In this document: positions 1-64,000 of the stretch, one piece after another
Numbering within the stretch: position 1 is the stretch's first letter
Layout of the letters: the number at the start of each line of letters is the position of its first letter
Assembly: GCA_944393215.1 (NCBI GenBank)
Contig: CALXZL010000002.1
Location: forward strand, 141,226 to 205,225
Direction: 5' to 3'
DNA from: an uncultured Alphaproteobacteria bacterium
GTDB taxonomy: Bacteria; Pseudomonadota; Alphaproteobacteria; RF32; CAG-239
DNA length: 64,000 nt
Made by a program: the position numbers and the translations under genes
Notes under the pieces: model-generated
Told to the model about the DNA's origin: nothing
Database searches by the model: none
What the model saw: the letters and a program-made list of their open reading frames with translations, nothing else

Positions 1-66
1 GGATAAAATCCGGATCATAAACATCAAGGCATCTGGCTAAAAATTTTTCAGATACAGTATCCAACA
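1..66 (-). CDS. Partial CDS (N-terminus only; the gene continues past the left window edge); hypothetical protein
   Basis: The reverse complement of 1..66 reads ATG TTG GAT ACT GTA TCT GAA AAA TTT TTA GCC... (MLDTVSEKFLARCLDVYDPDF...) and stays open to the window edge. It lies downstream of the DUF262 genes on the same strand. Confidence 0.3.
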
Positions 67-214
67 TTTTGATAATACCACATTTTTATTTAAAAAAAAT
101 AAATTCTTTATAAGATTATGACTCAAAAAAATCATTTTTTAAATGGATATTCTATAGTAGCCTAATGAGAACACAAACAAATACTCAAGCATTTTAAGGA
201 TGTCTCTTTTTTTT

Positions 215-2464
215 TCACAATTGAATCAATCCTCGATTATGAAGAAATTTGCGCAAGAGTTCCACTCTGTTTTTATAATCCATTTTTTTAGCATGATCGT
301 AAAAACCATCCACGACAAAAGGTTCATTATCTTTATCATACAAAACGAAGGCATCATTTTTACAAACAAGATAACAATCTTTATAAATCAATCGCTGTCC
401 ATAATCATTCCGATCAAGATGATCCGAATCAACAATTTTCAAATAAGGTAAAAAAGTACTATGAGGAAACATGCGTGATCCTTCCAAAACCAGGTACAAA
501 AACGGATTTTCTTCCTGTTTTTCATTACTTAATTTTCCTTGTCCTCCGGAACGAAATTCCGGATATTTAACATAGTAATAACACCACTTATATTGGTTTT
601 CCATCTCGCACCGGTCCATAAAATCCTGCGCAATTTGACCTAAAGAATCATTAGTAAACGGACCTTTTTTGAGAAGTTCTACTAAAATTCTATGTGTATC
701 TTCAAAACCGGTATTGGCACTTTTGTGAAATAATGAATTCCATGCAGAATCATTTTTGGGCGTTCCGATCTGATATCTACCGTTTGCTTCTTTCTGCCCA
801 TAAAAATCAATCGACATCAAAGCACAACTTATTTTATCCAAATCACACTTAAACAAGGAAATAAAATTATCGGCAAGATCCAAATTATCTAAACCAACAA
901 TACTAACCTGCCCCTTCAAACGCGGATGATCCTCCAACTTATATAAATTTTCTTGCAACTCGGGCTTTTCAGACAAAAGTTTTATTTTTGCTTTTTCTTC
1001 CTCAATCTGATGCGTATTAAAACCGTTTTTCGAATTCGGAAGATTATCCAAATTTCCGAACCGAATAATATAATTAACTTGTTTTAAGATAGCAGGAATA
1101 CGGCTTCTGTTGCGTCTTTCTGCCAATTCATCATCCGAATTGGAAATCAAATTATGAACAATACGAATTCGGCGAACAAAATCATCATATGTAATTTTAT
1201 CTTTATGCATCAAATAAAAAACAATAGCATATAAAAGCACCATCCTATTCAACGGAAATTGGCGCACATTTCCATTCGTCGGAGAAAAAGAGAACAAACA
1301 ATCTTCAAAAATATCAATTTTACCGGAAACAACAATTTTTTGACCATTAGTCTCATAGTTTCCCTTATCAGAAGAAATGTTGGTCATAAAAGAATTTAAA
1401 AATTCTTTAGGCGTTTGCTTATTATCCAACTCCCGCCAAACATCAAAACTATTTTCTAAAAAGAGAAGATTTTGTTTTGCAGATGCACAATCTTTAGAAA
1501 AATAGGATGAAATAAGGGTAAAATCATCGGCATCTGCTTTTCTCTGACCATATCTTTTGTAACCGATAATATCACAAATAAAACGAAAATAATTCAAAAA
1601 CAAATCATCAATAAGCCCTTTAAATTTTCCTTGCTCATCAATACAATATTTCCATAAAAGATCAGTCCAGTCTCCATCTATTTTTTTTATAATGTTTTCG
1701 GAAATTCTTTGATTATTTTCTTTATTTGTTTTTTGATCAACTTCCTTCAACTGACGTTCAAACTCGGCTTTAAATTGCTCAAAGTTGGTCAAAGGTTTGC
1801 CACGAGAGTTCATTTTAATGTAAAGATCATCGGTCAATCCCATTTTCTTCATGGGTAAGAAATAAAAGCTTATGTTTTTTAATTTTTCCCATAAACCGAA
1901 AACTTCTGCAAAGCGTTCATGAATAGCTTCCAACATCGTCAACATTGAGCTGATGGTCGGATCACTGTGCCAAGTTTTGTAAAACCAAGGTTGATCAATA
2001 ACGGCAGATTTAATATCTTGGGAAGAATATGGCAGATGAGAAATTAAGTCAGCACAAAAACATTTGGAAGAATAACGCGTTTCATAAGTAAATTTAGATA
2101 AGAAATCTCTTTCCTCGGGCAGCTTGTTTTTTCCGCTTTCAAGAGCATAAGCATTAGCGGCATAACAATACAAAAGGAAAAGCGTTGTCAACCTTTGTTG
2201 TCCGTCAAGAGGAGTCAAAATACCTTCGGCATCTATGTCCCCATAAATAAAATCAAGGCAAATCGAAGATTCTGTTACTGTTACTGCCTTATATAAAGAT
2301 TCTAAAAAATGTTTACGAACATTGGTAACCGTAATATTATCGCGTCCTTGAGCATAATCTCTTTGAATTTGAGGAATAACAATTTTTTGAATTTTGAGCG
2401 GTTGATCATCATCCGAAAAATCAGTATTAAAAATGTCGGGAAAGGAAAGTAATAAAGCAGACAT
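215..2464 (-). CDS. DUF262 (ParB-like/GmrS-like) domain protein, 749 aa. The C-terminal half has no recognisable His-Me (DUF1524) motif.
   Basis: N-terminal motifs IPQIQRDYAQGR and LDGQQRLTTLFLL are the DUF262 hallmarks (I-P-x-x-QR-x-Y-x-W and DGQQR-L-T). It sits in tandem with a second DUF262 gene on the same strand. Confidence 0.7.
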   Translation of the reverse strand: MSALLLSFPDIFNTDFSDDDQPLKIQKIVIPQIQRDYAQGRDNITVTNVRKHFLESLYKAVTVTESSICLDFIYGDIDAEGILTPLDGQQRLTTLFLLYCYAANAYALESGKNKLPEERDFLSKFTYETRYSSKCFCADLISHLPYSSQDIKSAVIDQPWFYKTWHSDPTISSMLTMLEAIHERFAEVFGLWEKLKNISFYFLPMKKMGLTDDLYIKMNSRGKPLTNFEQFKAEFERQLKEVDQKTNKENNQRISENIIKKIDGDWTDLLWKYCIDEQGKFKGLIDDLFLNYFRFICDIIGYKRYGQRKADADDFTLISSYFSKDCASAKQNLLFLENSFDVWRELDNKQTPKEFLNSFMTNISSDKGNYETNGQKIVVSGKIDIFEDCLFSFSPTNGNVRQFPLNRMVLLYAIVFYLMHKDKITYDDFVRRIRIVHNLISNSDDELAERRNRSRIPAILKQVNYIIRFGNLDNLPNSKNGFNTHQIEEEKAKIKLLSEKPELQENLYKLEDHPRLKGQVSIVGLDNLDLADNFISLFKCDLDKISCALMSIDFYGQKEANGRYQIGTPKNDSAWNSLFHKSANTGFEDTHRILVELLKKGPFTNDSLGQIAQDFMDRCEMENQYKWCYYYVKYPEFRSGGQGKLSNEKQEENPFLYLVLEGSRMFPHSTFLPYLKIVDSDHLDRNDYGQRLIYKDCYLVCKNDAFVLYDKDNEPFVVDGFYDHAKKMDYKNRVELLRKFLHNRGLIQL

Positions 2465-2493
2465 CAGTTATTCTCCTGTGTAAGAAAAATCTT

Positions 2494-4338
2494 TTACTTC
2501 AAATAAGGTTTAAGGATTTTGTGCATGGCAACAATATAGGCTTTACGATCTTTTTCACCCCAAAAATGAATTTGAGTATCTTTTGCCGGAGTATAAGATT
2601 TCAAAAACACCATTTGCGTACAAAACGGAATATAATTTCCCTCTCGAATTAATTTAATAACAATATTTCGCTTAACATCAAAAGCCGCATTATTAAGGGC
2701 GGCATTGTCGGCAACATTTAAAAGTGCCATGTTAGCAAGAGAGTGCATATTTTCCATCTTTCCCGGTCCGTTTAAAATATTAACAACCTTCGTTCTGATT
2801 TCCTCAAATTCAACTCCGGATAACTTCGGATTTTCAACAGCTTTTTTCATACGCTCAATCAATTCAACATTTTTAGGCGCGACCGTTTTAATAGAGAGAA
2901 TATGCTCGCTCACCCAAGAATGCCAAGCCTTAATATCGACCAAGCCTTTAGAATGTTGGGCATGAATATGCTCCAAACTCCAAACCACTTTATTTTTTTT
3001 GTTAAATTTAAATTTATCAAACGGAAATCTTTGCGATTGTTCTGCCAATTTGCGAACGGATTCAACATTAAATAACAAAAGCAAGCGTATGATTTTTTTA
3101 CAATCTTCGATTTTTTCATAGCTCAGCTCGGCATAATCTTGAAGAGTGTTAGGATCATTTTGAGTAATACGAATACTTTTTTTAATGGCATCATTTAGCT
3201 TAGATAAAAACTCCTTTTTGGTTTTATCTTTTGCCAATTTAAAAATATCTTGCAAGGATTTCTCTTGAGTATAAATGAGATAACCTATTTTATGATACAG
3301 TTCATGATCTTCATACCAATCTTTAAGCATCCAAAAAGCATTCTGAATTTCCAACCACAGCTTTGCCAAAGAGCAGGTGTGGCTATCAAATTTAAAAAAT
3401 GTAAAATATTTATCTCTTTCGTTAGGTTTCTTTTCGGCAATCAAATCCAAAAGCAATTCAATTTTGGTAGAATAATTGCTGCTGCAAGAATTAGATAAAA
3501 AATACCAAAAAGATTCATTATGCAGCTCTTGCTCAATCATATCCCATTGCAGCGCAATTTCTTGTTTGGTCAAATCGGGCAACGAATTTTTCCGTTCACC
3601 GGAATAAAGCTCATGCGATTTACTCAAAAACATAGCCTTAACCAGCTCGGCAGAGGTAAGCGGAATTTTTCCGATATTCAAGCGAGCGAACAAAGATATG
3701 GGATCCTCATTTTGGTCAACTTCATACCAAATAACCTGAACATAGTTTTCAAAATATGTCTTGAGCGTCTGCGGATCACGATCATATTTTTCATCAGCAA
3801 ACCAACCTTTAATCGCATCATAGGCTCGCTTCATAAAATAAAAATCGATATTTTCAGTATATTTTGTATCATTACTCTGATCAATCTCTTCAAGAAATTC
3901 TTGAGATTTATCTCTGGTTTCATACGCAATGGAAAAAAGCGGATGAGGAGAAAAAGGAAGAACTCTGTTCAAATATTTATAAATCAGGAAAATGGTTGTC
4001 AAACGCTGTTGTCCGTCAACCACTTCTAACAACTTGTCTTCTTTTCTTTTAACGACAATCGGCTGCAAACAATAACTATTTTCACCGTTTTGATAAACGT
4101 CATTAAGCAAGCGAATAACATCATCTTCCCCCCATCGATATCCGCGCTGATAGGAAGGAATAAAAAATTTCCCCTTAATTTCAGCAACTTTTATTGTATC
4201 CAAAACAATATTATGAGTAAACATCTTAACCATCCCAAACCAAGAAATAAGAATTATAATATGGACAAATATCACAAACTTCAAGGGCAAAATTCTAAGC
4301 CGTTTGAAGCGTTGCAAGCAAAGGTTCTTTTTTGGCAC
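2494..4338 (-). CDS. GmrSD-family protein (N-terminal DUF262 plus C-terminal DUF1524 His-Me finger nuclease); putative modification-dependent type IV restriction enzyme. The true start is probably the internal Met near 4233 (MVKMFTHN...).
   Basis: IPSYQRGYRWGEDDV and VVDGQQRLTTIFLI give the DUF262 domain. The C-terminal KVVWSLEHIHAQHS followed by conserved Asn residues (LLNVADNAALNNAAF) gives the DUF1524/HNH-like motif. Confidence 0.75.
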   Translation of the reverse strand: MPKKNLCLQRFKRLRILPLKFVIFVHIIILISWFGMVKMFTHNIVLDTIKVAEIKGKFFIPSYQRGYRWGEDDVIRLLNDVYQNGENSYCLQPIVVKRKEDKLLEVVDGQQRLTTIFLIYKYLNRVLPFSPHPLFSIAYETRDKSQEFLEEIDQSNDTKYTENIDFYFMKRAYDAIKGWFADEKYDRDPQTLKTYFENYVQVIWYEVDQNEDPISLFARLNIGKIPLTSAELVKAMFLSKSHELYSGERKNSLPDLTKQEIALQWDMIEQELHNESFWYFLSNSCSSNYSTKIELLLDLIAEKKPNERDKYFTFFKFDSHTCSLAKLWLEIQNAFWMLKDWYEDHELYHKIGYLIYTQEKSLQDIFKLAKDKTKKEFLSKLNDAIKKSIRITQNDPNTLQDYAELSYEKIEDCKKIIRLLLLFNVESVRKLAEQSQRFPFDKFKFNKKNKVVWSLEHIHAQHSKGLVDIKAWHSWVSEHILSIKTVAPKNVELIERMKKAVENPKLSGVEFEEIRTKVVNILNGPGKMENMHSLANMALLNVADNAALNNAAFDVKRNIVIKLIREGNYIPFCTQMVFLKSYTPAKDTQIHFWGEKDRKAYIVAMHKILKPYLK

Positions 4339-5182
4339 ATAAATCCAAAACCGTTTGCCCGTACCGGTTTTTTAACTTAACATCCGCTCCAAATTTTATC
4401 ATCTGGCGGATAATTTTGGCGGCGGCATCCAGATCCGGCTTCTGGAACAATATTTTTCCAAAGCCGGAATTGCTTCCGACAGGAAAATCTTTGGCATAAG
4501 TCTGACAAAAATACATCAAGGCGGTATTTCCGATATAGTCCTGACGATTTATATCTAGCCCATGTTGAATAAAAAGCCGGAAACAATCATCAATATAATC
4601 CTGATTCCAATCACCGGAACAACTAAGCATTTTCGGATTAAGAATAAAAGCCACAAAAAGAGGATAAACATCCGAAGCCGTCATCACACAGCTTTTAACA
4701 TAATCCGGTTTTGCAGAAAAGCGACAAATCATTTCGACGGCTGTTATGCCGTTATTATCGGGAAGATTTGGATTCGCACCATATTTTAAACACACGGGAA
4801 TAATGTCATAATTAAACCGATTATAAGCAGCATAATGCAATATATTGTGCCCGTAATTATCCTTTGCCAGAATATCACTGCCGTTGCTCAACAAAGTTTG
4901 CAACATTTGTTCAAAAGCATCCGGTGTTGCCGGAGAACGTCCGAGAGCAATCAAAGCCGTTTCCCCGTCTCTGCCTTGTTTCCGGACATCCGCACCATGA
5001 TCAATCAAAAAACGCACCACGGCAGGATCTTTATTAAAACGGCAAGCAGAAATCAAAGACGTTGAACCGTCGGAACCAATCTCATTAACATCTACCCCTT
5101 CCGATAACAATTCAATCAAATCCTTTGTGCCTTTTTTCATAGAGCAACAACGTATAAACGTAACGATTTTTGGTTCCGACAT
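4295..5182 (-). CDS. Ankyrin-repeat protein, 295 aa, with at least 4 ANK repeats
   Basis: Repeated G-(A/S)-D/N-V/P-N...DG.T.L..A motifs: GVDVNEIGSDGSTSLISAC, HGADVRKQGRDGETALIAL, YGANPNLPDNNGITAVEMI, FGADVKLKNRYGQTVLDLC. It is on the same strand as the DUF262 genes and 62 bp upstream of them. Confidence 0.8.
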   Translation of the reverse strand: MSEPKIVTFIRCCSMKKGTKDLIELLSEGVDVNEIGSDGSTSLISACRFNKDPAVVRFLIDHGADVRKQGRDGETALIALGRSPATPDAFEQMLQTLLSNGSDILAKDNYGHNILHYAAYNRFNYDIIPVCLKYGANPNLPDNNGITAVEMICRFSAKPDYVKSCVMTASDVYPLFVAFILNPKMLSCSGDWNQDYIDDCFRLFIQHGLDINRQDYIGNTALMYFCQTYAKDFPVGSNSGFGKILFQKPDLDAAAKIIRQMIKFGADVKLKNRYGQTVLDLCAKKEPLLATLQTA

Positions 5183-5197
5183 AATTCCGCCTCCTTA

Positions 5198-5329
5198 TTT
5201 CATCACTGGTTCATAAAGAGCCGGACCGAGTTCTTTTTGCATTACTTTTATGGCATCAAGAGCATCTCTCATGGTGCGATAAGGTGTTGGTAAAATTGTA
5301 CCGTTTATTTTCACATACCAGAACATGTT
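5198..5329 (-). CDS. Small hypothetical protein of about 43 aa (MFWYVKINGTILPTPYRTMRDALDAIKVMQKELGPALYEPVMK)
   Basis: A GGAGG Shine-Dalgarno sits 8 nt upstream of the internal ATG. The ORF ends 13 bp before the ankyrin gene start. The longer 73-aa ORF in the track lacks an RBS. Confidence 0.3.
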
Positions 5330-5555
5330 TATATTCCTCCAAAAGTTAAACAAAAAAAGCAGACATACAAAGAACGACAACGACAAGAGAACTGATTTTT
5401 TTTGCAACAACGTCATTAAGTTGAATAGCGGAATCGACTCTTTCTAATATCGTTTTTGTGATAATATAATATTCACACATTTTTTATATTGTCAAGGATT
5501 ATTTTTTTTAAAAATTTTGTAGTAAAAATCGTTATATTCAATAGAAATAAACGTT

Positions 5556-5590
5556 GACTTATTTCCAAAGTAAATTATATTAAACATATT
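5556..5590 (+). promoter_or_regulatory. Putative sigma70-type promoter (TTGACT, 16-nt spacer, TATATT) followed by an AAGGAG RBS for the 5606 operon
   Basis: ttgacttatttccaaagtaaattatatt is read directly from the sequence 20-50 nt upstream of ATG 5606. The region diverges from the ankyrin/DUF262 operon. Confidence 0.35.
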
Positions 5591-5605
5591 AACAAAGGAG
5601 AAAAG

Positions 5606-6628
5606 ATGAACAAAATTAGAGAAAACTGGTGCAATTTCATCCTCAATGAAGGTATTATTCCGGCAAACTTAACCCGTAAATTAAAAGATTATTCCAATAC
5701 TCAAAACACCTTTTGTGTTTTGCTGGCAGACCTTCTGAAAAATCAAGAAAACGCCGATCTGAACAAATACTCTCTCCTCCCGGAAAAAGAAATTATCAAA
5801 AAATCTTTTAAAACCGATACCGAATTAATGAATTGGCTCAAATCTGTGAAGGAACTGCTGTCTGTCATCCAAACTTATGCCGACAAAGAAGCCCCCTTCA
5901 CAGAAATTGTTGATGAAGCTTGCCGAAGCTTTATCAAAGTTTGTAACTTGGTTTCAGATGATGTCAAACAACGCTATCTTGACACATCAGATAACAAATA
6001 TCTTTACTCCCCGAAGGAAGGAACAGATATCAAGCAAGAATTCAAAATCTATCTCAACGCCCAAAATTACAGCCCCAACACCATAAACAGCTATACCAGC
6101 GCCATCAATCAAATAAGCACTCTGCCAAACATTGAATATGATTTATGGGAGATAGCCGATTCTGATGAAATGACGCGATTAATTAATCTTTTAAACGCCA
6201 ATCCCAACAATTTATATGATTCGTTTAAGGAAAAAGATTCTCTGAGCCGAAACATATTTTCCAATTCTCTCAAAAGATATGCCGAATTTTTAAAAGCCAA
6301 AAAATTGAATCGTCCTTATAAAACAGAAAAAAAGCCGGAGAAAAAAATCGGAGAATATGTCCAAAACGAATTTTGCTACATTTTACAAAGCAACAAAATC
6401 TCTGAATATGAAATTCAACGCCTGATGGATATGAATTACTGCAAACAAATTTTCAAAACCAGAGGACAACAATATCCGATATTGGCAACGGAAGAACGCG
6501 CCCGAGACCGATACTATAAACAACCGCTCAAAATCAGAAACAAAATTTACTATATTTCTTCTCAATGGTATGATGACCAACTACCCTACTTAAAGACATG
6601 GCTCAAAGATCATGGTATCGTCATATAA
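5606..6628 (+). CDS. Hypothetical protein, 340 aa, with no recognisable domain. First gene of a two-gene operon with the UvrD-like helicase fusion.
   Basis: A strong RBS (AAGGAG) precedes the start. The stop codon TAA 6626-6628 lies inside the RBS of the downstream gene (ATG 6639), indicating translational coupling. Composition is Lys/Asn-rich with no P-loop. Confidence 0.6.
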   Translation: MNKIRENWCNFILNEGIIPANLTRKLKDYSNTQNTFCVLLADLLKNQENADLNKYSLLPEKEIIKKSFKTDTELMNWLKSVKELLSVIQTYADKEAPFTEIVDEACRSFIKVCNLVSDDVKQRYLDTSDNKYLYSPKEGTDIKQEFKIYLNAQNYSPNTINSYTSAINQISTLPNIEYDLWEIADSDEMTRLINLLNANPNNLYDSFKEKDSLSRNIFSNSLKRYAEFLKAKKLNRPYKTEKKPEKKIGEYVQNEFCYILQSNKISEYEIQRLMDMNYCKQIFKTRGQQYPILATEERARDRYYKQPLKIRNKIYYISSQWYDDQLPYLKTWLKDHGIVI

Positions 6629-6638
6629 GGATAATAAT

Positions 6639-9068
6639 ATGGTAGAATATTCACGTGAACAACTTTGGAAATTAATCAAAGACTTTGTCAAAGACTCTTG
6701 TTGGAAATATTACGGTTCCGTAACCGATTTAAAACAACATATATTTTACAAATCAACAAGCTTATTTGGCTCATATAACAAATTTAAGGATGATACAACC
6801 ACGTGGCTATGCTTTACCGGACATGGACAAGAAATTAAAAACGGTATCTATATCAGCATTTATATAAACAGACATCGTAACGGGAACCAATTTATTTTAG
6901 ATAACATCGAACTGTGTTATGCCTCCTCGGAAAAAATACAATCTGATCTTTGCTGGAATAAAGATAATCTCCCCAAAACCAAATCAACCAATTTTCCGCA
7001 ATCACATTGTGCGGCAACATACACAAAAAAAGAAATTGAGAGTGATATATGCAAGGAAAAATTTTTAAATAAACTTGACTTCATGATCAAAGAATATAAA
7101 GAAATTTTCACACCCAAAGAAGCAGATACAATTTACAAACCCGGAGATATCAAAATTGATAAAATTGCGTCGAATAAATGCATGACTTGGGTAGAAGGCA
7201 AACTGGGTAAAGAATTGACGGCACAACAAAAAAAAGTTGTTGGCTTAGATTATGATAAAGAAAAAATAAATGCCGCATTGGTAATTGCCAGTGCCGGATG
7301 CGGCAAAAGCACAACTTTACTTGGACACACCTTACACTTAATTGCCAAAGAAAAAATCAAACACTCCGACGATATATTGCTCGTTGTTTTCAATAAAAAA
7401 AATCGACAAGAACTACAAGAAAAAGTAAACGGCTACGGCTTTGAACATCTCGGAGCTGCAATACACACCTTTCATAGCCTTGGATTAAGTATAATTCAAA
7501 CCCAAAATCCGGAGATAAATTCCATAGATCCGGGAGATTCTGAAAATCCATTTAACAAAGTTCTCTCTCAATATACCGACAGCAACACCAAAAAAGGCGG
7601 AGATGACTGGATAAAAAACCTCTGGCGTTTCGGTACGGATATTAATGCCCCTAAAAGATCTGAAGACATTTATCAAAATGAGCTTTCCGATGATAAACTG
7701 AGAGAAAAAATTTGTCTTTTGGAAAACGCCGGATATCCTATCGGATACAAGAATCAAGAAGAAGACATTACCAAACTCCGATTACAAAATTTTTGCACTT
7801 TATACGGGATAGAGCCCACCATACAACTCCACCCCTATCCATGTTTTAAGATTCAGAATAAAATAAAAATATATTGGTCAATAAAACCGATAAATTTAAA
7901 AGAAAATGATATTTTCATCAAAGAATTCACACCAAACACAATGACCGAGCTTCGAGAGAAATTAGAGGCAAAAAATATGAGCTTGAACCCCATATCGGAA
8001 AATACGCTCAAAAGTGCCATAACAACAAGCATACTCCGTGCCAGAGGTGATATTTTCAAAAGAACGGCACAGTTTTTCATAACTGTTTTCAAAATAAAAT
8101 ATCCGAACGGGGATCAAACAAAATTAGAAGATATCAGAAAAGAACTATTGCAGAAATATACCGATACATTGCAACAAAACCATATTAATGCATTTTTTGA
8201 TCTGCTAATTCCCATATATACCGATTATCAAAATGAGTTGAGAGATAATTGCCAAATAGATTTTAATGATATGCTTAATTTAGCCATAAAATATATAAAA
8301 GAAGGAACCGTCACCAGAAAATATAAATATATTTTGGTCGATGAATTTCAAGATGTTGCAAAAGACAATTTTGAGCTGTTGCAAGCCCTGCAAGAAAAGA
8401 CCGGAGCCAAACTGATGTGCGTGGGAGATGACTGGCAGTCCATATATGCATGGAGAGGCAGTGATTTAGAATATTTTGAGAATTTTAAGAAATATTTTCC
8501 GAACTCAAAAAAACTATTCATTACCGAAACCTTCAGAAACGGAGAACGCCTTGTTAAAACCGCAGCCGAATTTGTCAGACAAGATAAAGAATTAAACGAC
8601 AAACAACCAAGTTCCAATCAACCGGAAACCTTGTTGATTCCGTTTTATTATAATTCTCGTAACATAAAAAAACAGTGGGAAAAACTAAAAGAAGACATTA
8701 ACACAAAATATCCGCAGAAGGAAATTGCATTTTTAGGCAGATACCACGCAGATAATAATATATCGGGCACTCAAATACCTTCCGAACATTTTATAACAAT
8801 GCACAAATCGAAAGGGCTGGAAAAAGATGTGATTGTTATTCTCAATTTAAAAAATACACCTCCCTACGGTTTTCCGAGTTCCGTCAAAGGAGATATTGTT
8901 TTAGAGACCTTATATGAAAACAGAGAAGAAAAAGCCCAAGCCGAAGAAAGAAGACTATTTTATGTGGCATTAACCAGAGCAAGAAATGCATGTTATTTAT
9001 GGATTCCGGAAAATAACACCTCCGAATTTGTACAAGAAATAATGGAAATTTACAAAAAAACAAATTAA
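6639..9068 (+). CDS. UvrD/REP-type SF1 helicase fused to an unknown N-terminal domain of about 210 aa. The ORF track gives 6612..9068; the start at 6639 has the RBS.
   Basis: Walker A ALVIASAGCGKSTTLL, motif II YILVDEFQDV, motif III MCVGDDWQSIYAWRGSD, and the C-terminal MHKSKGLEKDVIVIL and YVALTRARNACYLW are canonical UvrD-family motifs. The N-terminal region (MVEYSREQLWK...FTGHGQEIKNG...) matches nothing I recognise, but a D...ExK pattern (KDD...QEIK) is compatible with a PD-(D/E)xK or NERD-like nuclease fold. Confidence 0.8.
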   Translation: MVEYSREQLWKLIKDFVKDSCWKYYGSVTDLKQHIFYKSTSLFGSYNKFKDDTTTWLCFTGHGQEIKNGIYISIYINRHRNGNQFILDNIELCYASSEKIQSDLCWNKDNLPKTKSTNFPQSHCAATYTKKEIESDICKEKFLNKLDFMIKEYKEIFTPKEADTIYKPGDIKIDKIASNKCMTWVEGKLGKELTAQQKKVVGLDYDKEKINAALVIASAGCGKSTTLLGHTLHLIAKEKIKHSDDILLVVFNKKNRQELQEKVNGYGFEHLGAAIHTFHSLGLSIIQTQNPEINSIDPGDSENPFNKVLSQYTDSNTKKGGDDWIKNLWRFGTDINAPKRSEDIYQNELSDDKLREKICLLENAGYPIGYKNQEEDITKLRLQNFCTLYGIEPTIQLHPYPCFKIQNKIKIYWSIKPINLKENDIFIKEFTPNTMTELREKLEAKNMSLNPISENTLKSAITTSILRARGDIFKRTAQFFITVFKIKYPNGDQTKLEDIRKELLQKYTDTLQQNHINAFFDLLIPIYTDYQNELRDNCQIDFNDMLNLAIKYIKEGTVTRKYKYILVDEFQDVAKDNFELLQALQEKTGAKLMCVGDDWQSIYAWRGSDLEYFENFKKYFPNSKKLFITETFRNGERLVKTAAEFVRQDKELNDKQPSSNQPETLLIPFYYNSRNIKKQWEKLKEDINTKYPQKEIAFLGRYHADNNISGTQIPSEHFITMHKSKGLEKDVIVILNLKNTPPYGFPSSVKGDIVLETLYENREEKAQAEERRLFYVALTRARNACYLWIPENNTSEFVQEIMEIYKKTN

Positions 9069-9140
9069 CACTGTGAGATTTTCTTGCTCCGCAAATTTTA
9101 CAGGCTGGTTGCCGACAAACAAACAGAAGCCCTCCACAAA

Positions 9141-9174
9141 AAAAATCCCTTCCGCTTTGGAAAGGGATTTTTTA
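9141..9174. terminator. Bidirectional rho-independent terminator between the helicase operon and the tRNA
   Basis: The hairpin tcccttcc-gctt-tggaaaggga is flanked by an A-run on one side and a T-run on the other. Confidence 0.6.
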
Positions 9175-28756: not shown

Positions 28757-29371
28757 ATGACAGAAGAACAAAAATTACTCAAAGGCGGAAAAACGCAAAA
28801 ACTTGAAAAATCCAAAACCAAAAGTTTACCCAAAGAAGAAACCAAAAAATTAGGTGTCAGCAAAACCCGAGCCAAGAAAATTAAACACTCCTATCAAGTC
28901 AAAGATGCCGAAAACGCTTTGTTACTCAAACTAAAAGACGGTGATGTAGTGATAGAGATGTTCCCTGATGTGGCACCGAACCATGTTAAAAGAATCAAAG
29001 AGTTGGTCAGACAAGGTTTTTATAATGGCTTGAAATTTCACCGTGTGATAGAAGGCTTTATGGCACAAACCGGTTGCCCGTTAGGCAATGGTACCGGCGG
29101 CAGCGGTCAAAAGCTCAAAGCCGAGTTCAACAAAATGCCGCATAAGCGCGGTACGGTTTCGATGGCGCGATCGATGTTTCCCGATTCGGCAGACAGTCAA
29201 TTTTTCATCTGCTTTGATGATTGCGATTGGCTTAACGGGCAATACACCGTTTGGGGTGAAGTCACTTCCGGCATGGAATTTGTAGATATGATAAAAAAAG
29301 GCAGCGGACAAAACGGTGCGGTCAGCAATCCGGATGAGATTATTTCGATGAGCGTAATAGCTGATTTATAA
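28757..29371 (+). CDS. Cyclophilin-type peptidyl-prolyl cis-trans isomerase with a Lys-rich N-terminal extension
   Basis: Cyclophilin motifs are present: FHRVIEGFMAQTGCP, GTVSMAR, FFICFDDCDWLNGQYTVWGEV. A terminator lies at 29388..29422. Confidence 0.88.
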   Translation: MTEEQKLLKGGKTQKLEKSKTKSLPKEETKKLGVSKTRAKKIKHSYQVKDAENALLLKLKDGDVVIEMFPDVAPNHVKRIKELVRQGFYNGLKFHRVIEGFMAQTGCPLGNGTGGSGQKLKAEFNKMPHKRGTVSMARSMFPDSADSQFFICFDDCDWLNGQYTVWGEVTSGMEFVDMIKKGSGQNGAVSNPDEIISMSVIADL

Positions 29372-29589
29372 TAACTTATTGATTTTTCAGCTAAAGCCTC
29401 TTTTTAAAGAGGCTTTTTGCATTTTTAGACAAAAAAATGTTGTTTAAGTCCATAAAATGTGGTATAAAGAGTCTATCAAAAAATAATTATGGCAACTATT
29501 AAGGAAAAAACTAAAGTGTAGCTCTTGTTTTTAAGGGGACTTCTTTAGTCGGCGTGGTTGCTAATGTCAAATATTAAAAAATTAAAATT

Positions 29590-29877
29590 ATGTGTAAATT
29601 GAAAAAAGCCTTATTAAAAGGCGACTTCCGCGCTTTGGAAACTATGCAGTTTTGTCAAAACGATGTTGAATCAATCTTAACTGATGCCGAAGAAGCACTG
29701 AGAGATGATGAAAACCTCGTAGAGGAAACTGAAGCTCGCACACAAGCCTTAAAGCTTCGCATCGAGCGGGCGCAAAAAAGAATTAATGAAAATCGTTCAA
29801 TCATTGAAAACGGCGAAAAGCTTTTGGAAATGATGGAACAAGGGGAATGGCTGTCTGAATTTGATAACGAAGACTAA
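29590..29877 (+). CDS. Hypothetical small acidic protein, 95 aa
   Basis: The ORF is bracketed by two terminator hairpins (29388..29422 and 29896..29927). Confidence 0.4.
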   Translation: MCKLKKALLKGDFRALETMQFCQNDVESILTDAEEALRDDENLVEETEARTQALKLRIERAQKRINENRSIIENGEKLLEMMEQGEWLSEFDNED

Positions 29878-29977
29878 TATTCTCTGAAAAATATAAAATC
29901 CTTAGTCCTTGACTAAGGATTTTTTTGTCATTTACAATTATCAAAAATTTTCTACAATGACATAAAGGAGAAATTTT

Positions 29978-30484
29978 ATGCGCATTATCAATATCAACGG
30001 TCCGATAAATTCGGGCAAAAGTACCATATCAAAACTTTTGGTCAAAACCTTACCCCAAGCTCTTTTTATTGAGGTTGACGACTTACTCTCCGATGAGGAG
30101 CAAGAAATGCTCGGCTTATCTCGTCAAGAAGGTTGGCAAGAAAGAAAAAATCGTCTAAAGCAAAATATCACCCAAGAAAAAAACAAACAACAATATCAAA
30201 ACATCATTTTTGCCTATCCGATAACAGCCAAAACCTATGCCGAGTGGAAACAATGGGAAGATGAGAACACACGCTTCATCAACATCACCTTAGCACCAAA
30301 GTTAGAAGTTTGCCTGCAAAACCGCGGACAAAGAGAGCTGGAAGAAGGCGAAAAAAACAGAATTAAAGAAATGTATCAAGAAGGTTATGCTAATCCTGCT
30401 TTTGCCGATTTGATTATTGATAATTCCACTCAAACACCCGAACAAACCCTACAACAAATTTTAGATTTTTTATCCCTTAATTAA
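29978..30484 (+). CDS. P-loop NTPase / small-molecule kinase-like protein, 168 aa
   Basis: N-terminal Walker A NINGPINSGKSTISKLL. The strong AAGGAG RBS is read from the sequence. Confidence 0.55.
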   Translation: MRIININGPINSGKSTISKLLVKTLPQALFIEVDDLLSDEEQEMLGLSRQEGWQERKNRLKQNITQEKNKQQYQNIIFAYPITAKTYAEWKQWEDENTRFINITLAPKLEVCLQNRGQRELEEGEKNRIKEMYQEGYANPAFADLIIDNSTQTPEQTLQQILDFLSLN

Positions 30485-30961
30485 CACGAACGGATAACCT
30501 TCTTTTGCCTCAAACGGCTCAAATTGGGAAAGTAAGGTATCAAAACAATTTTCATCAATATAAAGCGCGTTATCATCGGTTTGCGTGCGGTTGAGAACGC
30601 GTTGTTTGGCAAGCGCCATATCACACTCCAAAACATGAAAAACAACATTTGGCGTAAGGCTTTTTGCCCATTGATAATATTCTCGGCGCTTGGCTTTGCT
30701 CCAAAAGCCATAATCCAAAATCACATTTTGTCCCTGTTGCACGGCTTGTTTGGTCTGCGCACGAATATAATCATCAACAATTTTATATTTGGCGGCAAAA
30801 TCATCGGGATTGCGCCCAAAACGCTCCTTCATAATCTCATCATGGGTAAAAAGTTTGGCAGGCAATTCCGACGCCAATTTTTGAGCATAAGTTGTCTTAC
30901 CAAAACCTAAAAAGCCACAGAGCAAAATAATTTGCGGTATATGCTTTTGAATATTATTCAT
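30470..30961 (-). CDS. P-loop kinase (AAA_33-like), 163 aa. The start at 30961 has an AGGAGG RBS; the track ORF runs to 31000.
   Basis: Walker A LCGFLGFGKTTYAQKLA, with a Walker B-like VILDYGFW. It is convergent with the upstream kinase-like gene and overlaps it by 15 bp. Confidence 0.55.
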   Translation of the reverse strand: MNNIQKHIPQIILLCGFLGFGKTTYAQKLASELPAKLFTHDEIMKERFGRNPDDFAAKYKIVDDYIRAQTKQAVQQGQNVILDYGFWSKAKRREYYQWAKSLTPNVVFHVLECDMALAKQRVLNRTQTDDNALYIDENCFDTLLSQFEPFEAKEGYPFVLIKG

Positions 30962-31019
30962 CACCCCTCCTTTTTTATAAAAGATAAAAGGAAAATTCAC
31001 TAAAACGCAAGCACAAAAA

Positions 31020-31057
31020 AAAACAGCAGGTTTTCATCCCTGCTGTTTTTTTGTTTT
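31020..31057 (-). terminator. Rho-independent terminator after acrB (acagcaggg-atgaaaa-cctgctgt + T9 on the minus strand)
   Basis: Read from the sequence. Confidence 0.7.
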
Positions 31058-34000
31058 TTAACGCAATTGGCGTTTGAGTTTTGGGCGACCTTCTTTTTCG
31101 GCGCGTTTGTTGATTCTGCGAAGCGTAATATTTTCTTCGTCAAACATCTCACCGATAATGGCAAACATCATCGGCACAAACAAAGTTGCCACGAAAGTAG
31201 ACATAATCATACCGCCGACCATACCGGTACCAATCGAGTGACGGCAAGCCGCACCGGCACCGGTTGAAACTGCCAAAGGCAAAACACCGAAGGTAAAGGC
31301 CAAAGAGGTCATCACAATCGGACGGAAACGAAGTTTCGCCGCTTCAATTGCCGCTTGGGCATAAGTCAAACCTTCATGTACTTTATCAACGGCAAATTCC
31401 ACAATCAAAATTGCGTTTTTGGCAGACAAACCGACCAAGGTTACCAAACCGATTTGGAAATACAAATCGTTTTGGATTCCGCGCATCCATGTCGCGAGCA
31501 AAGCCCCGAACACCCCGAACGGCACGGAAAGAATAACCACAACCGGCAAAGACCATTTTTCATATTGCGCGGACAGAATTAAGAAAATCATAATCACACC
31601 AAACGCAAAAGCCAAAGTTGATGCTCCGCCGGCGAGTTTTTCCTGATAAGCCGAACCAATCCAAGACAGGGCATATTCATCACCTAAAACTTGCTCTGCC
31701 ACTTCCTCCATCGCGCTAATTGCCTGACCGGAAGAATATCCTTCGGCAGGATCACCCATAACTTTGGCAGCAGGAAAGATGTTGAAACGGGTAACAAGTT
31801 CCGGTCCGGTCACACGTTTAACATGAATAAGAGTTGAAAGCGGCACCAAATCTCCTTTTGACGATTTCACATAAACATAACGCAAATCATCCGGTGTTCT
31901 GCGGAATTTTGACTCTGATTGCAAAGTCACACGGAAGTTTCTGCCCATATAAGTAAAGTCGTTAATATAAAGGCTTCCGAAAGTTGATTGCAACACCGCA
32001 TAAATGCTGTTAATCGGCACATCCAAAACCATGGCTTTTTCTCTGTCCAAATCAATGGTATATTGCGGCGTACTGACGGAAAAAGTCGTTGTAACGTTGG
32101 AAAGTTCCGGACGCTTATTGGCTGCTGTTAAAAACTCTTGAGTTTTAGCCATCAATTCTTGAGATGATTTACCTGATTTGTTTTGAATATAAGCCTCAAA
32201 ACCACCGGTGGTACTCATCCCCATAATCGGCGGCAGATTAAAAGCAAAAGCAATACCTTGCGGCTGGCTCATCCCGATTCCGGTAAAAGTTTTGGTCAAA
32301 GCCTCAGCGGATTGATTTTCTTCCAAACGCTTATTCCAGTTTTGTAATGTAATAAAGCTGACGGCTGAATACGTATTCTGGCTGGAAGAAAGCATATTAT
32401 AACCGTTAATGGTAAGAGCATTAGTCACATTAGGGTTGCTTCTGACCATATCAGCAATTTTGGAGCTGAACTTTTCGGTCCTGGGTAATGAAGATGCTTC
32501 CGGCATATTATAAGCCATAAGGAGGTTACCCATATCTTCATTTGGCACCAAGGCTGACGGAATAATCTTGAACATGGCAAAAATGGCAAACAGGAGACCT
32601 ACAAAAGCCAGCAGTGTCAATTTGCGCCATTTCAGACAAAATTCCACACCATTAATATACCACTCGGTCACTTTTTCAAAAAAGACGTTAAACCATCTGA
32701 AAAATGCCATAGGCTCTTTTTTCTGGTGCTCCTTCTTGATGATAAGCGCGCAAAGAGAGGGCGTTAAAGTCAAAGCCACAAGGGCTGAAATAACAACCGA
32801 AACGGCAATGGTCACGGAGAATTGTTTGTACATCACACCGGTCATACCACCCAAGAATGCAATCGGCAAGAACACCGAAGACAAGACCAAAGCCACGGCA
32901 ACCACAGCACCGGAAACTTCTTCCATAGCCTTAATCGCGGCTTCTTTGGGAGATAGCCCTTCTTCACTCATAATACGTTCAATATTTTCCAAAACGATAA
33001 TTGCATCATCCACCACAATACCGATTGCCAAAATCAAACCGAATAAAGTCAATAAGTTAATGGAAAATCCTAAGGCATACATTCCGGCAAAAGCACCGAT
33101 AATCGAAACCGGCACCGCCAAAATCGGAATAAGCGTGGCACGATAGTTTTGCAAGAAGAGATAAACCACGGCAATAACCAAAAGCACGGCTTCAAAAAAG
33201 GTATGAATAACCTCATTGATTGATTCGGTCACGAACAAAGTTGTATCATAAGGAATATCATAGGTAATACCTTGAGGAAAGCTCTTGGAAAGTTCTTCCA
33301 TTTTGGCTTTGACGGCTTCGGCAGTTTCCAAAGCATTGGCATCTGATTGCAAATAAATGGCAAACGCCACCGCCGGTTCACCGTTAAAACGAGAACTAAC
33401 ACTATAATCTTGTGCGCCGAGTTCGATTCTTGCCACATCTTTGAGGCGGAGCATAGCCCCGTCTTCATCGGTCGAAAGGATAATATTGCCAAATTCTTTA
33501 GCATCAGCCAAACGACCTTTGGTGTTCACCGAATAGGTATAAGGCTGAATTTCTTCCATTGGCTCTTGCCCGAACTGACCGGCGGCATATTGAGAGTTTT
33601 GCTCTTTCACGGCAGAGATTACATCTTGTGGCGTAAGGTTATGGTCTGCCAATTTATCAGGAGAAAGCCAAATACGCATAGAATAATCTTGATTAGAGAA
33701 AAGCGTTGCACTACCCACACCTTTAATACGTCTGATTTCATCCAAAACGTTCAAAAGAGCATAGTTGGAAACATAAACCGTATCATATTGATCTGAAGTG
33801 GAGCGCATGGCAATAACCTGCAAAATGGAGTTAGATTTTTCTTCCACGGTCACGCCTTGTTTAGTCACTTCGGAAGGAAGTTGCGGCGTTGCCATTTGCA
33901 CTTTGTTATTCACATCAATTGTTGCTTGGTCAGGATCGGTTCCGATATCAAAAACCACGCCCAAGGTCAAATACCCCGAAGATGTGGCGTTAGAATACAT

Positions 34001-34234
34001 ATAAATCATATTTTTAACGCCGTTGATTTCTTGTTCCAAAGGTGCTGCGACGGTATCAGCCAAAACTTCGGCAGTTGCCCCGGGGTATGTTGCCGAAACC
34101 TGAATTTCGGTCGGCACGATATTGGGATATTGTTCCACCGGCAGAGCATTCATCGCCACCAAACCGGCAAGAACAATAATCAAAGAAACAACCGTCGCAA
34201 AAATTGGTCTTTCAATAAAAAATTTAGAAAACAT
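31058..34234 (-). CDS. acrB: RND multidrug efflux transporter (AcrB/MexB family)
   Basis: At 1058 aa it has the typical N-terminus MFSKFFIERPIFATVVSLIIVLAG, 12 TM helices, and two large periplasmic loops. Confidence 0.95.
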   Translation of the reverse strand: MFSKFFIERPIFATVVSLIIVLAGLVAMNALPVEQYPNIVPTEIQVSATYPGATAEVLADTVAAPLEQEINGVKNMIYMYSNATSSGYLTLGVVFDIGTDPDQATIDVNNKVQMATPQLPSEVTKQGVTVEEKSNSILQVIAMRSTSDQYDTVYVSNYALLNVLDEIRRIKGVGSATLFSNQDYSMRIWLSPDKLADHNLTPQDVISAVKEQNSQYAAGQFGQEPMEEIQPYTYSVNTKGRLADAKEFGNIILSTDEDGAMLRLKDVARIELGAQDYSVSSRFNGEPAVAFAIYLQSDANALETAEAVKAKMEELSKSFPQGITYDIPYDTTLFVTESINEVIHTFFEAVLLVIAVVYLFLQNYRATLIPILAVPVSIIGAFAGMYALGFSINLLTLFGLILAIGIVVDDAIIVLENIERIMSEEGLSPKEAAIKAMEEVSGAVVAVALVLSSVFLPIAFLGGMTGVMYKQFSVTIAVSVVISALVALTLTPSLCALIIKKEHQKKEPMAFFRWFNVFFEKVTEWYINGVEFCLKWRKLTLLAFVGLLFAIFAMFKIIPSALVPNEDMGNLLMAYNMPEASSLPRTEKFSSKIADMVRSNPNVTNALTINGYNMLSSSQNTYSAVSFITLQNWNKRLEENQSAEALTKTFTGIGMSQPQGIAFAFNLPPIMGMSTTGGFEAYIQNKSGKSSQELMAKTQEFLTAANKRPELSNVTTTFSVSTPQYTIDLDREKAMVLDVPINSIYAVLQSTFGSLYINDFTYMGRNFRVTLQSESKFRRTPDDLRYVYVKSSKGDLVPLSTLIHVKRVTGPELVTRFNIFPAAKVMGDPAEGYSSGQAISAMEEVAEQVLGDEYALSWIGSAYQEKLAGGASTLAFAFGVIMIFLILSAQYEKWSLPVVVILSVPFGVFGALLATWMRGIQNDLYFQIGLVTLVGLSAKNAILIVEFAVDKVHEGLTYAQAAIEAAKLRFRPIVMTSLAFTFGVLPLAVSTGAGAACRHSIGTGMVGGMIMSTFVATLFVPMMFAIIGEMFDEENITLRRINKRAEKEGRPKLKRQLR

Positions 34235-34252
34235 CGGATTTATCCTTTAATT

Positions 34253-35440
34253 TTAATCTTCCACTTTGGCATCGGCTTCCAAATTATCATCGGTTGTAAT
34301 TTCCGGCGTAACAGTCATTCCGGGACGAATTTTCATCAGATTATTAATAACAACCTTATCTCCCTTTTTCAGACCGGTATCAACGATCCAGCCACCGTTT
34401 TGTGTAGAAAGACCGGTATTAATGCTGACCATTTCCACAATATTTTGCGGATTAACACGATAGACATAAGCCCCGTTTGCTCCTTGCATAACGGCTTCTT
34501 GCGGAACAATTAAAGCATCCAAACGAGTCAAACCTTCCATAACCAAGCGCAAGAATTGTCCCGGACGAATAGTTTTTTCAGGATTCGGAAATACGGCGCG
34601 CAATTTAACCGTTCCGGTAGAGGTATCAATCGTCGGATTAATAAAGTTGATTTTTCCGTTATGTTTAAATGTTTGCCCGTCGCCGAGTTTAATTTTGGCA
34701 TAAATGTTACTATCATTATACGGATTTCTAATTTTACCGCTCTCTACCATATTGGTTAAAGCCATAACCTCATTTTCGGAAGCGGAGAAAATGACATAAA
34801 TCGGATCAACTTGAGTTAAATGCGTAAGCAAACCGGCATCACCCGATGTTGAAATGAGACTGCCTTCGGATTGCACTTCCAAACTGGTCAAACCGCTAAT
34901 CGGAGCGGTAACCGTGGTATAATCCAAATTAAGCTGAGCGGCTTCCACTTCAGCCTGAGCCAATTCTTTGCTGGCGGTAAGAGCATCATAATTAGCTTGA
35001 GCGTCATCTTTGGCTTTTTCGCTGGCATAACCTTGCTTAAAGAGCTTTAAGGTTCTGTCGAGCTGGGTTTTTGAGTTTTTAACCTCGGCTTCAGCTTGAG
35101 CCAAACGCGCTTTAGCTTGATCAAGCGCCACTTTATAGGGTTTGGGATCAATTTGGAACAAAACGCTTCCCTCTTCCACATGAGAGCCTTCCACATAATT
35201 GCGTTTGAGCAAAATTCCGCCGACTTGAGCACGAACCTGAGTCTCTTTGGAACCTTGGGCACGAGCGGCAAATTCAAAACTCAATGGCACATTCTCAGGT
35301 TCGACTTCTATAACCGAAACTGTAGGTACCTGAGCGGCTTGCTGATTTTGATTACTTTTTTCTTTGCATCCGCCCAAGACCAAGAGCATGGAAGCAACAG
35401 CTAAAAACTTCTTATTAAACAACATATTAATCCTCATCAT
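34253..35440 (-). CDS. acrA: RND efflux periplasmic adaptor (AcrA/MexA family), lipoprotein
   Basis: It has a lipobox LVLGGCKE and coiled-coil and lipoyl domains. It is 18 bp upstream of acrB. Confidence 0.9.
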   Translation of the reverse strand: MMRINMLFNKKFLAVASMLLVLGGCKEKSNQNQQAAQVPTVSVIEVEPENVPLSFEFAARAQGSKETQVRAQVGGILLKRNYVEGSHVEEGSVLFQIDPKPYKVALDQAKARLAQAEAEVKNSKTQLDRTLKLFKQGYASEKAKDDAQANYDALTASKELAQAEVEAAQLNLDYTTVTAPISGLTSLEVQSEGSLISTSGDAGLLTHLTQVDPIYVIFSASENEVMALTNMVESGKIRNPYNDSNIYAKIKLGDGQTFKHNGKINFINPTIDTSTGTVKLRAVFPNPEKTIRPGQFLRLVMEGLTRLDALIVPQEAVMQGANGAYVYRVNPQNIVEMVSINTGLSTQNGGWIVDTGLKKGDKVVINNLMKIRPGMTVTPEITTDDNLEADAKVED

Positions 35441-35577
35441 TTCAGAAACAACTGTAAATAAATGTAATCTTTTTTTTCGGAAATATCCACTCTTTTATCA
35501 AAGATTTCAAGAGTTTTTATTAACTCGAGGAATGTATATGGATATGAAAAAAGCCCTCTTTTGAGGGCTTTAATTAG

Positions 35578-36255
35578 CTAAATCAAATCTAAGACGGCTT
35601 CCACGAGATTATGCGTTCCTTCCGCCACTTGGTTGATAGAGTTGGCAAGCATATAGCAAGGCGTGGTTACAATCTTGTGCTCTTCATCCACACAAACTTC
35701 GGTTGCGGCTTTATTTTCGTGTTCGGCTCCCATTTTTTTCAAACCGGCGGCAACTTTTGTATCATTACCGATAGTGAGTTTGATATGATGTTTGCCAAGC
35801 ACGCGGGCAATCACGGTCGGTGCAATACACATCGCGCCGATGACGATCCCCTCATCATAACTTTCTTCCAAAGCGCGGCGCACTTCGTGGTTGATTTCGC
35901 AATCCGCACCTTTGACGGCAAAATCGCTCAAGTTAAGAGCCGCACCGAAACCACCCGGAAAAATAATTGCATCAAAGTCTTTGGCTTTGAACTCTTGCAG
36001 GTCTTTAATTTGTCCGCGGGCAATACGTGCCGATTCGGCTAAAACATTGCGATTATCCTCATCTCCGGCAATAGCGGTGGCATGTCCGGTAAAATGGTCT
36101 ATGGTGCGGGCTTGCCAAGTGTTTGGCGCAAAGCATTGATATTCGGCACCTTGCTGGTCAATAGCCAGCATGGTCAAAACGGCTTCGTGGATTTCACTTC
36201 CGTCAAAAACGCCGCATCCGGCGAGAACAATGGCAATTTGTGGACGCTCAGACAT
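35578..36255 (-). CDS. elbB: DJ-1/PfpI family glyoxalase ElbB
   Basis: MSERPQIAIVLAGCGVFDGSEIHEAVL...GAMCIAP matches the ElbB class I glutamine amidotransferase-like fold. Confidence 0.8.
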   Translation of the reverse strand: MSERPQIAIVLAGCGVFDGSEIHEAVLTMLAIDQQGAEYQCFAPNTWQARTIDHFTGHATAIAGDEDNRNVLAESARIARGQIKDLQEFKAKDFDAIIFPGGFGAALNLSDFAVKGADCEINHEVRRALEESYDEGIVIGAMCIAPTVIARVLGKHHIKLTIGNDTKVAAGLKKMGAEHENKAATEVCVDEEHKIVTTPCYMLANSINQVAEGTHNLVEAVLDLI

Positions 36256-36358
36256 AATATTTTCCTTTCTTTTTTGGTGTAATTAATTTATTAAGAAATA
36301 TATAATAAGTTAACTCAAAATAACAAGAACAAATTAGATAAATAAGGCAATAAAAAAA

Positions 36359-37627
36359 ATGCAATGGCAAATGAGCAGATTAAAAAACGGTTTAAGAATA
36401 ATCACTTCCACGCGGGAAAATTTGGAGAGTGTGTCTTTAGGCGTGTGGGTAAAAACCGGTTCGGCTTATGAAAAAGAGGAGATAAACGGCATCTCTCACT
36501 TTTTTGAACACACTTGCTTTAAGGGAACAAAGAAGCGTAACGCGCTGCAAATCAATGAAGAGATTGAAGATGTCGGCGGACAGATGAACGCTTATACCTC
36601 GCGCGAGTTCACCGCTTATTATGCCAAAATGCTTAAAAATGATGCCGAATTGGCAGCCGATGTTATCTGCGATATTTTATTAAATGCCACTTTTCCGGAA
36701 GAAGAATTGGTCAAAGAAAGAGAAGTTGTGGTGCAAGAAATCAAACAGACGATTGATGCGCCCGATGACATTATTTTTGACTATTTTCAAGAAGCCGCTT
36801 TTCCGAACCAAGCTTTGGGACGCTCAATTTTAGGTCCGGCGGAAAAAGTCAGAAGTTTTAACGGAGATACATTAAAAAAATACATTTCCGCCAACTATGC
36901 CGGTGAGAATATGATTGCCTGCGCCGTCGGCAACATTGAGCATGATTCCTTTGTCAAAATGATTGAAGAGCGGATGAGCACTTTGCAGCCCCAAACCAAT
37001 TTCACGCCGGAGAAACAAATCTATCAAGGCGGCTTTTTCATAGAAAAAAGAGATATTGAACAAGCCCATGTCTTGCTTGGTTTTGAGGGAGAGAAATACG
37101 AGAGCAAGAGCTATTATCCGACCGTAATTTTATCCACGCTTTTGGGTGGCGGTATGTCTTCTCGTTTGTTCCAAGAAATCCGAGAAAAAAGAGGCTTGGT
37201 TTATACGGTTTATTCTTTTGCCAATTCACACACCCAAACCGGATTATTCGGTATTTATGCCGGCACCGGAAAAAAAGAGCTGGAAGAATTGATGCCGGTT
37301 GTGGCAACCGAAGTGGGCAAAGTTTGCCAAGAAAAAGTGAGCGAAAGAGAGCTTCAACGCGCCAAAGTCCAACTCAAAGCCAGTATGTTGATGGGCTTGG
37401 AAAGTTGCTCTTCTTCGGCTGAAGTTTTAGCGCGCCAAATGCTCATTTTCAACCGCATTATTCCGATTGAAGAAATGGTTGAGATGATAGAGCAAGTATC
37501 TTTGGATAACATCCAAGACACCGCTTGCAAAATCTTTTCTAAGAAGCCGACCTACACATTGTTGGGTTCTATTGATAAATATATGCCCTATGATGAATTA
37601 TGCCAAGCAATAAAGGTAAAAGCATGA
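36359..37627 (+). CDS. M16 family zinc peptidase (pitrilysin/MPP-like)
   Basis: It has the inverted zinc motif HFFEHTCFKG (HxxEH) and a downstream glutamate-containing region. Length is about 420 aa. Confidence 0.85.
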   Translation: MQWQMSRLKNGLRIITSTRENLESVSLGVWVKTGSAYEKEEINGISHFFEHTCFKGTKKRNALQINEEIEDVGGQMNAYTSREFTAYYAKMLKNDAELAADVICDILLNATFPEEELVKEREVVVQEIKQTIDAPDDIIFDYFQEAAFPNQALGRSILGPAEKVRSFNGDTLKKYISANYAGENMIACAVGNIEHDSFVKMIEERMSTLQPQTNFTPEKQIYQGGFFIEKRDIEQAHVLLGFEGEKYESKSYYPTVILSTLLGGGMSSRLFQEIREKRGLVYTVYSFANSHTQTGLFGIYAGTGKKELEELMPVVATEVGKVCQEKVSERELQRAKVQLKASMLMGLESCSSSAEVLARQMLIFNRIIPIEEMVEMIEQVSLDNIQDTACKIFSKKPTYTLLGSIDKYMPYDELCQAIKVKA

Positions 37628-38556
37628 GTGAGAATTTGACTGTTTATATTGCCGAGCCCAGAGGTTTTTGTGCCGGAGTCAGACGAGCCATTGAGATTGT
37701 TGAACAAGCTTTAAGAGATTATGGCGCACCGGTATATGTCCGTCACGAAATTGTCCATAACAAACACGTGATAGAAGACTTGAAAAACAAAGGCATGATT
37801 TTTATAGATGAATTAGCTCAAATGCAAGACCAAAGCCGCCCGCTCATTTTCTCTGCCCACGGTGTACCGCAAAGCGTGGCTGATGAAACCGATAAGCTCG
37901 GTATTAAGACCATTGATGCCACCTGCCCTCTGGTTGCCAAGGTGCATAATCAGATTAAAAAACTCTATGATGAAGATATGGAAATCATTGTTATCGGCAA
38001 AAAAAATCACGTTGAAATCATCGGCACGGTCGGACAAATTCCAAGCAGCAATAAATTGCACATCATCAATTCTAAAGAAGATATTGAGGCTCTGAATATA
38101 AACCCTGAAAGCAAAGTCGGCTTTGTCACCCAGACCACACTTTCGGTGGATGATACCAAAGAGATTGTCGCTGCATTGAAGCAAAAATTTCCGAGCATTT
38201 CTGCCATGCGCAAAGATGACATTTGCTTTGCCACCACCAACCGCCAAAAAGCCGTCAAAGAAATGGCAAAAGTCGCAGATTTGATAATTGTCATTGGCTC
38301 TAAAAATTCTTCCAATTCTAAGCAACTCAAAGAAGTAGCCTTAAAAAACGGCGCTAAAAATGCCGTGCTGATTGATGATGCTTCAGAGCTTGATTGGGCT
38401 TTGTTAAAAGAATATCAAACCATAGGTATCACTGCCGGAGCCTCGGCACCGGAATATCTGGTGCAAGATTTACTTGACCAATTAAAGTCGCGTTATGATA
38501 ATATTAAGATTATGGATGTAAAAGTAGAGTATGAAAAGGTAAATTTCAAACTCTGA
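37624..38556 (+). CDS. ispH: 4-hydroxy-3-methylbut-2-enyl diphosphate reductase IspH/LytB. The track ORF starts at 37600; the conserved N-terminus begins at MSENLTVYIAEPRGFCAGV.
   Basis: Conserved Cys-containing motifs are present (PRGFCAGV, TCPLV, ICFATTNRQ) with SxN motifs. Confidence 0.93.
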   Translation: MSENLTVYIAEPRGFCAGVRRAIEIVEQALRDYGAPVYVRHEIVHNKHVIEDLKNKGMIFIDELAQMQDQSRPLIFSAHGVPQSVADETDKLGIKTIDATCPLVAKVHNQIKKLYDEDMEIIVIGKKNHVEIIGTVGQIPSSNKLHIINSKEDIEALNINPESKVGFVTQTTLSVDDTKEIVAALKQKFPSISAMRKDDICFATTNRQKAVKEMAKVADLIIVIGSKNSSNSKQLKEVALKNGAKNAVLIDDASELDWALLKEYQTIGITAGASAPEYLVQDLLDQLKSRYDNIKIMDVKVEYEKVNFKL

Positions 38557-38574
38557 CCAAGCGGGAGAAAAACG

Positions 38575-39642
38575 ATGTCACGTGCGGAAGACATTTTTCA
38601 AAAACTCATTTATTTCGGAGAAGATGCCATTGATGAATTTATCATCAACCAACAAACCGAAGAGCTGTTTTTGGACTTCAAGCAAGCCGTATCTGTCGGC
38701 AAAAACTTTGTAACTCTGCATAGAGATGACCGCAAAAATCTCTCCAAAGCCATTTCCGGTTTTGGCAACTCCGAAGGCGGCGTGATAATTTGGGGTGTGG
38801 ATTGCGCCCGCGATAATGAAATCGGCGATGTTGCAAAGGCCAAGGTTAAAGTCAAAAACGTGCACCGTTTTTTAAGCTGGCTGGAAAATGCCATTTCGGG
38901 CTGTACCATTCCCAGCCATAACAAAGTCAGAAATCATATCATCAGCTGTGATAAAAACGGCGATGGCTTTATTGCCACCTATATTCCGAAATCAGAATTA
39001 GCTCCTTTAATGTCCACCACCAACGGCGCCATTTACATCCGCTCCGGCTCCAACAACGTGCCTGCACCTTATTCTGTTATTGCCGGTATGTTTGGAAGAT
39101 ATCCGCAACCCAATGTGGAATTGATTCTGGCAGACAAGCAAATCAAAGTTTTGGATAATGCCGATGAAGATTTGATTTATCCGCTGAATATGAAAAATCC
39201 GCCCAAGAAATATGTCAAAATCAGCTTTGCCATCCATGCCGAAAATGTCAGTAATGTCATTGCCAGAGAGATTTATTTAACTTGCCGCACGGTCAGCACC
39301 GGAAGTGAATATAATAAAATTCGTTTTACCAATTATAATCAAATGGACTCAATCCCCGGCATTGAAAATCAGCTCAATTTGATAACCAAACCGGAATTAA
39401 GACTTCCGCCGCGCGGCATTTTCAAGTTCTGCAACGTGGATATTATATTATCACCTTTTGCCGAAGATGATTTGGTCTTAGACGGCGTGATCGGGGCTGA
39501 TGAATGCGCGCCCAAAGACTTTGACGTGCATATTGCCAAAAACAATCTGCGTTCTTTTGTCGCCAAAGTTTTAAGAAACAGCAAAAATCCCGACAAATTG
39601 TTGAACGAATTTTTCTCGGAATTTTTAATTAATATGGAATAG
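38575..39642 (+). CDS. AlbA_2 (Schlafen-like, divergent AAA) domain protein with an unknown C-terminal domain of about 220 aa
   Basis: ELFLDFKQ plus ISGFGNSEGGVIIWGVD is the diagnostic AlbA_2/Schlafen core signature (LEFK ... AFANS-GG-IIGV). The C-terminal half has no recognisable motifs. Confidence 0.7.
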   Translation: MSRAEDIFQKLIYFGEDAIDEFIINQQTEELFLDFKQAVSVGKNFVTLHRDDRKNLSKAISGFGNSEGGVIIWGVDCARDNEIGDVAKAKVKVKNVHRFLSWLENAISGCTIPSHNKVRNHIISCDKNGDGFIATYIPKSELAPLMSTTNGAIYIRSGSNNVPAPYSVIAGMFGRYPQPNVELILADKQIKVLDNADEDLIYPLNMKNPPKKYVKISFAIHAENVSNVIAREIYLTCRTVSTGSEYNKIRFTNYNQMDSIPGIENQLNLITKPELRLPPRGIFKFCNVDIILSPFAEDDLVLDGVIGADECAPKDFDVHIAKNNLRSFVAKVLRNSKNPDKLLNEFFSEFLINME

Positions 39643-39649
39643 ATAAGAG

Positions 39650-40096
39650 ATGACGGCTATTGAAATTTTTACCGACGGAGCTTGTTCCGGCAACCCCGGA
39701 GCCGGTGGCTGGGGCGTTATTCTGCGCTATGGCGAAACCGAAAAAGAATTAAGTGGCGGAGATGCGCAAACCACCAACAACCGTATGGAGTTGACCGCGG
39801 TAATAGAGGCGCTCAAAGCCTTAAAAAGAGAGTGTGAAATCACCCTTTATACCGATAGTCGTTATGTGATGGACGGTGTCAATGAATGGATGCCTAATTG
39901 GAAGAAAAACGGCTGGAAAACCACCAACAAAAAATCCGCCGTCAAAAATTTGGAACTCTGGCAAGAACTGGATAGTTTGTTACCCAAACACAAAATCAAA
40001 TGGGTTTGGGTTAAGGGACATAACGGACATCCCGAAAACGAGCGTGTAGACAAACTCGCCCGCGACGCCGCCAAAAGCTTTTTAGAAAAAGATTAA
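39650..40096 (+). CDS. rnhA: Ribonuclease HI
   Basis: [20 protein letters not shown], ...TNNRMEL, ...YTDSRYV, ...[15 protein letters not shown] give the DEDD active site and the His of RNase H. Confidence 0.92.
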
Positions 40097-40356
40097 AACT
40101 CATAAATATAAATCAAAACCAAATTGAAAATGGTCAAGATTGCCATCAAAACAGGCTCTTCACGAACGCTGGCAATTCTCTTTTGCTCATAAGAATAAAA
40201 ATAGATAAAAAAGCTATAAAGTGTCACCCATAAAGGATAAGACAACAAATTGCAAACAACAAAGAGATTCAAGAGTGATATTGAAGCATAAGCGACAAAA
40301 GCAAACAACCCCGTTCCAATGGTTTTTATTGTCCGAATATAATCCTCTGCCTGCAT
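40093..40356 (-). CDS. Small membrane protein, 87 aa, 2 predicted TM helices
   Basis: It has hydrophobic stretches. Its stop overlaps the rnhA stop in convergent orientation. Confidence 0.4.
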
Positions 40357-40539
40357 GTTTCAACTCACCTGTTATTGTAAATATGCTTGATTATAATTAA
40401 AACAATCGCTCCAATCAAGTTTTCTCTTTGGGTTACAAAACATTTTTGACAAAATTGTCTATTTTATGCTTGCCACCCTCCTCATTTTGTGATATAAACT
40501 TAAGCAGAAAAAAATATTACTAATTAAAATCATAAGTAT

Positions 40540-40917
40540 ATGGAAAAAGAAATTATTATTAAAAGAATGAAAAATGTATTGAAAGCTATCTGGTACCATG
40601 TAAAATCATGGACAACAGCATTTTTTATGATGTTTCTTATGGTCTCCGGAGTAACTGCTCCGTGGCTATTTTTTGGAAAATGGGCCGATATTATTGCAGA
40701 GATATGGCATGAAGGAAATTTACTTTACATTCCGGATTTGATAGGACTACTTGGATATGTAGCAGGAATAATTATGTTTTCTTTCGTTGCAGTTGTTGGT
40801 GCTATTGCCATAATCTACGCAAGTGGCTATATTATATACAAATTCTACGCTTATTTCTTCAAAAAAGACCGAAATGCCCTTAGGGACATCCTTGATGAGC
40901 TTGTATATAAATTCTGA
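40540..40917 (+). CDS. Small membrane protein, 125 aa, 3 predicted TM helices
   Basis: It has hydrophobic helices and lies in the insertion-like cluster between rnhA and dsbD. Confidence 0.45.
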   Translation: MEKEIIIKRMKNVLKAIWYHVKSWTTAFFMMFLMVSGVTAPWLFFGKWADIIAEIWHEGNLLYIPDLIGLLGYVAGIIMFSFVAVVGAIAIIYASGYIIYKFYAYFFKKDRNALRDILDELVYKF

Positions 40918-40995
40918 AAATAATACCACCACCTCAAAAAACTCACCTTCCGCATGGAAGATGAGTTTTTCTTTTTTAAGTCTAAAAATCTTCAA

Positions 40996-41286
40996 TCATT
41001 TTCCCAAAAATTGATACCAATTTTTAATCGCCAAATGATACAAAAACTCCCAATTTAAAAAGCATATCAACCAAGAAAAAATAAAAATAAGATTTGTTGA
41101 TACCATAAAATATTTATCTTGAAAAAACCAATTCATAATAAAATAAAATGCAATACTCATATACAGCAACACAAACAAAAAAGAAAAAGGAACAGCCTCA
41201 CTCAAACTACAAATAACAGCCCCTCCGATAGCAAAACCACTGGCATCAAGAAAAAGAGCATTCAGAATTTTCTTTAATTTTTGCAT
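40996..41286 (-). CDS. Small membrane protein, 96 aa, immediately downstream of the PG-binding glycine-zipper gene; a putative immunity protein
   Basis: It has 3 hydrophobic helices and sits 28 bp downstream of the 41314 gene on the same strand. Confidence 0.45.
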   Translation of the reverse strand: MQKLKKILNALFLDASGFAIGGAVICSLSEAVPFSFLFVLLYMSIAFYFIMNWFFQDKYFMVSTNLIFIFSWLICFLNWEFLYHLAIKNWYQFLGK

Positions 41287-41313
41287 AGCTTATTCCTTTT
41301 TCATAATATTTAA

Positions 41314-42126
41314 TTATTTGTTTTTATCTTTCTTAGAAAAGACCTCATCCCATACTTTATCGACACCTTTTCCAACACCTTCGTCCATTAAACCTCTGAC
41401 CAGAGGAGTTCCTCCTCGAGCTCCATGCAGAGATTTAACAACTTTATGCCCCAACAGAGCTCCTGTAATGCTTTTCGCTGTTGAATCTGCATAATCCGAA
41501 CTGCCGCTAGCTGAACCAACACCATATGTTATACCTGAACCAACTGCATCAAGCAAGTTTTTTCTTGCTAACTTTTGAGCTGGTGATGAAGCTCTTGTTT
41601 TGCTAAATTTTATCGGAGATGAAATAGCACCAGCCACTTCCATTCCTCCTGTTAATATCGGCGCCTTTTTATATCCCTCTTCCAAAACACTTCTTCTATT
41701 ATCACGGTATTTTTTATATCCGCGCTCAAATGCTTCAGACATACTTTCTTTTTGCTTATTCCACTTTGGATTTAAACTTCCCAAAGCATAACCGACACCA
41801 CCGATAGCTCCTTCAGCTTCATCTGCCCATCCAAAGCTTAGTCCCTGCAAACCTCCTGTTGCTCCATATTCTCCTTTTTTCAATATCTTATTAAACATAG
41901 ATTCCGTTTCACCTTTAGGTTTCATAACGCCATCTATTTTTAAATTTTTATCTTTTTGAAAAGACCTTATTCCATCAAACATTTTTGTATCGACTATGGC
42001 ATCAATTCCCCATTCAGGTTCTTTATAATAGCCAAAATTCTTTAAATGTTTTTTGACATTGATAACATCATCAGAATCAATGTCTGCTGTTGTTTCAGAA
42101 ACTTCTTTTTTCAAATTAAATGGTTG
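41314..42126 (-). CDS. Peptidoglycan-binding domain protein with a Gly-rich (glycine-zipper-like) C-terminal region and no signal peptide; a toxin or bacteriocin-like candidate. The track ORF runs to 42234; the start at 42126 has an AGGAG RBS.
   Basis: The PG_binding_1-like region is VINVKKHLKNFGYYKEPEWGIDAIVDTKMFDGIRSFQKDKNLKIDGVMKPKGET. The C-terminal Gly/Ala/Ser-rich region includes GATGGLQGLSFGWADEAEGAIGGVGYALGSL. A minus-strand terminator hairpin lies upstream at 42160..42198. Confidence 0.6.
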   Translation of the reverse strand, partial: QPFNLKKEVSETTADIDSDDVINVKKHLKNFGYYKEPEWGIDAIVDTKMFDGIRSFQKDKNLKIDGVMKPKGETESMFNKILKKGEYGATGGLQGLSFGWADEAEGAIGGVGYALGSLNPKWNKQKESMSEAFERGYKKYRDNRRSVLEEGYKKAPILTGGMEVAGAISSPIKFSKTRASSPAQKLARKNLLDAVGSGITYGVGSASGSSDYADSTAKSITGALLGHKVVKSLHGARGGTPLVRGLMDEGVGKGVDKVWDEVFSKKDKNK

Positions 42127-42258
42127 CATAAATAAAACTCCTATTAAAATTTTTAAAACAAAAAAAAGCTGATGAAAATTCATCAGCTTTAAAACGAACA
42201 CACTTATCCCAAGTGATAATTCAATATAATACAAAAAGTCTCAAAAGTCAAGGAATTT

Positions 42259-42455
42259 TTTCCTAATCCGCAAAACCTTTAATCACTTTTGTCAGCTCGT
42301 CTTCTGTCAAAATCTCGGGCAAGACCATACCGTCCGGCACACTGCGGCTAAAGATAATATAAAACGGCAAGCCGGAGCGTCCGAACTGCCGTTAGCTGAA
42401 CCAACACCATATGTTATACCTGAACCAACTGCATCAAGCAAGTTTTTTCTTGACA
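42259..42455 (-). repeat. Chimeric duplicated fragment. It is a copy of the dsbD 3' end of about 130 bp at 42259..42390 (about 95% identical to 43352..43480), joined at a 9-bp microhomology (tccgaactg) to a 62-bp copy of an internal segment of the 41314 gene (41505..41566, 1 mismatch). Together they form a small fusion ORF remnant.
   Basis: I aligned the two pairs by eye. cctaatccgcaaaacctttaatcacttttgtcagctcgtcttc[t/g]gtcaaaatctc[g/a]ggcaag... occurs at both 42259 and 43352. ccg[t/c]tagctgaaccaacaccatatgttatacctgaaccaactgcatcaagcaagttttttcttg occurs at both 42391 and 41503. Confidence 0.8.
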
Positions 42456-42574
42456 TATTAGGAATAATATCCTAAATATAATATTATCACTTAGGATAAT
42501 TGTGTCTTAAGTGATTTTTTTGCCCTGTCTAATAAACAGGGCTTTTTTTTACTATTTAACATATTGGAGGAAAA

Positions 42575-42880
42575 ATGAATTTAATACAATATATTGCACA
42601 AGCAGATCCTGAAGAAAAAATCATTTCTAGGGAAAATAATTTCATACAAAATGGAATTAATTGGTATCGCGAATATTCAAAAATAAGTAAATTAAACGAT
42701 AACAGAATTACAGATGAAAACAAACATCAATATATGAGCTGCTTAGCTGGACGAGGAGGAAAAGCAGAAGCTATTGCAGGTTGGGGAATTGGTCTTGGCA
42801 AAGAAGCCATTGATTTAACTAAAAAAACATTAAGCCCAAATGCTCGAAAAAGGTATAATGGTGTGGTAAATATTTTTTAA
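42575..42880 (+). CDS. Small hypothetical protein, 101 aa, with a glycine-zipper motif related to the one in the 41314 protein
   Basis: LAGRGGKAEAIAGWGIGLGKEAIDL resembles GWADEAEGAIGGVGYALGSL of the PG-binding protein. A GGAGG RBS precedes the start. Confidence 0.4.
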   Translation: MNLIQYIAQADPEEKIISRENNFIQNGINWYREYSKISKLNDNRITDENKHQYMSCLAGRGGKAEAIAGWGIGLGKEAIDLTKKTLSPNARKRYNGVVNIF

Positions 42881-43036
42881 AGATAGTCAAAAAGATATAA
42901 AAAACAACTGGAAAGGTTTACAATATGGACTTGAAAATAAAGGAAAATGTATAAATTTACTTGAACAAAAGCTTCCATAATTGACTATTATGAAAATATG
43001 TGAGAATATCTAAAAACAATTATAAGGTATTCTCAC

Positions 43037-43345
43037 ATGCTACAAAAAATTAAATCATTTTTTTACTGGAGCTTTTTCTTTGCAATCTTAACATCAGCCC
43101 TTGTTTTGGGCTTATTCTTTTTTATGCCTGATGAACATACATACAACACCTATCATGGAGATTTCATATATCAAAGCATCAAAATACTCTGCGGAACCGC
43201 ATATCTGATAACTCTTTTGATGCAGTTAGGCCAAAAAACTTCAAGCAAACTGAAACAATATGAAAAAGACCAATATCTTTTAATTGGCGCATCATTACTG
43301 ATAATAGAAATTTTATTTTTATCGGCAACATTACCTGAATTTTAA
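43037..43345 (+). CDS. Small membrane protein, 102 aa
   Basis: It has three hydrophobic helices and ends 7 bp before the dsbD stop in convergent orientation. Confidence 0.4.
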   Translation: MLQKIKSFFYWSFFFAILTSALVLGLFFFMPDEHTYNTYHGDFIYQSIKILCGTAYLITLLMQLGQKTSSKLKQYEKDQYLLIGASLLIIEILFLSATLPEF

Positions 43346-43351
43346 GGTTTC

Positions 43352-46057
43352 CTAATCCGCAAAACCTTTAATCACTTTTGTCAGCTCGTCTTCGGTCAAA
43401 ATCTCAGGCAAGACCATACCGTCCGGCACACTGCGGCTGAAGATGATATAAAACGGCAGACCGGAGCGTCCGAACTGGCGCATAAACTCTAATACTTTGC
43501 GGTCATAATCAGTCCAATCCACATCAATATATTTCACCTTGTAGAACTTTGCCAACTCCTCGATTTTGCTGTTGTCAAACACCGTCACGTCATTAAATTT
43601 ACAGGTCAGGCACCAATCTGCCCCCACCCGCACGATGACGATATTTCCTTCCTTCAAATAAGCATCAATCTGCGCGCGGTCAATTTTCACTTCTTTGGTT
43701 AGAGCCACTTCTGCCATATGGATTTTGAAGGATTTGTCGGCTTGATACAAGCACCCAATTGTCACGATAAGCAACAACACACTAATCACACGACGTACCA
43801 GCTTTTTGGCACTCTGGCGCACGGCTAAATCTTCATTTTGATTTTCGATTGAATCAAAAATCAAGCGCCGCATATAAAACATCAGGAGGAAGAAGGCAAG
43901 CCCTGCCCCCACCCAAAGAACCGTATGCCAATCGGTCTGCGCTTGCAAAATCGAGAGTAACCACACAATGGTTAGAATAAGCATCAAAATCATAAAGGCG
44001 CTGAGTTTTTGCATCCACGGACCGGGTTTGGGCATCAATTCTCCGAGATTCGGATAAGTTGCCAAAAGCAGATACGGCATTGCCAAACCCAAACCGACCA
44101 CTGGCAATAAGATGATGATATCCGTCATCGTGCCGGCAAGCGCAAAACCAAGTGTTGTACCAAGATAAGGCGCCGTACAAGGTGTGGCGACCAAAACAAT
44201 AAACAGCCCTGCCAAAATATTGATAAAATTATCCTGCCGCGGATCTTTATTTTTAAGCCTTTTCAAAATAAATTCCGGTGTTTTGATGTTAATCAGTCCC
44301 AAAATCTGAGCCGTAAAAAACACCATCACAATCGCCATCACCACCAAGAAATATGGGTTTTGGAATTGCATCCCCCAGCCGATTGCCACATCAACGGCTT
44401 TCAGCGCACACAACACGGCGGTTAAAATAACAAACGCCAGCATAATACCCAAAGCCGTATAAGCAAAGCTTTTGCGAATGGCTTTTTCTTCCAACGCCCC
44501 ATATCGGGTTAAGGTTAAAAATTTCAAAGACAACACCGGAAAAACGCACGGCATTAAGTTAAGAATAAATCCGCCGGCAAAAGCCATAATAATCAGCATC
44601 AGGGAAAGCGTTGGTTTATTGGCATCAAAAATGGAAGAAGCTTCGGGAACAATCTGAGTCCGTAGCATATCAAAAGAATTAATCCCGACTGTCAAACTAA
44701 ATTCTTTGCCAATAATGTTTTCTTCCGGATTCCGAACCTTCAAACGTGCAATAATCTCATCATCATTAAGCGTAATTTTCGGACGATAGAAAAGGATATT
44801 GTCTTTAGAATCAACAAATATCTTAACCTTTTCGGGATTTTTCTCGGTGTGAATAACAATTCGCAGTGTTTGAGCTCCGTTGGCATCAGTATCGACCACT
44901 GCTTTTTCAACATGTAAATTTTCATTATAAGCTTTGGGCAAATTATTATATGTGCGTTCAATAAAACTGCTGAAACCTGATCGCAGATAATCATCTCCGA
45001 CATCCAAACTCAACATCGGCTCAAATTCCACCGGATGACACTGATTTTGACCACAGATTGTGGCTTTAACATGAGCTTTGAGTTTCATCGGCTTGGTTTT
45101 ATCTTGCAAAGTAACTGCAACCGGCAAAGCAAAATTACCGACATAACCGAGAATATTATCATCCGTATTATCCACCACGCGTATGGGCATCGGCCACAAA
45201 ACTTGAGCATCCTTCACATTTTCCGAACCGGCAAAATCAAACGACGGCAACAAAATATTTTTTTCAGGACTCCACAAAAGCATATAACCGTCTTTTAATC
45301 TAAAATCCAAAACGGTTTGAATATTTTCGGAATTTATTGAAATTTCATTACTAAGCAGACGAGCATCACCATAAGCACTTTTTTGCCAACCGCCGATTCC
45401 CTTTTTGCCGGTAAAAGGATTATCATACACAATTCCGTAGAAGAAAAGCTTACTCCACTCTAACTCCTGTACCAAAGCCGAAAGGCGGAAAAATCCTTCC
45501 AAATCCTCACGTTCTTTTTGCATTTTCTTTTTATAATAAAGTTCCAGAGCTTCAAAATCGCGTGGATTATTACCATAACTCAAAACCTTCTTAAAATCTT
45601 GAATAATCAAAGGCTGATTTGATCCGGTATCAACATATTCCCAAGTTTTAGGCAAATCATAATCTTCTTCATCCACTTGCAAAGGCGGAGGAGCCGGAAC
45701 GAGCAATTTTTCTTTAATTTCATTATATTTATTTTTAAGAAAGCGATAAAACTTCACCCTGGCACGAATATCATCTGCCTTTTCTTCCTGCTCAATATCT
45801 GTTAAATCAGGATATTTTTCTCGCACCTGAGGTAAAATATCGCCATCAATTTTATCTCCGGGAAAATTTTTTTCAAAAAAATAATAATTACCGAGAATAT
45901 TACCTAATTGTTGATAAATATTAACCTCTTTATCGGCATTAACCTCTTCTTCCTCGGGCAAAAAGTCATAAACAACAGGAGATACGGTTTCTTGAGCATA
46001 AGAAACCGAAGTCATAAAAAAGCCAAAGACATAAAAGAATAATATAAATTTATTCAT
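43352..46057 (-). CDS. dsbD: Thiol:disulfide interchange protein DsbD, long form at 901 aa: periplasmic N-terminal domains, a TM core, and a C-terminal thioredoxin domain
   Basis: It has a signal peptide, a central 8-TM core with conserved Cys (NLMPCVFPVLSL; PCTAPYL), and a C-terminal thioredoxin fold with WCLTCK. Confidence 0.85.
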   Translation of the reverse strand: MNKFILFFYVFGFFMTSVSYAQETVSPVVYDFLPEEEEVNADKEVNIYQQLGNILGNYYFFEKNFPGDKIDGDILPQVREKYPDLTDIEQEEKADDIRARVKFYRFLKNKYNEIKEKLLVPAPPPLQVDEEDYDLPKTWEYVDTGSNQPLIIQDFKKVLSYGNNPRDFEALELYYKKKMQKEREDLEGFFRLSALVQELEWSKLFFYGIVYDNPFTGKKGIGGWQKSAYGDARLLSNEISINSENIQTVLDFRLKDGYMLLWSPEKNILLPSFDFAGSENVKDAQVLWPMPIRVVDNTDDNILGYVGNFALPVAVTLQDKTKPMKLKAHVKATICGQNQCHPVEFEPMLSLDVGDDYLRSGFSSFIERTYNNLPKAYNENLHVEKAVVDTDANGAQTLRIVIHTEKNPEKVKIFVDSKDNILFYRPKITLNDDEIIARLKVRNPEENIIGKEFSLTVGINSFDMLRTQIVPEASSIFDANKPTLSLMLIIMAFAGGFILNLMPCVFPVLSLKFLTLTRYGALEEKAIRKSFAYTALGIMLAFVILTAVLCALKAVDVAIGWGMQFQNPYFLVVMAIVMVFFTAQILGLINIKTPEFILKRLKNKDPRQDNFINILAGLFIVLVATPCTAPYLGTTLGFALAGTMTDIIILLPVVGLGLAMPYLLLATYPNLGELMPKPGPWMQKLSAFMILMLILTIVWLLSILQAQTDWHTVLWVGAGLAFFLLMFYMRRLIFDSIENQNEDLAVRQSAKKLVRRVISVLLLIVTIGCLYQADKSFKIHMAEVALTKEVKIDRAQIDAYLKEGNIVIVRVGADWCLTCKFNDVTVFDNSKIEELAKFYKVKYIDVDWTDYDRKVLEFMRQFGRSGLPFYIIFSRSVPDGMVLPEILTEDELTKVIKGFAD

Positions 46058-46104
46058 TAAAATACTGCCACCCGTGAAATTTTAGTTTTATAATATTATA
46101 TTTT

Positions 46105-46725
46105 ATGATATTATACAAGATAGTGTTTAAGTCAAAGAAGAAAATAGCAGGTGTTGGAATGAATAACAAGACAGATTTTTTAATCGGAAAATGCCTCGTT
46201 GCCATGCCCAATATGACCGACGAACGTTTTGCGCAAACGCTGATTTACATATGCTCCCACTCTTCGGAGGGAGCCATGGGTTTTATTGTCAATAAAAAGA
46301 TAAAAAAATTCTCTTTTGCCGACTTGGCAACCCAGCTTCCGATAACCCCGCTTCAACCGATAGCCCCGTTAGATTTGCATCAAGGCGGACCGTTGGAAAA
46401 GATTCGCGGTTTTGTTTTACATAGCACGGATTACATCAAAAAAGACACCATGGTTATAGATGAAAATATCGCCGTATCCTCTTCCATAGACATCATTACG
46501 GATATTGCTTTTGGCATTGGCCCCAAAGAAAATCTCATTGCTTTAGGCTATACAAGCTGGGGAGCGGAGCAACTTGAACGTGAAATAAAAAATAATGATT
46601 GGTTGATTATGACACCGAATACCGAACTGGTCTTCAAAACCAAAGATGAAGAAAAATGGCAAAAAGCCATAGATGAAATCGGTATAGATATTAACCGCCT
46701 ATCAACCTATGCCGGACACGCTTAA
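46105..46725 (+). CDS. yqgE: YqgE/AlgH family protein (UPF0301). The true start is probably the internal Met near 46159.
   Basis: LIGKCLVAMPNMTDERFAQTLIYICSHSSEGAMGFIVNK and LHQGGPLE are the family's characteristic motifs. Confidence 0.8.
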   Translation: MILYKIVFKSKKKIAGVGMNNKTDFLIGKCLVAMPNMTDERFAQTLIYICSHSSEGAMGFIVNKKIKKFSFADLATQLPITPLQPIAPLDLHQGGPLEKIRGFVLHSTDYIKKDTMVIDENIAVSSSIDIITDIAFGIGPKENLIALGYTSWGAEQLEREIKNNDWLIMTPNTELVFKTKDEEKWQKAIDEIGIDINRLSTYAGHA

Positions 46726-46762
46726 AAAAAGACAGCCGATATAAAATATCAGCTGTCTTTTT

Positions 46763-47638
46763 TTATACATTATAAACTTCTCTTAATTGTCGACGATACT
46801 TTTGGATCTCCGAAGACATATTGGACTTAATCTGCTCTTTATTTTTCCAAACGGCATAATAAGCCCAGAGAAATTGCCAAATACCATTGAAACAAAAAAC
46901 ATTAATTTTCAACGGATATTTTTTTGCCAAACGTTTTGAAGCCGCAACAACATCAGAAGATACTGTAAAATCCAAAGGCTTTTGTAAAGTTCCGGAATAA
47001 CGATCAATTCTATCATAAATAGAAGCAATTTCCGCCAACAGCAAAGATCCTTTACACAAACCTTTACAGTTATACACCTGCATCATATTCTGGATAGTAT
47101 CCTCAGGAACGTAATAATACATTGACGACAAAATATTCATCAAAGTATCTGATTCCACTTGATCCTGATATTGGAAATCCAAAAACTCGAATGTCTGTTT
47201 AACACGCAAAGATAAGCGTTTTGTCAGACACAGGATAGAAATTCCGATATTTGATTGCATTTTCTTATACAAATCCAAACAATTCAGTCCGGTATTTGTA
47301 CCGGCATCCAACACACAAATTTTTTGAGCAGGGACACCAAGAGCCATACATACGCGTTCTAATTTGTCCCCTTCTGACTCTCCGTTAGTATTTGTATACT
47401 TAGATAAAGGTCCCACACCGCCTACACACAATATCATTGGCCGATAATGATATGTTTGAAAAATTTGATAATATAAATCCACGGCATAAAAAGCAGAGGT
47501 AACATCATCATCAATACAAACCAAATAATTGGCAGCACGGAGTTTTCCTGTTTCATCAAAACAATTTGTTTGAACACTAAGCTGATTGAGAATCAATTCG
47601 GCATCAGCATAATCTCTTTTTGTAAAAAATTTTTCCAT
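46763..47638 (-). CDS. Hypothetical protein, 291 aa, possibly a DUF218/YdcF-like fold
   Basis: The ILCVGGVGP...DAGTNTGLN pattern resembles a nucleotide-binding Rossmann-like motif; the match is weak. Confidence 0.35.
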   Translation of the reverse strand: MEKFFTKRDYADAELILNQLSVQTNCFDETGKLRAANYLVCIDDDVTSAFYAVDLYYQIFQTYHYRPMILCVGGVGPLSKYTNTNGESEGDKLERVCMALGVPAQKICVLDAGTNTGLNCLDLYKKMQSNIGISILCLTKRLSLRVKQTFEFLDFQYQDQVESDTLMNILSSMYYYVPEDTIQNMMQVYNCKGLCKGSLLLAEIASIYDRIDRYSGTLQKPLDFTVSSDVVAASKRLAKKYPLKINVFCFNGIWQFLWAYYAVWKNKEQIKSNMSSEIQKYRRQLREVYNV

Positions 47639-47758
47639 AACTATAAATCTAATAATAAAAGCTTATGAACAAATATATTGTTATAGACAAAAAAGTCAAC
47701 ACAAAAAAAGCGACTTTTTTACAAAAGTCGCTTAAAAATCTTAAGTTTTAAGATTAAA

Positions 47759-48097
47759 TTATCCAAGTAAACTACCGTTAATAGATAAGTCTTGTGCGGG
47801 CATGTCAATAAAATATATATTAACGAATCGCTCTTTGGCATCAATTTCTTTAGCCAAAAAATCCGTCAGTTTTTTTGCCAAAGATTTTTTATCGGCAAAC
47901 CCGATTGACTTCATTTCAACCAAAGCACTTTTAATTTCTTTATCACCGCCGAATATCATCTGAGGCTGATAATCAAGCGTAACAATGACAAAAGAAATCG
48001 GTTTGTGCAATTCAGATGCCACAAATTGAGCGGCATCTTGCAAAAACATTTCCGAATTTTGAACTTTACAATTTGTATGAATGGTTAAAAAAGGCAT
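47759..48097 (-). CDS. Macrophage migration inhibitory factor (MIF) / tautomerase-superfamily protein with an N-terminal Pro
   Basis: MPFLTIHTN...FVIVTLDYQPQMIFGGDKEIKSALVEMKSIG...FVNIYFIDMPAQDLSINGSLLG is co-linear with vertebrate MIF (MPMFIVNTN...[20 protein letters not shown]). Confidence 0.75.
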   Translation of the reverse strand: MPFLTIHTNCKVQNSEMFLQDAAQFVASELHKPISFVIVTLDYQPQMIFGGDKEIKSALVEMKSIGFADKKSLAKKLTDFLAKEIDAKERFVNIYFIDMPAQDLSINGSLLG

Positions 48098-48205
48098 CTG
48101 ATTTTCTCCTAAAACAAACAGGAAACAGCTTAAACAATTTTATAAAATTATCAAGCCCAAAAAAAGAGGTATAATCTTGCACAAAGATTATACCTCTTCA
48201 TCACA

Positions 48206-48877
48206 TTAAATAAGAGCATCAATAGACGCTCTTCCATAAGAAGTCAGAACATCTTCACAAAGAGGATACTCGCATAAAACCTTATGCGAAAATACTTCAC
48301 TGGGCATAACCCAAACCCCTTCTTCAATGTTAAAGGCTTTGAGCAAGACCTTAGATTGAGAATAAAAAGTCCATGCAAAGAAAATTTGACCATGACTGCT
48401 GATATATTCAAATTTTCCGACGATTTCACCCAATTCCGGTTTGAATCTTGCTTTTTCCTGAACTTTGGCAATATCCCAATACCAAAAAGGCGAAAGCACA
48501 TATTGTCCGGCAGCATTGTTAGACAAAGTATACATATTGCAGTTTCTGGCAATAAAACTGTCCACATTAGACACACTGCAACAATCAGGCTCAATTACCT
48601 CTGGTAGACCATCAATCCGACAAGCAAAATAATATTTTTTATTTCGCTTAATCAAACTTCCAGACCACAAATAATACGCCTCATCTTCCGCAAACGAAGC
48701 AATATCTTTGTCAAACACTGTACAACCGAAACGAAAACGTACTGTTGCAACTTCTTTGGCATTAAGTTCAAACTTTTTAGCCAAAACCTCTTTTAATACT
48801 TTTTCTGTTAAAACCATAATAGTAAAGTTTAAATTAATTATAAAAGAATAGAATTTGGAATATACACTCTTAGACAA
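48206..48877 (-). CDS. Hypothetical protein of about 203-223 aa. The likely start is at the internal Met MVLTEKVLKEV near 48817.
   Basis: The ORF alone supports it, with no recognisable domain. Confidence 0.4.
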   Translation of the reverse strand: MSKSVYSKFYSFIINLNFTIMVLTEKVLKEVLAKKFELNAKEVATVRFRFGCTVFDKDIASFAEDEAYYLWSGSLIKRNKKYYFACRIDGLPEVIEPDCCSVSNVDSFIARNCNMYTLSNNAAGQYVLSPFWYWDIAKVQEKARFKPELGEIVGKFEYISSHGQIFFAWTFYSQSKVLLKAFNIEEGVWVMPSEVFSHKVLCEYPLCEDVLTSYGRASIDALI

Positions 48878-48922
48878 AAATATGCAACAAAAAAAGCAGT
48901 CGAAAACTCGACTGCTCCAAAA

Positions 48923-49642
48923 TTATCGTCCCAACCGATAAATAAATCCATATTTATCAGCTTTTACACTGTTTGAGCCGATATGCACCATCGCTTGTCC
49001 GGATGAAATCGGCGCCATAGAAGCATCATCCGCCAACAAATTCCAAGAAATAAAATCTTGTTTCAACACATCAAAAAACAAATCAACATATTGTTTTTTA
49101 CCAAGCTTACGACGAATGAGCCACACAATATGCCTCTCCTTTCGATTGCTGATAAAACGCCCCCGAATATTATAATCCAGCAAAGTTCCGCCTTTTTGTT
49201 TAACCGCAAAATCCAAAACTTTTGCTTTATTCAAGGACCAAGGCTCTATCAAGCTCTGCATACCGTCATTAACATCTACAAAAAGCTGAAATGTCTTTTC
49301 TTCCGGTGTGTCAAAAGAGATAGAAGAAACATAAACAACCGATTCGTTAGCATAAGGAAAAACATCTATAGGAACCATAAAATAAGTTTTCTCCATAGGT
49401 TCTTTTTCTAAAATTTGCGGCATTGCCGTAAACCAGCGTGTAATTCCCAAAAGAATATCCGAATACTCAACAATCCAGAGTTTATATTCCTTGCCTTTTT
49501 GATAAATCAAGCGACCATGTTCAACATAATCTTGATAACAACGCACTTTTTTTAAACGCAAGCGCCTTATACCCTGCCCCAAATGAGAATTACGACCAAC
49601 TTGATCCAAAATTTGTTTTTCGGAAAAATTCAAATAATACAT
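48923..49642 (-). CDS. Hypothetical protein, 239 aa
   Basis: The ORF has no recognisable domain and lies downstream of gyrA on the same strand. Confidence 0.4.
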   Translation of the reverse strand: MYYLNFSEKQILDQVGRNSHLGQGIRRLRLKKVRCYQDYVEHGRLIYQKGKEYKLWIVEYSDILLGITRWFTAMPQILEKEPMEKTYFMVPIDVFPYANESVVYVSSISFDTPEEKTFQLFVDVNDGMQSLIEPWSLNKAKVLDFAVKQKGGTLLDYNIRGRFISNRKERHIVWLIRRKLGKKQYVDLFFDVLKQDFISWNLLADDASMAPISSGQAMVHIGSNSVKADKYGFIYRLGR

Positions 49643-49921
49643 AAGCCAATATTTTTTAGGTTATACATAAAATAATTTCTGATAAAAAAGGGAGATAAAA
49701 ATTCTAAGCCTAAACAAAGAAAATTTATCTCCCCTTCAAATTTGACATTTGCCTATCGGTTTCGGTTTAAGTTAATATAAAATGGGACAATAACTTATTG
49801 TGACAGCAAATACCGAAAGGCACAGATTCACATCTCTCCCAAATGCAAATTTGAAATAACATAATTAGTTATAAATGATAAAAAAGTAAACGTATCATAC
49901 ATACAAATCTCAAAAATGCAA

Positions 49922-49960
49922 CAAAAAACTCTCTATCCAAGATAGAGAGTTTTTTGTCTA
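49922..49960. terminator. Bidirectional terminator hairpin downstream of gyrA (aactctctatc-caa-gatagagagtt flanked by A- and T-runs)
   Basis: Read from the sequence. Confidence 0.65.
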
Positions 49961-49973
49961 AATGAAGAAAAAG

Positions 49974-52817
49974 CTAAGCATCCTCCCCGTCAGTTTCAAC
50001 TTCGGGTTCGCTTACACCGCTGTCTTCCTCCGTATCGGCAACACTTTCACCCAAGACTTCGCTTCCGGTTTCTTCCTCAAGCTCTTCTTCATCTTCGGCA
50101 TCGGCATCAAGCCAGGTAACGGAAACAACTTTTTCGTCTTCGGCGGTTCTGAACAAGATAACACCTTGGGTTTTACGTCCGGCAATACGGATGTCGGAAA
50201 CCGGCATACGAATGAGTTTACCACCGTCGGTTACCATCATAATCTGATTATCATCTTCAATCGGGAACGAGCTGACAATTTCTTTATTACGAGCAGACAT
50301 TTCCATATTGGCAATACCCTGACCACCGCGACCGGTAACACGATATTCATAAGATGACGAACGCTTACCGTAACCGGTAGAAGTAACCGAAAGAATAAAT
50401 TGTTCATTTTCCTTCATCTTCAAATATTTGTCTTCCGGTAAAACATCCAAATTAATACCGGTATCAGCTAAAGCAATTTCGTCTTCGCTGACATTTCTTT
50501 CTGCCATTAAGCGTTTAACGGCGGAACGAACACGAGAATATTCATCACGTTCTTCGGTCGAGGCTTCGCTATGGTTCAAAATAGACATGGAGATAACTTC
50601 ATCGCCGTCGGCTAATTTGATACCGCGAACACCGGTAGAATTACGACCGACAAAGACACGAACTTCGGTAACCGGGAAGCGGATGCACTTACCGCTACGA
50701 GCTGCCAACATAATATCATTATCTTCTTGACAGATACGAACGTTAATCAGTTTGTCGCCTTCATCAAGTTTCATCGCTATCTTACCGTTTGATTGAACAT
50801 TGACAAAGTCCATCAATGAGTTACGACGAACATTACCTTGCGATGTGGCAAACATAATCGACATATTCTCGCATTCTGCCTCATTCTCCGGCAATTTCAT
50901 AATTGTGGTGATGGTTTCACCGGCATCAAGCGGCAAGAGGTTAATGAAGGGCTTACCCTTAGAGGTCGGAGAACCCAAAGGCAATTTATAAACCTTCATC
51001 TTATAGACCAAACCTTTGGAAGAGAAGAAGAGTACCGGTGTATGTGTTGAAGCCACAAACAGACGAGAAACAAAATCTTCTTCTTTGGTCGCCATACCGG
51101 ACTTTCCTTTACCGCCGCGTTTTTGTGCTTTATAGGCATTCAAAGGAACGCGTTTGATATAGCCGGCATCGGTAACCGTAACCACCATTTCTTCACGTTG
51201 AATAAGAGATTCAATATCGGTATCATATTCAATATCTTCAATTTTGGAACGACGCGGTGTGGCATATTCATCTTTAATGGCAACAAATTCATCACGCATA
51301 ATACCATAGAGTTTTTCGCGCGATGCCAAAATAGAGAGATATTCTTTAATATCTTCACCGATACCGGTCAATTCTTCATGAATTTTATCTCTTTCCAAAC
51401 CGGTCAAGCGTTGCAATTTCAAATCAAGAATAGCTTTGGCTTGGGCTTCGGAAAGACGATAAGTACCGTTTTCAACTTTTCTGTCCGGCTCATCAATGAG
51501 TTTAACCAAAGGCTCGACATCACCGGCGGGCCAAGCTTTGGCAAGCAAAGCATCTTTAGCTTCTTGCGGATTGGAAGATGTGCGAATAAGATCAATCACC
51601 GGATCAATATTTTCCACTGCAATCGCCAAACCAACCAAAACGTGCGCTCTGTCACGCGCTTTATTGAGTAAGAAAATGGTACGACGACGAATAACCTCTT
51701 CACGGAAGGAAACAAAGGCAGAAATAATGTCTTTGAGGTTCATCATCATCGGGCGTCCGCCGTTAATGGCGAGCATATTCATACCAAAGCTGGTTTGCAG
51801 TTGGGTAAACTTATAAAGCTGATTTAAAACCACATCGGCTTGGAAATCTTTTTTGATTTCGATAACCACGCGCACACCGTGACGGTCAGATTCATCACGG
51901 ATATCGGAAATACCGTCAATTTTCTTTTCCTTCACAAGCTCGGCAATTTTGGTCACCAACATAGATTTATTAATCTGATAAGGAATTTCATGAACAATAA
52001 TGGCTTCCTTATCTTTTCTCAGTTCTTCAATCGTGCATTTAGCGCGCATCACAACCGAGCCGCGACCGGTGAGATAAGCCGACTTTGCACCGCTATAACC
52101 CAAGATAAGACCACCGGTCGGAAAATCCGGTCCCGGAACAATATTAATTAAATCTTCAATTGAAATCAGCGGATTATCAATATAAGCGCAGCAAGCATCC
52201 AACACTTCACCCAAGTTATGCGGCGGAATATTGGTTGCCATACCGACGGCAATACCGTTGGCACCGTTGACGAGCAAGTTTGGATAAGCGGCAGGAAGGA
52301 CTGTCGGCTCTTGTAAACTTTCATCATAGTTGGGCATAAAGTCAACGGTATCTTTTTCAATGTCATCAATAAGGGCGTGAGCAACTTTTGCCAAACGAGC
52401 CTCGGTATAACGCATGGCAGCCGCACTATCACCGTCCATAGAACCGAAGTTACCTTGACCGTCAATAAGAGGTACGCGCATGGAGAAAGGCTGCGCCATA
52501 CGAACCATAGCTTCATAAACAGAGCTATCACCGTGCGGGTGATATTTACCCAAAACATCACCGACGATACGGGCAGATTTTCTGAAAGGCTTATTATAAT
52601 CATAGCCGTTTTCATAAGCCGAATAAATAATACGACGATGCACCGGCTTCAAACCATCACGCACATCCGGCAAAGCACGGGAAACGATAACGCTCATGGC
52701 ATAATCAAGATAAGAGCGTCTCATTTCATCACAAATGCCGATAGGAGAAATATCCTGACCGCTGTTTGGATTAACAGCCTCGGCAACCGTGTCTAAATTT
52801 TCGTTTTCTTCACTCAC
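49974..52817 (-). CDS. gyrA: DNA gyrase subunit A
   Basis: It has the N-terminal [11 protein letters not shown], an active-site Tyr region ([10 protein letters not shown]), the QRDR-like motif [10 protein letters not shown], a C-terminal beta-pinwheel with a GyrA box, and an acidic tail. Confidence 0.97.
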
Positions 52818-53129
52818 TTTTTTATCCTTTTTAGATTACAAACTGGCAAAAATATAGCAAATTTATCTTTACCCCTCCAGTAAATATTAGAACTTACACA
52901 CATAAAAAAGCATAAATTCCTCTCTACGACCAAAAAAACCGCCTTATTTTTGATTTTCGTTCAAATTCAGATTTTAAAAGTTAACATCAAAATGCTCCAA
53001 AAGCCAAAAAAACGCCTTACAACTAAATATAGTTATCAACATACTTTTATTAATTATTGCTAATTTTTATATAATTGCTATAGTAGATGAATAGAGCTTA
53101 ACAAAAAAATAAGGAAAATCAAATGGTTA

Positions 53130-53139
53130 CCCCCCCCCC
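53130..53139 (+). repeat. Homopolymeric C10 tract in an AT-rich intergenic region, 109 bp upstream of the O-acetyltransferase start codon
   Basis: ggttaccccccccccgagatt is read directly from the sequence. It lies inside a short upstream ORF (ATG 53123) whose frame depends on the tract length. Confidence 0.9.
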
Positions 53140-53247
53140 GAGATTTTAAGCGACATATATCCTTCTTCAACAACAGTCATAAAAAGACACAGTTTGTCTG
53201 TCTCCGAAATGATTTGCGAATACTTAAGCAATTGGACGGAGGCTTGA

Positions 53248-54030
53248 ATGAAAAAATATAGAATGTATAAAATCTTATCCTTAGTAACCTTAGGCAAGCT
53301 TCACAAAAAATATAAACGTAAATATCGCGAAGAAAAAAATTCTTTTATTTTGCAGAGAGAAGAAAAACATAAAAATCAACTAAAAGAAGCCCAAATATTT
53401 GCAACAAAACAATACAACCGAAAACAACGCGAAGAAAATAACAATAAAATTATTTTAATTGATGAAAATGGAAATGAAAATCTTAGTGATTATGTGGAGG
53501 AATTAAATATCTCATTTTGTGGTAAAAATTCTACTGTAAAGATAAATTTTAATAGCAAATTTAATAATGCTAAAATAATAATTTTTGATAATTCCTTGCT
53601 CTCGATTGGGAAAAATTTTAGCAACAACCCACCTCTAACTATTTATTGCTGCACTCCTAATCAGTTAATTACCATTGGGAATGATTGTATGTTTTCTTGG
53701 GACGTTACCATCCACAATACCGATCACCATGCCATAACATCGGAAACCAATATTATAAATACATCATCTTCATTGACTATCGGAAATCATGTATGGATAG
53801 GACAAAATGCAACTATTTTAAAAAATTCCTACATTCCTGATAACTCAATTATTGCCGCAGGAGCCATTTACACATCGTCAAGTTTCAAAGAAAAAGATGT
53901 TTCTACAAACACACAAAACAAAGGTTATATTTTTGCCGGAAATCCTGCCAAATGTGTAAAAACAGGTGATTTTACCTGGCATCGAGAAAATTGCCAAAAA
54001 TTAATGGAAGAACATCCCGAATTCAAATAA
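53248..54030 (+). CDS. Left-handed beta-helix (hexapeptide-repeat) acetyltransferase with a basic N-terminal extension of about 90 aa; sugar O-acetyltransferase-like
   Basis: Hexapeptide repeats are present: IGNDCMFSWDVTIHNTDHH, IGNHVWIGQNATILKNSYIPDNSIIAAGAIY, and GNPAKCVK. A GGAGG RBS precedes the start. Confidence 0.75.
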   Translation: MKKYRMYKILSLVTLGKLHKKYKRKYREEKNSFILQREEKHKNQLKEAQIFATKQYNRKQREENNNKIILIDENGNENLSDYVEELNISFCGKNSTVKINFNSKFNNAKIIIFDNSLLSIGKNFSNNPPLTIYCCTPNQLITIGNDCMFSWDVTIHNTDHHAITSETNIINTSSSLTIGNHVWIGQNATILKNSYIPDNSIIAAGAIYTSSSFKEKDVSTNTQNKGYIFAGNPAKCVKTGDFTWHRENCQKLMEEHPEFK

Positions 54031-54075
54031 TTCTTTATTCGTCATAAAAAATATGCTATATTACAATAGCTGAAA

Positions 54076-54882
54076 TTGTATAAATGGATATTTATGATGA
54101 CCGATAAACAGCAGCTGATTGATGAAGCCATTAATAAAATTATAGAAAAAGCCGGCAGTTCTCAAATACAATCCGATATAGCCTTGGATGAAGAACAGCT
54201 TGAATTGCTGTCTCAATTAAATATCTTCTGCGTCCAACAAGTTTTAGACGATGAAGAAGTCAAAAGAGATCCGCGCAAAATCGGATATAAAACCAATCAG
54301 GAATTTAAAACCGCCCTGGTTGCCCTATGCTTAAGCCGTTCACTGATAAATCCGAGAGCACCTAAAAATTATAACAAAGAATATTTTGATGCCAATATCA
54401 ACGTAGAGACCTTAGAGAACAACATCAAAAACATCACCTTCAAAAACATTGAAGAAAAAGAAGTTGATAAAGCTCTGAATATTGAACTTGTCTGTGATTG
54501 GATGATATACCGAGACAAAAACGGCAAAGGAATAAGAGCCTTAATGGATGCCAAAACGCTGCATCAAGATTTAACCGACTATCAAAAAGGCGGTGATCCG
54601 GTTTATGAATTTGCCCGATTTGAACGCAAATTATATGAAAAGAAACAAAGCAAAGAAATATTTAGCAAAGAAAGCGCACAAGAAGCATTTCGCAACACGA
54701 TAGTTCAACAAGTTGCCGCCGAAATAGCCAAGCAGCAAATTGCCTCGGGGCAAAATCCCATGGAATTGGTCAATTTACTGTTTGCCCCGCAAGATTATAA
54801 CTACGCCATCCAAAAAATGTTGGATAAGCCGATATCTACTCCGCTGATTGAACACAAAAAAAAGAAAAAAAAGAAAAAATAA
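54076..54882 (+). CDS. Hypothetical protein, 262-268 aa, ending in a poly-lysine tail (HKKKKKKKKK) encoded by an A8-G-A8-G-A6 tract
   Basis: The ORF has no recognisable domain. The C-terminal homopolymeric-A coding tract is 54856..54883. A bidirectional terminator follows at 54891..54925. Confidence 0.5.
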   Translation: MYKWIFMMTDKQQLIDEAINKIIEKAGSSQIQSDIALDEEQLELLSQLNIFCVQQVLDDEEVKRDPRKIGYKTNQEFKTALVALCLSRSLINPRAPKNYNKEYFDANINVETLENNIKNITFKNIEEKEVDKALNIELVCDWMIYRDKNGKGIRALMDAKTLHQDLTDYQKGGDPVYEFARFERKLYEKKQSKEIFSKESAQEAFRNTIVQQVAAEIAKQQIASGQNPMELVNLLFAPQDYNYAIQKMLDKPISTPLIEHKKKKKKKK

Positions 54883-54890
54883 TAAGCATA

Positions 54891-54925
54891 AAAAAACCTC
54901 GTTATAAAAAACGAGGTTTTTTTCT
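54891..54925. terminator. Bidirectional terminator (aaacctcgtt-ataaaaa-acgaggttt flanked by A- and T-runs) between the 54076 gene and ssb
   Basis: Read from the sequence. Confidence 0.7.
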
Positions 54926-54939
54926 CATTTCTAACCTGA

Positions 54940-55401
54940 TTAAAACGGAATATCATCATCCAAATCGGCAGCCGGTGCGGCAGAAGCAGAATCCCAACCG
55001 GAAGCAGAACCTGAGAAAACATCATTTCCGCCGGCAGGAGCCCCGTCACCACGACCATCCAACAGAACTAACGTACCGGCATAGTTTTGCAAAACAATCT
55101 CGGTCGTATAACGTTCTTGACCATTATTATCTTCCCATTTGCGTGTTTGGAGCTGACCTTCCAAATAAACCTTGGAGCCTTTACGCAAATATCTCTCGGC
55201 AATATCGGCCAGTTGGCTGTTAAAAATAACCACACGATGCCACTCGGTTCTTTCTTTACGCTCCCCGGAAAGTTTATCCTTCCAAACATCGGAAGTTGCA
55301 ATATTCAAATTAACAATTTTGGTACCGTTAGCGGTATTACTGACCTTTGGATCTGCACCCAAATTACCGACCAAAATCACTTTATTAATGCTGCTGACCA
55401 T
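54940..55401 (-). CDS. ssb: Single-stranded DNA-binding protein
   Basis: The OB-fold region is [20 protein letters not shown]...TEWHRVVIF, followed by a Gly-rich linker and a C-terminal acidic tip DLDDDIPF. Confidence 0.95.
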
Positions 55402-55477
55402 ATTATCACCTTACTTAAACAAATAAATTAAAAACTTCTAATGATTATATATAGAAAAAAAGAGAAGGAAACAAAAA

Positions 55478-56617
55478 TCAATAAACCTGTGCATATTCCC
55501 CGTTATTAAGTTTATAAATGCTATAATTTACGGGATTTTCAGGCATTCCGTTCACAAAAGTTTCTTCCCCCCAAGCCGTATTAACCGTCATATTTTTTGA
55601 AACGGACGCTAATTTGTCAAACAAATAAGAATCCGCCTTTTCCACCATATCCGCCCAAAGTTTAACCGCCGAATACGAATATACGCTCACGCCTTGAGGC
55701 TCAATTCCGAGCAGACGTAGTTTAACCAGTGTTTCGGTAAATTCGGTATTTTCCTTCAATGTCGGTAAAGAAAGAAAATATGTTCCGTCGGCATATTTTC
55801 CCATTTTTTCGCCGTAATAACCTTCAATTTGATATCTATTAACAAATATGGCTAAATTTTTATCTTCTGATTTCAATTCCTTTGCCAATTTTGTAACTTC
55901 TCTGCGATTACCGAGAATCAAAACAACTTTAGTTTTTTCTTTAAGCACATCTTCAGCCAATTGGTCATAATCGCTGTCATAAGCCGTAAAATTAAAACTC
56001 TTAAAATCAAGCATTTTACCGGATTTAAGAAACTCTTCCTGCAAAGCGGAAGCCACACCGACAATCTCTTTATTGGCACCGTTATAAACCAGAGCCATTT
56101 TCTGCATATCAAAATTTTTAAGATAATATTTAAAGAAAGCCAAACTCTGTTGTTCGCTGTTACCGACCAAAGCAATAGTACTACTTGGCTTATCCACCAA
56201 CTCATAAGCACTGACCGAAGTCGGAACAATTTGTAAAATTTTGGCATTGGCATAAATATCGGAAACTTGCTTGAGAGCATTTTGACAATAAGGTCCGACC
56301 ACCAAATTCATTTTATCTTTGGAAGAAGAATTAACCGCCATCATCTGAGCGGTTGAAACGGCTAAAGTATCATTACATTGATCATCAACCACCACCAGAT
56401 TGATTTTTTCGCCGTTTAATCCACCGTCATGATTAATTTCGTTAACGGCAATACGAGCGCCGCTGACCAATTCTTTTCCGAGATGTTCATAATCACCGGC
56501 TAACGGAGCAATAATAGCAACATTAATATCCGCCTTTGCCAATGAAGGAAAAAGTAGTCCGCAGCATCCGCACAAAATTATTTTTTTCAAAATTCTAAGC
56601 ATATAATTCTTGAACAA
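55478..56617 (-). CDS. ABC transporter periplasmic substrate-binding protein, branched-chain amino-acid (LivJ/Peripla_BP_6) family
   Basis: It has a signal peptide and INVAIIAPLAGDYEHLGKELVSGARIAVNEINHDGGLNGEKINLVVVDDQC, which is typical of Leu/Ile/Val-binding proteins. Confidence 0.8.
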   Translation of the reverse strand: MFKNYMLRILKKIILCGCCGLLFPSLAKADINVAIIAPLAGDYEHLGKELVSGARIAVNEINHDGGLNGEKINLVVVDDQCNDTLAVSTAQMMAVNSSSKDKMNLVVGPYCQNALKQVSDIYANAKILQIVPTSVSAYELVDKPSSTIALVGNSEQQSLAFFKYYLKNFDMQKMALVYNGANKEIVGVASALQEEFLKSGKMLDFKSFNFTAYDSDYDQLAEDVLKEKTKVVLILGNRREVTKLAKELKSEDKNLAIFVNRYQIEGYYGEKMGKYADGTYFLSLPTLKENTEFTETLVKLRLLGIEPQGVSVYSYSAVKLWADMVEKADSYLFDKLASVSKNMTVNTAWGEETFVNGMPENPVNYSIYKLNNGEYAQVY

Positions 56618-56678
56618 TTTGTTTTAAATACAACCTGTTATGATAATTTCTTTTTCTTTTTTTGCAAGTTTTTTTAGC

Positions 56679-57629
56679 TTAGGCAAGCAAATGCAAATCA
56701 TCCAGAGGAACAATTTCAGCTAAAACATCACCTTCCCATATAATATGTCCGACTGTCAAAATCTGTAATATTCCGTCCATCGGCGCAATAATATTTATTT
56801 TTTCCGCCAAATTTTCCGAATTTGCGATCCACCCGATAACCTCTCCTTTTTTAAGCTTTGAACCTAATTTTTTTTCAGGTTTGAACAAACCGCAAGTCGG
56901 AGAAAAGATTTTATTTCTTTTTTCAAAGCGATAAATGGAAGATGATAAAGCTTTGCCTTTCAATTTTTCGACCAGTTTCAATTCTGATAAAACCGCAGAA
57001 ACAGCCTGATAAACCGCCGCAATTTTATTTTCATCATATTCATTATGACCGCCACACTCTATGGCAATATTGGCAATTCCGGCTCGATCCAACGCGGCAT
57101 TAAACGTACCGTGCAAAGAAGGAATACTGGCATCATCGGAATATTGATTATAAGGCAAACCGCAAGCTTTGACTATCGGTTCATATTCAAATTTGGTATA
57201 AATGGCAAACGGATTAGAGCTTTTAGAAGTGTGCAAATCCAAAACAAAATCAGCTTTGGTTGCCAAATCAAAAATAGCAGCACAAATACGAGCATTAACA
57301 TCTCCGTGAGCATTTCCGGGGAAGCAACGATTAAAGTCTTTACCGTCAAGCAAGCTGAACTTTCCGAAAGTGGAAAAATAAGCACGCTGCATCCATGCCA
57401 TTGGGTTAGCATAGGGAACAACATGCACTTCGCCGCATTTGAGATTATTCATCAAAAACGAGTGAAGCTGATACAACACCCATTGTGAGGTTTCCCCACC
57501 ATGCAAACCAGCTTGAATATACAAAACTTTTCCGGCTGTCGGCGCTTTATAAACAAACTCATTTAAACAAATTTCGGTAGCACCGCCTGCTGTCAGGACT
57601 TTATGTTTTTTTACTGAATAATCAATCAT
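56679..57629 (-). CDS. Succinylglutamate desuccinylase/aspartoacylase (AstE/AspA) family zinc deacylase
   Basis: Zinc-binding motifs are present: AGLHGGETS (G-x-H-G-x-E) and a downstream His/Glu. Its start overlaps the stop of the upstream ATP-grasp-like gene by 8 bp. Confidence 0.75.
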   Translation of the reverse strand: MIDYSVKKHKVLTAGGATEICLNEFVYKAPTAGKVLYIQAGLHGGETSQWVLYQLHSFLMNNLKCGEVHVVPYANPMAWMQRAYFSTFGKFSLLDGKDFNRCFPGNAHGDVNARICAAIFDLATKADFVLDLHTSKSSNPFAIYTKFEYEPIVKACGLPYNQYSDDASIPSLHGTFNAALDRAGIANIAIECGGHNEYDENKIAAVYQAVSAVLSELKLVEKLKGKALSSSIYRFEKRNKIFSPTCGLFKPEKKLGSKLKKGEVIGWIANSENLAEKINIIAPMDGILQILTVGHIIWEGDVLAEIVPLDDLHLLA

Positions 57630-59313
57630 GTGTTGTTCCGTCGTTAAAGTTTGTCATCAAAAATTGTTTATTGTAATCTTTACCAAATAAAGATGTATAC
57701 AAACTATTAACGATTGGCAACCATTTTTTATTCAAAACCACTTTATTATCAGAAATCATAAACGGAGAAGAACCGTTTTTAGCTTTGCCGACAATACGCA
57801 AAATTTGCGCGCCGCTCGGAACGGGTTGTCCTTTTTTCAAGCTGATTCCAGCCAAACCGGCATAAATCCGCGGTTGGGACAAATCAATATTTATTCCCGA
57901 TTCAAAATTTTTAGAAAAATCCCATTTCCAAGAACCGTCTGCTTGTTTATCCAGAGCATAAATTCCGGGGTTAATATCAACCACGGAAGTTGCCGTCCCT
58001 TTTTGCTTACCCATCATTTTAATGTAGAACGTACCGTCGCTTTGCAAAGATTGACGATACAAAGCATCGGAATTATCTTTGACTTCTCTGAACACATCCA
58101 TCACTTCAGGCTTGGTACAATCGGCATAGCTTGCCAAAAAAGCCAGACGGTGAATACCGACCAAACCGGAATGTTCGGCATCCAAGCTCAATTGTTCGGT
58201 CGGACCTTGCTGACGGTCATTAACTTCGTTGATGTAGATGTGATTATTTTTATCAATAATCAAATCAGCGCCGCACAAACCGACTTTACCGCATTTTGCC
58301 ATTAAGGAGCCGAGTTTTTGCGCAATTTCACCGACTTTAGCGTTAATTTCTTCAGGAAAATCATATCCCAAAGAGTTTCCCACACCATTTGACGGGCTGC
58401 GGGTTAAGTTTTTATCCCCAATGGCTTTGAGGGAGGCACGTACTGCCAAAACCACCGTATTGTTATCATTAATACCAAGTTCTTGACCTTTGGCGAGCAA
58501 TGAATAAATGGTATCGGGATTAAAAGCATCATCTTTAGCCCCGAGCATACCTTTGCTCAAGCCCTTAGTCTTTTCATCAGCCACCAAATTGCCCACAAAC
58601 ATAGACATATTGCTGCAAAAACCTTCAATACATTTGGCAATTTTCACACTGCCTTTTTGTTGGAAAAGATTTTGTTTGAAAGCCTCAAAGTCTGAAACAA
58701 TGCTTGTACCTTTTCCGCCACCGCTTTCAAAATTTTCGGCACCACAAGATTGAATAACCACTTTACCGCTCTGCCCTTGATATTTGGCATAAAGTTTATC
58801 CATATCTTTTTCAGACAAATCTTTCACATCCACCACTTCGGAAGGAATAAAACAATCTTGCAAACCGGCTTCAAACAAAATTTTTTGTAAATTTGTTTTT
58901 TCTTCAAAGAAAAGACGCAAGTTTTGTTCATTGGAAGCAACAATATCAGCACCTTTAAGTTTGAGATTACCGGACCAATATTTTCCGACCGGAGCTTCTA
59001 CAAAGAGTGCCACTTTTTTACCTTTGACAAGTTCTGAAGGTATGGCGCTGACTATTTCATGAATTTCTTTAGGAGTTTCACTAATACCGGTGGTATCAAA
59101 ACCGGGGCTGTATTGCACAATACCTTTAAAGAGCTGTTGTTTGGGCGCACCACCGGCAATAATGGCTTTTCCGCCTTTTGCCACAACTTCTTCCAAAATT
59201 CCGCCGCGTTGCGGATAAAAAGCCGGCATCACAAATAAAACATCATCGTTGCTTAATTGAGCAACCGTATCATCAAACAAAGCTTTAACTTTTTTACTCA
59301 AATCGGAAAACAT
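57622..59313 (-). CDS. Large ATP-grasp-like protein, 563 aa (putative amidoligase)
   Basis: GKVVIQSCGAENFESGGGKGTSIV is a K-loop/G-rich loop, and GLCGADLIIDKNNHIYINEVNDRQQG is an ATP-grasp C-terminal E-x-N motif. It is translationally coupled to the AstE/AspA gene. Confidence 0.5.
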   Translation of the reverse strand: MFSDLSKKVKALFDDTVAQLSNDDVLFVMPAFYPQRGGILEEVVAKGGKAIIAGGAPKQQLFKGIVQYSPGFDTTGISETPKEIHEIVSAIPSELVKGKKVALFVEAPVGKYWSGNLKLKGADIVASNEQNLRLFFEEKTNLQKILFEAGLQDCFIPSEVVDVKDLSEKDMDKLYAKYQGQSGKVVIQSCGAENFESGGGKGTSIVSDFEAFKQNLFQQKGSVKIAKCIEGFCSNMSMFVGNLVADEKTKGLSKGMLGAKDDAFNPDTIYSLLAKGQELGINDNNTVVLAVRASLKAIGDKNLTRSPSNGVGNSLGYDFPEEINAKVGEIAQKLGSLMAKCGKVGLCGADLIIDKNNHIYINEVNDRQQGPTEQLSLDAEHSGLVGIHRLAFLASYADCTKPEVMDVFREVKDNSDALYRQSLQSDGTFYIKMMGKQKGTATSVVDINPGIYALDKQADGSWKWDFSKNFESGINIDLSQPRIYAGLAGISLKKGQPVPSGAQILRIVGKAKNGSSPFMISDNKVVLNKKWLPIVNSLYTSLFGKDYNKQFLMTNFNDGTTHD

Positions 59314-59618
59314 ATTTTCCCTCCAAAAATATCAAGAACACCGCTCCTCGCGGCAAAAAAAACAAACACAAAAAAAACGGATTAAAAAATTTAAAATAAA
59401 ATAACAGCCCCCAAGGAGCGTCGGAGAGAAAGTCTTATAGACTCTATATGTAAAATCTCAATATTCATCATAGTGGCGCATGTGTAACATATTCAAAGTC
59501 GCTTGTCAATCATTTTGTCTAAAATCTACAAAAAAAAGATGAGGATTCTTATTGCCATAAAAAAAATATGTGTTTATATTATGCCAAAGAACAAAATAAA
59601 AACAAATTCGAGGCAAAA

Positions 59619-62441
59619 ATGGCAAACGATTTTATCGAAATCAAAGGCGGCAGAGAACACAACTTAAAAAACATTGATGTCAAGATTCCCAAGAATCAAC
59701 TGACTGTTGTTACCGGACTTTCCGGCTCAGGAAAATCATCTTTGGCTTTTGATACCATTTATGCCGAAGGACAACGCCGCTATGTTGAAAGTTTGTCAGC
59801 TTACGCCCGCCAATTTTTAGATTTAATGAAAAAGCCCGATGTCGATTCGATAGAAGGTCTGTCTCCTTCCATTTCCATTGAGCAAAAAACCACTTCGCAC
59901 AATCCGCGTTCTACGGTTGGTACGGTAACCGAAATTTATGACTATATGCGTTTGTTGTGGGCGCGCGCCGGAACACCCTATTCTCCGGCAACCGGATTGC
60001 CGATTGAATCCCAAACCGTATCGCAAATGGTCGATAAAATCATCTCCTTCCCGCTCGGAACAAAATTGATGCTCTTAGCCCCGATTGCCAGAGGTAAAAA
60101 AGGCGAGTTCAAAAAAGAAATCGAGAGTTTGCAAAAGCAAGGCTATCAGCGTTTGAAAATTGATGGCGAGATTTATGATATCGAAGAAGTACCGGAATTA
60201 AACAAAAATCAAAAACACGATATTGAGGTTGTGGTTGACCGTTTGGTTGTTAAAGAAGAAATTTCCGAGCGTTTGGCACAGTCTTTGGAAACTGCCTTAA
60301 AATTAAGCGACGGCTTGGTCTATGCCGAAAATATGAGCGATAAAAGTCGCACCGTTTTTTCTTCCAAATTTGCTTGTCCGGTATCAGGATTCACCATTGA
60401 AGAGATTGAGCCGCGCCTGTTTTCGTTTAACAATCCGCAAGGCGCTTGTCCGCATTGTGACGGTATCGGCGCCAAACTTTATATGGATCCGGAGCTGGTT
60501 ATTCCCAACCCCAATTTATCTTTAGCTCAAGGTGCGATTGCCCCGTGGGACAGCGGAAAATCGGCTTTTTACCGTCAAACGGTGGAATCTTTGGCGGAAT
60601 TTTTGCACATTTCCGTTCACACCCCGTGGAAGGAATTGCCGGAAAGCGCCCGCAAAGTGATTCTTTATGGTTCGGGTGATGTCTGCGTACCGATATATTA
60701 TTCACGCTTTGTCACCGAAAAACCTTTTGAAGGCGTAATTCCGAATATGGAACGCCGCTTTTTGGAAAGTGATTCTGATTGGGTTAGAGAAGAGTTTTCC
60801 AAATATCAATCTGCCGCACCTTGCGAATTTTGCCACGGTAAAAGATTAAAACCCGAAGCTTTGGCAGTCAAAATCGGCGGTCTGGATATTATGGATGCCT
60901 CCGAAATGTCCATCCAAAAAGCCTTAACGTGGTTCAGAGGCATTGAGCCGACCTTAAGTCCGAAAAAACAAGAGATTGCCCACAAGATTTTAAAGGAAAT
61001 CATTGAAAGATTAACCTTCCTCAACAATGTCGGTTTGGACTATTTAACTTTGTCGCGCCAATCCGGAAGCTTATCCGGCGGCGAAGCGCAACGTATTCGT
61101 CTGGCTTCGCAAATCGGCTCCGGCTTAACCGGTGTCTTATATGTTTTGGACGAACCGTCCATCGGTCTGCATCAAAGAGATAATGACCGCTTGCTTGCCA
61201 CACTCACCCGTCTAAGAGATATCGGTAATACCGTGATTGTGGTCGAGCATGACGAAGATGCAATTCGCGCCGCCGATTATCTGATAGACATGGGACCGGG
61301 AGCCGGACAGCTCGGCGGAGAAATCACCGCAGAAGGTACGGTTAAAGAGGTTTTAAAAAATCCTAAAAGTATAACGGCACAATATTTAAACGGAATTAAA
61401 GAAATTGCCGTTCCGAAAAAACGTCGTAAAGGTAACGGCAAATTTATCGGGGTTACCGGAGCAAGAACCAATAACCTCAAAAACGTGAACTTAAAAATTC
61501 CATTGGGAACGCTGACTTGCGTCACCGGGGTGTCAGGCGGCGGCAAATCATCACTCATTTTGGAAACCTTGTGCCAAGCCATTAACAAAGAGCTGAATGG
61601 CGCCCGCAACACCACCGGCAAATATGACAAACTGATTGGTGTGGAAAATATTGATAAAATCATTGAGATTGACCAATCCCCGATTGGTCGAACCCCGCGT
61701 TCCAATCCGGCAACCTATACCGGCTTATTTACCAATATTCGTGATTGGTTTGCTGGGCTTCCGGAATCCAAAGCCCGAGGCTACAATGCCGGACGCTTCT
61801 CGTTCAACGTTGCCGGAGGTCGATGCGAGGCTTGTAAAGGCGACGGCGTTACCAAAATTGAAATGCACTTTTTACCAGACGTTTATGTGGAGTGCGATGT
61901 TTGTAAAGGCAAACGTTTTAACCGCGAAACTTTGGAAATCAAATACAAAGGCAAGTCGATTGCCGATGTTTTGGATATGACCGTGGATGAGGCTTATGCC
62001 TTTTTTGAGAATATCCCGTCAATCAAAAACCGTCTGGATTTATTACGCAAAGTAGGCCTTGGCTATATTCATCTGGGACAACAAGCCACCACCCTTTCCG
62101 GCGGTGAAGCCCAACGTATCAAACTATCCAAAGAGCTTTCCAAACGCGCCACCGGCAAAACTCTTTATATTTTGGATGAACCGACCACGGGACTTCATTT
62201 TGAAGACATCAACAAGCTTTTAAGTGTTCTGCAAACTTTGGTAGACCAAGGCAACTGCATCATTGTGATTGAGCATAATTTGGATGTGATAAAAACCGCG
62301 GATTATATTGTAGATATCGGTCCCGAAGGCGGTGACGGCGGCGGACAAATCATTGCCCAAGGCACACCAGAAGAAGTGGCAAAATCAGAAATCAGCTACA
62401 CGGCAAAATATTTGCGTGATAAACTCGGAAACAAGGTTTAA
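59619..62441 (+). CDS. uvrA: Excinuclease ABC subunit A. The track ORF starts at 59568; the conserved N-terminus [19 protein letters not shown] begins at 59619.
   Basis: It has two ABC modules ([26 protein letters not shown]; [22 protein letters not shown]) and zinc fingers ([14 protein letters not shown]). Confidence 0.97.
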
Positions 62442-63484
62442 TCCCAACGAGAGTGACCGGCTTTATACGCTGGATGTACCGTTTTATTTCGAGAACTAAC
62501 CCCTTTAGGATGAGCGTTATTATAAGCTTGCTGAATCACGAGCCCCATTTCATAAAGACCGGTATGAGTAATATTCGGATCATATTTTGTTCCTATAGCT
62601 TTACGCAAATTTTTGACATCTGCTGCACTATAATCAAAATTCTGCACAATATCACAAAACATAGATGTAACGGTATGGCGAAAATTCCAATTTGGTTTAT
62701 GATTTTTCTCATGTTTTGCAACAAAATCACAATAAGCCGACATTAAAGATATAACAGCCTTCTTATCTATTTTAGGTTTGGAATCAACCGGCAAAGAAAA
62801 TTCATCGGCAAATAATTGAGGCATTTGGTTTTCATGCAGAGCTGCCGTATTTTGCAACAACTCGACCAATGGCTTCATAGAAACAGCCTTATATTCATGT
62901 TGCCTTCCGGCTTCAAAATACACCCCGGCAATCTCACCTAACATTTTATAAGAAACACGCTTGGATTGATTGGCATAATTATCAAGAAAAGGCTGAAATT
63001 TTGAAAAGATTTGCAAATATTCGGTTTTATTTTTCTTTTTTTTATCAAGCAAAGACTTCATCTTATAAAAAATATGTCGAGCTTGCAAATTCTGAGCATC
63101 GGAAGAAAAATCAACCTGAGCCAATTTATTAAAAAAGCTGTCATAAAATCGAGAATAATTTTTAAAAGACAAGAGATAATTTAAATATTTTAATTTATCG
63201 GTATCCGAAAGCGTCAACTCCTTTACGTTAGAGTTAATTAAAGCCACCGCTTCTTTTTGAAAGGGTGTTGAGTAGTATTTATTCAAATTCCAAATAAAAT
63301 TACCGTGAGCCGTTTGTTTTTCTTCGACAGAGTTAAACTTTTTAGTAAGAAAAGCCCTAACTTTTTCATGCAATTCATAAACGACTTTACCTGAGAATAA
63401 TCGAATATGAGGATATTTGGCATAAAAATCCATACACTGAAAAATTTCTTTTACATCAGGAGAATTAACAAAGGTATTAGTCAT
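62438..63484 (-). CDS. Hypothetical protein, 348 aa
   Basis: The ORF has no recognisable domain. Its stop overlaps the uvrA stop by 4 bp in convergent orientation. Confidence 0.45.
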
Positions 63485-63596
63485 GGATATTCCTTTTGTC
63501 TATTTTTCTCTATTATACATATTTATCAAAGAAAGGCAAACAAAAAAAACTCCCGATTTTATCGGGAGTTTCTGTTTCATTACTTTTCAAAGTAAC

Positions 63597-64000
63597 TTAT
63601 TTAGCTTTAGCTGCTTCAATTTCGGATTGAATAACGGCTTGATCCAAAGTTTGAACCAATTTACCGTTAATAATCAAAGCCGGAACGCCATGAACCTGAA
63701 TTTTACCAGCCAAATCAGAGTTTGCCTTCATAATTTGAGCAACTTTATCAGAATTCATATCGGTCTTCATTTGTACCAAATCAACACCGGATTTAACAGC
63801 CAATTCATCAACTTTTGCTTCGGATAAAGCACCTTGATGTGTCATCAAAGCATCCAAAAGTTCAGCATATTTACCTTGCATATTGGCAGCTAAGGCAGCT
63901 TTGGCAGCATAAGAAGAAACAGGAGAAACGAAAGCCATTTCTTTGAATACATATTTAACATCCGGATTAGCTTCCATAACTTTTTTCAAATTCGGATATA
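63597..64000 (-). CDS. DsbA-like thioredoxin-fold protein, C-terminal part only. The CxxC N-terminus lies beyond the window edge.
   Basis: VHGVPALIINGKLV is the DsbA C-terminal cis-Pro loop region. The ORF stays open to the window end, so the Met at 63989 is internal. Confidence 0.6.
   Translation of the reverse strand, partial: YPNLKKVMEANPDVKYVFKEMAFVSPVSSYAAKAALAANMQGKYAELLDALMTHQGALSEAKVDELAVKSGVDLVQMKTDMNSDKVAQIMKANSDLAGKIQVHGVPALIINGKLVQTLDQAVIQSEIEAAKAK

Follow-up and report, generated by a model that had tools for sequence, protein, structure and literature searches.

The window, which is the whole stretch of 64,000 nt, comes from an uncultured gut alphaproteobacterium. Near its beginning it carries two adjoining, co-oriented genes for DUF262 proteins, located in a low-GC island beside a tRNA gene. 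An ankyrin gene and a helicase operon adjoin the pair. We refer to the two genes as grwA-like and grwB-like, after the system to which they are compared below. The features assigned to the locus, all on the reverse strand, are the following.

215..2464, reverse strand: grwB-like gene, encoding 749 aa in which DUF262 at the N terminus precedes a family-specific C-terminal region
218..1627, reverse strand: conserved, family-specific C-terminal module of the GrwB-like protein, residues 280-749 (~470 to ~500 aa)
1760..2389, reverse strand: DUF262 domain of the GrwB-like protein, residues 26-235 (Pfam GmrSD_N, E=4e-22)
2465..2493, reverse strand: grwA-grwB spacer, 29 nt, with a Shine-Dalgarno sequence AGGAG ahead of the grwB start
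2494..4233, reverse strand: grwA-like gene, 579 aa, or 576 aa from the ATG at 4224, with a DUF262 NTPase/sensor domain joined through a helical linker to a predicted DUF1524 His-Me nuclease
2668..2982, reverse strand: DUF1524 His-Me nuclease region of the GrwA-like protein, assigned from invariant residues and from GmrSD_C matches in the family
3628..4176, reverse strand: DUF262 domain of the GrwA-like protein, residues 20-202 (Pfam GmrSD_N and family alignment)
4234..4294, reverse strand: spacer of 61 nt from the ankyrin stop to the grwA start, still present in strain L035, where the upstream promoter is lost
4295..5182, reverse strand: ankyrin-repeat ORF of 295 aa, shortened to 281 aa if a later start is used (Pfam Ank families)
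5326..5195, reverse strand: small ORF of 43 aa, upstream of the ankyrin gene
5466..5495, reverse strand: best candidate sigma-70-like promoter in the region (TTGACA-18-TATTAT, 11/12 consensus match), upstream of the 43-aa ORF and the ankyrin gene

The original prediction had placed the ORFs at 215..2464 (749 aa), 2494..4338 (614 aa) and 4295..5182 (ankyrin), all on the reverse strand, and this placement was borne out. The length of 614 aa, counted from a GTG at 4338, had to be corrected, as this ORF is over-extended and the true start is the ATG at 4233 or 4224, giving 579 or 576 aa. These starts were chosen because homologues begin there, because the genes called in contigs of the same species are 576-579 aa long, and because a 1-bp indel in the 4234-4294 spacer of a near-identical contig would disrupt the longer frame. 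In most other loci the grwA and grwB ORFs abut or overlap by 1-4 nt.

The GrwA-like protein matches Pfam GmrSD_N with E=5e-32. Its DUF262 motif residues (Q29 R30; DGQQR at 73-77, encoded by 4003..4017; FxxxN, F182-N186) are all invariant across 43 relatives, and the PADLOC profiles HEC-06, SspE and Orf5 match the same domain. The match of the protein itself to Pfam GmrSD_C/DUF1524, over residues 496-526, is below threshold (E=0.0067; 16.8 bits for a curated cut-off of 23 bits); the same profile matched 43 of 43 relatives. The nuclease region opens with WSLEHIHAQ (418-426; L420-H424 at 2962..2976), continues with a helical insert of ~75 aa and then presents N501 to N510 (2704..2733), N515 and FDVKR. 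The family alignment shows no variation in the WSLEHIHAQ stretch or at N501, D509, N510 and N515. The H...N...N arrangement, with an N-N spacing of 9, follows the H431/N521/N530 pattern of Vibrio cholerae GrwA (PMC12137116). AF2 modelled the nuclease domain with low confidence (pLDDT <50 over residues 399-432 and 489-559), and the beta-beta-alpha fold of this region is a prediction from motif and HMM evidence. As judged from these alignments and profile matches, the DUF1524 assignment is solid at the level of the family, and the GmrSD_N match and the GmrSD_C matches of the relatives agree with the earlier description of the upstream protein as DUF262 plus a His-Me/DUF1524 nuclease.

The 749-aa protein had likewise been predicted to contain DUF262, and the GmrSD_N match listed above confirmed it; the Pfam search returned no other domain. 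The DUF262 motifs (QRDYAQGR at 34-41; DGQQR at 87-91, encoded by 2192..2206; YIKMN at 215-219) are invariant in alignments. That this protein lacks a His-Me motif was upheld by an HMM check, in which GmrSD_C matched 0 of 35 relatives even at E<=1, and by profile-profile comparison of the C-terminal halves of the GrwA-like and GrwB-like proteins, in which no similarity was left. When the two families were compared with hhalign, DUF262 alone aligned (probability 95%, 32% identity). The C-terminal module carries motifs of its own, RRIRIVNNLIQNS (431-443), LEDHxxLxGQ (510-519), LFHKSAN (578-584), WxYYYVKY (627-634) and FRPGxYGK (637-644). It was seen solely behind DUF262, in 525 representative clusters of the same architecture. 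Conservation extends along the entire length of the family, with a mean column identity of 58-69% and many invariant residues in the C-terminal part. In Foldseek searches, the GrwB-like model was collinear with full-length GmrSD-family structures (DndI with probability 0.99, BrxU with 0.33), and the nearest structures were SspE, DndI and BrxU; no solved structure of a close sequence relative of the pair was found.

A system of two such proteins has been described in V. cholerae. GrwAB is a two-protein anti-phage restriction system encoded on the VSP-II of the WASA lineage (A1552VC_00274-75; Nat Microbiol 2025, PMC12137116), and it restricts phages with 7-deazaguanine or glucosyl-hmC DNA (PMC12137116). 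Its activity depends on the NTPase motifs of both DUF262 domains and on the His-Me nuclease of GrwA, the inactivating mutations being at R81, H431, N521 and N530 of GrwA and at R86 of GrwB (PMC12137116). GrwA alone gives no protection, GrwB R86A abolishes defence, and the two genes are functional as a cassette in E. coli (PMC12137116). A survey lists GrwAB homologues in Bacteroidales and Campylobacterales (bioRxiv 10.1101/2024.11.23.624991).

The proteins of the window were compared by BLASTP with GrwA and GrwB sequences taken from the supplementary tables of bioRxiv 10.1101/2024.11.23.624991, the comparison covering residues 1-400 of the V. cholerae proteins. Within this range the GrwA-like protein is 38% identical to V. 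cholerae GrwA over 408 aa (E=3e-70), and it is 44% identical to the P. vulgatus GrwA hit over 418 aa (E=6e-101). The GrwB-like protein is 41% identical to residues 1-400 of V. cholerae GrwB over 291 aa (E=2e-53), and 38% identical over 427 aa to the P. vulgatus GrwB hit (E=3e-78), where the alignment reaches residue 431 of the 749-aa protein. The similarity is reciprocal-best, with cross-matches of E 1e-4 or weaker that involve DUF262 only. The counterparts of the residues essential in V. cholerae are R77, H422 or H424, N501 and N510, with R91 in the partner, and all are invariant. On these comparisons the pair very probably belongs to the GrwAB family, a GmrSD-like type IV (modification-dependent) restriction system made of two proteins. 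As a homologue of the GrwAB already described, it is not a new kind of system.

The arrangement of the pair was examined in other genomes. The order with the nuclease gene first was found in 27 of 28 genome loci, and because the same two-gene order recurs in many unrelated phyla, the pairing is beyond chance. The groups that carry the pair are Actinomycetes, Clostridia, Gastranaerophilales, Atribacteria, Victivallaceae, Kiritimatiellia, Bacteroidetes, Bacilli and Selenomonadaceae, and the genes that flank it differ from locus to locus and are unrelated. At the sole locus without the nuclease gene, the partner gene carries a stop codon. One Bacteroidetes locus has the pair within a type I RM operon (hsdM-hsdS-x-pair-hsdR) and a plasmid copy has IS elements on its flanks, both of which fit a mobile defence cassette. 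The pair is a conserved cassette rather than a decaying duplicate, and it moves as a self-contained two-gene unit. Metagenomes contain thousands of relatives of each protein, chiefly in gut and rumen samples. RefSeq at present labels the pair as two 'DUF262 domain-containing proteins', so that the comparison offers a probable function for a very common gene pair so far labelled DUF262 alone, and brings uncultured gut Alphaproteobacteria and many other phyla into the GrwAB family.

We considered whether the pair could instead have arisen by duplication of a single-chain GmrSD, the first copy being active by itself and the second, nuclease-less copy decaying or serving as a decoy or shield, for example against phage inhibitors of GmrSD such as IPI*. 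The DUF262 domain common to both proteins and the collinearity of the 749-aa model with full-length GmrSD-family structures would fit such an origin, and a role against a phage inhibitor has been proposed for TgvA (PMC11411939). This explanation is nevertheless unlikely. The 749-aa protein is conserved at full length across phyla with one architecture, its C-terminal half has no remaining sequence similarity to that of the GrwA-like protein, and the V. cholerae results on GrwA alone and on GrwB R86A describe an active NTPase partner and not a passive decoy (PMC12137116). The original prediction had offered a split or degenerate sensor/nuclease pair, or a decoy. The split pair comes close to the GrwAB literature, in which both proteins are needed (PMC12137116); 'degenerate' and 'decoy' do not agree with the full-length conservation, the intact NTPase motifs and the essential role of GrwB in V. 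cholerae.

It is very unlikely that the pair belongs to TgvAB, the other known two-protein GmrSD-like restriction system, which is encoded on V. cholerae VPI-2 (VC1767-66) and targets glucosyl-hmC DNA (PMC11411939). The domain content does match, since TgvA is a DUF262-only protein, TgvB has DUF262 and DUF1524, and DGQQR is present in both (PMC11411939); one relative of the pair also lies within a type I RM operon, like tgvAB. However, the gene order is opposite, the DUF262-only gene being first in tgvAB (PMC11411939) and the nuclease gene being first in the window. BLASTP and phmmer searches against four TgvA/TgvB pairs (first 400 aa) aligned the DUF262 core alone, over 70-210 residues at 26-32% identity, with E-values of 1e-6 to 1e-18 for the GrwA-like protein and no better than 4e-6 for the 749-aa protein, whose similarity to TgvA does not exceed that to TgvB. 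The matches to GrwA and GrwB are better by 50 to 80 orders of magnitude; taken together, the cross-matches within the pair and the matches to TgvA/TgvB range from E 1e-4 to 1e-18 and are confined to DUF262.

The ankyrin gene had been put forward as a possible partner of the restriction module. The two DUF262 genes do share a strand with the ankyrin gene and the small ORF, and the strongest promoter match is upstream of the small ORF. The 61-nt spacer between ankyrin and grwA contains no terminator-like hairpin (RNA fold z-score -0.96), and the sole promoter-like match in it is weak (TTGAAG-17-TATTAT, 4284..4256, 9/12). Strain L035 has a clean 2,244-bp deletion (window 4521..6764), in which three quarters of the ankyrin gene are lost together with the small ORF and the promoter, and both DUF262 ORFs are left intact (576 and 737 aa). 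That the four genes form one functional operon, with the ankyrin protein as an accessory or regulatory subunit, is the least likely of these explanations and can hardly be entertained, since the ankyrin gene is absent at 28 of 28 loci outside the species, where the flanking genes are mutually unrelated, since L035 has kept the pair, and since V. cholerae GrwAB works in E. coli as two genes (PMC12137116), while the four-gene arrangement in same-species contigs, being kept within a single species, carries no evidential weight. The ankyrin gene and the small ORF are species-specific neighbours and not parts of the system. They may share a transcript with the pair, and read-through into grwAB from the candidate promoter at 5466..5495 is possible.

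If the GrwAB-family reading is correct, a mechanism can be proposed from the V. cholerae system. The GrwA-like and GrwB-like proteins would act together, probably as a complex, and the pair would recognise incoming DNA with hypermodified bases. NTP binding or hydrolysis at both DUF262 sites may then license cleavage, and the DNA would be cut by the His-Me site of the GrwA-like protein. By the same analogy, the pair would have anti-phage activity in the host of the window.

Three known systems can be set beside the pair. The GrwA-like protein shows the complete architecture and the motifs of the single-chain GmrSD family (Eco94GmrSD, BrxU, SspE, DndI and HEC-06). Those enzymes act alone, as homodimers where a structure has been solved, whereas the present family comes as a probably obligate pair whose second partner has no nuclease; the GrwA-like family is nearly always beside its partner gene (27/28 loci). 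No sspABCD or dndBCDE modification genes were seen among the genes examined in 1..9300 and ten large ORFs elsewhere in the window. We tentatively suggest, as a possibility that we do not favour strongly, that the GrwB-type partner could be a diverged GmrSD paralogue that kept the SspE/DndI/BrxU layout but not the His-Me site, and to which further C-terminal domains were added. GrwAB could then be the heterodimeric counterpart of the homodimeric single-chain enzymes, with one catalytic subunit and one subunit for recognition or regulation, and the present clade, which is widespread among gut anaerobes and shares ~40% identity with the V. cholerae proteins, could have another DNA modification as its target.

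TgvAB shares with the pair the design of a two-protein GmrSD-like type IV system, with DUF262 and DGQQR in both proteins and DUF1524 in one, and both of its proteins are required (PMC11411939). The C-terminal region of its DUF262-only partner is not alike, and tgvAB sits in a type I RM operon whereas the pair in the window does not.

GrwAB itself differs from the pair in several details. The identity to the characterised proteins is just ~40%, and the target specificity may differ. The GrwB-like protein has 749 aa and V. cholerae GrwB 821 aa (72 residues longer), the GrwA-like protein 579 aa and V. cholerae GrwA 603 aa, and the helical insert between the His and the first Asn is ~11 residues shorter in the GrwA-like protein. 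The genes are separated by a 29-nt gap in the window and have a 1-nt overlap in V. cholerae (bioRxiv 10.1101/2024.11.23.624991), Shedu (VcSduA) adjoins GrwAB in V. cholerae with no such neighbour in the window, and the host in the window is a gut alphaproteobacterium. Nevertheless, the two loci share two adjoining, co-oriented genes with grwA followed by grwB (PMC12137116), a GrwA made of DUF262, a helical linker and a DUF1524 His-Me region, and a GrwB in which DUF262 is followed by a long C-terminal region of no known domain.

Four co-oriented genes on the minus strand, taken from the ORF list and the minus-strand sequence, make up the region of interest:

5326..5195, minus strand: small ORF, 43 aa, with a strong Shine-Dalgarno sequence (longest reading 5416..5195, 73 aa)
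5182..4295, minus strand: ankyrin-repeat gene
4233..2494, minus strand: upstream (grwA-like) gene, DUF262 plus DUF1524
2464..215, minus strand: 749-aa (grwB-like) gene, DUF262 only

The upstream protein had been described as a 614-aa ORF carrying both DUF262 and DUF1524. Both domains are present, but the length does not hold, as the GTG start at 4338 is over-extended. In the family alignment the homologues start at ATG 4233 or 4224, the same-species gene calls are 576-579 aa, and a 1-bp indel within 4234-4294 in a 97%-identical contig would disrupt the 614-aa frame. The 43-aa ORF (MFWYVKINGTILPTPYRTMRDALDAIKVMQKELGPALYEPVMK) ends 12 nt 5' of the ankyrin gene and is called in every same-species contig; its longest, 73-aa reading (5416..5195) did not match any family.

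The N-terminal domain is shared by the two proteins and the nuclease is not. Pfam GmrSD_N matched the upstream protein with E=5e-32 and the 749-aa protein with E=4e-22, whereas GmrSD_C gave a match to the upstream protein only, and that one was sub-threshold (E=0.0067). Family alignments were built with 43 relatives of the upstream protein and, for the 749-aa protein, with 35 and with 65 relatives. GmrSD_C was matched at E<=0.01 by all 43 relatives of the upstream protein, in which WSLEHIHAQ (418-426), N501, D509, N510, N515 and FDVKR are invariant. None of the 35 relatives of the 749-aa protein matched GmrSD_C or any HNH family of Pfam, even at E<=1, and Pfam, PADLOC and NCBIfam found no nuclease in the 749-aa protein itself. 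The HMM search for DUF1524 or HNH that the original prediction had called for was therefore negative at both the protein and the family level, and its claim that only the upstream gene has DUF1524 stands. When the two full family profiles were compared with hhalign, the DUF262 domains alone aligned (probability 95%), and the C-terminal halves compared separately had no similarity (probability 0.1%). The LEDH sequence of the 749-aa protein (510-513) was considered as a His-Me strand and rejected, since H513 is variable (N or L in some members) and the structural model has coil there with no beta-hairpin. For the upstream protein, AF2 modelled the nuclease domain with too little confidence for use.

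It had been suggested that the 749-aa protein might be degenerate or a decoy. This is contradicted by its family, which is conserved from end to end (mean column identity 58-69%) and has the invariant polar C-terminal residues R432, R434, N438, S443, Q486, E490, K493, E511, D512, T590, Y630 and Y634. When residues 280-749 were searched against 1.84 billion representative proteins, 525 matches were obtained, nearly all of them about 700-800 aa long with the matched part beginning at residue 250-300; thus, the C-terminal module occurs only behind DUF262. For the 749-aa protein, AF2 gave a confident model (mean pLDDT 83), which Foldseek aligned along almost all of DndI (probability 0.99) and of BrxU (probability 0.33). 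These alignments along complete proteins weakly suggest, as a lead, that the ancestor of the GrwB-type proteins was a complete GmrSD, and that they have kept part of its scaffold without the active site. A sequence search of the PDB returned no close relative with a solved structure for either protein.

The ankyrin gene had been proposed as a cotranscribed and unusual partner of the restriction module. The spacer between it and the first DUF262 gene is 61 nt long, holds no terminator-like hairpin (fold z-score -0.96) and has a best promoter-like match of 9 of 12, a score that is frequent in this AT-rich region (36 found vs 24 expected). The strongest match to the promoter consensus, 11 of 12, is at 5495..5466, 5' of the small ORF. 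With no hairpin and only a weak promoter match in the spacer, and the best promoter candidate ahead of the small ORF, transcripts could plausibly read through into the pair in this strain. Partnership is another matter. Contigs with an identical RpoD carry the same low-GC island around the pair, and the association of the ankyrin gene with the pair is confined to this one species: the gene is absent from all 28 loci found beyond it and from the copy on a Peptoclostridium megaplasmid. Moreover, a same-species contig (L035) has a clean deletion of 2,244 bp (window 4521..6764; L035 15164/15165). Lost with it are the 5' end of a helicase gene, a 340-aa gene, the divergent promoter region and the 43-aa ORF, and the ankyrin gene is largely gone, with 73 codons remaining. 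Both DUF262 ORFs are intact in this contig despite the deletion; its identity to the window is 97.3% in the pair region and 99.9% on the rpoD side. The deletion that spares the pair and the absence of the gene elsewhere argue against the ankyrin gene being a functional partner.

The surroundings are chromosomal, with rpoD, dnaG, gyrA, uvrA and an RND efflux pump in the window, and the GyrA shares 88% identity with the GyrA of the gut MAG "Azospirillum sp. 47_25", which marks the host as an uncultured gut alphaproteobacterium. The pair itself sits in about 9 kb of lower GC (1..9000; 0.29-0.41 vs 0.34-0.46 in the next 5 kb), which starts at the 3' end of a tRNA gene. Two further features belong here:

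5606..9068, plus strand: divergent two-gene operon inside the island, ORFs overlapping by 17 nt
9175..9251, minus strand: tRNA gene with a CAU anticodon, just downstream of rpoD, 3' end facing the island

The lower GC and the tRNA 3' end that faces this stretch fit a horizontally acquired island at a tRNA gene, with its left end beyond the window; no integrase was seen. The tRNA gene was called as tRNA-Met and could be tRNA-Ile2. The first gene of the divergent operon encodes the 340-aa protein, whose sole matches are weak ones to the SAM-like N-terminal domain of integrases and which had no homologue in the plasmid collection. The product of the second is an 818-aa UvrD/helicase IV-like protein in which about 200 N-terminal residues lack an assignment. 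Its helicase core is matched by the PADLOC profiles for GajB and RTasHel, and neither GajA nor a reverse transcriptase lies near the gene. Apart from the pair, this operon may be another defence candidate of the island.

Homology to three same-species contigs (L033, L035, and L038) ends at window position 192, just beyond the stop codon of the 749-aa gene. There, a META-domain gene and RNase HII come after the pair, and the window instead has a different minus-strand ORF from ~67 (MLDTVSEKFLARCLDVYDPDFI...) that runs off its end. This break, with different genes following it, marks a strain-variable site downstream of the pair. Two same-species contigs (L031 and L032, 12160..13142; window ~9769..9799) have about 1 kb extra in the stretch from rpoD to the tRNA gene. 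The added DNA contains a DUF1847 gene and an ORF of 132-141 aa, and ~30 bp of window sequence stands on both sides of the insertion. In a metagenomic contig (L001, 8001..17112), a GrwAB-like pair just 52-54% identical to that of the window is followed by the genes found downstream in the same-species contigs (META-domain, RNase HII, and an N6_N4 methyltransferase with a RAMA domain). Since so divergent a pair shares these neighbors, related organisms may harbor divergent cassette alleles close to one and the same chromosomal position.

The two genes travel together. A scan of one genome per species yielded 28 loci with a relative of the 749-aa protein outside the window's species, from Actinomycetes, Clostridia, Gastranaerophilales, Atribacteria, Victivallaceae, Kiritimatiellia, Bacteroidetes, Bacilli and Selenomonadaceae. 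In 27 of them the gene immediately upstream on the same strand encodes a relative of the nuclease protein, and in most cases the ORFs of the pair abut or share 1-4 nt. The single exception (L014) lacks any detectable grwA-like gene, and its grwB-like gene is interrupted by a stop codon. Between loci the flanks are unrelated, their genes running from housekeeping ones to a Mu-like transposase. The pair is a conserved cassette. The Peptoclostridium megaplasmid copy has IS elements on its flanks and is labeled in RefSeq merely as two "DUF262 domain-containing proteins". A search of the phage collection gave no homologue of the 749-aa protein. Decayed copies were also seen: in L019 and L038 the grwA-like gene is broken into two ORFs, and in L023 it is the grwB-like gene that is split; some of the decayed or split copies (L014, L019, L023, and L038) could be assembly errors.

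In the literature, two-protein GmrSD-like systems are two, TgvAB (PMC11411939) and GrwAB (PMC12137116). In V. cholerae, neither grwA nor grwB protects alone, and defence is abolished by GrwA R81A, H431A, N521A or N530A and by GrwB R86A (PMC12137116). GrwAB restricts Queuovirinae, with 7-deazaguanine DNA, and Tevenvirinae, with glucosyl-hmC DNA; phages escaping it have dpdA mutations, and a GrwA-GrwB complex is supported by AF3 modelling (PMC12137116). The equivalents of the essential residues are invariant here (R77, H422 or H424, N501 and N510 in the first protein, R91 in the second). By analogy, we infer that the pair would have the same mechanism as GrwAB: two DUF262 NTPase/sensor modules, one per protein, would license the nuclease, and the lone His-Me nuclease, on the first protein, would cut incoming DNA with modified bases. 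Of the readings offered originally (split or degenerate pair, or decoy), a split system is the one retained, by analogy with GrwAB, which needs both proteins; a degenerate copy and a decoy are not.

Gene order and sequence both spoke against membership of TgvAB, which was rejected. The DUF262-only gene comes first in TgvAB (PMC11411939), and the DUF262 plus DUF1524 gene comes first in GrwAB (PMC12137116). Against residues 1-400 of four TgvA/TgvB pairs (Table S5 of PMC11411939), BLASTP and phmmer gave weak alignment in the DUF262 core only. One copy in a Bacteroidetes MAG (L029, 66..11447) is enclosed by a type I RM operon (hsdM, hsdS, a 310-aa ORF, the pair, hsdR), the same kind of embedding as reported for TgvAB. 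Residues 1-400 of V. cholerae GrwA (603 aa) and GrwB (821 aa) and of their homologues were taken from the bioRxiv supplementary tables. In BLASTP the upstream protein was 38% identical to V. cholerae GrwA over 408 aa (E=3e-70) and 44% to the Phocaeicola vulgatus GrwA hit over 418 aa (E=6e-101). The 749-aa protein was 41% identical to V. cholerae GrwB over 291 aa (E=2e-53) and 38% to the P. vulgatus GrwB hit over 427 aa (E=3e-78). Cross-matches and Tgv matches were at least 50 orders of magnitude weaker than the cognate Grw matches. The motifs of GrwB, IPILQRDYAQGR, LDGQQRLTTLFLLHW, and LYIKMNARGKPLTTFENFKA, recur nearly word for word in the 749-aa protein as IPQIQRDYAQGR, LDGQQRLTTLFLLY, and LYIKMNSRGKPLTNFEQFKA. 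On gene order, BLASTP matches and shared motifs, the pair is filed as a GrwAB-family member, in a comparison that covered residues 1-400 of each V. cholerae protein. The pair would thus add a member to a system already described, and not a new kind.

Follow-up and report, generated by a model that had tools for sequence, protein, structure and literature searches.

The two-gene operon lying at positions 5606 to 9068 of the analyzed DNA from an uncultured gut alphaproteobacterium (64,000 nucleotides; hereinafter, the window) probably specifies a rare module for restriction of, or defense against, DNA with modified cytosines, i.e., of a type IV-like kind. Its second gene encodes an SF1 helicase whose front end is, by homology (profile match and Foldseek search of an AlphaFold2 [AF2] model), a divergent McrB-N base-flipping methylcytosine reader, and it is this McrB domain that makes restriction of modified foreign DNA the most likely function. 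The first gene encodes a predicted noncatalytic DNA-binding adaptor. On the best reading of the sequence, the reader-motor combination would be new and the module unnamed in PADLOC. In this genome, this rare form of restriction has most likely lost its cutting enzyme.

Organization of the locus

Both ORFs of the original prediction are present (Table 1). The gene 2 ORF spans positions 6612 to 9068 on the plus strand (818 aa); the conserved start is the ATG at 6639, which was also chosen when genes were called in the source assemblies and from which all orthologues open with M-x-E-(Y/I)-S-R-E-x-L-W. The gene 1 stop codon does lie within the RBS of gene 2, as predicted, whereas the stoichiometric complex read into this arrangement was an extrapolation from gene spacing alone and is not supported. 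Gene 1 and the helicase gene are separated by 1 to 23 nt in orthologous loci. The gene 1 protein is probably cotranslated with the helicase and binds it, in what would be a complex of the two.

The proposed promoter of the pair is also there, matching 10 of 12 consensus positions. Promoter-like sites in this AT-rich stretch were no denser than in shuffled sequences (12 found versus 15.4 expected). The TTGACT element aligns with the intergenic regions of orthologous loci, which seems better support for a promoter than the consensus match. An inverted repeat, TGTGA-N11-TCACA (5457-5477), overlaps the divergent promoter candidate, and the ATATTGTCAA / TGTGATAATATAAT block of the divergent promoter region also occurs upstream of the BisI-family gene in two other loci (L001 and L018). 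The operon ends at a tRNA gene, as described, and the hairpin between them could serve as a terminator for both. GC content is 0.32 to 0.39 across positions 1 to 9000 and 0.40 to 0.45 in the adjacent rpoD/dnaG region; the pair thus lies among modification-dependent restriction genes in an island of low GC content, in agreement with the anticipated defense island.

Table 1. Features of the locus (window coordinates)
Feature	Position	Strand	Details
Two GmrSD-family (DUF262) type IV restriction-like genes	215..4338	-	End of divergent operon
Ankyrin-repeat protein	4295..5182	-	295 aa; Pfam Ank families
sm43	5195..5326	-	43-aa ORF; first gene of divergent operon, conserved beside gene 1 homologues
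Candidate divergent promoter (sm43-ankyrin-GmrSD operon)	5466..5495	-	TTGACA-18-TATTAT
Candidate sigma-70-like promoter (gene 1 and helicase)	5554..5581	+	TTGACT-16-TATATT, 10/12 match
Gene 1	5606..6628	+	340 aa; RBS AAGGAG at 5595-5600
Gene 1 N-terminal all-helical domain	5606..5980	+	aa 1-125; AF2 pLDDT 58-92
Gene 1 central domain, tyrosine-recombinase core-binding (SAM-like)-like	6023..6310	+	aa ~140-235
Gene 1 C-terminal domain, unannotated, mobile	6338..6616	+	aa ~245-337; AF2 pLDDT 37-61
Gene junction	6626..6641	+	Gene 1 stop TAA (6626-6628) inside TAAGGA, 7 nt, gene 2 ATG
Gene 2 (helicase)	6639..9068	+	809 aa; McrB-N-like reader and helicase IV-clade SF1 helicase
McrB-N (ADAM/DUF3578-like) modified-cytosine reader domain	6639..7118	+	aa 1-160
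Low-confidence linker	7119-7253	+	aa ~161-205
SF1A (UvrD-like) helicase core	7254..9065	+	aa 206-809; Walker A GCGKST 7296-7313, DEFQD 8340-8354
Putative T7-endonuclease-I-like PD-(D/E)xK remnant	7671..8048	+	aa ~345-470, helicase N-terminal RecA-like half
GC-rich hairpin, candidate bidirectional terminator (helicase gene/tRNA-Met)	9147..9165		A-run and T-run on its flanks
tRNA-Met(CAT)	9175..9251	-	

Conservation and distribution

The helicase always had a gene 1 homologue directly upstream, and this held for four settings that differ in their flanking genes (the window together with loci L009-12; L001-4; L013-15 with L017 and L019; and L025), so the two genes are conserved together in other genomes, as expected. 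They are 99 to 100% conserved in the related assemblies L009 to L012, of up to 387 kb, and the two proteins have diverged to a similar extent (47 to 53% for gene 1 and about 59 to 62% for the helicase). Only 7 clusters of the helicase family were retrieved from 5.8 billion proteins, and presence of the pair is patchy, even between close relatives. Gene 1 occurs in several loci without the helicase, which is dispensable in L018 and L020, and the pair is therefore not an obligate unit. Irrespective of the helicase, gene 1 and the sm43/ankyrin/nuclease operon invariably point away from each other. The module is not self-contained, and its conserved neighborhood reaches into the divergent operon. 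All examples come from one lineage of uncultured gut Alphaproteobacteria, so part of this neighborhood conservation could be shared ancestry. Searches of phage, plasmid, and viral contigs yielded no relatives. No system in PADLOC-DB v2.0 is matched by both proteins, the helicase matching only generic RTasHel/GajB models; the operon accordingly matches no system named in PADLOC and is, as claimed, different from Gabija, Nhi, Hachiman, and DISARM.

The helicase N terminus is a McrB-N-like reader

The N-terminal extension of roughly 210 aa, originally deemed novel, turned out to be homologous to the 5-methylcytosine-binding N-domain of EcoKMcrB. A single-sequence search against the PDB matched this domain with an E value of 2e-5, and the family profile did so with 3e-12 over McrB residues 7 to 154; the reader escapes detection by the Pfam model. 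Its AF2 model (pLDDT 77) retrieved only McrB-N structures among the top 20 Foldseek matches in the PDB (probability, 1.00; TM, 0.64 to 0.71), with the best other match following at an E value of ∼0.1. These results led us to reject the PD-(D/E)xK or NERD-like nuclease formerly suggested for this region from D...ExK-like spacing seen by eye. Related helicases do have a PD-(D/E)xK domain, though as an internal insert, and in the family of this locus that insert has lost its PDF...IEH core. Given that McrB-N, to which the N terminus is homologous in both sequence and predicted fold, is noncatalytic, a nuclease at this position is extremely improbable.

The McrB-N base-flipping machinery consists of a finger residue, Tyr41, and a pocket formed by Trp49, Tyr64, Leu68, and Tyr117, the last of which stacks on the flipped base (PMC3424535). 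Y46, W56, and Y71 of the helicase correspond to Tyr41, Trp49, and Tyr64. These three residues do not vary in any of the 7 orthologue clusters, and E98, at the position of McrB Asp84, is likewise invariant within the helicase family. The Leu68 position is occupied by Y75 (Phe in one orthologue), and the counterpart of Tyr117 is His or Arg, in a region where gaps make the alignment uncertain. With these two positions apparently changed, the reader may recognize a ligand other than 5mC.

The motor and its vestigial insert

All SF1 motifs are intact in the translated sequence (GCGKST, DEFQD, GDDWQSIYAWRG, TFRNG, HKSKGLE, and YVALTRAR), and among them are the Walker A (GxGKS/T), DExx (motif II), GDxxQxIYxxRG (motif III), and VALTRA-type arginine-finger (motif VI) signatures of SF1A UvrD-like helicases. 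Pfam matches were UvrD-helicase (E=7e-39), UvrD_C (E=2.5e-12), and AAA_19, consistently with the intact helicase originally described. The best NCBIfam match was DNA helicase IV (PRK11054), with 235 bits, i.e., below the 543-bit cutoff, and good alignment in the C-terminal half only; BLASTP revealed 32% identity to Vibrio helicase IV. These comparisons place the motor in the helicase IV (HelD) clade. Pfam did not find PF12462, the N-terminal domain of helicase IV, in gene 2, which has the McrB-N-like domain instead.

The nearest nonfusion helicases carry the motif E...YKPDF...IYIEHFG at the position of an insert that matches Pfam Phage_endo_I (E=3e-4 to 1e-3) and PDB 2pfj (E=0.007). The helicase family of this locus lacks about 45 columns of this insert, including PDF...IEH, and the whole insert is absent from classical helicase IV. 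What is left thus appears to be the remnant of a nuclease whose catalytic core was deleted, and neither operon protein shows a detectable nuclease. Compared with HelD and the helicase IV-like proteins P0013 to P0024, Helicase_IV_N has been replaced here by McrB-N; P0013 to P0024 combine the endonuclease-I-like insert with a C-terminal topoisomerase-type zinc ribbon, whereas our helicase has no zinc ribbon and only the reduced insert.

Gene 1 encodes a predicted DNA-binding adaptor

As previously claimed, the gene 1 protein belongs to no recognized family, with no match in Pfam, PHROG, or PADLOC. Its close relatives, either full length or limited to the N-terminal module, are 47 to 100% identical, and AF2 modeled it with low confidence (pLDDT 65). 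The N-terminal domain bears the motifs W-C-x-F-[IV]-L-N-E-G-I-[IM]-P and S-F-I-K-x-C-x-L-V, and is kept in about 30 representative clusters of 230- to 250-aa proteins. The central region resembles the N-terminal core-binding (SAM-like) domain of tyrosine recombinases; the XerA profile match ends at profile position 109 of 263, and the recombinase catalytic domain (R-H-R-Y active site) is absent, with no Phage_integrase match in Pfam. Unrelated to that catalytic domain, the 95-aa C-terminal domain displays the pattern K-I-G...L-E-S-G...Y-[SC]-K..F...Y-P-x-L...R-Y-Y..P..I.G..Y-Y-x-x-S-Q-W...W-L and yielded no match in Pfam, NCBIfam, or the PDB. In other proteins, it is fused to TIR_2, T5orf172/GIY-YIG, GmrSD, HEPN_Swt1, HSDR_N_2, or BisI/DUF6998 domains, the BisI-type fusion being exemplified by P0162. 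No catalytic motif was found in gene 1, acidic motifs included.

The divergent operon

Contrary to the original statement, the two GmrSD genes do not sit directly beside the pair but behind the ankyrin and 43-aa genes, all on the minus strand. Amino acid identity of sm43 reaches 77 to 100% in L001-4, L009-15, L017, L018, L020, and L025 (38 to 50% in L021/L027), that of the ankyrin protein beside it only 45%; the ankyrin gene is present in L013-15, L017, L018, L020, L021, L027, and L028. The GmrSD genes match Pfam GmrSD_N (E=6e-32 and 4e-22) and the PADLOC models HEC-06, Orf5, and SspE, and the 614-aa product retains an EHIHAQ...NMALLN...N His-Me-finger-like motif. Sister loci carry a DUF2779/Cas4-like or an AAA+ gene in their place. 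Nearly all sister loci have, in addition to the conserved 43-aa and ankyrin genes, a divergent upstream BisI-family gene (PADLOC mREase_II, E=3.5e-41; PDB Eco15I, E=1.2e-20). tblastn retrieved no BisI-family homologue at an E value of ≤0.01 anywhere in the window, although the BisI promoter block survives in front of sm43. Because no candidate nucleases other than the GmrSD genes lie near the pair in the window, the pair is nuclease-less on its own here.

Comparison with known systems

EcoKMcrBC resembles this operon in that an McrB-N reader is fused N terminally to an NTP-driven DNA motor and accompanied by a second protein from the same operon. However, the McrB motor is an AAA+ GTPase (NxxD signature) rather than an SF1 UvrD/helicase IV-type ATPase, and its partner McrC, with DUF2357 and a PD-DxK nuclease, neither of which gene 1 has, is encoded downstream instead of upstream; the operon described here has no nuclease, and the Leu68 and Tyr117 pocket positions appear to be changed. 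BisI-family enzymes (Eco15I, NhoI; DUF6998; mREase_II) are divergent neighbors in sister loci, and both would target 5mC-type DNA, but they are known as stand-alone proteins, and BisI has no homologue in either operon protein. Gabija likewise has two genes and a UvrD-like helicase, and GajB models match ours with E values down to 5e-42. These matches do not extend beyond the generic helicase core, a reader domain is absent from GajB, and GajA is an OLD/Toprim ATPase-nuclease, unlike gene 1, which matches 0 PADLOC families. Type IV enzymes of the SauUSI type combine a PLD nuclease, an SF2 helicase, and a modified-cytosine reader in one chain. The logic of a reader coupled to a helicase-type motor is thus shared, whereas the single polypeptide, own nuclease, SF2 motor, and unrelated reader fold set SauUSI apart.

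Alternative explanations and proposed function

The absence of the BisI gene downstream of its surviving promoter block also fits a decaying or orphaned remnant: an ancestral BisI-type nuclease, sm43, and ankyrin unit divergent from gene 1 and the helicase would have lost the nuclease in this lineage, leaving the pair functionless or merely tolerated as a consequence. Some strains do have a split or truncated helicase (665 plus 103 aa in L003; 207- and 626-aa cluster members on one contig), and L018 and L020 do without it. Yet neither ORF is truncated and no catalytic motif is damaged, L009 to L012 preserve both genes nearly unchanged, and the GmrSD nucleases of the same divergent operon could substitute, which makes decay unlikely. 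Regulation offers a different role for gene 1, namely control of transcription of the two back-to-back operons through binding to the TGTGA-N11-TCACA repeat, with the helicase working alone. The core-binding-like domain, the invariably divergent position of gene 1, and the conserved repeat in the shared promoter region would suit this role; the tight junction with the helicase gene in every locus where both occur would not, and recombinase core-binding domains are untypical as repressor modules. Since the C-terminal domain is directly fused to effector enzymes elsewhere, a sensor or adaptor fits better than a repressor, and we regard a mainly regulatory gene 1 as improbable.

Members of the helicase IV clade work in recombination and RNA polymerase recycling. 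A HelD-like motor, in a pair without nuclease, could hence be a housekeeping or epigenetic helicase that is directed to methylated sites in the host's own DNA, where it would assist repair or recombination or ease conflicts between replication and transcription; gene 1 would then be its DNA-binding cofactor. The rarity and patchiness of the family, its low-GC island, the replacement of PF12462, and the consistent linkage to modification-dependent nucleases all speak against such a role, which appears quite improbable.

A modified-cytosine-directed restriction module is our preferred reading. Modification-dependent restriction is the recurrent theme at these loci, i.e., BisI in sister loci, two GmrSD genes here, and the effector fusions of the gene 1 C-terminal domain. 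In gene 2, the AAA+ GTPase motor of McrB would in effect have been swapped for a UvrD-like one. By flipping a modified cytosine from duplex DNA into its aromatic pocket, the reader would dock the complex on invading DNA carrying 5mC, 5hmC, or 4mC-type marks. ATP-driven translocation or unwinding would begin from the docking site, and DNA would be exposed or passed to a separately encoded nuclease, which in sister genomes would be the divergently transcribed BisI-family 5mC-dependent endonuclease.

A bolder proposal, which we put forward tentatively, is that the McrB-N-helicase and its adaptor constitute a plug-in reader-motor unit without its own nuclease, either stalling the replication of modified-cytosine DNA by ATP-driven unwinding or feeding it to the small nuclease of the divergent operon (BisI-type, HNH, Cas4-like, or GmrSD, depending on the genome), with the 95-aa domain at the C terminus of gene 1 as an undescribed effector-coupling or sensing domain. 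If this holds true, that domain would be common to TIR, GIY-YIG, HEPN, GmrSD, and BisI-type defense proteins across bacteria.

Organization of the operon and its flanks

Gene 1 (340 aa) and the helicase gene (809 aa) lie on the same strand and form a two-gene operon, as the original prediction proposed. The start of the helicase gene was set at the ATG at 6639 by orthologues and by the gene calls of the source assemblies. Gene 1 terminates with a TAA (6626-6628) that forms the beginning of a TAAGGA box, 7 nt ahead of this ATG, which agrees with the proposed embedding of the stop codon in the ribosome-binding site of gene 2. The promoter-like site described for the pair, TTGACT-16-TATATT, is present, and a stronger TTGACA-18-TATTAT site faces the opposite direction; the density of such sites in the window does not exceed that in shuffled sequence. 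Both promoter blocks align with intergenic regions of orthologous loci, which is a better argument for the two candidate promoters than the site match. An inverted repeat overlapping the -10 region of the minus-strand candidate may be an operator; a similar block (TGTGATAATATAAT...) precedes the BisI-family gene of both L001 and L018 (L-numbers denote other loci with homologues of gene 1 and/or the helicase). The operon ends, as originally described, at a tRNA gene, with a hairpin in between, and the tRNA alone was matched in an Rfam search. GC content is 0.32-0.39 over positions 1-9000 versus 0.40-0.45 in the adjoining rpoD/dnaG region. Among closely related strains, the stretch between tRNA-Met and rpoD varies: some strains have 1 to 3 small ORFs there, a DUF1847 gene among them, and others do not, which suggests a second variable spot beside the tRNA gene.

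Coordinates of features in the window and in related loci
Feature	Locus	Position	Strand	Details
GmrSD-family gene	window	215-2464	-	DGQQR motif
GmrSD-family gene	window	2494-4338	-	DGQQR motif
Ankyrin gene	window	4295-5182	-	
43-aa ORF	window	5195-5326	-	MFWYVKINGTILPTPYRTMRDALDAIKVMQKELGPALYEPVMK
Inverted repeat	window	5457-5477		TGTGA-N11-TCACA
Candidate promoter	window	5495-5466	-	TTGACA-18-TATTAT
Candidate promoter	window	5554-5581	+	TTGACT-16-TATATT
Gene 1	window	5606-6628	+	340 aa
Gene 1 C-domain	window	6338-6616	+	aa ~245-337
Helicase gene	window	6612/6639-9068	+	809 aa from ATG 6639
Hairpin	window	9147-9165		A-run and T-run flanks
tRNA-Met(CAT)	window	9175-9251	-	
tRNA-Met to rpoD stretch	window	9252-9861		
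tRNA-Met to rpoD stretch	L009-L012	11464-13270		
Split helicase gene	L003	2086-4465		665 + 103 aa
Short gene 1 with HNH-like gene	L005	8001-11719		also found in L006-L008
Short gene 1 with HNH-like gene	L021	7292-9624		
Double-AAA+ ATPase gene	L018	3966-5984	-	
Double-AAA+ ATPase gene	L022	4643-6721	-	

The helicase N-terminus as a predicted McrB-type reader

The helicase N-terminus had been regarded as unplaceable and as a possible nuclease, neither of which held. On its own, it matched the DNA-binding domain at the N terminus of EcoKMcrB (McrB-N) among PDB sequences (E=2e-5), and a profile of six orthologue N-domains did so at E=3e-12, spanning McrB residues 7-154. All of the best 20 Foldseek matches in the PDB to the AF2 model of aa 1-212 (pLDDT 77) were McrB-N chains (probability 1.00, TM 0.64-0.71), the first match after them reaching only E~0.1; Pfam's own model (ADAM/DUF3578) gave no match to the domain. 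EcoKMcrB Tyr41 is the finger, Trp49 and Tyr64 form the pocket wall, Asp84 belongs to the pocket, Leu68 touches the 5-methyl group, and Tyr117 stacks against the flipped base (PMC3424535). The counterparts of the first four (Y46, W56, Y71, and E98, respectively) are invariant in the helicase family, Leu68 is replaced by Tyr (Phe in one orthologue), and Tyr117 falls opposite His or Arg, where the alignment is gapped and uncertain. Because of the sequence and structure matches and the pocket residues, the N-terminus is predicted to be a reader, not a nuclease, with the McrB-N fold and base-flipping apparatus conserved and a ligand that may differ from 5mC. The PD-(D/E)xK or NERD-type assignment was dropped on this account.

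The motor and its internal insert

Every SF1A motif is intact, as originally read, and Pfam recognized UvrD-helicase (E=7e-39). DNA helicase IV is nearest to the core and the best named family (235 bits, well under the 543-bit cut-off), but the window protein is no equivalog of it. Gabija or DRT membership was discarded because the PADLOC matches (RTasHel and GajB) cover the generic helicase core only. PADLOC v2 holds no model for gene 1, and the operon lacks GajA and is thus no Gabija, a distinction that had already been drawn.

Walker A and motif II are ~345 residues apart, ~125 of which are absent from classical helicase IV. At this position, the nearest non-fusion relatives (P0013-P0016, P0018, P0019, and P0022-P0024; helicase IV-like proteins of 900-1020 aa, most with a C-terminal topoisomerase-type zinc ribbon) carry an E...YKPDF...IYIEHFG domain. 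Its matches are Phage_endo_I in Pfam (E=3e-4 to 1e-3) and, among PDB entries, T7 endonuclease I (E=0.007), and the positions of the catalytic Glu, Asp, and Glu agree. Pfam leaves this T7-endonuclease-I-like PD-(D/E)xK insert, which is apparently intact, unannotated, and these proteins look like uncharacterised nuclease-helicases. The window helicase family keeps the flanking helices of the insert and has lost ~45 alignment columns with PDF...IEH. The E-values are weak but the motif pattern is clear, and we consider the insert, with moderate confidence, a vestigial nuclease.

Some metagenome strains have split or truncated helicase genes (L003; cluster members P0211 and P0218, 207 + 626 aa, on one 12.7-kb contig; P0219, 661 aa), which could reflect pseudogenisation or assembly error.

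Conservation of the gene pair

A search of 5.8 billion proteins with the full-length helicase as query recovered full-length orthologues in only seven clusters at 90% identity. A gene 1 homologue lies 1-23 nt upstream of every orthologue with upstream sequence, and this linkage holds in four flanking contexts (the window with L009-12; L001-4; L013-15, L017, and L019; and L025). The predicted conservation of the pair therefore stood in one direction: the helicase always has gene 1 upstream, whereas gene 1 also occurs without the helicase, in its long form in L018 and L020 and in its short form in L005-8, L021, L022, and L027. According to record titles, these loci come from uncultured Alphaproteobacteria MAGs. 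Neither plasmids nor phages held a tblastn match to gene 1 or to the helicase N-domain, and the helicase itself retrieved nothing but generic UvrD cores among phages. Neither family was found in viral-contig scans, and a metagenome-contig scan gave only 3 loci. A phage or plasmid origin was dropped given the lack of relatives in the plasmid, phage, and viral-contig searches. The helicase family is tiny and confined to uncultured gut Alphaproteobacteria.

Gene 1 and its C-terminal domain

Gene 1, originally said to match no domain, indeed had no match in Pfam, PHROG, or PADLOC. It is built of three parts, among them an all-helical domain (aa 1-125), in which the motif W-C-x-F-[IV]-L-N-E-G-I-[IM]-P is strongly conserved, and a separate C-domain of low model confidence, which is absent from many family members (short form, ~235 aa). 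A recombinase was rejected because the catalytic domain is missing. The C-domain is the source of most of the 465 matches (E<=1e-3) of the gene 1 profile to 1.84 billion representatives; among the matches listed, ~30 are N-module proteins and most others contain the C-domain only. It has no match in Pfam or NCBIfam and none credible among PDB sequences (best, NucT, E=0.03), and NCBIfam on ten C-domain proteins yielded a sole sub-threshold match, phosphate butyryltransferase (E=0.0035; 16.5 bits versus a 410.5-bit cut-off). The domain sits C-terminally on TIR_2, T5orf172/GIY-YIG, GmrSD, HEPN_Swt1, HSDR_N_2, and BisI/DUF6998 proteins; in P0062-P0197, it occurs alone or at the C terminus of effector-type proteins. 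Since its conserved residues (R-Y-Y, C-S-Q-W, and two Trp) make up no obvious catalytic set, we infer a binding or coupling role, and it may be a new mobile effector-associated or DNA-sensing domain. Gene 1 is predicted to encode an unannotated, non-catalytic DNA-binding adaptor, tightly spaced and co-transcribed with the helicase.

A divergent operon with modification-dependent nucleases

Most of the examined loci pair gene 1 with a divergent minus-strand operon, and they do so down to 33-36% identity. This operon contains a small nuclease (DUF6998 or an HNH-like protein of 133-140 aa), the 43-aa ORF, an ankyrin protein, and a variable last gene, DUF2779/Cas4-like or an AAA+ ATPase, in the place of which the window has two GmrSD genes. 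As exceptions, L005-8 keep the nuclease gene only, and an AAA+ gene replaces the divergent operon in L022. The DUF6998 protein of the sister loci is a putative BisI-family 5mC-dependent endonuclease, as judged by matches to PADLOC mREase_II (E=3.5e-41), Eco15I (8q5m; E=1.2e-20), and NhoI (E=4e-11). No DUF6998/BisI-family gene occurs anywhere in the 64-kb window, and the promoter block preceding BisI in L001 and L018 is kept there upstream of the 43-aa gene; loss of the BisI-type gene in the window's lineage would be the simplest reading.

The 43-aa ORF, which has no family match, is 77-100% identical where the ankyrin protein is only 45% and gene 1 ~50% identical, and is still recognisable (38-50%) in the most distant loci. 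Of the tandem GmrSD proteins, only that of 614 aa has a His-Me-finger-like C-terminal motif (EHIHAQ...NMALLN; Pfam GmrSD_C weak, E=0.007), and in that of 749 aa no nuclease domain was recognised. The GmrSD reading frame opened by the GTG at 4338 overlaps the ankyrin gene; assemblies place its start ~35 codons later. In L005-L008 and L021, the short gene 1, without helicase and beside the HNH-like gene, is followed by a paralogue (266-297 aa) that shares the core-binding-like domain and, in L005, by a 599-aa protein without family match, an arrangement that may represent a different cassette in the same place. Double-AAA+ ATPases (672-692 aa) upstream of gene 1 homologues in L018 and L022 are IetA-like by PADLOC (E=2e-34) and 40% identical in otherwise different loci, with a GmrSD_N gene also close by in L022.

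Proposed mechanism and implications

The helicase is an McrB-N-type reader fused to an apparently active SF1 motor, and its setting is one of modification-dependent nucleases. The gene 1 protein and the helicase would form a complex, which the reader would direct to foreign DNA with modified cytosines; from the reader-bound site, unwinding or translocation driven by ATP would then aid destruction by a separately encoded nuclease, of BisI type in sister genomes and, in the window, possibly the GmrSD proteins. We regard this model as a whole as somewhat better than an even bet. A tentative and rather doubtful proposal, the most novel to survive, is a plug-in unit of reader and motor that has no nuclease, combined with a new domain associated with effectors.

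Other readings, all improbable, are, in falling order of probability, an orphaned remnant left after nuclease loss; gene 1 as a regulator of the back-to-back operons; and a housekeeping, methyl-directed helicase. The original version, with an N-terminal nuclease, is extremely improbable given the McrB-N assignment.

The operon shares with McrBC the logic of a reader, an NTP motor, and a partner but lacks both the AAA+ GTPase and McrC as the partner, two of the three features that define McrBC. A census of McrBC systems describes the ADAM domain on the McrB GTPase only (PMC11090510). A text search of an incomplete literature collection found no report of an McrB-N/UvrD-type fusion, and nothing relevant was found in the literature on DUF6998, L68F/L68Y McrB mutants, or helicase IV in defence. 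The operon is real and intact, and on balance we lean toward a role in modification-dependent restriction, in which reader and motor are combined in a new way and joined by an unannotated adaptor; it is rare, taxonomically narrow, and nuclease-less in the window.

If the operon functions as proposed, the McrB methylcytosine reader would not be tied to the McrB GTPase and could be moved onto an SF1 helicase, a new build for modification-dependent restriction. BisI-family enzymes, treated as stand-alone in the literature consulted, would gain a multi-gene context of motor, adaptor, conserved 43-aa protein, and ankyrin protein. The unannotated C-domain, found in company with defence effectors of several classes, offers structural and binding work a concrete starting point.

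Follow-up and report, generated by a model that had tools for sequence, protein, structure and literature searches.

Prokaryotic Schlafens have only recently been found to act as phage-activated tRNases, and the described systems closest to the gene reported here are those of the pSlfn5 class, comprising RorSlfn5, PagSlfn5 and SfoSlfn5 (Perez Taboada et al., Nat Microbiol 2026, PMC13056530). Phage triggers the tRNA nuclease activity of RorSlfn5, which depends on Mn and is lost in the E15A/D20A mutant, a nuclease-dead form that no longer cleaves tRNA; the Ig-like domain of the class binds a phage tail assembly chaperone, and the assembly is hexameric (PMC13056530). The motif that defines prokaryotic Schlafens is Ex4(E/D)xK, and 69.6% of pSlfn genes have known defence genes in the surrounding ±10 kb, while the other 30.4% lack a defence association and "may have non-immune functions" (PMC13056530). 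A Schlafen RNase effector under a fused sensor is also found in Cash (Slfn-Csx15; PMC13462974) and in SLFN-pAgo (bioRxiv 10.64898/2026.05.29.728809). The protein described below would share this arrangement, but the sensor of Cash is a cA4-binding Rossmann-like domain encoded in a CRISPR locus, and that of SLFN-pAgo is an Argonaute with a GHKL ATPase in an Argonaute locus, both unlike the case presented here.

The gene lies in a 64,000-nucleotide stretch of DNA from an uncultured alphaproteobacterium (the window; contig CALXZL010000002.1) and occupies positions 38575..39642 of the plus strand, from ATG to TAG, encoding a prokaryotic Schlafen-type protein of 355 aa; the open reading frame called in the earlier note was confirmed to the nucleotide. 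An 18-nt gap between the stop codon of ispH (38554-38556) and the start of the gene holds GGGAG (38563..38567, plus strand), the ribosome-binding site, 7 nt upstream of the ATG. The match to its family is far above chance level: a word-indexed search returned more than 1,500 homologues and an exhaustive HMMER search 2,288, of which 239 had E < 1e-30. At the species level we collected 80 orthologues, all of them 353-356 aa long and all starting with ATG. No matches were obtained in NCBIfam or among PDB sequences, and PHROGs returned only a "DNA helicase" family, through a weak match of the AlbA_2 type. The PF04326 match and an AlphaFold model (pLDDT 84.7) together predict an architecture of a Slfn/AlbA_2 nuclease domain followed by an Ig-like domain and a helical hairpin. 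"ATP-binding protein" is a poor name for the family, because we saw no sign of ATP binding and all evidence points to a Schlafen/AlbA_2 nuclease.

PF04326 (SLFN_AlbA_2) was the only Pfam domain detected in the protein. It covers aa 30-164 (38662..39066, plus strand) and was matched with 41.1 bits (E = 3e-10; gathering cut-off 25.3 bits) over profile positions 2-117 of 118, which bears out the AlbA_2/Schlafen identity that the earlier note had proposed from short motifs. The structural N-domain is wider, extending over about aa 1-175, and has the AlbA_2/Schlafen alpha-beta fold. It begins with a two-helix cap (aa 1-28, MSRAEDIF..., 38575..38658, plus strand; helices 3-14 and 16-24 in the model) that lies outside the Pfam domain and has 62% of its columns invariant among the 80 orthologues. 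In 317 of 386 fetched proteins, a set that includes about 120 unrelated RnhA sequences, residue 29 is the first of the catalytic motif, and this indicates that the cap is common to most of the wider family. The predicted catalytic motif itself, E29-E-L-F-L-D34-F-K36 (38659..38682, plus strand), fits Ex4(E/D)xK, so that the protein has the domain of more than 100 aa with an intact motif (here 135 aa) by which pSlfns are recognised. Further downstream, the core motif S61-GFGNSEGGVIIWGVD-76 (38755..38802, plus strand) aligned in a profile-to-PDB comparison with the SLFN5 C-lobe segment ...SAFANTEGGYVFFGVH, and its residues S61, G62, F63, G68, G69, W73 and G74 are invariant in the family alignment. 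The motifs quoted in the earlier note are thus present with slightly different letters, "LEFK" reading L33-D34-F35-K36 (LDFK) and "AFxNSxGGxIIxGV" having the real form G62-FGNSEGGVIIWGV-75.

The human Schlafens are antiviral enzymes that cleave RNA. The mammalian N-terminal Schlafen nuclease domains (SLFN11, SLFN13, SLFN14, SLFN12 and SLFN5) share the Ex4(E/D)xK motif with our protein, and its segment SGFGNSEGG...WGV aligns with the catalytic C-lobe of SLFN5. However, they form a two-lobed horseshoe, whereas our protein has just one AlbA_2 lobe, lacks both linker and helicase domains and is only 13-17% identical to them. The profile-to-PDB sequence search gave only marginal SLFN5 matches (E about 0.6, aa 52-75), and since these are not significant, the alignment of the catalytic glutamates with those of the mammalian proteins rests on motif and fold.

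The C-terminal part had been described as about 220 aa long and unassignable. About 190 residues follow the Pfam domain, and in the structure model they form an Ig-like beta-sandwich of about 9 strands (aa 181-320, 39115..39534, plus strand), a putative sensor or partner-binding module, and a C-terminal helical hairpin (aa 322-351, 39538..39627, plus strand; helices 322-334 and 339-351). These also provide the accessory domain that a pSlfn has in addition to its Slfn domain. The hairpin is the most variable part of the protein, with column entropy peaking at aa 331-355. Neither HTH, GHKL ATPase nor winged-helix domains were found in the protein with Pfam and NCBIfam. A transcription-factor reading was rejected because there is no HTH domain. 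The protein also differs in this respect from the AlbA_2-HATPase_c_4-wHTH proteins ("divergent AAA" or "RecG-like" putative regulators, such as DIP2311, 3lmm and 2kyy), which carry the GHKL ATPase and winged helix that it lacks, its own C-terminus being a beta-sandwich.

The predicted composition of a Slfn and an Ig-like domain matches the pSlfn5 class, as judged by domain composition, motif form and description. In both cases a single polypeptide of similar size (355 aa compared to about 380 aa), encoded by a stand-alone gene, combines an N-terminal Slfn/AlbA_2 nuclease with a C-terminal Ig-like beta-sandwich; the catalytic motif has the E-x4-D-x-K form, corresponding to the E15/D20 pair of RorSlfn5; and the predicted sensor is akin to the integrin ectodomain and to complement MG/Ig-like domains. 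The differences concern details of the protein and, above all, its genomic setting. The motif starts at E15 in RorSlfn5 but at E29 here, behind the conserved two-helix cap, and RorSlfn5 is larger (43.1 kDa), whereas our protein has the additional C-terminal hairpin. Unlike pSlfn5 genes, the gene stands outside defence islands, fixed clade-wide in a housekeeping operon in the slot of thrB, and purifying selection on its Ig-like domain is of ordinary strength. The protein belongs to an already known kind, and it is the evolutionary status of this copy that is special.

The gene is the third in a co-directional string on the plus strand. The string opens with an M16-family peptidase gene (36359..37627; PF00675 and PF05193, and synteny), which overlaps the start of ispH by 28 nt; ispH (LytB) follows at 37600..38556 (PF02401, 323 bits), and downstream of the Schlafen gene a 7-nt junction, ATAAGAG (39643..39649), leads to rnhA, encoding RNase HI, at 39650..40096 (PF00075, 178 bits). 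Both flanking genes are as the earlier note described them. The Pfam content of the surroundings consists of efflux, DJ-1, M16, IspH, RnhA, DsbD and AlgH, and no mobile-element genes were detected by Pfam beside the gene in the window. PADLOC and Pfam revealed no known defence genes within ±10 kb, and PADLOC run on the protein and 10 neighbouring proteins (27.7-49.6 kb) gave no credible match. In addition, no model of PADLOC-DB v2 (2023) matched the protein, which, like the lack of known defence genes within ±10 kb, is an observation against an immune role.

In the relatives the gene was equally settled. The rnhA gene lay directly downstream of it in 79/79 species loci selected by the Schlafen gene, at a spacing of -1 to 13 nt, and ispH lay immediately upstream in 42/80, that is, in about half of the clade. 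The pair with rnhA was kept also where the upstream context had shifted, as in locus L038, which adjoins lptG/lptD. When metagenome loci were anchored on RnhA instead, the gene adjoined rnhA in 6/6 loci where RnhA identity was 71% or higher and in 0/73 where it was 66% or lower, and loci anchored on three RnhA clusters had it beside rnhA in 30/30, giving 36/36 RnhA-anchored clade loci in all. The sampled loci included 10 different human samples of one species, with the gene present, and the copies were intact in every relative examined; we saw no loss, pseudogene or presence/absence polymorphism. The gene is a permanent core gene of a housekeeping operon in an uncultured gut and rumen Alphaproteobacteria clade, the GTDB order RF32, with more than 80 species. 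The idea of a variable insert or lone island, for which the earlier note had suggested examining related strains, does not agree with this uniform position. The outcome that the earlier note had named as contrary to its proposal, universal conservation as a transcriptional regulator, was encountered by half: the protein is conserved in all relatives, but not as a regulator, as the lack of an HTH domain indicates. Fixation throughout the clade without loss, down to IspH identities of 50-60%, is atypical for anti-phage genes and is a further observation that speaks against an immune role.

The earlier note placed the gene as inserted between ispH and rnhA; the position is right, and it can be given more precisely as the slot that thrB holds in other Alphaproteobacteria. 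These have the order ispH-thrB-rnhA, and the slot gene of the outgroups was identified as thrB (TIGR00938, 356-389 bits). In 19 outgroup loci the spacing between thrB and rnhA was mostly a -4 overlap (ATGA). The Schlafen gene sits in the former thrB slot and keeps, across the 7-nt junction, the translational coupling of thrB to rnhA. The locus records an in-place gene replacement, thrB by a Schlafen gene, in which the coupling to rnhA was preserved.

Across 68 distant orthologues the mean identity was 87% for the N-domain and 61% for the C-domain, compared to 77% for RnhA, 69% for DJ-1, 65% for M16 and 58% for IspH, which ranks the N-domain first in conservation within the neighbourhood. The dN/dS ratio was 0.04 in the N-domain and 0.10 in the C-domain, a value like those of IspH and M16, and the dN values were 0.09 and 0.32, respectively. 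Invariant columns made up 57-62% of the N-terminal half and 19% of the C-terminal half. The N-domain is under stronger purifying selection than the housekeeping neighbours. The divergence of the gene follows that of its neighbours, with no discordant C-domain distances and no allele swapping seen, although the congruence of the distance matrices is only moderately informative because most species pairs are at similar, near-saturated distances. As in pSlfn5, a nuclease half that is far more conserved among orthologues than the Ig-like half was observed, and the contrast between 87% and 61% mirrors the pSlfn5 pattern of a conserved nuclease and a variable sensor, which speaks for a sensor reading of the C-domain. 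At the same time, the Ig-like domain evolves at the rate of an ordinary enzyme (dN/dS 0.10), unlike the sensor expected in an arms race, and this speaks against an immune role.

The wider family presents a different picture. One distant member follows a Type IIG restriction-modification enzyme (786 bits) at a distance of 36 nt, another lies beside a fused PARIS AriAB (501 bits) and a third near a Type I REase and MTase, so that a defence gene was found within ±10 kb at 3/7 sampled distant loci. Two further members are on mobile elements, one on a recombinase/integrase element and the other on an inovirus-like contig. The family is dispersed taxonomically, with members from Nitrospirota to archaea, and the majority of its clusters hold one sequence each; between phyla the N-domains, including those of members in defence islands, are about 50-57% identical. 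The distant family is sporadic and behaves as defence or mobile cargo. The suggestion of a one-gene defence module is borne out for the wider family, whereas this gene is fixed and has no known defence gene within ±10 kb.

The most likely interpretation is that the gene encodes a trigger-activated RNase that has become a vertically inherited core gene. In its specific form, for which we see about even chances, the protein would be a pSlfn metal-dependent RNase with an Ig-like sensor, trigger-activated and anti-phage, fixed as a vertical core gene. By analogy with RorSlfn5, it would be made constitutively in an inactive and probably oligomeric state. Its Ig-like domain would recognise one particular protein as the trigger, in all likelihood a structural or assembly protein of a phage, and this contact would activate the nuclease, which, with Mn2+, would cut the anticodon arms of tRNA or other RNA, leading to translation shutdown and a lower phage yield. 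In an ancestor of the clade, a member of the sporadic defence-island and mobile family took the thrB position in ispH-thrB-rnhA, and strong purifying selection has since kept it as a core gene passed on vertically. Domain identity, motif conservation, fixation, gene-order history and selection regime come directly from the analyses, and nuclease activity, tRNA as the substrate, activation by a trigger and the immune role are inferred.

Possible, at somewhat poorer odds, is that the nuclease was co-opted for an endogenous, non-immune role after its capture into the ispH-rnhA operon, for example stress- or starvation-triggered tRNA or rRNA cleavage, RNA quality control or RNA turnover, with the Ig-like domain binding a host protein. 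The gene is intact in all species and strains sampled, and the housekeeping operon that holds it is constitutive and has no defence genes close by; the identity of its N-domain exceeds that of RnhA, DJ-1, M16 and IspH; the C-domain has a housekeeping-like dN/dS and no discordant distances; and nearly a third of pSlfn genes, the 30.4% mentioned above, are not defence-associated (PMC13056530). However, entrenchment could also account for the fixed position, since translation of rnhA depends by coupling on the gene upstream of it, whichever that is, as with thrB. Moreover, strong conservation of the N-domain is a trait of the whole family, including the members in defence islands, and the C-domain plainly evolves faster than the N-domain, which is also the pattern of the defence-active pSlfn5. 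A literature search that asked whether Schlafens are linked to RNase H, or whether the prokaryotic ones have housekeeping roles, returned nothing relevant, and thus gave no endogenous function for any prokaryotic Schlafen.

If the gene is indeed a trigger-activated RNase turned core gene, it would represent either hard-wired immunity of the whole clade or, more radically, an endogenous, trigger-controlled tRNA/RNA nuclease of normal physiology, and it would parallel the animal Schlafens that became fixed host genes. We would tentatively go further and suggest that this could be the first recognisable prokaryotic Schlafen nuclease that has passed from the mobile defence pool to a vertical core gene, replacing thrB, as hard-wired immunity or as an endogenous RNase. 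Since about 30% of prokaryotic Schlafens are outside defence islands, the locus offers a clean, well-sampled case of this fraction, with an intact motif and the Ig-like "sensor" architecture. It is a tractable test of whether Schlafen effectors can become core or "domesticated" bacterial genes, and it bears on what Ig-like sensors recognise outside an obvious arms race.

We consider it improbable that the function of the AlbA_2 domain is limited to binding DNA or RNA, in the manner of SLFN5 or the SAMD9 DNA-binding domain, and that the protein is a regulator or chaperone rather than a nuclease. The third acidic active-site residue of mammalian Schlafens has no invariant counterpart in the family, a few members carrying K, S, A or G at the nearest position, D76, and annotation as a regulator is common among bacterial AlbA_2 proteins. 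Against this, Ex4(E/D)xK is invariant or nearly so in more than 130 diverse members, as expected for a retained active site: in alignments of 36 and 135 diverse members E29 and K36 are invariant, and position 34 is D in at least 90% and otherwise E. The counterparts of E29 and D34 are needed for tRNA cleavage by RorSlfn5 (PMC13056530), and the protein has PF04326 and a beta-sandwich C-terminus with no HTH or other DNA-binding regulator domain.

Still less probable is a partnership with RNase HI in one complex or pathway, such as R-loop or primer processing. The invariant adjacency to rnhA at close spacing, which persists next to lptG/lptD, would be in line with it. However, the coupling is a property of the slot, because in the 19 outgroup loci rnhA shows the same coupling to thrB, an unrelated gene for homoserine kinase, and for this reason it was rejected as evidence of a functional partnership; moreover, none of the 7 distant members nor the member on the viral contig adjoins an RNase H gene. 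A recent, strain-variable one-gene defence island, the reading implied by the words "inserted" and "lone gene", would suit the sporadic wider family with its links to defence genes and mobile elements, but it is hardly credible for this gene, being contradicted by its fixation, its synteny in 80 species-level genomes and 36/36 RnhA-anchored loci, its divergence in step with the neighbours and its GC content, which is equal to that of the flanks (0.41-0.45). Finally, while tblastn with the protein gave no match in phage genomes, the search of plasmids returned matches in plasmids of the Bacillus cereus group, which were confined to the N-domain.

The gene under study, hereafter X, is an ATG-to-TAG ORF of 355 aa at 38575-39642 (+), exactly where the earlier note had placed it, and a Shine-Dalgarno sequence (GGGAG) lies 7 nt upstream of its start, within the 18 nt that separate X from the stop codon of ispH. 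Its GC content (0.41-0.45) is the same as that of its flanks, and its neighbours were identified with Pfam as IspH/LytB (323 bits), RNase HI (178 bits), an M16 peptidase and a DJ-1/PfpI protein. The M16 peptidase ORF (36359-37627) overlaps the listed ispH ORF (start 37600) by 28 nt (37600-37627); the Pfam LytB match starts at residue 15, so that translation of ispH may truly begin at an internal Met, a few codons further on. The note's AlbA_2/Schlafen call was correct, as PF04326 (SLFN_AlbA_2) covers aa 30-164 of X with 41.1 bits (gathering cut-off 25.3, E = 3e-10), and the signature that it quoted is present with slightly changed letters, as L33-D-F-K36 and G62-FGNSEGGVIIWGV-75.

The AlphaFold2 model of X (mean pLDDT 84.7) falls into four parts. 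A two-helix cap (aa 3-24) comes first, then an alpha/beta domain that ends near aa 175; an all-beta domain with some nine strands (aa 181-320) and a C-terminal helical hairpin (aa 322-351) follow. In Foldseek searches the N-domain, i.e. the nuclease-type half, matched SLFN14/11/13/5, whereas the C-domain matched integrin ectodomains, ClfA and BcpA. Because the structure searches assign both halves, the C-terminus, which had been called unassignable, is modelled as an Ig-like beta-sandwich. Residues E29, K36, S61, G62, G68, G69, W73, G74, G131, P144, R156, G158, F173, P177 and G307 are invariant in two alignments of the X family (A1, 36 representatives of 50%-identity clusters; A2, 135 members), and position 34 is D in at least 90% of the sequences and otherwise E. 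With E29 and K36 invariant and position 34 being D or E, E29-x4-D34-x-K36 fits the Schlafen-defining Ex4(E/D)xK catalytic motif and is the predicted active site. D76, the residue closest to the third acidic position of the mammalian Schlafens, is not invariant, being K, S, A or G in a few members of A1. X had no matches in PADLOC, NCBIfam or PDB sequences; a profile search against PDB sequences was marginal only (E ~0.6), with the SGFGNSEGG...WGV segment aligned to the SLFN5 catalytic C-lobe. In the gut-clade orthologues the Ig-like domain opens with an insertion of ~18 residues, LDNADEDLIYPLNMKNPP (aa ~190-210; 39142-39204), which is missing from most of the wider family and is modelled less confidently (pLDDT 65-70).

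Among 5,930 prokaryotic Schlafen proteins with 55 domain compositions, the Slfn + Ig-like combination constitutes the pSlfn5 class, 3.9% of those catalogued (Perez Taboada et al., Nat Microbiol 2026; PMC13056530). RorSlfn5, a characterised protein of this class, protects E. coli from phage T5. It binds the tail assembly chaperone of the phage through its Ig-like domain and, once activated, is an oligomeric (hexamer) Mn2+-dependent tRNase cleaving the anticodon arm; the E15/D20 double mutant is nuclease-dead (PMC13056530). The authors likened its sensor to integrin ectodomains and a complement C5 Ig-like domain, and noted a conserved nuclease half and a variable sensor half in pSlfn5 (PMC13056530). 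The model of X matches the comparators given for the RorSlfn5 sensor, its N-domain and C-domain (87% versus 61% identity) follow the same pattern, and E29/D34 have the E-x4-D spacing of E15/D20. However, the motif offset (29 in X, 15 in RorSlfn5) and the size (355 aa versus 43.1 kDa) differ, which suggests distinct sequence families; the match of X to pSlfn5 is one of domain composition, and homology is putative.

An exhaustive HMMER search retrieved 2,288 relatives (239 with E < 1e-30), usually of 335-365 aa and with the same two-part architecture; the named ones belong to Nitrospirota, Thermodesulfovibrionia, Pseudomonadales, Planctomycetota, 'Ca. Wunengus', and Pacearchaeota and Thermoproteota MAGs, and the family clusters are mostly singletons. 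At the seven distant loci that were examined, rnhA never adjoins the family gene. One member each was found 36 nt downstream of a Type IIG restriction-modification enzyme (PADLOC 786 bits), directly after a fused PARIS AriAB (501 bits), near a Type I REase and MTase, adjoining HEPN and UvrD/GajB-like genes, near a BrnT/CopG pair, on an element that also carries serine recombinase and integrase genes, and in a neutral context. Moreover, a 6.9-kb inovirus-like viral contig (L169:3717-6279; IMGVR_UViG_3300024968_000033) encodes a full-length member (339 aa, 35% identity, PF04326) adjoining an RstB-like protein and a replication protein of filamentous-phage type, which has both the N- and the C-terminal G2P domain, and the family can thus move as inovirus cargo. 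The family as a whole resembles single-gene defence or mobile cargo of sporadic occurrence, in line with the guess in the earlier note; for the copy studied here, which is fixed in an operon, the idea of a lone inserted defence module is only partly correct. Proteins encoded on 66 Bacillus cereus-group plasmids (e.g., NZ_CP020745.1:106848-107396), annotated as 'ATP-binding protein' or 'hypothetical', match only aa 1-183 of X (33-39% identity), including the N-terminal helical cap; they presumably combine an X-type nuclease module with a different C-terminal domain.

A scan in which each GTDB species was represented by a single genome gave 104 matching stretches and placed X in 80 species-level MAGs. 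These belong to uncultured Alphaproteobacteria of gut and rumen, among them 'CAG:495', 'Ca. Scatocola' and MAGs labelled Azospirillum or Rhodospirillaceae. All 80 copies are intact (353-356 aa, ATG start), and X lies directly upstream of rnhA, the RNase HI gene, on the same strand in 79/79 loci with downstream sequence, the spacing from X stop to rnhA start being -1 to 13 nt. The gene directly upstream of X is ispH in 42 loci, M16 in 29 and others in 9. Since these loci had been chosen through X, the test was repeated on loci anchored on RnhA. In metagenome contigs X was present at 6/6 informative loci where the identity of RnhA was 71% or more and at 0/73 loci where it was 66% or less. For three RnhA clusters (82-88% identity), X was upstream in 30/30 places, among which are ten different human-gut samples of one species. 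No presence/absence polymorphism of X was detected in the 79 X-selected and the 6 + 30 RnhA-anchored loci, and the variable presence among relatives, for which the earlier note had suggested a check, was not borne out. In the 29 species where ispH is missing from the position upstream of X (e.g., the compared loci L017, L019-L021, L024, L026 and L035), M16 abuts X; at L038 the X-rnhA pair is neighboured by lptG/lptD. The pair is intact through at least two upstream rearrangements.

When the window was compared with 68 distant orthologous loci, the mean amino-acid identity was 87% for the X N-domain, 77% for RnhA, 69% for DJ-1, 65% for M16, 61% for the X C-domain and 58% for IspH. The dN/dS values, computed on 11 closer pairs, were 0.033 for RnhA, 0.038 for the N-domain, 0.093 for M16, 0.101 for IspH and 0.105 for the C-domain. 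Both halves of X are under purifying selection, ordinary to strong. As the C-domain distances follow those of M16 (residual SD 0.06) without large outliers, this comparison gave no sign of sensor-allele exchange.

We consider it about an even call that X is an RNase of the Schlafen type that senses through an Ig-like domain and acts in a pSlfn5-like way, and that it was captured from a mobile defence family and kept as a core gene. X would be latent and probably oligomeric; binding of a specific protein by the Ig-like domain would switch it on, and the activated enzyme would cut tRNA or other RNA. The family member would have been captured into the housekeeping operon at the base of the gut clade and then retained. 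Domestication for a non-immune role, the main rival, is possible, albeit less probable: X is retained universally, no defence genes were found within ±10 kb of it, its sensor domain evolves at an unremarkable rate, and about 30% of pSlfn genes were left unexplained in the pSlfn study (PMC13056530). That X, with its predicted active site, is a non-catalytic binder of nucleic acid appears improbable. The molecular type of X is already known; what is unusual is its evolutionary status, i.e. fixed, operon-embedded and, in N-domain identity, more conserved than its essential neighbours.

In outgroup Alphaproteobacteria (L096-L167, e.g., L103:4005-5001, L100 and L141) the ~1-kb gene between ispH and rnhA is the APH-type homoserine kinase gene thrB (TIGR00938, 356-389 bits); X therefore sits in the slot that thrB held in an ancestral ispH-thrB-rnhA arrangement. 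A search of the window and of all 80 X loci found no thrB; in the gut clade this gene was either lost or relocated. In 19 outgroup loci thrB and rnhA are translationally coupled, mostly by ATGA overlaps (4 nt with the rnhA start). The tight X-rnhA junction is thus inherited from the slot and is no evidence for a functional partnership with RNase H, which leaves X as an RNase HI partner very unlikely. As rnhA relies for its expression on the gene upstream, X is entrenched in its position; this can explain the positional fixation but not the low dN/dS, for which the X protein itself must be under selection.

The notion that X is a recent gene of a variable island is contradicted by the data and hardly credible; the variable spot of the neighbourhood is the stretch at 40097-43351. 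Elsewhere in the window, a 176-aa P-loop kinase-like ORF (30470-31000, -) beside AcrB/HlyD efflux genes matches AAA_33 (79 bits) and, weakly, Zeta_toxin and KTI12; it was rejected as a defence gene, its sole PADLOC match being a weak P-loop one, PDC-M51B (E = 3e-4). The ~3.2-kb stretch at 40097-43351 is low in GC (0.29-0.38 versus 0.41-0.45 around) and lies between rnhA and the convergent dsbD (43352-46057). It holds small predicted membrane ORFs (40093-40356, -; 40540-40917, +; 40996-41286, -), for which no Pfam or PADLOC matches were obtained, and also encodes a 306-aa protein (41314-42234, -) that has a peptidoglycan-binding domain. In the relatives compared, what comes straight after rnhA is dsbD (L185-L204) or a single 249-aa ORF (L175).

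Follow-up and report, generated by a model that had tools for sequence, protein, structure and literature searches.

The window, i.e. the whole 64-kb stretch of DNA that was analysed, comes from an uncultured gut alphaproteobacterium and contains an islet of small genes between two core genes. The left flank is rnhA (39650..40096, plus strand; PF00075, E=1e-52), with 97% amino-acid identity in L004, the closest relative compared, and the right flank is a DsbD-like gene (43352..46057, minus strand). The GC content of the interval (40097-43351) is ~29-39%, while that of the flanks is ~40-46%. In the preliminary description, the cluster overlapped the stop codons of both core genes. This was correct for rnhA, whose stop overlaps that of ORF87 (40093-40096), but not for dsbD, from whose stop the last gene, ORF102, ends 6 nt short.

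Genes and leaders of the islet

A gene on the minus strand (41314..42129; product identical to P0001) encodes the putative toxin. Its length is 271 aa with the ATG at 42129, instead of the 270 aa from 42126 assigned earlier. The N-terminal ~88 aa (~41866-42129), delimited by alignment and hereafter called the N-domain, are shared with other proteins and contain PG_binding_1 (PF01471) at aa 18-68, which scored 34.7 bits against the Pfam cut-off of 23; the proposed peptidoglycan-binding domain was thus confirmed by HMM search above the gathering score. The N-terminus is hydrophilic and no transmembrane (TM) segment was predicted, in agreement with the claim that the protein lacks a signal peptide. 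The chance that a signal peptide had been missed was checked with homologues at 30 loci, which start at the same Met and have no conserved upstream extension.

The remaining ~185 aa (41317 to ~41874) form a helical domain rich in Gly, Ser and Ala, which ends in a hypervariable tail (aa 232-271; 41317-41436). A glycine zipper in this region had been regarded as a hallmark of toxins, but [GAS]xxxGxxx[GAS] occurs 4 times where 3.4 are expected by composition (p=0.45), and therefore the motif itself is not evidence. Even so, the conservation of the region as a domain is genuine: its profile found 372 relatives, none of them characterised. Scans of the window protein with Pfam and NCBIfam detected neither a known trafficking domain nor a colicin family, and the protein has no hydrolase domain and no match to Phage_Mu_F (PF04233).

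The gene is preceded by a leader (42130..42265, minus strand), which was defined by alignment of 13 leaders. Promoter and terminator scans and folding predicted a sigma-70 promoter (-35 at 42251-42246, -10 at 42228-42223), a box TCACTTGGGATAAGTGTGT with a small 5' hairpin (42216-42198), and an intrinsic terminator (42190-42165), followed by the SD and the ATG. In the leader alignment, the terminator stem shows compensatory changes. The leader is conserved ahead of every gene of the family, and an nhmmer profile of it matched only upstream of family genes and on three phage contigs; it was also found ahead of a phage late (portal) operon. No Rfam family matched it.

Profile search, alignment, folds and scans revealed a second copy of the leader upstream of ORF101 (42437..42574, plus strand), and the inverted repeat I1 consists of the two leaders in divergent orientation. 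In the second copy, base pairing between the box and a complementary sequence downstream gives an additional terminator-like hairpin (42486-42515), after which a further terminator is placed at 42522-42542. In both modules, a consensus promoter is thus followed by an intrinsic terminator ahead of the ribosome-binding site, which expression has to pass. A terminator upstream of a toxin gene could mean that expression is rare or absent.

Downstream of the toxin gene and on the same strand lies ORF96 (40996..41286, minus strand), for which TM prediction bore out the previously described 96-aa protein with three TM segments. Together with the strain comparison below, this points to ORF96 as the cognate immunity protein. 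ORF96 and the partners of other toxins with the Gly-rich domain can be aligned as a weak family.

The four further small ORFs listed in the preliminary description all exist and all proved to be conserved genes. ORF101 and ORF102 are conserved as a pair, ORF125 (40540..40917, plus strand; 125 aa, 3 TM) has homologues at 50-92% identity, and ORF87 (40093..40356, minus strand; 87 aa, 2 TM) differs from its L043 counterpart by 15 synonymous and 6 non-synonymous codon changes, as in a real gene; the doubt about conservation of the small ORFs was removed by these data. ORF125 is a conserved resident of the interval: it is the sole gene there in L046 and is present without any toxin in L043, while L004 lacks it. 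ORF87 is absent from both L004 and L046. Neither gene was linked to any toxin in the strains compared, and no PHROG match was obtained for ORF96, ORF87 or ORF125. Since ORF125 is present in toxin-less strains, it could be either an orphan immunity gene or unrelated to the toxin system.

In ORF101 (42575..42980, plus strand), a toxin-like gene of a stand-alone 134-aa family is present as a frameshifted copy, which reads as 101 aa and ends at 42880, while its homologues (P0186-P0199) have 134 aa. When its DNA was aligned with the intact L065 allele, a +1 frameshift was seen, with T6 instead of T5 at 42872-42877. The motif NNWKG of intact alleles is lost from the window copy through this frameshift. 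The segment 42575-42880 had been likened to an orphan toxin module with a related zipper. It is toxin-like, and the ORF101 domain also makes up the C-terminus of a full-length family toxin in L015 (46% identity), but it belongs to a separate family and is unrelated to the C-terminus of the 271-aa protein. When ORF101 was compared with serum-amyloid-A-like (SAA) C-terminal domains by hhalign, the probability was 36% with E=3.7e-4, and no Pfam SAA match was found; prok-SAA/Lipocone toxins are recognised by SAA homology together with a conserved motif of the sNxxGR type.

ORF102 (43037..43345, plus strand) encodes a 102-aa protein with predicted TM segments, the presumed immunity partner of the ORF101 family. 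Over its full length it is 34% identical (E=2e-17) to a 101-aa gene product following the ORF101 homologue of L035, where a second ORF102 paralogue stands in tandem. The ORF101/ORF102 pair also adjoins dsbD in L065.

Variation of the interval among strains

The rnhA-dsbD interval was compared in relatives, as had been suggested, and its gene content proved to be strain-variable, differing among L004, L043 and L046. In comparison with L004, the putative toxin is identical over aa 1-165 (165/165), and the identity then falls to 53/66 over aa 166-231 and to 9/40 over aa 232-271. The same course was seen at the DNA level. The segment 41650-42250 is identical at 599 of 600 positions, though the core flanks are only 89% and 73.5% identical; no alignment is possible over 41100-41450, the stretch with the toxin tail and the immunity gene's 5' part, and identity returns to 94% at the 3' end of this gene. 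ORF96 and the 109-aa partner in L004 show 40% identity overall, with 25 of the last 27 aa identical and the first ~70 aa unrelated. The toxin tail and the N-terminus of the immunity protein were therefore replaced together relative to L004. In L043, ORF96 is found at 99% nucleotide identity directly after dsbD, without the toxin gene.

Traces of recombination were also found between the two modules. A scar (42259..42452, minus strand), identified from repeats, a base-by-base reading of the junction and tblastn, consists of a 133-nt duplicate of the dsbD 3' end (D1, 42259-42391, 95% identity) and a 73-nt duplicate of toxin codons ~185-211 (D2, 42380-42452, 99% identity), which overlap by the 12-nt microhomology TCCGAACTGCCG. 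The scar is shared by L002 and L003, independent assemblies from two further samples. The DsbD-like gene itself is mosaic, with 73.5% overall nucleotide identity to L004 and a 95% match of its last 133 nt to the internal duplicate.

These comparisons supported the preliminary description of a toxin gene with a downstream immunity gene and an additional module, inserted between core genes, with toxicity and protection predicted from sequence.

Architecture of the toxin family and its phage affinities

The N-domain was found in metagenome-assembled genomes of gut Alphaproteobacteria, with several copies per genome. At 31 genome loci it is combined with six or more C-terminal types, i.e. five or more domains besides that of the window protein, and it is 56-68% identical across Gly-rich, SAA, Pesticin, Tlde1-like, L011-type and ORF101-type proteins. 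Among the C-terminal domains of the siblings, Pesticin, SAA/Lipocone (62 bits) and Tlde1-like (below its cut-off) could be assigned, and these are known antibacterial domains acting on the envelope (PMC12419801). For each C-terminal type there is a separate family of adjacent partner genes, encoding a small membrane or periplasmic protein. The partners have 3 TM in the Gly-rich, SAA and LDT types, and in the Pesticin type the partner is a soluble protein with a signal peptide, encoded on the opposite strand.

The family thus shares three features with polymorphic toxins: a conserved N-terminal region combined with unrelated C-terminal domains, a downstream partner gene that co-varies with the toxin tip, and orphan modules with recombinational diversification (ORF101/ORF102, the scar, L043 and the tandem paralogues of L035). 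A fourth feature, an N-terminal trafficking signal linked to a secretion route, was not found as a signal peptide, domain or secretion gene, and no secretion apparatus is present in the 64-kb window or adjoining any family locus. The N-domain may be a new trafficking domain in its own right.

The polymorphic architecture, the type-specific partners, the joint replacement of tail and immunity sequence, the strains with the immunity gene only, and the strain-variable interval support the toxin/immunity reading. The islet most likely encodes two antibacterial toxin/immunity pairs. The rnhA-dsbD interval is probably a recombination hotspot carrying two polymorphic toxin/immunity modules, which would serve competition among related gut Alphaproteobacteria.

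Several affinities to phages were observed. Among relatives of the C-terminal domain, PG_binding_1 was found in 14/78, MuF in 3/78 and P22_gp7 in 1/78. The Gly-rich domain has a homologous counterpart in the N-terminal portion of the phrog_5880 virion proteins, which are encoded beside ejection-protein genes, and the motifs QGxSxGxxDExxG, RGYxxxRDxxR and PxxTxxxExxG are common to it and to podovirus ejection-like proteins. In BFVD, virion proteins of phages gave the best matches. T7-like structural modules also encode proteins of 737-797 aa with the N-domain, and in L023 the N-domain adjoins a terminase and an endolysin-like gene.

These homologies, and the resemblance of the leader to that preceding a phage portal operon, would also be expected if the islet consisted of decaying or domesticated phage genes without a role in competition, the PG-binding protein being a virion, ejection or endolysin-like remnant and the membrane proteins being remnants of holins or spanins. 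We consider this improbable, because there is no further phage gene in the window or at the gut loci, where the flanks are housekeeping genes, and because the ORFs are intact and conserved across many genomes. The bona fide antibacterial toxin domains in siblings, the co-variation of partner families with the C-terminal type, and the existence of immunity-only strains with a strongly conserved immunity gene also argue against it.

A pair for holin-type (type 10-like) export, in which ORF96 as a holin passes the PG-binding protein to the periplasm of the producer for wall remodelling or release, would account for a periplasmic ligand domain in a protein without a signal peptide, and the adjacent ~100-aa protein with 3 TM has the size and topology of a class I holin. 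The partner family, however, follows the C-terminal domain and not the shared N-domain, the Pesticin-type partner is soluble and encoded on the opposite strand, and ORF96 is retained in L043 without a cargo gene. A charged C-terminal tail is typical of holins, but ORF96 has none, and it has no match to a holin family in PHROG or Pfam. Such export is thus highly improbable here. Although the reading frame stays open back to a TTG at 42234, which would add a hydrophobic stretch of 35 aa, and hydrophobic ORFs arise readily in AT-rich DNA, the reading as a housekeeping protein of the cell wall whose signal peptide had been missed, among spurious small ORFs, was contradicted almost completely, because the extension spans the conserved promoter, terminator and SD and is missing in homologues, the toxin gene is absent from closely related strains, and the small ORFs are conserved, under purifying selection, or in conserved pairs.

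For the two toxin/immunity pairs, the following mechanism can be proposed. The N-domain would keep the protein bound to the target cell's peptidoglycan in the periplasm, and possibly also serve loading or trafficking, while the C-terminal domain would act from the periplasmic side on the cytoplasmic membrane, forming pores or depolarising it. ORF96 would neutralise the toxin within the membrane, with specificity presumably determined by the toxin's final ~40 aa and by TM1-2 of its immunity partner. The ORF101/ORF102 module would be a second pair of a different type, with the toxin dead by homopolymer frameshift and the membrane partner intact. The genes would be silent until an antitermination signal comes, and the modules would spread between strains via homologous and microhomology-mediated recombination.

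More speculatively, the family may be a polymorphic toxin class of a new kind, signal-less and with trafficking and regulation derived from podoviruses, a joint reading which we regard as rather unlikely when taken as a whole. In its separate parts, the ~88-aa PG-binding N-domain may be a loading or trafficking module, and the Gly-rich tip may be an ejection-protein module for membrane penetration that was put to new use. The full set of copies within one genome may form a single regulon, blocked by promoter-proximal terminators and released by a phage-type (Q-like/RNA-binding) antiterminator. From such a regulon it would follow that release or delivery may be tied to a phage-like particle or lysis programme instead of a classical secretion system.

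If the toxin/immunity reading is true, this is a new compact family of antibacterial toxins in poorly known, uncultured Alphaproteobacteria of the human and animal gut, with a new candidate membrane-active toxin domain that would have common ancestry with phage DNA-ejection proteins and MuF toxins. The pair of alleles that are identical to residue 165, with tails and immunity TM1-2 swapped, would provide a natural experiment for toxin/immunity specificity. With the conserved promoter-terminator leader, regulation becomes open to direct experiment, and the leader could also give a clue to the export programme that is still missing.

Comparison with known systems

A family of signal-less toxins with phage-related domains and a shared promoter-terminator leader apparently has not been described. 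It resembles the polymorphic toxins described in 2012 (PMC3482391) in the conserved N-terminal part with interchangeable C-terminal toxin domains, in the immunity gene directly downstream that co-varies with the tip, and in the orphan modules, immunity-only strains and recombination at junctions; SAA-type, Pesticin and Tlde1-like tips, as found in siblings, are likewise known from such toxins (prok-SAA/Lipocone tips, PMC12419801). Unlike those toxins (PMC3482391), members of the window family are very short (200-300 aa), with an N-terminal part of just ~88 aa that contains PG_binding_1 and no signal peptide. They also lack a PAAR, Rhs, LXG, VENN/CdiA or MuF trafficking domain and nearby secretion genes, and have the conserved promoter-terminator leader.

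Cargo effectors of the T6SS (Tlde1/Tldi1 and Pesticin-like VgrG3/TsiV3; PMC9638812, PMC9927483) are similar in being small, signal-less and envelope-acting, as predicted for the window protein, in having membrane or periplasmic immunity proteins, and in the Tlde1-like and Pesticin domains of siblings. However, no Hcp, VgrG, PAAR or Tss gene is present in the window or in the flanks of the 31 loci. Bacteriocins of the colicin and pesticin type are also modular proteins without a signal peptide, with the Pesticin domain shared by siblings, an integral-membrane immunity protein set against a presumed membrane-active toxin, and apparently tight control of expression. The window protein differs in lacking a receptor-binding/translocation domain and a Pfam colicin domain, its 88-aa N-domain is far below the size needed for the outer-membrane import known from colicins, and the genes lie in chromosomal islets, with no lysis gene recognised.

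The remaining comparisons are with phages. A phage lysis cassette differs from the islet, as the window protein has no hydrolase domain, ORF96, ORF87 and ORF125 match no PHROG, and no phage genes were found in the window. The MuF toxins of temperate phages (Jamet et al. 2017, PMC5576092) are closer, with the Gly-rich domain fused to MuF in 3/78 relatives, phage affinities of domain and leader, and no signal peptide, but the window protein has no MuF domain and lies outside a prophage. Finally, podovirus ejection proteins (P22 gp7/gp20/gp16-like; phrog_5880) have an N-terminal region of ~190 aa homologous to the toxin C-terminal domain. They are proteins of 500-1400 aa, encoded in virion modules without an immunity partner, whereas the domain in the window is C-terminal, in a 271-aa protein with a membrane-protein partner.

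The interval between rnhA and dsbD

The AT-rich interval 40097-43351 (GC about 29-39%, compared with about 40-46% in the flanks) is bordered by rnhA (39650-40096) on the left and a DsbD-like gene on the minus strand (43352-46057) on the right. TM prediction gave two segments for ORF87 (40093-40356, minus strand), three each for ORF125 (40540-40917, plus) and ORF96 (40996-41286, minus), and two to three for ORF102 (43037-43345, plus). The interval also carries the gene of a 271-aa protein with a PG_binding_1 domain (41314-42129, minus) and ORF101 (42575-42880, plus). ORF87, ORF96, ORF101, ORF102, and ORF125 had no match in Pfam, NCBIfam, or PHROGs, and phmmer against all collected loci found no paralogues of ORF87, ORF125, or ORF102. 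The remainder of the 64-kb window was ordinary core genome, including rpoD, dnaG, greA, gyrA, ssb, and uvrA, and no secretion or phage genes were found across it. A 355-aa Schlafen/AlbA_2 (PF04326) protein was encoded between ispH and rnhA (38575-39642), with synteny kept in the related strains L004, L043, and L046. A cluster coding a RimB-like protein, a 7TM transglutaminase-like membrane protein (PF14400/PF14402), and an ATP-grasp enzyme, at about 25950-28700 (16587-19643 of contig L041), was unrelated to the islet. The host, an uncultured gut alphaproteobacterium, is related to MAGs such as UMGS241, UMGS1426, HGM16780, and Candidatus Scatocola.

In the closest relative, L004, the order was rnhA, a 109-aa partner, a putative toxin of 266 aa, and dsbD. 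Window positions 41650-42250, which cover the leader, the N-terminal domain (N-domain), and the first half of the C-terminal domain, were identical to L004 at 599 of 600 nt; in the core flanks, the agreement was only 89% on the side of rnhA and 73.5% within dsbD. From 41650 to 41450 identity fell, over 41450-41100 it was at background, and at 41000-41099 it was 94% again. The two toxins agreed at all 165 of the first 165 residues, at 53 of 66 in aa 166-231, and at 9 of 40 in aa 232-271. The last 27 aa of ORF96 matched the L004 partner at 25 positions, and the first ~70 aa were unrelated. By these comparisons, the replaced cassette consists of the toxin tail and TM1-2 of the partner.

The interval of L043 contained ORF87, the ORF125 homologue, and ORF96 between rnhA and dsbD, and the toxin was absent. 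By this gene content, L043 is a putative immunity-only genotype. ORF96 differed from its L043 counterpart (5410-5700) at only 3 of 291 nt, against ~89% identity in the surrounding DNA, which points to a recent transfer, or a sweep, of this putative immunity gene. Exact sequences of ORF96, ORF102, and ORF87 were found in 17, 37, and 40 contigs, respectively, compared with 4 for the toxin. ORF87 showed 15 synonymous and 6 non-synonymous codon changes relative to L043, and is thus a real gene. Since the ORF125 homologue was the sole gene of the interval in L046, ORF125 may be an old resident without a tie to the toxin.

The DsbD-like gene was unusually divergent, with nucleotide identities of 73.5% to L004, 81% to L043, and about 66% to L046, against 81-89% between strains for the genes on the rnhA side. 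Its last 133 nt were far better conserved than the remainder. The gene is a mosaic beside the hotspot.

A chimeric scar was found between the two modules. It consists of a 133-nt copy of the 3' end of dsbD (42259-42391; 95% identical to 43348-43480) and a 73-nt copy of toxin codons ~185-211 (42380-42452; 99% identical to 41495-41567), overlapping in the 12-nt microhomology TCCGAACTGCCG and creating a spurious 49-aa ORF (42307-42456). The scar is the trace of a duplication or insertion through microhomology at a repeatedly remodelled site.

A shared N-domain and co-varying partners

The PG_binding_1 match of the 271-aa protein spanned aa 18-68 with 34.7 bits (cut-off 23). Its N-terminus was hydrophilic, and zero TM segments were predicted. 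An upstream extension of the ORF is possible to a TTG at 42234; since it covers the promoter, the terminator, and the Shine-Dalgarno (SD) sequence, and is not common to the homologues, the signal peptide is truly absent. The preliminary description of a peptidoglycan-binding protein without a signal peptide was thus confirmed.

Among 5.8 billion proteins searched were close relatives over the full length, as well as further proteins that matched over the first ~88 aa only and were wholly divergent thereafter. The consensus of this N-domain is MxDxLKLKKEVSETTADI...GYYxEPEWG...MFDGIRxFQ...VDGVMKPxGETE, and no description of the family was found in the searched literature. In 31 genome loci, the N-domain was fused to several C-terminal types: the Gly-rich domain of the window protein, serum-amyloid-A (SAA; PF00277, 62 bits), Pesticin muramidase (PF16754), a Tlde1-like L,D-transpeptidase (PF10908, below the cut-off, with an HGG...GSAGC motif), and at least two more. 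Pesticin and Tlde1 domains are known antibacterial effectors acting in the periplasm (PMC9927483, PMC9638812). Several genomes had two or three family genes each, and the loci were located in unrelated housekeeping contexts. Recurrent neighbours (C1, C2, C3, C7) considered as a secretion apparatus were actually mutS, rplM, rpsI, and an autotransporter. One 303-aa relative (P0014) is labelled "MAG: peptidoglycan-binding protein [Lactobacillus sp.]", probably by a binning error, because every other relative was alphaproteobacterial.

Distant N-domain proteins of 125-165 aa with short Cys-rich tails were found in L025-L029 (Magnetospirillum), and also in L020, L024, and L026. Radical-SAM genes lay downstream of them in L028 and L029, and GNAT acetyltransferase genes adjoined them in L025 and L027; here the N-domain may serve a modified peptide as its leader or carrier. 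In a marine alphaproteobacterial MAG (L023, 1495-7953), tail-protein, terminase large subunit, and endolysin-like genes were immediately followed by the gene of an N-domain protein that has a coiled coil and a hydrophobic, Gly-rich stretch; in this relative, the N-domain is a component of a phage module.

Each C-terminal type had its own adjacent small protein. Partners of the Gly-rich type were ~100 aa with three TM segments and formed, ORF96 included, one weak family by alignment. Those of the SAA type (112-115 aa) and the Tlde1-like type (121-131 aa) also had three TM segments, and that of the Pesticin type was a 135-aa protein with a signal peptide, encoded on the opposite strand. Such co-variation with the C-terminal domain would be expected of immunity proteins, whereas an export factor should follow the shared N-domain. 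Together with the immunity-only genotype of L043, this argues for the 96-aa, three-TM gene as the immunity partner, as had been proposed.

The same observations bear on the other explanations of the islet. A phage remnant, and a holin-type pair serving export, are both contradicted by the partner co-variation, by the immunity-only strain, and by the absence of phage genes. A housekeeping protein with a missed signal peptide is contradicted on the same three grounds. The toxin/immunity reading first given to the islet appears to be essentially right, and the finding behind it is real.

The Gly-rich domain and the second module

The C-terminal domain of the 271-aa protein had no Pfam match, and nothing was found by profile search of PDB sequences or by tblastn against 50,697 GenBank phage records. 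A glycine-zipper motif had been taken as a sign of a toxin. Its count, however, was no higher than expected from the 16% glycine content, so the motif was dropped as evidence. Even so, the region is conserved as a domain, with 372 relatives retrieved when its profile was run against 1.84 billion representatives; the conserved motifs are QGLSxGxxDExxG, RGYxxxRDxxR, and PxxTxxxExxGA. In close relatives the domain was C-terminal and preceded by various N-terminal regions. Among the 78 relatives scanned, 14 also had PG_binding_1, one had P22_gp7, and three had Phage_Mu_F, the domain by which the MuF polymorphic toxins of phages are recognised (PMC5576092). Remote relatives were phage proteins (phrog_5880; 500-1400 aa) in which the domain lies close to the N-terminus, in some cases together with a fused lysozyme or glucosaminidase domain. 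On one viral contig, such a gene followed an ejection-protein-like gene and preceded tail-fibre genes.

A first AlphaFold run (17 sequences) was unusable (pLDDT 43). The second gave a confident helical bundle at toxin aa ~80-170, which had no meaningful structural neighbour in PDB and whose best BFVD matches were weak, to phage virion proteins. The inferred target of the domain is the cytoplasmic membrane, which it would attack from the periplasmic side, because the partner is membrane-embedded, specificity maps to the toxin tail and TM1-2 of the partner, sibling toxins have envelope targets, and relatives include ejection proteins.

ORF101 had been described as carrying a glycine-zipper motif related to that of the toxin. 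It was instead unrelated to the C-terminal domain of the 271-aa protein, and its homologues were stand-alone proteins of 134 aa. The same type of domain formed the C-terminus of a full-length family toxin in L015 (46% identity). The window copy has T6 in place of T5 at 42872-42877, a frameshift that shortens the product to 101 aa, with loss of the conserved NNWKG...C region; this form was also present in contigs from two more samples (L002 and L003). Profile comparison (hhalign) of ORF101 with SAA-type domains gave a probability of 36% (E=3.7e-4), too little for an assignment either way. In L035, an intact ORF101 homologue preceded the gene of a membrane protein of 101 aa (34% identity to ORF102, E=2e-17), behind which lay a second paralogue. 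An intact ORF101/ORF102-type pair likewise adjoined dsbD in L065.

The conserved leader and delivery

All genes of the family, among them both window modules (42130-42265, minus strand; 42437-42574, plus strand) and those of L004-L017 and L035, share one ~130-nt element ahead of the coding sequence. It starts with a consensus promoter, often with TAGGAATAAAATCC ahead; that of the toxin gene is TTGACT, 17 nt, TATATT (42251-42223). At about +1 follows the box aTCACTTrGGATAAGTGTgT, which folds into a small hairpin, and then a strong intrinsic terminator (42190-42165), in whose stem the loci differ by compensatory changes. TTTTAAA, SD, and ATG complete the element. In some copies, such as those of ORF101, L010, L017, and L035, the box also forms part of a second terminator-like hairpin. 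In this arrangement, transcription must pass the terminator to reach the toxin gene; read-through could occur by antitermination, perhaps phage-derived.

When the leader profile was searched against 839 kb of sequence, matches outside family genes were found only in three T7-like viral contigs (L049, L050, and L052). These similar copies precede a 68-aa gene and the portal gene, and the same operon encodes an N-domain protein. Rfam contained no family for the leader, with GcvB-like and other matches below threshold, and a 164-aa ORF upstream of the L049 leader had no recognisable antiterminator features.

Gene neighbourhoods of the family loci gave no support for linkage to T6SS or T4SS. Since both domains and the leader have affinities to phages, delivery may occur via a phage-like particle or by lysis-coupled release. 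With its shared N-domain, exchangeable C-terminal domains, and matching partners, the system would belong to the polymorphic toxin systems rather than to a new category.

Follow-up and report, generated by a model that had tools for sequence, protein, structure and literature searches.

Between dsbD and rnhA, the window (the whole 64,000-nt stretch of DNA that was analysed, from an uncultured gut alphaproteobacterium) carries a cluster of small genes, the features of which are collected in Table 1. Judged by its sequence, this dsbD-rnhA locus is a hypervariable island of a polymorphic gene family with small, immunity-like membrane protein genes. Its flanking genes are a DUF179 gene, dsbD, rnhA, an SLFN_AlbA_2 gene and ispH. 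The 125-aa and 87-aa genes on the rnhA side occur in differing combinations of presence and absence in L001, L004, L007, L016, L093, L098, L119 and L120 (compared loci are numbered with an L, proteins with a P).

Table 1. Features of the dsbD-rnhA locus, in window coordinates
Feature	Position	Strand	Remarks
rnhA	39650-40096		far boundary of the island
remaining variable part	40093..40917		
87-aa membrane protein gene	40093-40356	-	ORF; variable island
125-aa membrane protein gene	40540-40917	+	ORF; variable island
96-aa multi-pass membrane protein gene	40996..41286	-	candidate cognate immunity gene; hydrophobic segments
full-length toxin-like gene, 271 aa	41314..42129	-	PG_binding_1, E 2e-8
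73-nt repeat copy B	41495..41567	-	within full-length toxin-like gene
toxin codons 1-188	42129-41568		insert-derived
promoter and leader P of toxin-like gene	42130..42258	-	TTGACT-17-TATATT, 42251-42223
terminator-like hairpin of P	42165-42190		11-bp stem, then T run
conserved box of P	42198-42227		P aligned with P'
D1b (displaced dsbD tail)	42259..42391	-	last 42 codons, stop and 4 nt
joint, 9-bp microhomology tccgaactg	42380..42388	.	common to toxin gene and dsbD; illegitimate
73-nt repeat copy A	42380..42452	-	start of orphan toxin tail, now severed from tail
leader P' of 134-aa gene	42453..42574	+	inverted repeat I1
conserved box of P'	42476-42505		
terminator-like hairpins of P'	42486-42515, 42522-42542		
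134-aa gene, frameshifted allele	42575..42980	+	annotated as 101 aa, 42575-42880
102-aa predicted membrane protein gene	43037..43345	+	convergent with dsbD; hydrophobic segments
D1a (functional dsbD end)	43348-43480	-	last 129 nt of dsbD and 4 nt past stop
dsbD, 901 aa, resident	43352..46057	-	Pfam DsbD_N, DsbD_TM, Thioredoxin_7

The 271-aa toxin-like protein comprises a peptidoglycan-binding domain, a helical, glycine-rich body, a hinge (residues 189-227) and a variable tip (residues 228-271). Its predicted promoter matches at 10 of 12 positions. PG_binding_1 is the sole domain match, no signal peptide or secretion marker was found in the protein, and no secretion genes lie within 6 kb of this locus or beside P0032 in the neighbourhoods examined. 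The AF2 model is confident for residues 1-170 only (pLDDT <50 over 173-271), and a Foldseek search with it returned the peptidoglycan-binding domain as the only match. Alignments with homologues are confined to the N-terminal 28-37% of the query (identities of 55-70%), and the homologues differ in their lengths and C-terminal domains. The family combines a conserved N-terminal peptidoglycan-binding domain with variable C-termini (serum-amyloid-A-like, pesticin-like or glycine-rich). Three members (P0016, P0019 and P0024) join the same N-terminal domain to a Pfam SAA domain, which scores 63 bits where the cut-off is 30.8. The C-terminal part of the 271-aa protein is a different one, glycine-rich and unclassified.

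The variable tip and the small membrane protein encoded downstream of it co-vary in all four arrangements: in the window and L002, tip-1 pairs with a 96-aa protein, and in L005/L103 and L101 the partner of tip-2 has 109 aa. The 109-aa proteins of L101 and L103 are 92% identical, whereas the 96-aa and 109-aa proteins share only 41% identity. On this sequence pattern, the 271-aa protein is a candidate toxin and the 96-aa protein its candidate immunity partner. The 96-aa gene is kept in strains that lack a full-length toxin-like gene. In one strain that carries the insert described below (L097), codon 75 of the 96-aa gene is a nonsense codon. The original prediction of a polymorphic-toxin-like locus with orphan modules agrees with the conserved N-terminus, the varying C-termini, the co-variation of tip and small protein, and the truncated orphans of tail plus immunity gene found in many strains.

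On the dsbD side of the island, the 134-aa gene is disrupted by a frameshift. Positions 42873-42878 are a run of six Ts in the window and of five in all other strains, and removal of one T restores a 134-aa protein, which corresponds to a C-terminal module of the family without the peptidoglycan-binding domain. It aligns with residues 85-202 of P0020 (45% identity, E 2e-37), a protein made of PG_binding_1 and the same domain, and reaches the Pfam SAA model only indirectly, via P0020 and P0026. The adjacent 102-aa protein has no family match and is a candidate immunity partner of the 134-aa module. The leader P' of the 134-aa gene is supported by the 16-mer TTATCACTTRGGATAA, which occurs only twice in the 64 kb (0.1 occurrences expected). 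Over the segment formed by the 102-aa gene, the 134-aa gene and P', the window matches L002 at 99.6% identity, compared with about 79% for the 5' part of dsbD; the identity tract spans 43378 to 42458, and its flanks are more diverged.

A repeat search of the window found two pairs of direct repeats. The copies of the dsbD end, D1a and D1b, form a 133-nt pair (95% identity, 7 mismatches, spacing 1089), and the hinge segments, copies A and B, form a 73-nt pair (99% identity, 1 mismatch, spacing 885). BLAST E-values of 1e-53 and 2e-25, respectively, place both pairs far beyond chance, as the original prediction had expected of its dsbD 3' end present twice at about 95% identity. That prediction had also proposed a recombination scar with a microhomology joint at tccgaactg, and the two repeats do overlap at exactly these nine nucleotides, which recur in dsbD (43469-43477) and in the toxin-like gene (41495-41503). 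The match extends to 12 of 13 when the flanking GCGn is counted. The sequence CAGTTCGGA is common to dsbD codons RQFG and toxin codons GSSD, and both flanks diverge. The mismatch at 42389 falls on the toxin side of the joint, so that the dsbD-derived part differs at 6 sites. The toxin fragment is near-perfect, as predicted (one mismatch), but is 73 rather than 62 nt long; counted from the ATG at 42129, which opens the 271-codon ORF, it covers codons 189-211 and not codons about 222-243, the earlier count having begun at an upstream TTG. The predicted chimeric pseudo-ORF (MSRKNLLDAVGSGITYGVGSANGSSDAPACRF...*, 49 codons) is present in the window and reads D1b out of frame relative to dsbD. Its start codon is ATG in some strains and GTG, ACG or ACA in others, which speaks against gene conservation. 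At least six independently assembled metagenomes share an identical junction sequence (L080, L081, L082, L088, L091 and L097); they come from different samples, studies or projects and assemblers and represent three flanking haplotypes. The joint is thus no assembly artefact, and a recombination joint with microhomology downstream of dsbD is real.

The two dsbD ends behave differently among conspecific strains. D1a differs by 0-11 nt, always synonymously, and its variation tracks each strain's own dsbD, whereas D1b is invariant among the carriers (window, L088, L091 and L097). All six dsbD-derived differences between D1b and the resident copies are synonymous (a chance of ~1.4e-4 under random change), which suggests that D1b was a working dsbD end until recently. 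As a functional dsbD end, D1b was not found in any sampled genome, the closest alleles differing at 4-10 sites. Being invariant, different only at synonymous sites and nowhere functional, D1b would be a hitch-hiker from a donor with the toxin gene directly 3' of dsbD, an arrangement that is found in another species. The missing donor with a functional D1b counts against the co-integrate explanation given below.

The locus was compared across strains, as had been proposed, and falls into two alternative layouts. Layout 1 is resident in this species and its closest relatives, and consists of dsbD, the 102-aa gene, the 134-aa gene, P', an orphan toxin tail from codon 189 and the 96-aa gene. It occurs without the insert in other species (L002/L099, L101) and in conspecific strains (L084/85, L087, L093/96, L094, L098, L121); these loci have only one copy of the 73-nt segment, which leads without a break into the tail (41494 onward). 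Orphan tails start at codon 189 (insert-free strains, L002, L101) or 185 (L001) and are followed by an intact small gene. Layout 2 is found intact in a more distant species, with dsbD, promoter P, a full-length toxin-like gene and an immunity gene; in L005 and L103-L109, dsbD is followed by P, a toxin-like gene of 266 aa, a gene of 109 aa and rnhA. The segment 42258-41635 of the window is 99.5% identical to L005, the dsbD of which is only about 65-75% identical. Like the near-identity of the 102-134-P' segment to L002, this supports movement of modules between species.

Conspecific strains that are 98-99% identical differ by the presence or absence of an 885-bp unit, which is bounded by the 73-nt repeats and contains the dsbD tail copy, the promoter and toxin codons 1-188. 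The polymorphism does not follow the 1089-bp unit between the dsbD repeats, which no conspecific strain lacks. Nor is there support for the original prediction that the segment of about 960 bp with the 101-aa and 102-aa genes is an insertion: in all of at least 14 conspecific contigs and in five sister species, dsbD is followed by the 102-aa gene, which always adjoins dsbD in the conspecific strains and in L001, L002, L003, L007 and L016. The invariance of D1b speaks against a replacement dsbD 3' end brought in with such an insertion, and the suggested integrative cassette is not borne out by domain searches of the island ORFs and their neighbours, which found no integrase or recombinase gene in or beside the island.

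The insert shows 0-2 SNPs among carriers, compared with 1.2-1.4% in dsbD, and together with the identity of D1b among carriers this shows that the joint arose once and indicates a recent origin of the insert. Two near-isogenic strains, L087 (no insert) and L088 (insert), differ at none of 2561 bp of dsbD, at 1 of 881 bp of the 102/134-aa cassette and nowhere in the tail and immunity gene. Just left of the insert five sites differ (ATACA/GCA against ACGTG/GCT), so that L087 is not a simple deletion product of L088. A comparison of L097 with L094 shows the insert co-imported with a different tail haplotype. Both comparisons favour gain of the insert over its loss. In L088 and L091, copy A carries the orphan-type alleles GCT and TAC, which are absent from every copy B; copies A and B would thus derive from different lineages, which argues against duplication in situ. 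At the AAC/AGC site of the 73-nt repeat, copy A of the window reads AAC and its copy B AGC, and L088 and L097 have the reverse. Since alleles are shuffled at the three variable sites of this repeat, the explanation given below needs later gene conversion or reciprocal exchange in addition, which counts against it.

We consider it probable that the window represents a co-integrate of the two layouts of one island, formed by one homologous and one illegitimate crossover. A fragment of a layout-2 genome, starting inside the last 43 dsbD codons and running through P into the toxin gene, would have been taken up and recombined with a layout-1 chromosome. At the right end, a homologous crossover would have occurred somewhere in the toxin tail or the immunity region; these are homologous, and in L097 they were co-imported with the insert. 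At the left end, an illegitimate joint would have formed at CAGTTCGGA, the sequence common to dsbD and the toxin hinge. The net gain of 885 bp would comprise a dsbD tail of 121 nt, a promoter and leader of 129 nt, codons 1-188 of the toxin gene and a second 73-nt hinge copy. The orphan tail would thereby have become part of a promoter-driven, full-length gene again, re-completing the tail and immunity module, and the dead dsbD tail would remain as a tag of its provenance. The product would then have spread between conspecific strains via ordinary homologous recombination. Ordinary homology was available at both ends (about 95% in the dsbD tail and about 96-99% in the toxin hinge), which counts against this explanation, as do the nonsense codon in the 96-aa gene of L097 and, for the putative toxin and immunity roles, the missing secretion signal, the low AF2 confidence of the C-terminal part and the Foldseek outcome.

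An earlier model with the reverse direction, which we regard as unlikely, yields the same sequence. Here a layout-2 ancestor would have received a layout-1 fragment (dsbD 3' part, 102/134-aa genes, P' and toxin stub) that provided the dsbD end now in use, while the ancestral end was displaced and became D1b; the left crossover would be homologous in dsbD and the right joint would lie at the microhomology. The 102-134-P' cassette has been recently mobile itself, as its near-identity to L002 within more diverged flanks shows, and recombination tracts end inside dsbD in L002 and L016. The arguments against the model are those of distribution and parsimony only: no conspecific strain has the toxin gene directly after dsbD, the polymorphic unit is the 885-bp and not the 1089-bp one, D1a follows each strain's dsbD while D1b does not vary, and L087 and L088 differ by gain of the 885-bp unit.

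Quite unlikely, in our view, is the excision of the 885-bp unit as a circle, via the 73-nt repeats or, in a layout-2 genome, the 9-bp repeats, followed by Campbell-style integration in any orphan tail by way of the 73-nt homology. Such an event accounts for a unit bounded exactly by the 73-nt repeats and for the reciprocal AAC/AGC swap between copies A and B in the window and in L088 and L097. Against it, there is no evidence of circles, the 885 bp hold no replication or transfer function, and the imported tract in L088 and L097 exceeds the unit (on the left by the ACGTG start region, on the right by the tail haplotype), which fits better with homologous recombination of a linear fragment.

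Very unlikely is an in-situ tandem duplication, in which unequal crossing-over at the 9-bp microhomology would have duplicated the 885-bp unit in a layout-2 ancestor. The promoter and codons 1-188 of the first copy would later have been replaced by 102-134-P', and insert-free forms would be deletions between the 73-nt repeats. A microhomology-mediated event would produce the same toxin-to-dsbD joint, and the 73-nt repeats could mediate deletion. Several contigs also break off there (L081, L082 and L091 begin within D1a, and L090 begins 6 nt before copy B), which indicates that the assembly graph was confused by repeats or that both alleles co-exist. This scheme calls for two or more additional events in an intermediate that is unstable. 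Duplicates begin identical, but six synonymous sites separate the two dsbD copies, and the alleles of copies A and B are lineage-specific. Furthermore, what lies between the dsbD copies (102/134/P') has no relation to the sequence after D1b, and diversity is far lower in the insert than in the flanks. The orphan junction of P' with codon 189 occurs in three species with two tails (L002, L101 and the species of the window), and is therefore older and more widespread than the joint. Finally, a chimera assembled from two co-existing strains has a negligible probability: these are metagenome-assembled sequences with 73- and 133-nt repeats at the relevant places, but an overlap of 9-12 nt cannot join k-mer graphs, and the identical joint recurs in six contigs of separate provenance.

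The favoured co-integrate would have the topology of homology-facilitated illegitimate recombination, known from naturally transformed Acinetobacter baylyi, Streptococcus pneumoniae and Pseudomonas stutzeri with reported microhomologies of 3-10 bp (PMC6382021). The 9-bp joint at one end lies within this range; the toxin tail and immunity region would provide the extended homology at the other end, and foreign sequence would be gained next to this anchor. In contrast to those systems, the event is deduced here from natural sequence only, and ordinary homology exists on both sides, with the illegitimate site inside the homologous region, which would explain a 73-nt duplication here instead of a deletion.

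The proteins resemble CdiA-CT/CdiI, Rhs and MafB systems in their conserved N-terminus, conserved hinge, variable tip and co-varying downstream immunity-like gene; the tail-plus-immunity orphans keep a hinge stub, and recombination at the hinge makes a full-length gene. Unlike those proteins, they are small (about 200-290 aa), have a tip of only about 44 aa and lack any domain recognisable as serving secretion or delivery. Koskiniemi et al. are said to have described, in 2014, an orphan Rhs toxin activated by recombination; here, by comparison, the N-terminal part and promoter would have been imported from outside, and a resident main gene is not the partner. Prokaryotic SAA domains of the Lipocone superfamily have been predicted to be tips of polymorphic toxins, with membrane proteins or lipoproteins as their predicted immunity proteins (Burroughs et al. 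2025, PMC12419801). The three SAA-bearing family members described above are like these toxins, whereas the C-terminal part of the 271-aa protein is of another type. Integrative elements that insert at gene 3' ends and bring a replacement end likewise leave a direct repeat of the gene end flanking an accessory block; here an integrase is absent, the variable unit is not the block flanked by the dsbD repeats, and the foreign copy is the displaced rather than the functional one.

The locus is a natural example of known processes and not a new kind of element. A more far-reaching reading, which we consider unlikely, is that the 885-bp unit is a discrete 're-arming' module (promoter, peptidoglycan-binding domain and helical body) that sweeps a natural gut population by docking on any orphan tail at the conserved hinge, possibly via excised circles, that the proteins form a new polymorphic toxin system without a secretion signal, and that dsbD-rnhA is a dedicated exchange hotspot. 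Were it true, strains with immunity only would be converted into producers.

Two direct repeats, recovered by a repeat search of the window, overlap at the nonamer tccgaactg. The first (133 nt, 95% identical) pairs the 3' end of the working dsbD gene (D1a) with a displaced copy (D1b), while the second (73 nt, 99% identical) pairs two copies, A and B, of a hinge segment of the toxin-like gene that corresponds to codons 189-211 of the 271-codon ORF starting at 42129. Both repeat pairs had been proposed from the sequence and are real, although the toxin fragment had been put at 62 nt rather than 73. Six contigs, taken from different samples and different projects, share exactly the same joint sequence, which excludes an assembly artefact; the recombination joint is real and well documented. 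The fusion had also been described as creating a chimeric pseudo-ORF, and a 49-codon ORF is indeed present in the window, but strains differ in its start codon, so that it is a by-product and is ruled out as a gene. Several contigs break at exactly these repeats (L numbers denote related loci and contigs): L081, L082 and L091 begin within D1a, and L090 begins 6 nt ahead of copy B. Such breaks are expected if the repeats, or the presence of both carrier and insert-free alleles in one sample, cause the assembly graph to branch, and they hint at heterogeneity within samples.

Features of the dsbD-rnhA region (window coordinates)
Feature	Position	Strand	Remarks
355-aa protein	38575-39642		between ispH and rnhA; Schlafen/AlbA_2 domain, E 3e-10
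dsbD stop-to-rnhA interval	40093-43347		island
271-aa toxin-like protein	41314-42129	-	N-terminal PG_binding_1 domain
73-nt repeat, copy B	41495-41567
73-nt repeat, copy A	42380-42452
tccgaactg	42380-42388, 43469-43477, 41495-41503		last two in dsbD and toxin-like gene, respectively
Terminator-like leader hairpins	42165-42190, 42486-42515, 42522-42542
Conserved leader boxes	42198-42227, 42476-42505		inverted
D1b	42259-42391
D1a	43348-43480
dsbD	43352-46057	-	DsbD_N, DsbD_TM and thioredoxin-like domains

The window derives from an uncultured gut alphaproteobacterium whose closest genomes are MAGs, and the conspecific contigs, which match the window at 98-99% identity, are of two kinds. The carriers, which have the joint, are L080-L082, L088, L091, L097 and, as partial contigs, L086 and L089; the insert-free contigs (L084/85, L087, L093/96, L094, L098 and L121) have the 73-nt segment only once, continuous with the toxin tail. 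What varies between strains is thus the 885-bp unit bounded by the 73-nt repeats. It is made up of the dsbD tail (121 nt), a promoter and leader (129 nt), codons 1-188 of the toxin-like gene and one copy of the repeat; the segment between the two dsbD repeats is missing from none of the conspecific contigs. D1b (example sequence CCGAGATTTTGACAGAAGACGAGCTGAC) is identical in all carriers, whereas D1a differs by 0-11 nt among strains, and the differences between dsbD ends are all synonymous (the chance of 6/6 synonymous being about 1.4e-4). Among carriers the insert has 0-2 SNPs, in contrast to 1.2-1.4% divergence in dsbD.

L087 (insert-free) and L088 (carrier) are identical across 2561 bp of dsbD and over the tail and putative immunity gene, but differ at five sites directly left of the insert. 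L088 thus gained its insert as part of an imported tract, and L087 did not arise from it by deletion. Carrier L097 differs from insert-free L094 by three SNPs in dsbD, and has the insert plus a tail haplotype unlike that of L094 (16 differences). Within the 73-nt repeat, the copy A alleles GCT and TAC of L088 and L091 are seen only in orphan tails, and copy B alleles only in full-length genes. The variable sites are shuffled between strains, the AAC and AGC of copies A and B being the other way round in the window than in L088/L097, which indicates later gene conversion or reciprocal exchange; the shuffled alleles leave some room for a circular intermediate. Insert-free L098 has lost 36 nt in frame from the hinge segment; the deletion lies between two GGTTCAG repeats and marks another small slippage event within the 73-nt stretch.

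Across species, a mosaic, hypervariable island occupies the DNA from the dsbD stop to rnhA (compared in the window, L001-L007, L016, L093, L098, L119 and L120). L005 and L103-L109, whose dsbD genes are about 65-75% identical to that of the window, have the order dsbD, promoter, toxin-like gene, 109-aa gene and rnhA. L002 and L101 have dsbD, a 102-aa gene, a 134-aa gene, their leader, a toxin tail that begins at the exact start of copy A, and a small gene. Other subsets of the modules occur in L001, L003, L004, L007, L016, L119 and L120, and in some genomes the island holds only 125-aa and 87-aa genes or is empty. Its left edge is fixed 4 nt past the dsbD stop, and breakpoints recur near 40994/40977/40936, 40572, 40383 and 40097. 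The window differs from L002 at four positions from 43378 to 42458 (99.6% identity) and from L005 at three from 42258 to 41635 (99.5%), while the dsbD 3' ends of the window and L002 differ at 9/133 positions and their 5' parts are about 79% identical. Since the island modules are far more alike than their flanks, they move between species, with dsbD and the toxin hinge as the recombination arms. The dsbD gene is itself mosaic: compared with L002 (window 43480-44300), a tract of 96-99% identity lies at ~44300-44000 within a gene about 79% identical, and compared with L016 (42459-43760), identity is about 57% in the 5' part and 88-99% from ~43700 onward. The ends of recombination tracts that carry island modules thus lie within dsbD.

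In the window the L005-type and L002-type layouts are combined as a co-integrate: a crossover between the dsbD repeats would yield the former, and one between the 73-nt repeats the latter. The most economical history is that a foreign L005-type fragment was joined to a resident L002-type locus. The fragment would have started within the last 43 codons of the donor dsbD and recombined with the resident locus through a homologous right-hand crossover in the toxin tail and an illegitimate left-hand joint at the 9-bp microhomology, converting the orphan tail to a full-length gene with a promoter; the joint product would then have spread among strains through homologous recombination. Ordinary homology was available at both ends, a point against this history. 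The topology of this proposed history is that of homology-facilitated illegitimate recombination, in which one homologous anchor is combined with 3-10-bp microhomologies (PMC6382021), and the outcome, a full-length gene rebuilt from an orphan tail, would be analogous to orphan Rhs activation (PMC3967940). The joint belongs to processes already known, namely recombination assisted by microhomology and the shuffling of modules at a polymorphic toxin-like locus.

The same sequence would result if, as in the original prediction, the segment with the 101-aa and 102-aa genes had been inserted into the dsbD 3' end and brought a replacement end with it. Three observations speak against this direction: how the layouts are distributed, the fact that the polymorphic unit is the 885-bp one, and an invariant D1b set against strain-specific variation in D1a. 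A site-specific integrative cassette, one of the agents suggested for such an insertion, is not supported, because a domain search and the flanking genes reveal no recombinase gene in or next to the island. As for the donor of the proposed L005-type fragment, an exact scan of JGI metagenomes with a D1b-specific 28-mer gave no match and a scan with the toxin protein no relative, so that these did not identify it. L005 is ruled out as the actual donor: 10 sites separate its dsbD end from D1b, and its hinge has differences at 7 of 73 positions.

The 271-aa protein and its homologues have only the N-terminal third in common, and their C-termini differ: that of homologue P0024 is a Pfam SAA domain (63 bits), that of P0032 a sub-threshold pesticin or phage-lysozyme-like domain, and further homologues have other C-termini. 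Prokaryotic SAA domains are predicted to be polymorphic-toxin tips, with membrane proteins or lipoproteins as immunity partners (PMC12419801). An AF2 model of the 271-aa protein is confident for residues 1-170 only, the C-terminal 100 residues having low confidence; Foldseek with this model recognised nothing beyond the peptidoglycan-binding domain, an NCBIfam search matched that domain only, and no hydrophobic segment is predicted. The tip (residues 228-271) changes together with the next gene, tip-1 being paired with a 96-aa protein in the window and L002; in L005/L103 and L101 a 109-aa protein accompanies tip-2. A variable tip with a co-varying small gene is the pattern of a polymorphic toxin-immunity system, an assignment that is circumstantial. 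Four island ORFs (96, 102, 125 and 87 aa) encode predicted membrane proteins. In carrier L097 (= L118), the homologue of the 96-aa gene (window 40996-41286) has a TGT to TGA nonsense change at codon 75 and adjoins an intact full-length toxin-like gene, which fits poorly with a strict toxin-immunity reading, except if the final 22 residues are not needed or the change is an assembly error.

The "101-aa gene" is a frameshifted allele of the 134-aa gene, with T6 versus T5 at 42873-42878; the +1 shift costs the protein its C-terminal third. The T6 allele occurs in three independent contigs of the window's strain type (L080-L082), and the gene is intact, with T5, in all other strains and species compared. 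Between the 134-aa protein and the C-terminal 118 residues of homologue P0020, where a peptidoglycan-binding domain precedes this part, identity is 45% (E 2e-37). Comparison of the 102-aa protein with the 158-aa protein encoded downstream of P0020 revealed no similarity, so that a cognate pairing for the 134-aa module is unsupported. The 355-aa Schlafen/AlbA_2 gene, in the same position in all related loci, may be defence-related.

Both family genes, 271-aa (-) and 134-aa (+), are preceded by the same leader layout, with a -10 element, a conserved box, terminator-like hairpins with T runs, and a ribosome-binding site in that order. The box reads ATTATCACTTRGGATAAnTGTGT and has the palindrome TTATC-N6-GATAA as its core; a leader 16-mer occurs only twice in the 64 kb. 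An Rfam scan of 39500-46500 gave sub-threshold matches only (GcvB, 25.7 bits vs 42), so no known RNA explains the conserved leader, which could act as an operator or be of the attenuator type. In the hairpin before the toxin-like gene, the T run (42160-42167) has length T8 in the window but T7 in L081 and L082, which are otherwise identical to the window over 2.5-3.8 kb.

The scar appears to record the direction and source of a gene-transfer event: the stray dsbD tail points to a genome in which the toxin-like gene directly follows dsbD as the source of the incoming toxin front half. Predicted toxin, immunity and promoter modules cross species at 99.5% identity, in contrast to 65-80% for the housekeeping flanks. 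Together with the strain series, the scar indicates that in uncultured gut bacteria orphan toxin tails can become full genes again, and that microhomology-assisted recombination is at work in the wild. It also points to a candidate uncharacterised effector family with a peptidoglycan-binding N-terminus, a variable C-terminus and small membrane partners. Its value lies in this pointer and in a natural strain series in which an orphan tail appears to have been re-armed.

Follow-up and report, generated by a model that had tools for sequence, protein, structure and literature searches.

In an uncultured gut alphaproteobacterium, a run of 10 C residues upstream of a capsule-type sugar O-acetyltransferase gene differs in length between natural strains that are otherwise identical. 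For this reason we consider it very probable that the tract is a mutational on/off (phase-variation) switch, of a general kind that is well known. On balance we think that this poly-C SSR, located in the transcribed leader, probably switches the acetyltransferase through the reading frame of a short upstream ORF (uORF) and translational coupling. The DNA analyzed was a single 64-kb stretch, called the window below, in which the tract and the gene have the following positions.

53130–53139, plus strand: hypermutable poly-C tract (C10), within the leader uORF and before the acetyltransferase gene
53248–54030, plus strand: NeuO/OatWY-type LbH O-acetyltransferase, 260 aa, Pfam Hexapep

The original prediction described a C10 tract that is real and unusual, and our counts agree with that description. 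No other G or C run in the window is as long as 8, and the runner-up is one C7, which lies at 25795–25801, in frame within a Zn-protease gene. The number of C10 tracts expected per window under an i.i.d. model is ~0.006, and the C9 pattern was matched twice, by overlapping matches, as compared with a mean of 0.13 in dinucleotide-preserving shuffles. The GC-content had been given as about 30% for the genome; the computed values were 38.8% for the whole window and 36.7% locally. The tract lies upstream of the acetyltransferase gene as predicted, with a gap of 108 nt to its ATG instead of the predicted 109 bp. The leader is present in single copy within the 64-kb window, not as a repeated or mobile element.

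As expected for a tract that had been predicted to be phase-variable, its length was not invariant. Six tract alleles, C10, C9, C7TC, C8TC, C9TC, and C8ACTC, were found in 13 independent metagenome contigs of the same species, and they spanned all three reading frames. The frame classes were represented by 8, 3, and 2 contigs, the commonest natural state being the 3n frame, with a uORF of 45–47 codons. Three pairs of contigs were identical except in the tract: L002 and L007 (C7TC and C8TC; otherwise 0 differences in 3521 nt), L003 and L005 (C10 and C9; otherwise 0 in 3967 nt), and L004 and L010 (C9 and C8ACTC; otherwise 0 in 1172 nt). Length variation was seen on three of the three flanking haplotypes, and comparison of contig pairs placed +1/−1 tract variants on the same haplotype, an indirect hint at reversible switching within a clonal lineage. 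The sister lineage, whose acetyltransferase is 73% identical in amino acid sequence, retains the tract as C8 or C12. Alleles from C7 to C12 have a repeat length adequate for hypermutability, which for a G/C homopolymer is about 7–8 or more. The interrupted alleles, such as C7TC, suggest partial decay.

It is highly improbable that mistakes in sequencing or assembly of the homopolymer account for these differences in length. Homopolymers are error-prone, and the data are all metagenome assemblies, part of them of low coverage; however, the alleles recurred across independent samples, studies, and assemblers, and C7TC, C8TC, C9TC, and C8ACTC are substitution variants rather than length miscalls. 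Moreover, up to 4 kb of flanking sequence with many A7–A9 and T7–T9 runs showed no further indel. A second run in the leader was length-polymorphic in the intergenic alignment.

53103–53109, plus strand: A7 run in the leader, 5′ of the uORF Shine-Dalgarno sequence

Its alleles were A7 in the window and in L001, and A8, or A8 without T, in other strains. The indel in this run was the one indel between the window and L010 apart from the C tract. Two JGI metagenome scans with the conserved leader core and the Shine-Dalgarno/ATG/tract block gave no matches.

The location of the tract relative to the promoter bears on how its length could act. The promoter scan gave the following candidate.

53057–53084, plus strand: predicted sigma-70-type promoter (TTGCTA and a TG-extended TATAGT, separated by 16 nt)

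The predicted transcription start is near 53091. The TTGCT...TTGCTATAGT block was kept in the sister lineage (L016 and L018), whereas the sequence around it diverged, and the conserved −10 element precedes the tract by about 45–46 nt. In the promoter-spacer SSR switches of Bordetella fim, Neisseria opc/porA, and Haemophilus influenzae hif, the repeat falls in the −35/−10 interval or overlaps with these elements. Such poly-C switches, for example those of fim and opc, are precedents for the alternative in the original prediction, that tract length alters −35/−10 spacing. That alternative does not fit this locus, and we assign it next to no probability: the C tract is outside the −35/−10 region, the sole conserved promoter-like element ends 46 nt before it, and no plus-strand hexamer pair flanks it. 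A weak minus-strand site (53170–53143) adjoins the tract without flanking it.

The tract instead lies just inside a uORF with its own ribosome-binding region, and the relevant features of the leader are as follows.

53110–53125, plus strand: uORF ribosome-binding region, read directly (UAAGGA at 53110–53115, 7-nt spacer, ATG at 53123–53125)
53123–53149, plus strand: leader uORF in the C10 state, the short frame (MVTPPPRF, 8 codons, then TAA at 53147–53149)
53140–53247, plus strand: leader segment in which two of the three reading frames lack stops, an architecture shared by the sister lineage
53245–53247, plus strand: stop of the 3n+2 frame, TGA here and TAA in other strains and the sister lineage, abutting the acetyltransferase ATG
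53259–53261, plus strand: stop of the 3n frame, TAG, 14 nt within the acetyltransferase ORF

The sequence GGAAAATCAAATGGTTAC(7 or more C) was 100% conserved in 16 of the 16 leader-carrying sequences, which represent two lineages. This Shine-Dalgarno/ATG/tract block comprises 24 nt and was perfectly conserved even in the sister lineage, whereas the sequence just upstream of the uORF start block was only ~50% identical between the two lineages.

The length of the tract sets the end of the uORF. A 3n+1 tract gives the 8-codon uORF, whose stop is 98 nt 5′ of the gene; for C10 this is the ATG-to-TAA frame that had been predicted. A 3n+2 tract gives a 41-codon uORF with its stop adjoining the acetyltransferase ATG, and C11 would indeed carry the uORF to the TGA, as had also been predicted. 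The junction, however, is not the ATGA stop/start overlap that had been proposed: the sequence is TTGAATG. Nor is C11 the sole state that reaches the gene, because a 3n tract (C9 or C12) also extends the uORF, to 45–47 codons, and ends it 14 nt within the acetyltransferase gene. Thus, in two of the three frames, a uORF with a ribosome-binding site stops at −1 or +14 with respect to the acetyltransferase ATG, an arrangement compatible with coupling. All four internal stops of the leader (53147, 53180, 53210, and 53225) are in the single short frame; at least two open frames occurred in 429 of 20,000 dinucleotide shuffles (2.1%).

Gene callers annotated the 45-aa uORF in L002, L004, L005, and L006. 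We rejected a functional micro-protein as its product because the 45-aa peptide had no homologue beyond its own species and the uORF showed no codon-position bias between the lineages. Two other candidates were also set aside. One was an N-terminally extended acetyltransferase; the in-frame TGA/TAA is conserved, and the homologues share the N-terminus beginning at 53248. The other was a minus-strand ORF at 53127–53297 (56 aa, with a poly-Gly end), which we dismissed as mechanical; it overlaps the start of the acetyltransferase.

RNA folding predicted two hairpins between the tract and the gene.

53185–53199, plus strand: hairpin P1 (AGACA, 5-nt loop, UGUCU), within the most conserved leader core, 53170–53205
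53200–53243, plus strand: hairpin P2, predicted to mask the acetyltransferase Shine-Dalgarno sequence (GUCUCCG at 53200–53206 pairs with CGGAGGC at 53237–53243)

The sole substitution between lineages in P1 falls in its loop. The acetyltransferase Shine-Dalgarno sequence, GGAGG at 53238–53242, is inside the 3′ arm of P2, and the opposite, anti-Shine-Dalgarno arm is both inside the uORF and in the most conserved block of the leader. The energy of this Shine-Dalgarno hairpin was −14.1 kcal/mol in the window (z = −2.0) and −15.0 kcal/mol in L016 (z = −3.1), and P2 is a consensus structure across the lineages with 0 pairs broken. In a 73-nt stretch, 11 of the 13 inter-lineage substitutions were in unpaired columns, and the remaining two preserve the pair. 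Comparison of the two lineages gave no compensatory covariation, the stems being invariant or changed on one side only. The full-leader fold was no more stable than shuffles (z = −0.2), and an Rfam scan of 52750–53350 found no credible RNA family and no known riboswitch or leader.

The predicted probability that the acetyltransferase Shine-Dalgarno sequence is unpaired was 0.003 whatever the tract length between C6 and C13, as compared with a median of 0.29 for another 22 Shine-Dalgarno sites of the window. The predicted fold as a whole was likewise unaffected by tract length over this range, and any effect of the tract must therefore act via the reading frame. This constancy, of structure and of Shine-Dalgarno accessibility, counts against a translation-independent 5′ UTR effect of the tract on elongation or pausing, mRNA stability, or factor binding, and such an effect would leave the conserved Shine-Dalgarno/ATG block and the frame-specific stops unexplained. 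The tract is inside the transcribed leader, and Moraxella uspA1 and uspA2 have repeats in their 5′ UTRs. Homopolymers of at least 9 can also provoke transcriptional slippage, and slippage by RNA polymerase could blur the frames. We give explanations of this type only an outside chance.

The mechanism that we favor, uORF-frame switching with translational coupling, would work as follows. Slipped-strand gain or loss of C would shift the reading frame of the uORF. In the 3n+1 state (C10 here), ribosomes would halt 98 nt before the gene; in the 3n+2 and 3n states, they would translate the leader throughout and stop either at the start codon or 14 nt beyond it. With the acetyltransferase Shine-Dalgarno sequence predicted to be locked in a hairpin whose opposite arm is within the uORF, only the read-through ribosomes would open the masked site and/or re-initiate there, and it is this masking by a uORF-borne arm that underlies the proposed need for read-through. 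The 3n+1 state would then be low or OFF and the 3n+2 and 3n states ON, and the outcome would be stochastic, heritable, and reversible O-acetylation of a glycan, probably at the cell surface. The natural hypervariability of the tract, its location with respect to the promoter and the uORF, its consequences for the frame, and the enzyme family are shown by the data; translation of the uORF, limitation of initiation by the hairpin, the identity of the ON states, and the substrate are the parts of this scheme that we infer. The coupling proposed in the original prediction is strengthened by the conserved uORF start, the two open frames, and the predicted masking hairpin. The acetyltransferase, with a strong GGAGG at ideal spacing, might nevertheless initiate independently of the uORF, and the ON/OFF assignment could be reversed, because overlap-frame ribosomes could occlude the start instead of promoting initiation.

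A more elaborate version, in which the repeat leaves the gene and the promoter untouched and reprograms the uORF frame to give three graded states (OFF, ON1, and ON2), is put forward tentatively. The two read-through frames would bring ribosomes to the masked start in differing geometries, one with the stop abutting the start and the other with a 14-nt overlap. The tract encodes Pro-Pro or Pro-Pro-Pro, depending on its length, and EF-P-dependent stalling could thus add a further layer.

The same frame architecture fits transcriptional polarity as well as it fits coupling. In that case the early uORF stop of the 3n+1 state would expose ~100 nt of leader, with a C-rich Rho-loading site, and lead to Rho termination, and the read-through frames would shield the transcript. 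The preferred ligand of Rho is C-rich unpaired RNA, and the tract is predicted to be mostly unpaired (probability 0.7–0.85). Rho attenuation that depends on a uORF is a well-established mechanism, and some phase-variable switches work through Rho-dependent termination (reviewed in PMC12360218). We nevertheless consider a Rho-based switch unlikely at this locus. The tract, at 7–12 nt, is below the typical length of a Rho-utilization (rut) site, the leader beyond it is AT-rich and partly structured, and an initiating or terminating ribosome would cover the tract; in addition, the masking hairpin would be superfluous to polarity, yet it is conserved.

Homologues of the acetyltransferase in other lineages bear on whether the tract has any function. 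In a third lineage (70% identity) the entire leader is absent and the Shine-Dalgarno site is free. In other homologues, different repeats are present at the 5′ end or in the promoter, namely (TA)n, G10, and (CATA)7. In the distant homologues L104–L106 the (TA)n repeat is in a promoter-spacer arrangement, and its length differs between L104 and L105. Repeats were observed in 4 of 80 distant homologues as compared with ~1.4 expected, a marginal enrichment. These repeats suggest that the family was put under repeat control several times independently.

A true mutational hot spot without function, that is, a hitch-hiking homopolymer in a noncoding leader, with a uORF and hairpin present by chance, would account for some of these observations. 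All three frame classes occur in nature (in 8, 3, and 2 contigs) at appreciable frequency, and the interrupted alleles resemble decay, a pattern that would likewise arise if the effect were weak or neutral. The uORF peptide has neither a coding signature nor homologues, and the open frames and the hairpin are each supported at only p ~0.02–0.04. On the other hand, conservation within the leader, where the lineages differ at ~16% of positions, is highest at the tract and the start of the uORF, and point mutation should erase a neutral C7–C12 run. Conservation extends to the pattern of stops, with one frame closed early and the other two ending at the gene start, and other repeat types were gained independently in homologues. 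We therefore regard absence of function as improbable, and retain control through the uORF frame as the preferred reading.

The regulated enzyme was assigned to its family by profile and structural matches. Pfam PF00132 (Hexapep) matched with E = 6.2e-7 (29.3 bits; cut-off 27), and the top PDB matches were OatWY (2wlc, E = 5e-15) and NeuO (3jqy, E = 2e-14). This direct similarity bears out the predicted link to a family with phase-variable acetyltransferases. Residues H161 and W183 align to the catalytic His147 and Trp171 of NeuO (PMC3046976), and both are invariant among the homologues. The N-terminal extension of ~65 residues is rich in lysine and arginine; because the N-terminus is conserved in homologues, ATG 53248 is taken as the true start. 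None of the NCBIfam equivalogs WbbJ, maltose and galactoside O-acetyltransferase, or Vat scored above its cut-off; the best, WbbJ, reached 44.9 bits, its cut-off being 243, and the others were far below theirs. The annotated ORFs of the window included no capsule, sialic-acid, LPS, or other polysaccharide genes. Judged by its sequence, the enzyme appears to be related to the NeuO/OatWY family, and we do not assign it as a polysialate O-acetyltransferase. A scan of GTDB genomes with the acetyltransferase profile did not recover the species, the best match being 37% identical. One neighboring gene follows the acetyltransferase in all three acetyltransferase lineages.

54094–54882, plus strand: conserved hypothetical gene, 262 aa, downstream of the acetyltransferase

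Its product lacks any Pfam domain, its homologues are widespread in MAGs of gut Alphaproteobacteria, and the gene may be co-transcribed with the acetyltransferase.

SSR contingency loci are well documented in a few cultured pathogens and scarcely in uncultured gut commensals, and this locus demonstrates that public metagenome assemblies suffice to detect repeat hypervariability on an identical background. Related capsule O-acetyltransferases modulate phage and immune recognition in Escherichia coli K1. The locus is an example of a repeat proposed to act via a leader ORF and not via the gene or its promoter. Were this design to prove general, repeats embedded in uORFs would constitute an overlooked contingency class in uncultured gut bacteria, one that surveys restricted to ORFs and promoter spacers would miss. 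The literature searched, with incomplete coverage, held no direct precedent for repeats in uORFs, which is a weak sign of novelty.

Among the closest solved homologues is NeuO, the polysialic-acid O-acetyltransferase of the CUS-3 prophage of E. coli K1 (3jqy, residues 56–253 aligned), which is a phase-variable LbH O-acetyltransferase with a slipped-strand 5′ repeat (PMC3046976, PMC13001214). The two enzymes share the catalytic His and Trp and a basic N-terminal extension; however, their sequence identity is low, and the locus described here has no prophage or sialic-acid gene context. The repeats of neuO, AAGACTC heptanucleotides, are within the coding sequence of the gene itself; expression is ON solely when their number is a multiple of 3, and that number also tunes activity. 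Here, in contrast, the repeat is a C homopolymer in an upstream ORF distinct from the gene, and the sequence of the enzyme is constant. The best PDB match, OatWY of the serogroup W/Y capsule of Neisseria meningitidis (2wlc), has the same LbH fold and catalytic motif, but the match is limited to the C-terminal half.

In H. influenzae lex2A/lex2B, expression of the adjacent glycan-modifying enzyme is controlled by a repeat located in a short upstream ORF, and the placement of the repeat before such a gene is alike in the two systems. We know of no description of a Shine-Dalgarno-sequestering leader hairpin for lex2A/lex2B. In that system one frame in three is ON. The lex2A repeat is a phase-variable tetranucleotide, GCAA (PMC6479036).

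Contingency genes with poly-G/C tracts are found in Campylobacter, Neisseria, and Haemophilus, and SSR loci in Bartonella (PMC8355987, PMC5084427, PMC11466379, PMC11868660); the latter place SSR contingency loci in the Alphaproteobacteria. The tract described here resembles the poly-G/C tracts in being a G/C homopolymer of at least 7, polymorphic among near-identical strains, with a surface-modifying target. It differs in that those tracts are mostly within the regulated ORF or a promoter spacer, whereas this one is in a leader ORF, and its host belongs to an uncultured gut commensal lineage and not to the classical pathogens. Like erm-type leaders and coupled operon genes, the leader has a uORF with its own Shine-Dalgarno sequence, a downstream Shine-Dalgarno sequence predicted to be paired inside the uORF, and a uORF stop at or overlapping the downstream start. 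In our model it would differ from these systems in that control would be exerted by heritable frameshift mutation and not by a ligand- or antibiotic-induced stall.

The sequence at 53130-53139 reads CCCCCCCCCC, and this tract is the only G/C homopolymer of at least 8 nt in the 64-kb window; the runner-up is one C7. About 0.006 C10 runs are expected in the window under an i.i.d. model, and 2 overlapping C9 matches were observed compared with a mean of 0.13 in dinucleotide-preserving shuffles. The GC content of the window was 38.8%, not the ~30% of the original prediction. When the sequence was re-read, the predicted coordinates and codon counts for the upstream ORF (uORF) and the gene proved correct; the supposed ATGA stop/start overlap is in fact TTGAATG, in which the stop at 53245-53247 abuts the gene ATG. 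The C7 run (25795-25801) lies in frame within a putative ATP-dependent Zn protease gene, one of a three-gene cluster at 25637-28693; of the other two products, one is a 7TM protein bearing an inactive-transglutaminase domain, the other an ATP-grasp enzyme of the "sugar-transfer associated" type.

Features of the leader and gene
53057-53084: predicted promoter (promoter scan), TTGCTA-16-TATAGT with an upstream TG
53103-53109: A7 run
53123: ATG of the uORF, which contains the tract, encodes MVTPPPRF and ends at TAA 53147-53149; UAAGGA lies 7 nt ahead of the ATG
53200-53205: GUCUCC, predicted pairing partner of the gene's Shine-Dalgarno site
53238-53242: GGAGG, Shine-Dalgarno site of the acetyltransferase
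53248-54030, + strand: hexapeptide-repeat ORF (Pfam Hexapep, E=6e-7), the acetyltransferase

The best solved relatives of the enzyme were the polysialic-acid O-acetyltransferases OatWY (2wlc, E=5e-15) and NeuO (3jqy, E=2e-14, alignment spanning residues 56-253). The NeuO catalytic residues His147 and Trp171 (PMC3046976) aligned with H161 and W183, which are invariant among homologues; the enzyme reached none of the NCBIfam equivalog cut-offs. Heptanucleotide repeats switch NeuO, itself a classical contingency gene (PMC3046976, PMC13001214), and this bears out the proposed link between this family and phase variation. Because homologues of ~40% identity conserve the N-terminus starting at 53248, the enzyme does not include the uORF. 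Its gene has housekeeping genes as neighbours (gyrA, ssb, uvrA, DsbD, rpoD, dnaG). Downstream lies a conserved hypothetical gene (54094-54882; no Pfam domain; product of 258-262 aa depending on strain), with homologues widespread in gut Alphaproteobacteria MAGs and a 3' end (about 54855-54882) encoding a lysine tail from the A-rich run AAAAAAAAGAAAAAAAAGAAAAAA. Some strains carry an FHA-domain protein gene (171-187 aa) between it and ssb (L002:4696-5211, L004:3872-4435, L006, L007, L114); it is absent from the window between 54882 and 54940. Elsewhere in the window (215-5182), two tandem GmrSD N-terminal domain genes (restriction of modified DNA) lie beside an ankyrin-repeat protein gene.

Same-species loci were gathered by exact-protein look-up (identical 260-aa enzyme or variants of at least 98% identity, from several metagenome studies). 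Their contigs carried six alleles at the tract.

Tract alleles on same-species metagenome contigs (L numbers)
C10: window/L001, L003
C9: L004, L005, L114
C7TC: L002, L006, L008, L009
C8TC: L007
C9TC: L100, L103
C8ACTC: L010

In whole-locus alignments the tract was the sole difference between L003 and L005 (3967 nt aligned), L004 and L010 (1172 nt), and L007 and L008 (1975 nt), and L002 and L007 had 0 substitutions and 0 indels over 3521 nt outside it. Between the uORF and gene ATGs (125 nt), the one other polymorphism was a G/A change turning the TGA stop at 53245-53247 into TAA. Tract length varied on each of three flanking haplotypes, and mutation has therefore been recurrent. Assembly error is an unlikely source of these alleles, fourth among the rival explanations; the numerous A/T runs of 7-9 in the aligned flanks were invariant, and miscalled homopolymers therefore do not suffice to explain the alleles. 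We concluded that the tract is hypermutable. The A7 run, which lies 3' of the predicted transcription start and 5' of the Shine-Dalgarno site of the uORF, is polymorphic too (A7, A8, or A8 minus the following T). Several short contigs (L017, L019, L101, L102, L104-L106) start within or just past the leader or repeat region, and such starts might reflect assembly breaks from within-sample repeat heterogeneity.

A sister lineage (P0003, enzyme 73% identical) has the same leader, with a tract of C8 (L016) or C12 (L018). The element GGAAAATCAAATGGTTAC followed by at least 7 C was identical in 16/16 leader-bearing sequences; the stretch immediately 5' of it was only about half conserved. The promoter is also conserved in the sister lineage, which places the tract, on sequence grounds, ~45 nt into the predicted transcript and outside the promoter spacer. 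The alternative that the tract alters promoter spacing is thus essentially excluded and ranks last.

Reading-frame consequences of tract length
3n+1 nt: uORF of 8 codons, with its stop 98 nt upstream of the gene
3n+2 nt: uORF of 41 codons, stop abutting the acetyltransferase ATG
3n nt: uORF of 45-47 codons, TAG at 53259-53261, 14 nt inside the gene

Thirteen independent same-species contigs comprised 3 in the 3n+1 state, 2 in 3n+2 and 8 in 3n, the form annotated by gene callers as a 45-aa ORF; the sister lineage had one abutting and one overlap state. The 108 nt that follow the tract contain four stops, all in the single short frame, and the other two frames are open, a pattern found in 2.1% of dinucleotide shuffles and kept in the sister lineage despite ~16% divergence. 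The second-ranked rival is that the tract is a neutral hot spot. Between-lineage substitutions showed no codon-position bias in any frame of the leader, and no homologues of the uORF peptide were found outside the species; if the uORF matters, therefore, the act of translation would count and not the product.

The GGAGG/GUCUCC pairing appeared in minimum-free-energy and centroid folds of both the leader and the local segment. In the window the local hairpin had a predicted energy of -14.1 kcal/mol (z=-2.0); its sister-lineage counterpart had -15.0 kcal/mol (z=-3.1). The consensus fold had 0 broken pairs, with 11/13 variable columns unpaired and 2/13 pair-preserving; no two-sided covariation was found in these 13 columns. 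The whole-leader fold was not unusual (z=-0.2), and no Rfam family matched the leader. At each length of the tract, C6 through C13, the Shine-Dalgarno site had a predicted probability of 0.003 of being unpaired; 22 further Shine-Dalgarno-like sites of the window had a median of 0.29. Tract length did not alter the predicted fold, and the tract itself was mostly unpaired; a translation-independent effect of the tract on the 5' UTR ranks third among the rivals. A third lineage (P0002, 70% identical; L011-L015) is without the entire ~165-nt segment of uORF, tract and hairpin: an AT-rich promoter-like sequence joins directly to GGAGGCTTAAATG, and the Shine-Dalgarno site is predicted to be unstructured. 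This lineage offers a natural "constitutive" comparator.

The most economical mechanism, to which we give slightly better than even chances, is a switch in the leader uORF that works by setting the reading frame and is coupled to a start site that is masked. The 3n+1 state, as in the window, would be low and the 3n and 3n+2 states higher. Least secure is the direction of this switch, since ribosomes that read through might block the start instead of activating it. The leading rival is the same switch read out via Rho polarity.

Homologues of ~39% identity (P0004, P0006, P0007) have (TA)n directly 3' of a TTGACT -35-like hexamer (L104:60-107, L105, L106, L108), with a one-unit difference between L104 and L105, two samples encoding an identical protein; the arrangement resembles a promoter-spacer switch of independent origin. 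Of 80 more distant reference-genome homologues, four had repeats in the region from -300 to +90 relative to the start, a marginal excess over the ~1.4 expected from the background rate at the same loci. Two of the four are Gastranaerophilales genes with G10 or (CATA)7 in roughly the first 60 nt of their coding sequence; the other two have an upstream C8 and an upstream (AAAAAT)3. Repeat sites in Gastranaerophilales/Melainabacteria are at L035:~330-340, L032:~2894-2921 and L055:~2795, the C8 run being ~70 nt upstream of its coding region. Among gut Melainabacteria, the genes with G10, (CATA)7 or C8 are candidates for contingency loci.

Placement of a repeat within a predicted translated leader ORF is unusual, and H. 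influenzae lex2A/lex2B is a partial precedent. Full-text literature searches found no papers joining uORFs to slipped-strand phase variation. The lex2A gene carries a repeat (PMC6479036). Contingency loci based on simple-sequence repeats and governing glycan-modifying enzymes are well known (PMC11868660, PMC8355987, PMC5084427), and Alphaproteobacteria also have such repeat loci, as in Bartonella (PMC11466379). The locus is thus of a known kind; that its leader-uORF repeat is a new variant of the mechanism is plausible but unproven.
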